A program made the translations under genes and the position numbers. 11,412 nucleotides of DNA from an uncultured Deferribacteres bacterium (GTDB taxonomy: Bacteria; Zhuqueibacterota; Zhuqueibacteria; Zhuqueibacterales; Geothermadaptataceae), in assembly GCA_964014485.1 (NCBI GenBank), contig CAXHAT010000229.1, positions 1 to 11,412 on the forward strand, given 5' to 3'. The first letter of the stretch is position 1. Each line of letters begins with the position of its first letter. The notes beneath the pieces are model-generated. The model was not told the DNA's origin, did no database searches, and saw only the letters and a program-made list of their open reading frames with translations. Of this stretch, positions 1 through 11,412 are shown in pieces.

Positions 1-331
1 TTATCTTCAGCGATTTTTCCAGATAGTCGAGTGCGGCGTCATAATCGCCCCGCGCTTTAAAAATCTGACTGATGTTGTTGAGCGTCGTCCCTTCCCCGGC
101 GCGGTCGCCGATCTCCTGCTGAATCGCAAGCGATTTTTCCAGATAGTCGAGTGCGGCGTCATAATCGCCCCGCGCTGAGTAAATCTGACTGATGTTGTTG
201 AGCGTCGTCCCTTCCCCGGCGCGGTCGCCGATCTCCTGCCTTATCTTCAGCGATTTTTCCAGATAGTCGAGTGCGGCGTCATAATCGCCCCGCGCGTCGT
301 AAATCTGACTGATGTTGTTGAGCGTCGTCCC
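1..331 (-). repeat. 120-nt tandem repeat encoding 40-aa TPR units (2 full + 1 partial in window)
   Basis: Units 212-331, 92-211, 1-91; the two full units match at 111/120 nt. Confidence 0.97.
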
Positions 332-2887
332 TAGTTGCTTTTTTTCCTCTTGCGAGCCGGGCGCCGCCATCTTTCGGTGCGCGATTTGAAAAAAATGCAA
401 TGCTTCGGCAAATTTTCCCAAATAATGAAAAATTTGCCCCAGACGGTTAAGCGCCTCCCAATTCGCTTTCTCGCCCAGCCGCTCAACCATCGGCAGCAGG
501 AGCGTCAAGGCCTGGGCAAAATTTTGCCGGTTAAAAAACAGGCTGCTCAGGTTTTCGGTCAGGGCGTCGGCTTCGCTTTGTAAAGCGGCGGCCTCAAAAT
601 GCTCAATCGCGGCGAGGTCGTCGCTAATCAGGCGTGTCACGTTTTTGCCCATGAATTGCCAGTGGCGCGCCAGGCGGGCGCGGGTTTGTTTTTGCGCCTC
701 CGGCGGCAGGTGGCGGTCGGCGAGCAAGGTTTTCACCAGCGGCGGCGTTTGCCAGGTCGGCAAGTCGTTCAAGGGCAAAACCCCGGCGTCAAGCAGGCTG
801 TAGTCATTCAAGCGCTGCAGGGCGTTTTCCAGCGCGGCGTCGGCCTCCCAGAGCGCACGCGCGCCGTCAACAATCAGCGGGCGCGTTTCCAGGCAGAGCT
901 GCTGTAATAAGTTCTGCTCGTTAGCGTCGAGCCGCCGCCAAAGCTGGTCAAACAGCAGGTTTTGGCGCATGGCTTCGCGCACGGTATGAACGGCGGCCTG
1001 CCCTGTGGAATAATTGTTCAACGGAGCGTCGTCCGGCACGGTCAGGCCGTCAAATTTTTGTTCGAGCTGCGCCCAGGTTTCCGGCGTTTTGCACAGCAGT
1101 CCGGAGGCCCACTCAATACTGCGGAAATTGCCGCCGAGGGCGCGGTGTATGTCGCGCTTGTCCTCCGGCGTTATGGCCGCGGGCCACTGCCAGTCACGCA
1201 TAAAGCGTAAAATATCGCCCAGGGTCGCGTCCGGCAATTCGGTGTTTTGCATCTCCAGGTCGGGCGTCGGGTAGCGGCAGGTGAGCAGAGCGCGGCAGCG
1301 GTCGCCGAGGGCAAGCACGGCGTTTAGGCAGGCTTTCAGGCCGGAGAATCCGGGCGTAAACGTGCGCGTTTGCAGGTCGAGGGCGTCTTCCAGGTTGTCA
1401 AAAATAAACAGGCAGTTTTGGCGGGCGGTCAGCCAGTCGAGCATTTTGCGCAGGCGGGCGTCACCCTCGAACAGTTGCAGTTTTTCCAATTCATCCTTGC
1501 TCGCCAGATCAAAAAGCGCTTCGTGGAGCTGCTGCTCCAAAGCCACGAGATCGAAGGGCGGGGTGAAGGCGAAGATTCTCAGTTCAGGTCTTTTCTTTTT
1601 CAATTTCATCGCGGCTTCGTCAGCAACGGGAAAAGTTGGCTGTTCCTGCTGTAGTTTCATCGCGAAATGCCCGGCAACCGCGGTCTTGCCGGCGCCGCCC
1701 ATGCCGTGAATCATCAGATGCGGCGTGCGTCCCTGCGCCCATTGCCGGAACCATCGCCGCCGGAACGCCCGCCGTCCAATAAAGCCGTCCTTTTTCACCA
1801 ACAGATCGCCAATTTGCACGTCGGCGCGGCGAGTGCGGGTGATTTCTTCCGGCGCTTTGTCCGGGTCATGCCAGGCGAGGCTCGTTTTGCGCGCGTGCAG
1901 TACGGGAATGCTCCATTGCAGGGTGACTTCGTTGGGCAGGTTGCGCCGGGCTTCGGTCACGGCGCGGTCGAGGTCGTGCCCGGCGCTCATCTGGCGGTAC
2001 ATTTCGGCGGCAAAATGGGTGGCCGCCGCATCGCCCACGGAACGCCTCATGCCAATCACCAGGGGAATGTGTTCGTCGGCCAGCGCGCGTGCAAAAGAAG
2101 GGATGGCCTGCGCGGCGTCGGCGCGAGCGGTCTGGCAGGCGGAGAGCGTGACGCAGGGCGCGGGCTTTTGCGCCGTTTTGAGCGCATCGAGCAGTTCTCG
2201 CGGGGTCACGGCGCAGTGCAGGCCGGTGGTCTCGTCTTCAAAAGAGAGCACGGGGCCGGTTTCTTCCAGCTTGCCGTGCATGCTCAGGTGGATCACGTGG
2301 TAGGTTTCGCGCCGGAGCCAGTTTTCGAGCGTTTTCAGCGCGCCGTCTTCCGCCACGTCCACCACGGCCTCGCCGTTGGAGATCGCTTCGTCGAGTTGGC
2401 TGAACAGGGCGTTTTCCTCGGCTTCAAAATCGAGGCGGGATTTTTCGGGATCAAGGTCTTCCGGCGAGGCAATAAAAAGCAAAATGCGCAGGGGCTTGGC
2501 GGGCAGATCGAGCTTTTTGTCGTCGGGTTCGGCGCTGCGGCGCACCAGGGTAAAATCGGGATTCCGCGCCAGAAATTGCAAGCGCTCGTCGGCGTGAAAC
2601 GTCATTTCCCACGGCAGGTTTTGCACGGCTGCGTCTTCGGAGAGCAGGTTCAGGCGCACAAACGTTTGATTCGCCAGCGCTTGTTCGCGCGCCGCGAGCA
2701 CGGCGTCCAAGCCGCCGTCGAGAGAATCGGCCAGCAAAGACCAAAGCTGCGTGCCGAGGGCGAGAATGTCCCGGTCGCTCGGCGACTGGCGTTTTTCGAG
2801 CTTGTCGTCAAAGCTTTTCGCCTTGCGAGAAAGTAAATCGAGCCTGTTTTTTTCAGGCTTGGGTTGAATGGTCAGTTCGACTGGCAT
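1..2887 (-). CDS. CHAT (caspase-like) protease - STAND/NB-ARC-like NTPase - TPR repeat protein (NLR-like), 3' end outside window, >=962 aa
   Basis: Manual translation from ATG at 2887 (MPVELTIQPKP..., RBS AAGGGG 7 nt upstream) is open to the window edge. CHAT motifs: LPWE, PLRILLFIASPEDL, VIHLSMHG (His204), VTLSACQT (Cys251), VIGMRRSVGD, WSIPVL. NTPase: GFIGRR, Walker A GMGGAGKT (1682-1705), Walker B LFIFDNLE (~1388-1411), LLTCRY. C-terminal 40-aa TPR units GTTLNNISQIxxARGDYDAALDYLEKSLxIxQEIGDRAGE. Confidence 0.93.
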   Translation of the reverse strand, partial: MPVELTIQPKPEKNRLDLLSRKAKSFDDKLEKRQSPSDRDILALGTQLWSLLADSLDGGLDAVLAAREQALANQTFVRLNLLSEDAAVQNLPWEMTFHADERLQFLARNPDFTLVRRSAEPDDKKLDLPAKPLRILLFIASPEDLDPEKSRLDFEAEENALFSQLDEAISNGEAVVDVAEDGALKTLENWLRRETYHVIHLSMHGKLEETGPVLSFEDETTGLHCAVTPRELLDALKTAQKPAPCVTLSACQTARADAAQAIPSFARALADEHIPLVIGMRRSVGDAAATHFAAEMYRQMSAGHDLDRAVTEARRNLPNEVTLQWSIPVLHARKTSLAWHDPDKAPEEITRTRRADVQIGDLLVKKDGFIGRRAFRRRWFRQWAQGRTPHLMIHGMGGAGKTAVAGHFAMKLQQEQPTFPVADEAAMKLKKKRPELRIFAFTPPFDLVALEQQLHEALFDLASKDELEKLQLFEGDARLRKMLDWLTARQNCLFIFDNLEDALDLQTRTFTPGFSGLKACLNAVLALGDRCRALLTCRYPTPDLEMQNTELPDATLGDILRFMRDWQWPAAITPEDKRDIHRALGGNFRSIEWASGLLCKTPETWAQLEQKFDGLTVPDDAPLNNYSTGQAAVHTVREAMRQNLLFDQLWRRLDANEQNLLQQLCLETRPLIVDGARALWEADAALENALQRLNDYSLLDAGVLPLNDLPTWQTPPLVKTLLADRHLPPEAQKQTRARLARHWQFMGKNVTRLISDDLAAIEHFEAAALQSEADALTENLSSLFFNRQNFAQALTLLLPMVERLGEKANWEALNRLGQIFHYLGKFAEALHFFQIAHRKMAAPGSQEEKKQLGTTLNNISQIYDARGDYDAALDYLEKSLKIRQEIGDRAGEGTTLNNISQIYSARGDYDAALDYLEKSLAIQQEIGDRAGEGTTLNNISQIFKARGDYDAALDYLEKSLKI

Positions 2888-2969
2888 GGGTTTTCCCCTT
2901 GTTAAATCATGCTGTTCCAAAGAGATTTTTTTGAATTGCTAAAGTTTTTTTACCAAAAACATTCATTAA

Positions 2970-3551
2970 CGTCATACCCGCCCCCGCCTGCGCGAGGATA
3001 AACTCCGGCGGGTATCCAGACAGCGGCGCCACTGGCTGGATACCTGCCTGCGCAGGTATGACGCCAGGGAGCGGGTCGAAAAAAGAGCGAGCATTGAATA
3101 GTCACATAGCTTTCTATCAATAATTGTTCGCGCACGTCATACCCGCCTGCGCGAGGATAAACTCCGGCTGATCCAGGTTTTGGGCGCCGCTGTCTGGATA
3201 CCTGCCTGCGCAGGTATGACGCGAGGGAGCGGGTCGAAAAAAGAGCGAACATTGAATAGTCACATAGCTTTCTATCAATAATTATTCGCGTACGCCATAC
3301 CCGCCCCCCGCCTGCGCGAGGATAAACTCCGGTTGATCCAGGTTTTGGGCGCCGCTGCCTGGATACCTGCCTGCGCAGGCATGACGCGAGGGAGCGGGTC
3401 GAAAAAAGAGCGAACATTGAATAGTCACATAGCTTTCTATCAATAATTATTCGCGTACGCCATACCCGCCCCCCGCCTGCGCGAGGATAAACTCCGGTTG
3501 ATCCAGGTTTTGGGCGCCGCTGCCTGGATACCTGCTTGCACAGGCATGACA
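2970..3551. repeat. Tandem array of four CGTC-type REP doublets (REPIN/BIME-like) separated by a near-constant 71-nt linker
   Basis: Units 2970-3063, 3135-3221, 3293-3386, 3458-3551 (period 165/158/165). Each runs CG(T/C)CATACCCG...ATCCAG...CTGGATACCTGCCTGCGCAGG(T/C)ATGAC, with inverted ends and an internal hairpin (unit 4 slightly mutated). The right arm translates as WIPACAGMT, typical of this repeat class. Confidence 0.9.
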
Positions 3552-3592
3552 TGTGAGTGGTTGTCCTTGGCCAAGAAAAAAGTCAATCCGCT

Positions 3593-3880
3593 TCATAGCT
3601 TGTCGTATAAATCTTCCCATTTTGGGTTCATATCTTCAATCAACTTTAGTTTCCAGATGCGTTTCCATTTTTTAAGGCGTTTTTCTCGCAGAATCGCTTG
3701 ATACGGATCATCGATCCTTTCGAAATAGACCAGCAGATGGGTCTTGTGCTTTTTGGTAAATCCGTCGATCAGGTTGTTCCGGTGCTCGTAAACGCGCCGC
3801 ATTAAATCATTCGTGACGCCGACGTAAAGCGTGCCGTTTCTTTTGTTGGCGAGGATGTAGACGTACATGGGTTTGGGCAT
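3593..3880 (-). CDS. Standalone GIY-YIG nuclease family protein (95 aa)
   Basis: YVYIL...LYVGVT..L.RR..EH...E...A..REK.LK.W.R.WK..LIE..NP.W.DL pattern; conserved Tyr/Arg/Glu/Asn residues present. Confidence 0.95.
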   Translation of the reverse strand: MPKPMYVYILANKRNGTLYVGVTNDLMRRVYEHRNNLIDGFTKKHKTHLLVYFERIDDPYQAILREKRLKKWKRIWKLKLIEDMNPKWEDLYDKL

Positions 3881-3952
3881 GATACGTTTCTTTACTTTTG
3901 TTTCAGATCGTTCTTGATGAAGCTGTTCTGGAACACAACAAAGTTCACTTAA

Positions 3953-4037
3953 ATCATACCGCCTGCGCGAGGATAAACTCCGGCTGATCCAGGTTTTGGG
4001 CGCCGCTGTCTGGATACCTGCCTGCGCAGGTATGACA
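3953..4037. repeat. Fifth REP doublet copy, same orientation as the 2970-3551 array
   Basis: TCATACCGCCTGCGCGAGGATAAACTCCGGCTGATCCAGGTTTTGGGCGCCGCTGTCTGGATACCTGCCTGCGCAGGTATGAC; differs from unit 3135-3221 only by one missing C and the terminal bases. Confidence 0.93.
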
Positions 4038-4083
4038 TTATGGGACTGTTAAAAAAGCCGACATAACGTAATTGCGGACTTAA

Positions 4084-4308
4084 TCATTTGGGCTTCCGCG
4101 AACCGCCGCGAAAGATGGTTCCGGTTTCGGCGATTGCGCGGGGCAAGGTGACGATGAGTTCGTTTTGACAATATTGACAATTGACCATCACTTCCACTTC
4201 GCCCTTGGCGTTTTGGGGCGCGTCCGGGGCTGGATTGAGGTGAAACGGCTTGCTGCAATGATCGCAAGTGACTTGATAGACTTTTGGCTTTTCATTTGGC
4301 TGATTCAT
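4084..4308 (-). CDS. Small zinc-ribbon protein (74 aa, CDHC...CQYC)
   Basis: Internal ATG of ORF 4084..4416 with RBS GAGGA 6 nt upstream; two CxxC motifs; C-terminal tail TGTIFRGGSRKPK. Confidence 0.75.
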   Translation of the reverse strand: MNQPNEKPKVYQVTCDHCSKPFHLNPAPDAPQNAKGEVEVMVNCQYCQNELIVTLPRAIAETGTIFRGGSRKPK

Positions 4309-4421
4309 GGCAAATCCTCGTTTGAAGTTCTTTTCATGCAAGCCGTTCGGTCGGCAAAACAGATTCTTCCCAACCCGGGCAAGCCGGAACCAATCAGGAG
4401 CGTGATTCAATCTCATGACTT

Positions 4422-4562
4422 AACGCAGAGAGCTTCGCAGAGTTTTTTTAAAACAAAAATTTAGATATCCGTTTTTGCGCTATCGTACTTCGGATCTCTG
4501 CGGGGTTGAACTCAAAATTAAAAGTTTTCTGCGCATCTCTGCGTCCTTTGCGTCTCTGCGTT
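4422..4562. repeat. Short palindromic element built from CGCAGAG/CTCTGCG units
   Basis: AACGCAGAGA (4422-4431) is the perfect inverse of TCTCTGCGTT (4553-4562); four YTYTGCG units at 8-10 nt spacing in 4527-4560. Confidence 0.6.
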
Positions 4563-4622
4563 TTGGAAAGTCTTGCCAAAAATTGGCAGAAAATTGCTTT
4601 ACAGAAACTAAACGACAATTTT

Positions 4623-4661
4623 AAAAAACAAAGCGGGAGAGCAGGGTCGTTCAATCCCGCT
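4623..4661 (-). terminator. Possible intrinsic terminator after the TM gene
   Basis: Minus strand AGCGGGA-N16-TCCCGCT then TTGTTTTTT, overlapping the TAG stop; the loop is long. Confidence 0.35.
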
Positions 4662-5076
4662 ACAAATTCTCCGCAACGACAAGCACCCCGGCGGCAAAGA
4701 GGACAGCGGAAATCAGGAGAAATCCCCATTTCAGCCAACGGGCAAGCGAATAGACGCGCTGTATTTCTTCAGCCGCATTGCGCGTGTGTTTGTAGGGCAG
4801 CGGCATGAGCACAAGTACAGCGAAAATCGCACTGATCGCCCACAGCCAGAACGGCCAGCTTGCCAACTCCTGCGGGGTCGGCGTTTTGAGCGCGGTTTGC
4901 ACTTTCAGCGCTGCCGTGAAAAGTCCGGCAAAAACGCCGACCGCCGTGATGAGAAACTTGGCCGCTTCCTCCAGCCGTGCAAAGCTGTCTTTAAAATCTT
5001 CCCGCGCGAAATCGACCCAGAATTTGTCTTCGTCGTTGGGTTTGCGGCTCTCGAGATTGATAATTTCGTCGGACAT
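4660..5076 (-). CDS. Three-TM membrane protein (138 aa), unknown function
   Basis: Start MSDEII at 5076 with RBS AAAGGA 8 nt upstream; hydrophobic segments FLITAVGVFAGLFTAAL, WPFWLWAISAIFAVLVLMP, WGFLLISAVLFAAGVLVVA. Confidence 0.82.
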   Translation of the reverse strand: MSDEIINLESRKPNDEDKFWVDFAREDFKDSFARLEEAAKFLITAVGVFAGLFTAALKVQTALKTPTPQELASWPFWLWAISAIFAVLVLMPLPYKHTRNAAEEIQRVYSLARWLKWGFLLISAVLFAAGVLVVAENL

Positions 5077-5210
5077 GAGCATCGTCCTTTTGTTGTGAGA
5101 AATGACATTCGTGCCGGCCCAAACGGGCGTCGTCCCAAAGAGGTTTTGCAAGAAAACGAATTCGCGCTTCAAAAGCAAACGCATGAAATGAAAAAATTTT
5201 TTCTTTTCAC

Positions 5211-5239
5211 TTGACATTTGACGATCACATCGCTATTCT
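5211..5239 (+). promoter_or_regulatory. Sigma70-type promoter
   Basis: TTGACA (5211-5216) - 17 nt - TATTCT (5234-5239), facing the BlaI/M56 genes. Confidence 0.6.
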
Positions 5240-5382
5240 CGCGAAATGAAAAAATATTTACATCTTTTAACGCCGCCCGGCTTCTACTACTCAGCCGGTC
5301 AGCCGTGCTTGCGATCTTGATCGAAAAGTAAATCGCCCCCGGAGTCAAACGCTTCAGCGCTTGATTGTGATTTCCCGTCACT

Positions 5383-5502
5383 GGGGTTGTCCAAAAACAT
5401 GATTTTTGAATGAAAAACACACCACATGTAGGGGTTCAAAATCTTGAACCCCTACGACATGTTGTAGCACAACTTAAAAATATTATGTTTTTGGACAGCC
5501 CC
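5383..5502. mobile_element. 120-bp MITE-like element containing a GTAG-type REP hairpin
   Basis: Terminal inverted repeats GGGGTTGTCCAAAAACAT / ATGTTTTTGGACAGCCCC (17/18); ACT on both flanks (5380-5382, 5503-5505); internal perfect 12-bp hairpin GTAGGGGTTCAA-AATC-TTGAACCCCTAC (5428-5455). Confidence 0.7.
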
Positions 5503-5520
5503 ACTTCGAAAAAAAGTTAC

Positions 5521-5580
5521 TCATAAGCAGGAATCCATCATGCCCCGCCCTCCGGCAAAATAGATTCCTCCTGAATGACA
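5521..5580. repeat. Degenerate CGTC-type REP doublet relic
   Basis: TCAT..GCAGGAATCCA ... TAGATTCCT..GAATGACA: same terminal and inner motifs as the REP class, with hairpin halves deleted. Confidence 0.45.
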
Positions 5581-5615
5581 TTTTCTTGAGAAAGGTTTGC
5601 AATAGAATCGAATTT

Positions 5616-6008
5616 ATGGATAAATCACATTATCTCCACCTCAGCAAGCGCGAATGCCAAATCATGGACGTGGTTTACAAACTCGGTCAAGCCAGCGCGT
5701 TCGATATTGAAAAACATTTGGCCGATCCGCCGAGTTATCACTCGATTCGCGTCACGCTCGGCATTCTCGAAAAGAAGGGCTATTTAACGCATCGGCGCGA
5801 AGGGCAGCGCTATATTTTTTCACCGACCGACTCAGCGGAAACGGCGCAAAACTCAATTTTGGAGCACGTACTCTCGACATTTTTCAAAGGCTCGGCGCAG
5901 AACATCGTCTCGGCGGTTTTGAACATGCAAGCCTCAAAAATGTCCGACAAGGAGCTCGACAAACTCACGGATATGATTGAAAAAGCCAAAAGAGAGAATG
6001 CGAAATGA
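5616..6008 (+). CDS. BlaI/MecI/CopY family transcriptional repressor (130 aa)
   Basis: LSKRECQIMDVVYKLG...SYHSIRVTLGILEKKGYL...GQRYIFSP...FFKGS pattern; stop overlaps the M56 start (ATGA). ATG at 5616 preferred over TTG at 5586; start uncertain. Confidence 0.93.
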   Translation: MDKSHYLHLSKRECQIMDVVYKLGQASAFDIEKHLADPPSYHSIRVTLGILEKKGYLTHRREGQRYIFSPTDSAETAQNSILEHVLSTFFKGSAQNIVSAVLNMQASKMSDKELDKLTDMIEKAKRENAK

Positions 6009-7765
6009 CGGCCTGGTTGGTGAGCCTTTTCGACCCTGCGGCGCCCTCAGTCATTTTTCTTAACATCGTCGCCAAATCGACGATTATCTTCCTGGTCGCA
6101 GCAACGGTGAACGTTTTCCTGCAACGCGTCTCCGCATCAGTTCGCCACTGGGTTTGGACGCTCGCCTTTTTGGGCATAATTCTCACGCCGTTTCTTTCTT
6201 CATTCACGCCGCAAAAAACCATCGCATTGCCGGAGACGGCGTTTGAAAAAAGCGCGCCTGTCAAAACCTCAAAAAATGAATCGCCGCCGCGTACCGAAAC
6301 AAAATTTCAACGCAAAGATTCTGCTGAAACCGCCCAACATCCGGCGCCGTCGACTGAGCGGCCTGCCCAACCGATTGCAGATTTCCAGACGCTCGACGCA
6401 AAGAGCGTTTTTTTCACGATTTGGCTTGCGGGGGCCGCGCTTCTGCTGCTTCGTCTGCTCTTCGATCTGTCTGTGCTCGCGTTTATCAGTCATCGGGGCG
6501 CCAGACCCCGGACCTCGGCATGGTCGCGGGATTTGCGTGTGTTTAAATCGCGTTTAAATATTAAGCGAACGATTCGAATCGCCACGAGCAGCGTGGTTGA
6601 ATTCCCGCTGACCGCAGGCGTTTTTCGTCCGGTGATTTTGATTCCCGAACACGCGGAAAAATGGGACGCCGAGCAGCGCCAGATGACGTTGCAACATGAG
6701 TTGGCGCACATCAAACGCTTTGATTTTCTGAGCAATATTCTGGCGCAAATGGTCTGCGCCGCGCTCTGGTTTCACCCTCTGGCATGGTTCGCCAAACGCC
6801 GTTTGCAGATCGAGCGTGAAAAAGCTTGCGACGACTACGTTTTGCGTTCCGGCGCCCGTTGGAACGACTACGCTTCCTGCCTGGTCGAAATCGCCAGAAA
6901 ATCCCCGTTTCGACAAAAATTTGCGCCGCGCGTCGTCGGGATGGCGCACCAGGCAGAACTCAAAATCCGGTTAAAATCGATCTTGAAACCTGGAACGCCG
7001 CGCCGGGGACTGAGCGTCGCCGCTTCTCTCTCAACCGCCGCTTTCGCACTCGGCGTCATGCTGAGTCTGGCGTTTTTTAAGTTGGAAAAAACAGTCGCAA
7101 GCATTGCGGGAGACGTTCAAGATCAAGTCTCAGAATTCAATGTCAAAAATGACTCTGCATTGGCGTCGCACGGTTTTGACACGCGATCTTTCGCATCCCT
7201 CTCGACGGCGCTCAAACACAAATCACCCGACGTACGCGCTGAAGCGACGTTGGCGCTCGGCGAATTGCATGATGAGCGTGCAATAAAAAACCTGGTCGCG
7301 ATGCTGAAAGACGACAACGCGCAGGTTCGGGCGAGCGCTTTGAACGGATTGGCGCAATTCGGCAAAAGAAAGAATTTCCACGACGTTTTGCCTTTTGTTT
7401 TAGCAAAAGGCCCGAAAGTGCGCGCAGCATCGATGAACGTTTTGAGCGCCATCGGCTGCGAGCCGGCGTTTATCGCGATCTCGCACTTGTTAGATGATGA
7501 AAATCCAAAAGTTAGAGCCGCCGCCGTACGCGGATTAAGACCGTACGAGCGCTGGCTCTTTTCCAAGCCGCTTTTTCATTTCGAGAAAGAGCAAGCATCG
7601 ATCAATCGTCGTTCTCTCTCGAAAGTAATCCCTCGCTTCGATTCGCGCAGCGCGCAGGAAATGCTTGAAGACTTGCTTGAAAACGACCCTTCTCCGGCAG
7701 TTCGCCAGGAAGTCGTCGAGGTATTGCATCATCAAGGAATAATTATTCGCAGCAACAAAATTTAA
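6005..7765 (+). CDS. BlaR1/MecR1-type M56 metallopeptidase with C-terminal HEAT repeats (586 aa)
   Basis: N-terminal TMs, SASVRHWVW, P...G.FRP.ILIP, zinc motif HELAH, WFHPLAW, EREKACDD, YASCL; C-terminal L.D.N..VRA.A...L repeats. Confidence 0.93.
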   Translation: MTAWLVSLFDPAAPSVIFLNIVAKSTIIFLVAATVNVFLQRVSASVRHWVWTLAFLGIILTPFLSSFTPQKTIALPETAFEKSAPVKTSKNESPPRTETKFQRKDSAETAQHPAPSTERPAQPIADFQTLDAKSVFFTIWLAGAALLLLRLLFDLSVLAFISHRGARPRTSAWSRDLRVFKSRLNIKRTIRIATSSVVEFPLTAGVFRPVILIPEHAEKWDAEQRQMTLQHELAHIKRFDFLSNILAQMVCAALWFHPLAWFAKRRLQIEREKACDDYVLRSGARWNDYASCLVEIARKSPFRQKFAPRVVGMAHQAELKIRLKSILKPGTPRRGLSVAASLSTAAFALGVMLSLAFFKLEKTVASIAGDVQDQVSEFNVKNDSALASHGFDTRSFASLSTALKHKSPDVRAEATLALGELHDERAIKNLVAMLKDDNAQVRASALNGLAQFGKRKNFHDVLPFVLAKGPKVRAASMNVLSAIGCEPAFIAISHLLDDENPKVRAAAVRGLRPYERWLFSKPLFHFEKEQASINRRSLSKVIPRFDSRSAQEMLEDLLENDPSPAVRQEVVEVLHHQGIIIRSNKI

Positions 7766-7786
7766 CCTGCCCCTCAGGAAATCATC

Positions 7787-7809
7787 AAAGCCCTTCGCGG
7801 GCTTTTTTT
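7787..7809 (+). terminator. Intrinsic terminator after M56 gene
   Basis: AAAGCCC-TTCGC-GGGCTTT followed by a T run, about 20 nt after the stop. Confidence 0.7.
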
Positions 7810-7920
7810 AGACCGGTAGATGAAAAAATATTTTCATGAATTTGGAACTCAATTGAGTGTGACAGAACGATTAAGCGGCAAAACAAGTGTTTTCGAAAAA
7901 GTTCATTGTGTTTCTGAACA

Positions 7921-8166
7921 ACTGATGTTACGCGCGCCAGCGCATTTCCCGATATTCTAGCGTAAACATCGTCTCATTAGCGCCGGGCTTCAGCCCGGTG
8001 ACGAATGCAGCGTCCGACGTCTTCTCCTCCGCCGCGCAGGCGCGGCGGAGGAGAGAAGGGAAGCAGTCTTCAAAAGTCTCCGCTCTGAAGAGCGAAGCTA
8101 ATGAGAATCACAAACGACCCCGAAGCTTTCGTCGTGCATTCAAAACGTTGAGCGCGTAACATCAGT
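7921..8166. mobile_element. 246-bp MITE-like element with nested REP doublet and central GC hairpin
   Basis: Perfect 15-bp TIR ACTGATGTTACGCGC (7921-7935 / 8152-8166); inner IR TCTCATTAGC (7972-7981 / 8097-8106), each followed by a small hairpin; central 15-bp IR TCTCCTCCGCCGCGC (8023-8037 / 8040-8054). Confidence 0.72.
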
Positions 8167-8203
8167 GAATAATTGTTCTGTCAAAAAACGGTGACGGGCA
8201 AAA

Positions 8204-9115
8204 ATGAATATCAAATTCCTTACCCTCTTTGTCTTTCTAACTCTTCTTTTCGGTGTCAAGGCGCAAAATCGAGCGCGAGTCGAGGTCAAAATCGAAAAAA
8301 TCGCTTTTCAGAGCGGCGGAGAAACGTTGCGCGGCGATCTGCGACTGCCGATCAAACCGGGGCCGCATCCGGCGTTCGTGACGGTTCACGGCTCCGGCTA
8401 CACGACGCGGAACGGCCACTTTGTTAAGACGTTCGCTGAGCGTTTCTCACGGTTGGGATTCGCCGTCCTGACTTACGACAAGCGCGGAACGGGCGAATCC
8501 GAGGGCGAGCTGCCAAAAAGCAATAAATTCGGCATGCGCATTTTCGCCGATGACGCTATCGCGGCAATCAAATTTCTAAAAGAGCGCCCGGATATTGATT
8601 CGACGCAGATCGGCCTCGAAGGCGTAAGCCAAGCAGGTTGGATCATTCCGATGGCGGCGGTCGAGTCTGGGGACATCGCTTTCAACATCATCGTTTCCGG
8701 CCCAACGACGACGATTTTTGAAGAAGATTATTACAGCGATTTGACCGGCGACAACCAAGCCGTTCCGACAAATCTTCCCGCCGAAGAAATCGAAAAGCGC
8801 GTGCGTGAAAAAGGGCCGCGCGGCTTCGGAGCCCTGCCTTGGCTGAAAAGAATGAACATTCCGACGCTCTGGATTTATGGCGAGCTCGACCAAAGCATCC
8901 CGGTTTTTCTCTGTCTGGAAATGCTCGACAACTTAATCGAAAATGACGGCAAACCGTTCGAGTACAAGATTTTCGAAAACGCAAACCACGGCCTGAAAGT
9001 CGCGAAAACCGGCGGTCGCTGGGAACGTCCCGTTCCGCGCAAGACGGTTCCAGGTTATTTCGAAACGATGGAAGAATGGTTATTTCAGCGGATTAGTTTT
9101 AAAGAACAAAAATGA
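8204..9115 (+). CDS. Secreted alpha/beta hydrolase (serine aminopeptidase/S9-S15-like), 303 aa
   Basis: Signal-peptide-like N-terminus; VHGSG, YDKRGTGES, nucleophile GVSQAG, GELDQSIP (Asp), NANHGL (His). Confidence 0.92.
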   Translation: MNIKFLTLFVFLTLLFGVKAQNRARVEVKIEKIAFQSGGETLRGDLRLPIKPGPHPAFVTVHGSGYTTRNGHFVKTFAERFSRLGFAVLTYDKRGTGESEGELPKSNKFGMRIFADDAIAAIKFLKERPDIDSTQIGLEGVSQAGWIIPMAAVESGDIAFNIIVSGPTTTIFEEDYYSDLTGDNQAVPTNLPAEEIEKRVREKGPRGFGALPWLKRMNIPTLWIYGELDQSIPVFLCLEMLDNLIENDGKPFEYKIFENANHGLKVAKTGGRWERPVPRKTVPGYFETMEEWLFQRISFKEQK

Positions 9116-9152
9116 CGCTAAAAACCAACGACACATCTAAATCGAGAGTGAT

Positions 9153-10220
9153 TTAGTCCACCCGGTAAACCGTCGCCTTGCGTTCGCCGATTTTTTCGAG
9201 CGCGGCGATTTGCACCAAATGCTTCAAGTCTTTTTTCAGCGTGTGGATAGACGTTTCGGAAAAACTGTCGTGAATCTCCCCAACTTTGCAAGGGCCGTTC
9301 GCTTTGACGAATGTCAAAATTCGTTTTTGCCGCGGATTAAGATGTGACGCTTTCCGTAATTCGGTTTGCTGAAGCTTCAACTCGAGCTTCGTTGTTAAAG
9401 TTTGCAGAGATTTCAGAAAAAACAGCATCCAGTCGTCAATGATTTCCACTTCGGTGTTACGATGCTGATGCCCTGCCATCAACGCGGCGTAGTAAGATTT
9501 TTTGCGCTCTTCAATCAAATGCTCGAAGGAGATGTACTTGATGAAATTATACTCTTTTTTGAGCAGCAGAAAAGTTGTCAGCAAGCGGGAAAGTCTGCCG
9601 TTGCCGTCGTGGAATGGATGAATAGATAAGAATTCATAGATGAACAAGCCAATAACGATGAGCGGGTGAATTATCCGATCCTCGAGGCGCCGGTTCGTCC
9701 ATGCGATCACGCTTCGCATTTCTTCCGGAACAAGATGCGGTTCGGTAGTCTTGAAAATGACTTTTTGCGTTCCGTCGGGATAGGTCACGACGACTTTGTT
9801 TGTCAATTGTTTATAGTCGCCGCGCTGACGGTCGTCTTTTTTGCTGTGCTTGAGCACAATCCCGTGTAATTGTTTGATATAGTTTTCGGTGAGATCAATA
9901 TCACGGAAACTTTCCAAAATTATTTCGAGCGTCTCATAATAACCGGCGACTTCCTGAGCGTCTCTGGTCTCGAGTTTTGAGATTTCCAGCTTGGCAATCA
10001 GTTTTTTTACTTCATTGTCGGAAAGCGTCGCGCCTTCGATTCGCGTCGATGAGCCCACACTTTCAATCGTCGCGACAGTTCTCAATTCATTGAGAAAGGA
10101 AGCGTGCTGATTTTCCAGAACAGACCATCTTCCTTTCGATTCGTCAATCTTGGCGATCAGATTCAATATTTCATGAGCCGCGTTGGGATCGAATTGAATT
10201 TTAGCTTCAAAAGTATCCAT
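9153..10220 (-). CDS. Fic family protein (class II) with C-terminal winged HTH, 355 aa
   Basis: Canonical HPFHDGNGRLSR motif; N-terminal inhibitory motif STRIEG; C-terminal LNPRQKRIL...TLKKDLKHLV...GERKATVY wHTH. Confidence 0.95.
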   Translation of the reverse strand: MDTFEAKIQFDPNAAHEILNLIAKIDESKGRWSVLENQHASFLNELRTVATIESVGSSTRIEGATLSDNEVKKLIAKLEISKLETRDAQEVAGYYETLEIILESFRDIDLTENYIKQLHGIVLKHSKKDDRQRGDYKQLTNKVVVTYPDGTQKVIFKTTEPHLVPEEMRSVIAWTNRRLEDRIIHPLIVIGLFIYEFLSIHPFHDGNGRLSRLLTTFLLLKKEYNFIKYISFEHLIEERKKSYYAALMAGHQHRNTEVEIIDDWMLFFLKSLQTLTTKLELKLQQTELRKASHLNPRQKRILTFVKANGPCKVGEIHDSFSETSIHTLKKDLKHLVQIAALEKIGERKATVYRVD

Positions 10221-10288
10221 AAATTATTCATAACGTATTCAAAAACGACTGAAATTATCTATAACTTATCCATAAATTATTCATAATT
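10214..10288. promoter_or_regulatory. Two triplets of 11-nt direct repeats (TATYCATAA core) at and upstream of the fic start
   Basis: Units at 10214, 10225, 10236 and 10256, 10267, 10278; the 20-mer TATCCATAAATTATTCATAA occurs exactly twice. Confidence 0.6.
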
Positions 10289-10313
10289 CAAGTCGAAAGT
10301 TAGGAGGTCGAAC

Positions 10314-11412
10314 ATGCAGTTTCAACTAAAGTCCCCGCAATTTAAATCGGTTTTCGCTCTGTTTCTTTTTTGTGTACAACTGCCTTCTGGATTCAGCCAA
10401 TCCCAAAAACTCATGTATCCTGAAGCGAAGCGCGGCGATCAGGTTGACGTTTACCACGGTGTTGAAGTGGTCGACCCGTATCGCTGGATGGAAAACCTGG
10501 AGTCCGAAGAATTGCAAGCCTGGATGAAAGCGCAAGATAAATTGCTGACGGATTTTCTCAGCGACCGCAAACTGGTTGAGAAACTCGCGAACCGCATCCA
10601 CGAAATGACTTCCAGCGGCGCAACGCGCGGAATACCAAGGCGGCGCGGCAAGCGCACATTTTTTTCCGAGACGGATGCAGGGAAATCATTCAGCAAGCTC
10701 TATGTTGAAACGCCAAAAGGTCGAGAACCGAAATTACTGCTCAACTTTGAAGAACTCAACCAGGACGGGAAATCGGTTTCCACCAGTTCGTACAGCATGA
10801 ACGGCGAGTTCCTCACGATCAATACAGCAGAGAATCAGTCGCGCTGGCAAAGTCTGCGCATTATGCGTGTTGACGACGGTGAATGGCTGCCTGAGACGCT
10901 CACCGGATTTTATAGCGGGCGCAGTTCAATCGCCTGGTCGCCGAAAGAAGACGGTTTTTTTTATGGCAGGTACGATGTTCCCGACGATCCGCAAGCGCCG
11001 TTGGGCGAGGGCAAAATTTATTTTCATAAAATCGGAACGCCGCAATCACGAGACAAACTGATTCTCGAACGTCCGGACGCGCCGAATTTGAGCTATGGCC
11101 TGCGCACGACGCATGACGGCCATTACCTGATTTTCAGCGTGAACACGGACGGCGGCTCGTTCAACGGCATGTCGGATCGCATTTTTCACAAGAACCTGCG
11201 CAAGGCTGACAGCGAAGTCGTTGAGCTTTTCCCCGATGTTGATGCTGATTTTGCTTTTGAAGGCAGCGACGGCGGCAAGTTTCGTTTTCGCACCTCGCAC
11301 AACGCCCCAAATGCGCGACTGGTTGAAGTTGACGTCAAACGGTCGGCGCCGGAGCGGTGGAAAGAATTGATCGCCGAATCCGATGAACCGATGATGACGG
11401 CTGTCTCTTATA
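10314..11412 (+). CDS. Prolyl oligopeptidase (S9A) family, N-terminal beta-propeller portion, 3' end outside window
   Basis: ATG at 10314 with AGGAGG RBS; signal-peptide-like start, then YPEAKRGDQVDVYHGVEVVDPYRWME, IAWSPKEDGFFY, IYFHKIGTPQSRD. The catalytic domain is not visible in the window. Confidence 0.9.
   Translation, partial: MQFQLKSPQFKSVFALFLFCVQLPSGFSQSQKLMYPEAKRGDQVDVYHGVEVVDPYRWMENLESEELQAWMKAQDKLLTDFLSDRKLVEKLANRIHEMTSSGATRGIPRRRGKRTFFSETDAGKSFSKLYVETPKGREPKLLLNFEELNQDGKSVSTSSYSMNGEFLTINTAENQSRWQSLRIMRVDDGEWLPETLTGFYSGRSSIAWSPKEDGFFYGRYDVPDDPQAPLGEGKIYFHKIGTPQSRDKLILERPDAPNLSYGLRTTHDGHYLIFSVNTDGGSFNGMSDRIFHKNLRKADSEVVELFPDVDADFAFEGSDGGKFRFRTSHNAPNARLVEVDVKRSAPERWKELIAESDEPMMTAVSY

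Follow-up and report, generated by a model that had tools for sequence, protein, structure and literature searches.

The window analysed here, a stretch of 11,412 nucleotides that makes up the whole of contig C229, carries three co-oriented genes on its minus strand: a membrane-protein gene (5076..4660), a zinc-ribbon gene (4308..4084), and a CHAT-STAND-TPR gene (2887..2). These reading frames were recovered where the initial annotation had placed them, and all three remain open in the window's genome despite the invasion of the locus by repeats and a cassette.

The CHAT-STAND-TPR frame encodes 962 aa in the window, from an ATG at 2887, assigned as the start because orthologues start there, to the contig end, which cuts the frame at base 2, inside the TPR repeats. 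Pfam detected a CHAT domain (E 2.1e-27; about 1934-2758) and TPR_12 (E 6.2e-43), with TPR repeats beginning at about aa 750, as well as AAA_16 at an E of 9.3e-07, below its cut-off. The dyad and the Walker motifs, earlier described as intact, are indeed present. His204 (codon within 2273-2290) and Cys251 (within 2129-2143) were invariant in 14 out of the 14 homologues aligned, and Walker A (GMGGAGKT, aa 395-402, 1682-1705) and Walker B (LFIFDNLE, aa 493-500, 1388-1411) were conserved in the orthologue alignments. The missing C-terminal end probably lies on contig C438, where 100 aa of TPR with 70% identity are followed by a stop. Overall, orthologues ranged from ~895 to 1867 aa, with strongly variable TPR arrays.

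The 74-aa zinc-ribbon protein, identified from its translation by a CxxC...CxxC pattern, has knuckles at residues 15-18 (CDHC) and 44-47 (CQYC). Its AlphaFold2 model (mean pLDDT 64) contained four strands, and residues 62-74 formed a disordered tail. A conserved Phe-Arg-Gly at aa 66-68 (4105-4113) is followed by a tail of six residues.

The third protein, of 138 aa, has three maxima of hydrophobicity, around residues 47-51, 80-87, and 123-129, and was modelled with three helices (15-62, 74-90, and 102-137; mean pLDDT 93.6). An N-in topology fits, because five Lys/Arg are found in loop 92-116 versus one in loop 61-74; the N-terminal helix, which is acidic, would then be cytoplasmic. A PLPYxH motif is conserved after helix 2. 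No Pfam or NCBIfam family covers this protein, and no Pfam match whatever was obtained at E<=1; judged by its sequence relatives (E<=0.001), which form 855 representative clusters, it is a member of a large unnamed family.

The spacers between the three genes match the repeats and the REP/GIY-YIG cassette described earlier. Between the zinc-ribbon and CHAT genes lies a 95-aa ORF of the GIY-YIG nuclease family (3593..3880, minus strand; Pfam GIY-YIG E 1.8e-15), a 78% identical paralogue of which is present on contig C343. On either side of this ORF, and belonging to the same insertion, repeat and inverted-repeat searches located a 165-nt palindrome-rich REP-like repeat, as four tandem copies at 2984..3636 and a fifth at 3958-4122; its core of ~80 nt is present on 19 contigs of the genome. 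The GIY-YIG ORF was missing from the zinc-ribbon/CHAT junction in 7 of the 7 relatives' loci showing that junction. Since the gap there is only 2-80 bp, the block in the window is an insertion and not part of the module. The 351-bp spacer between the membrane and zinc-ribbon genes (4309..4659) contains two dispersed elements (about 4330-4440 and 4520-4640), which gave 21 and 39 blastn matches on 20 and 35 contigs of the genome, respectively, and in whose bins contig depth was raised. A terminator had been suspected at 4623-4661. A weak hairpin followed by a U-run was indeed observed on the minus strand (about 4628-4657; -11.1 kcal/mol); however, it folded no better than shuffled sequences (z -1.13) and the terminator scan did not report it. 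Co-transcription of the three genes in the window is doubtful, because the 351-bp and 1196-bp repeat-filled spacers split the module.

To be more than chance neighbours, as had been proposed, the three genes should stay together elsewhere, and they did. Among KSB1/Zhuqueibacterota relatives, nine genomes besides that of the window have a close homologue of the membrane protein (E<=1e-25). The trio was adjacent and co-oriented in six of them (G003, G008, G013, G015, G020, and the unpublished G016); in G012, the genes were split over the ends of two contigs, and in the remaining two the contig stopped at the membrane gene, too early to show its neighbours. None of the nine contradicted the linkage, and the genes flanking the trio differed between loci. 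Two further trios (L089 and L090) were found in other families of the phylum. The membrane-protein family was present in 23 of the phylum's 167 genomes and its close form in 10, the latter with a patchy occurrence even within single genera (2/4, 4/5, and 2/8 genomes).

More distant loci were collected from metagenomes, using as the sole query the membrane-protein pattern R[IL]E[ED][TV]AK[FY][LI], which returned 20 loci. A CHAT+STAND+TPR gene lay no more than about 430 bp from the membrane gene in 13 of these, and Pfam confirmed the architecture in all nine CHAT-gene neighbours scanned. Six loci were too short to show a CHAT neighbour or its absence, and one (L066) contained a zinc-ribbon/membrane pair without CHAT, followed by an amino-acid permease. 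The zinc ribbon was present in 12 of the 20 loci. Four gene orders were observed (TM-Zn-CHAT, CHAT-TM-Zn, Zn-CHAT-TM, and Zn-TM-CHAT), some with junctions reduced to an 8-nt overlap or a 3-nt gap (L070, L072, L073, and L079), and in L072 the unit occurred twice in tandem. The linkage persisted down to 25-30% protein identity. Some loci had SusD-like neighbours, recognized from ORF sequences, which we take to be typical of Bacteroidota; on that assumption, the linkage would span at least two phylum-level settings. Conservation across both KSB1 relatives and distant metagenomic lineages identifies the trio as a single unit, and the sequence comparisons strongly support one functional module.

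That the adjacency is merely inherited gene order, the small genes being functionally unrelated to the CHAT gene, is very improbable and close to refuted: the wide spacing in the window, the separate ribosome-binding sites, the weak hairpin after the membrane gene, and the permease beside the L066 pair would agree with it, but linkage at such low identity and in a presumed second phylum-level setting, rearranged orders, overlapping start and stop codons, a tandem co-duplication, and the rarity of CHAT genes (about 6 loci in the 8.4-Mb genome) argue against it.

In an alignment of 18 CHAT-linked zinc ribbons, C15, C44, C47, P56, and G68 were invariant, and C18 and R67 were conserved at >=90%. 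Two hydrophobic residues followed by [R/K]-G were present in all 18, and also in the zinc ribbons of L076 and G016; three further CHAT-linked proteins had Arg followed by Tyr or Lys instead of Gly. The residues C-terminal of the motif were variable (0-14), and the proteins of L078 and L077 end at RG or RGE. No common motif of this basic-Gly type was found among the 10 CHAT-less zinc-ribbon-like proteins compared, and the one zinc-ribbon-like protein that does have a CHAT gene nearby (L035) ends in Lys-Gly; in this set of sequences, the motif was limited to CHAT-linked zinc ribbons. We read it as a putative protease site or docking motif, which gives indirect support to a protease-triggered module. 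Because two members end at RG or RGE, removal of a tail cannot be its general point there, which speaks for docking rather than cleavage.

The zinc ribbon and the membrane protein also occur together elsewhere. In a sister branch, which has the pair without CHAT, a zinc-ribbon-like gene adjoins the membrane gene in 10 of the 11 loci examined, the eleventh reaching a contig edge, and 103 of the 150 best family matches scored closer to this CHAT-less branch. Moreover, a 241-aa protein (P0096), whose cluster is found on eight contigs from several sources, has a zinc-ribbon-like N-terminus fused to the membrane domain. As the pair is widespread without CHAT, in many lineages, it forms a module of its own, whose basic function needs no protease.

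With moderate confidence, we regard the trio as one accessory NLR-like system in which the protease would act on the zinc ribbon, and the membrane effector would then cause arrest or death. The CHAT-STAND-TPR protein would be a cytoplasmic sensor whose TPR array binds a trigger; the STAND NTPase would then switch or oligomerise, rendering the N-terminal caspase-like CHAT protease active. The pre-existing two-gene module of zinc ribbon and three-helix membrane protein would here serve as the protease's output. The protease would most likely act at the flexible hydrophobic-hydrophobic-Arg/Lys-Gly motif, by which the membrane protein may be released or activated, and permeabilisation or depolarisation of the membrane could lead to growth arrest or cell death, as abortive infection or another conflict response.

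Information might instead flow in the opposite direction, a reading to which we give a rather low probability. The membrane protein and zinc ribbon would act in sensing or regulation, perhaps responding to a disturbed envelope or membrane, and would switch on the CHAT-STAND-TPR protein, which would then cleave itself or other proteins, whether of the cell or of an invader. Such a model has been proposed for the EACC1-caspase pair, the closest described system in the sources consulted, in which a small membrane protein was suggested to be a membrane sensor activating the neighbouring caspase-domain protein (PMC7159879). Since the zinc-ribbon/membrane pair is older and wider than its link to CHAT, it may work on its own as a membrane-state module, and the basic-Gly tail could be a docking element for the TPR array or the protease rather than a cleavage site, as the two members ending at the motif would allow. 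However, the protein already possesses, in its large variable TPR array, the part by which STAND proteins usually sense ligands, so that a second sensor is superfluous, and the motif, with a basic P1 and Gly at P1', resembles a clan-CD protease site (bioRxiv 10.1101/2021.06.07.447441).

We also searched the surroundings for defence genes, by scanning 70 flanking ORFs from 12 loci with PADLOC. A clear defence system (AbiLi/AbiLii) adjoined the trio at only one of them, L079. L028 had a UvrD/GajB-like helicase whose role is not clear, and other matches were to generic kinase, ABC ATPase, and radical-SAM proteins. The trio itself matched no Avs or bNACHT model of PADLOC, and tblastn gave no match to plasmids or phages. 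Because known defence genes so rarely adjoin the trio, the label "immune" derives from its architecture and not from its context. This scarcity would suit a regulatory or developmental proteolysis pathway, resembling protease-controlled membrane signalling or the HetF-type CHAT proteases that act in the differentiation of cyanobacteria, as would the faint NCBIfam match between the CHAT region and HetF (E 1.3e-08, well short of the cut-off), the BlaI/BlaR1 pair divergent from the window's membrane gene, and the BlaI/BlaR1 genes that follow the CHAT-less pair of G021. We nevertheless find such a pathway distinctly unlikely: patchy distribution, differing neighbourhoods, tandem duplication, and strongly variable TPR arrays are features expected of accessory conflict genes rather than of core regulation. 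The trio is probably a self-defence or cell-death switch common to unrelated bacteria and, in agreement with the initial annotation, not a named system: PADLOC, Pfam, and NCBIfam held no model for either small protein, and our literature searches found no description of the trio.

Among known systems, EACC1-caspase, a two-gene membrane-associated conflict system named "System 4" by Kaur, Iyer, Burroughs, and Aravind (eLife 2020, PMC7159879), comes close to the trio. In both, a small membrane-protein gene adjoins a gene starting with a caspase-superfamily peptidase, which may continue as a STAND NTPase and superstructure-forming repeats; both are accessory and patchy, with the protease proposed to stand between membrane component and output. 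However, EACC1 crosses the membrane with one conserved helix and bears alpha+beta extensions, whereas the trio's protein has three helices; no third, zinc-ribbon gene belongs to the EACC1 system, which is described mainly from actinobacteria, as opposed to KSB1 and other metagenomic lineages; and the C-terminal part of its caspase-domain protein is one of about 50 alternatives, in contrast to the constant STAND-TPR of the trio.

In bacterial gasdermin operons, too, a membrane-acting effector is encoded next to a CHAT protease, which frequently carries TPR or NACHT; the proteases of these operons, CHAT or caspase-like, are fusions with NACHT and repeat domains (bioRxiv 10.1101/2021.06.07.447441). 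There, the neighbouring effector is activated when the protease cuts it within an exposed loop, at a Leu-Gly site, and removes a short C-terminal peptide; the membrane is then permeabilised and the cell dies. Gly occupies P1' of the gasdermin cut, as in the trio's motif; the candidate P1 is Arg/Lys in the trio versus Leu, and metacaspases and paracaspases cleave after Arg or Lys (same source). The trio has no gasdermin: its integral three-helix protein differs from the soluble, lipid-inserting beta-sheet protein of those operons, and its candidate cleavage motif lies on the separate zinc-ribbon protein rather than on the effector. In the Cas7-11 system, a CHAT protease with TPR repeats also acts on a small protein encoded alongside; its activation is RNA-guided, whereas the trio has a STAND NTPase between CHAT and TPR, and no CRISPR gene or array was found in the window.

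PycTM, the Pycsar transmembrane effector (PF18967), is also a small multi-helix membrane protein, with a role in defence. The window's protein matched the PADLOC PycTM model weakly (E 0.003), PF18967 gave sub-threshold matches to 4 of 106 family members, the best at E 4.9e-05, and a profile-profile comparison of the family with PycTM gave a probability of 79%, over the last helix only; 11% of the members of its Atlas neighbour cluster were PycTM. A search of the window's genome (G000) with PF18967 gave no match at E<=0.01, the window's membrane protein included. True PF18967 proteins of the relatives differ in length (about 180 aa, with an insert of roughly 70 aa) and lie at other loci, and no cyclase is near the trio. 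Finally, the trio shares with the antiviral Avs and bNACHT proteins (PMC13581612; see also bioRxiv 10.1101/2022.07.19.500537) an N-terminal effector, a central STAND NTPase, and a C-terminal TPR-like sensor; those systems are mostly single-gene with nuclease or similar effectors, whereas the trio has two obligatory small partners.

Contig C229 belongs to an 8.4-Mb genome (G000) in 465 contigs, and carries the three genes co-oriented on its minus strand. The membrane-protein gene (5076..4660, a 138-aa ORF) is separated by 351 bp from the zinc-ribbon gene (4308..4084, a 74-aa ORF). An interval of 1196 bp, holding one copy of a 165-nt repeat, a GIY-YIG ORF of 95 aa (3880..3593, minus strand), and four further repeat copies, then leads to the CHAT-STAND-TPR gene, a long ORF with its start at 2887 that leaves the contig at base 2. 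This arrangement, spacer contents included, had been proposed in the initial annotation and was confirmed in all its parts; open reading frames were kept in all three genes.

The CHAT-STAND-TPR gene encodes one polypeptide with an N-terminal CHAT effector domain, a STAND module, and C-terminal TPR repeats. In the 973-aa ORF, the Pfam CHAT model matched residues 55–329 above its cut-off (E 2.1e-27) and TPR_12 matched the C-terminus (E 6.2e-43), with an AAA_16/NPHP3_N-type P-loop region for which both Pfam matches were under the cut-off. The CHAT His/Cys dyad and the Walker A and B motifs, described earlier as intact, were all present and conserved among homologues: His204 and Cys251 were invariant in 14 out of 14 sequences, in the HG ... 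(S/A)C(Q) context, and Walker A (GMGGAGKT, residues 395–402) and Walker B (LFIFDNLE, residues 493–500) were kept in all seven orthologues. Homologues at four loci (L060, L073, L077, and L079) gave NACHT or nSTAND3 matches, partly over and partly just under the Pfam cut-offs. The same CHAT, STAND, and TPR domains were found with Pfam in all nine scanned metagenome CHAT-gene neighbours and in the CHAT gene of locus L035; the cut neighbour at locus L070 showed STAND and TPR only. No Avs or NACHT system model of PADLOC matched the window, where the PADLOC matches were to a generic TPR model, to SAVED_CHAT (E 9e-07), and, weakly, to Csx1/Csm6 (E 0.0028).

Another contig of the same genome (C438:3-485) begins within TPR repeats that share 70% identity with the last 100 residues in the window, and its reading frame closes with a stop codon after 160 aa. 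It probably supplies the lost 3' end of the gene, split off by an assembly break in the repeats. In the G015 orthologue (L026), the alignment showed the loss of about nine residues right after the catalytic SACQ that are present in all other orthologues, and this CHAT protease may be impaired.

Six-frame searches of 40 related genomes (KSB1/Zhuqueibacterota) for both small proteins detected the membrane protein in 14 genomes and the zinc ribbon in eight. A close membrane-protein homologue (34–44% identity) was present in nine genomes, six of which (G003, G008, G013, G015, G020, and G016; five without G016, which is unpublished) had the trio adjacent, co-oriented, and in the order of the window. 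In G012, the trio is divided between two contigs, with the membrane gene at the end of the first and its two partners at the start of the second; in G019 and G022, the contig stops at the membrane gene. Among the nine genomes, no locus contradicted linkage. The genes flanking the trio varied from genome to genome. A scan of genome contigs with a narrower alignment (A1) returned only six loci, all in genomes already in the set.

Metagenomes were scanned solely with the most conserved peptide pattern of a membrane-protein clade (A7) that is about 30% identical to the protein in the window, a seed which carries no neighbour information. Of the 20 loci obtained, 13 had the membrane gene and a CHAT-STAND-TPR gene as immediate neighbours (L060, L061, L062, L067, L069, which is degenerate, L070, L071, L072, L073, L074, L076, L077, and L079). 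Six others lie on contigs that break off no more than a few hundred bases from the membrane gene. At the last locus (L066), an amino-acid permease comes after the membrane and zinc-ribbon genes. The zinc-ribbon gene was found in 12 of the 20 loci. Gene order was permuted among lineages, with several junctions reduced to an 8-nt overlap or a 3-nt gap, and two further trios were found in other families of the phylum (L089 and L090). At L072 (2-9258), the complete unit, in the order CHAT-STAND-TPR gene, membrane gene, and zinc ribbon, is duplicated in tandem, and a third, truncated start after the duplicate units is fused to a membrane-protein-like ORF. At L069 (8695-12506), the zinc ribbon is followed by no more than a short piece of the CHAT gene, from its N-terminal part, then by unrelated ORFs, including a KAP/AAA_16 P-loop protein, with a TPR-rich ORF further on; this CHAT copy looks disrupted or replaced.

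Because linkage survives sequence divergence down to 25–30% identity, rearrangement, co-duplication, and changing neighbourhoods, a functional link between the three genes is strongly supported. The claim of a single module was thus borne out in close relatives and in distant metagenome lineages, and the neighbourhood comparison suggested in the initial annotation for both small genes placed all three genes side by side in six of nine genomes and a CHAT-STAND-TPR gene next to the membrane gene in 13 of 20 metagenome loci.

In related genomes, the gap from the zinc-ribbon gene to the CHAT gene is only 2–80 bp, which identifies the GIY-YIG/repeat block in the window as inserted sequence. Both junctions of the module have been invaded: this GIY-YIG/REP cassette occupies the zinc-ribbon/CHAT junction, and the membrane/zinc-ribbon spacer contains two dispersed repeat families (window 4330-4440 and 4520-4640), which gave 21 blastn matches spread over 20 contigs and 39 spread over 35, respectively, within the genome. 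Public contigs showed raised depth over the same two segments (4330-4440 and 4520-4640). A weak terminator-like hairpin was seen 3' of the membrane gene. At window 2950-4122, palindrome-rich tandem repeats of 165 nt enclose the 95-aa GIY-YIG ORF. A paralogue 78% identical to it (C343:147-434, same genome) likewise lies amid repeat-derived sequence, 0.9 kb downstream of a different CHAT protein of 863 aa whose C-terminal region appears FGE-sulfatase-like by eye; more distant paralogues occur on contigs C86 and C156 (two). The ORF and its repeats may form a mobile GIY-YIG/REP element. Three sets of DNA contigs, all from a single study and labelled marine metagenome, were compared with the window, and no contig in them joined across the GIY-YIG insertion.

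The 138-aa protein has three hydrophobic helices, and its charge distribution indicates a cytoplasmic N-terminus, with the N-terminal helix and the loop between helices 2 and 3 predicted on the cytoplasmic side. It was modelled at high confidence as a three-helix bundle (pLDDT 93.6). Neither small protein matched Pfam or NCBIfam, nor PADLOC except for a weak PycTM match (E 0.003), and for the 16 members of the membrane-protein alignment (A3), Pfam matches at E ≤ 1 were limited to scattered membrane families at chance level. A profile of the membrane protein retrieved 855 relatives at E ≤ 0.001 (233 at E ≤ 1e-10) among 1.84 billion representative proteins; judged from these sequence matches, the family is large and has no name in the databases searched. 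A word-index search had matched both small proteins only to themselves, which reflects its limited sensitivity and not true orphan status, since later searches found relatives. With the window's membrane protein as query, tblastn detected no homologue in plasmids or phages.

Distant kinship with PycTM (PF18967) is possible but unproven. Comparison by hhalign gave a probability of 79% (E 1.5e-05) over 39 columns, covering the last helix only, and 4% with a small alignment; sub-threshold matches to PF18967 were found in four out of 106 family members, and none of the 16 members of A3 matched at E ≤ 1. No match to PF18967 was found in G000 at E ≤ 0.01, and true matches occurred at other loci in 17 of the 40 related genomes. 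In a Foldseek search of the PDB with the model, no structure reached E ≤ 0.001; NINJ1 chains, at E ~2 and TM-scores of 0.4–0.5, are treated as a lead only. VIA-align wide returned generic helical bundles (Z ≤ 10.1), under the meaningful level for such folds.

The 74-aa protein carries two CxxC knuckles and faces the cytoplasm. It matched Pfam zinc-ribbon families only below threshold, and its AF2 model, of modest confidence (pLDDT 64), shows four strands beside the knuckles and a disordered tail. In an alignment of 18 CHAT-linked zinc ribbons, C15, C44, and C47 were invariant and C18 was conserved in at least 90%; the invariant or near-invariant positions comprised the Met start, Lys20, the four Cys, one Pro, and a C-terminal Arg/Lys-Gly. 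This last motif is preceded by two hydrophobic residues (Ile-Phe-Arg-Gly, residues 65–68, in the window), followed by 0–14 unconserved residues, and lies in the tail predicted to be disordered. It was also present in the zinc ribbons of L076 and G016; three more distant zinc ribbons keep the Arg, followed by Tyr or Lys. The CHAT-less zinc-ribbon-like proteins compared had no common motif of this kind.

A flexible tail with a basic residue and then Gly is the pattern expected of a clan-CD protease site. According to the accessible text of 10.1101/2021.06.07.447441, metacaspases and paracaspases cleave after Arg or Lys, and the only CHAT protease for which a bacterial membrane-effector substrate has been mapped requires Leu-Gly at P1-P1' in an exposed loop and cuts off a short C-terminal inhibitory peptide. 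Two of the zinc ribbons terminate at RG or RGE, so that docking of the tail on the TPR array or in the active site is an equally fair reading. Co-folding of CHAT residues 1–350 with the zinc-ribbon protein gave ipSAE values of 0.00 and 0.11, against a mark of 0.32, and weighs neither for nor against contact between them. An Arg near the N-terminus of the membrane protein was rejected as a candidate cleavage site: Arg11 is invariant in nine close homologues and lost in distant CHAT-linked ones.

The two small genes also occur as a pair. In KSB1 genomes, the membrane proteins of a sister branch are preceded by a protein of about 70 aa that aligns with the zinc ribbon, C..H replacing the first CxxC. 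This pair was adjacent in 10 of the 11 loci examined, the 11th stopping at a contig edge, and a CHAT gene was nearby only at L035 among the seven loci that had long flanks; the four with 1.5-kb flanks showed none. Among the best 150 family hits, 103 scored closer to the sister branch and 47 to the CHAT-linked branch. At the sister loci (L035-L041, L093-L095, and L100), the C..H...CxxC protein comes first and the membrane gene follows within 0–25 nt or overlaps it; the encoded three-helix protein, of about 145 aa, has the N-terminus IYDSxPSEPDDxFWLEQG. This layout resembles that of a toxin-antitoxin pair, and the branch supplies most of the top hits of the family. In P0096 (241 aa), whose cluster is found on eight contigs and includes a member named as from a Dehalococcoidales MAG, a zinc-ribbon-like N-terminus is naturally fused to the membrane domain. 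Two other apparent fusions, P0042 and P0043, look like deletion or frameshift products and were left uncounted. Because the pair is conserved without CHAT and because of the P0096 fusion, the zinc ribbon and the membrane protein most likely cooperate physically; in one branch, the CHAT-STAND-TPR gene joined this pair.

We consider it reasonably probable that the trio is a sensor-protease system with the zinc-ribbon/membrane pair as its output. A trigger would bind the TPR array, the STAND module would then switch, and the CHAT protease would act on the zinc-ribbon tail; the membrane protein, once freed, would damage or depolarise the membrane, with growth stop or cell death as the end result. 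This mechanism is plausible but unproven. Its specific version, in which the zinc ribbon is a safety catch cut at Arg-Gly, is put forward tentatively. Equally speculative, and to our mind doubtful, is the broadest reading: an undescribed, widespread three-component cell-suicide or immune system, in which an NLR-like CHAT protease would fire a two-part membrane toxin, the zinc ribbon being a protease-sensitive safety catch, with the Arg-Gly tail as its fuse, on a new three-helix pore-forming or depolarising family, and in which the CHAT-less pairs would represent a large, overlooked group of modules, each combining a membrane toxin with an antitoxin-like zinc ribbon, from which the immune system arose. 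In the main rival reading, the flow would run in reverse, with the zinc-ribbon/membrane pair sensing and the CHAT protease executing, a direction that the accessible text of PMC7159879 proposes for EACC1-caspase systems; for the trio we judge it unlikely.

A regulatory or developmental role is still less probable. The membrane family was present in 23 out of 167 genomes of the phylum, and its close form in 10, with presence and absence within single genera. This patchy distribution, together with variable TPR length, changing neighbourhoods, and tandem duplication, is in keeping with an accessory system for conflict. The loci nevertheless give a weak defence-island signal: when the 70 ORFs flanking 12 of them were scanned, L079 was the sole locus with a clear known defence system adjoining, and L028 had a UvrD/GajB-like helicase neighbour. 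The L079 system (3-1759) is AbiLi/AbiLii (PADLOC E 3.1e-70 and 6.8e-27), about 1.7 kb upstream of the trio start with one unrelated ORF between. That the three genes share a mere inherited adjacency is nearly excluded, linkage having outlasted changes in order and surroundings.

Divergent from the membrane gene, the window encodes a repressor of the BlaI type together with a BlaR1/M56 peptidase that carries HEAT repeats at its C-terminus (5586-7765, plus strand). A BlaI/BlaR1 pair also directly follows the CHAT-less zinc-ribbon/membrane pair of G021 (L038:8474-10287). It was absent at all other loci examined, G000 has only three BlaI-like genes, and this neighbourhood may be due to chance. The genes at 8204-11411 look ordinary. 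They encode an S9/alpha-beta hydrolase whose N-terminus is signal-like (8204-9115), a protein with a Fic domain (10220..9153), and the N-terminal propeller of a prolyl oligopeptidase (10314-11411), which the contig end truncates.

Protease-armed NLR-like sensors are common to bacterial, fungal, and animal immunity, and to our knowledge few of their bacterial outputs are known beyond gasdermins. The trio would offer a new, compact, and testable output in the form of a 74-aa zinc ribbon and a 138-aa membrane protein, as well as a motif that a STAND-linked CHAT protease may recognise. It would also give a first functional handle on a membrane family of hundreds of clusters without a database name, and an example of an autonomous effector pair later captured by a sensor-protease. 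In this genome, GIY-YIG/REP elements have colonised the module and left its reading frames intact.

The earlier view that the trio is not a named system held: no Pfam, NCBIfam, or PADLOC model matched the small proteins apart from the weak PycTM match, and the literature searched contained no description of the system and no paper on a CHAT-STAND-TPR gene linked to zinc-ribbon and three-helix membrane-protein genes. The word CHAT is absent from the main text of a 2026 STAND survey (PMC13581612), whose supplements could list the clade. The trio is probably an NLR-like protease system with a neighbour-encoded output, both partner families being unnamed, and its logic is like that of several known systems. 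In the EACC1-caspase pair, as far as the accessible text of PMC7159879 describes it, a neighbour protein likewise starts with a caspase-superfamily peptidase (Kaur et al. 2020, System 4); the trio, however, has three hydrophobic helices and no EACC1 domain. Gasdermin operons with CHAT, NACHT, or TPR proteases, as presented in the accessible text of 10.1101/2021.06.07.447441, share the logic, but Pfam and the three-helix model revealed no gasdermin-fold effector beside the protease. The trio resembles Craspase without a CRISPR effector: the window has no Cas-like ORF, and the repeats found in it, which consist of REP-like palindromes and TPR-coding stretches, do not form a CRISPR array. Finally, a P-loop STAND NTPase, a CHAT effector, and a repeat sensor in one protein form an Avs/bNACHT-type architecture; whereas those sensors are mostly single-gene systems, the trio has two obligatory partners.
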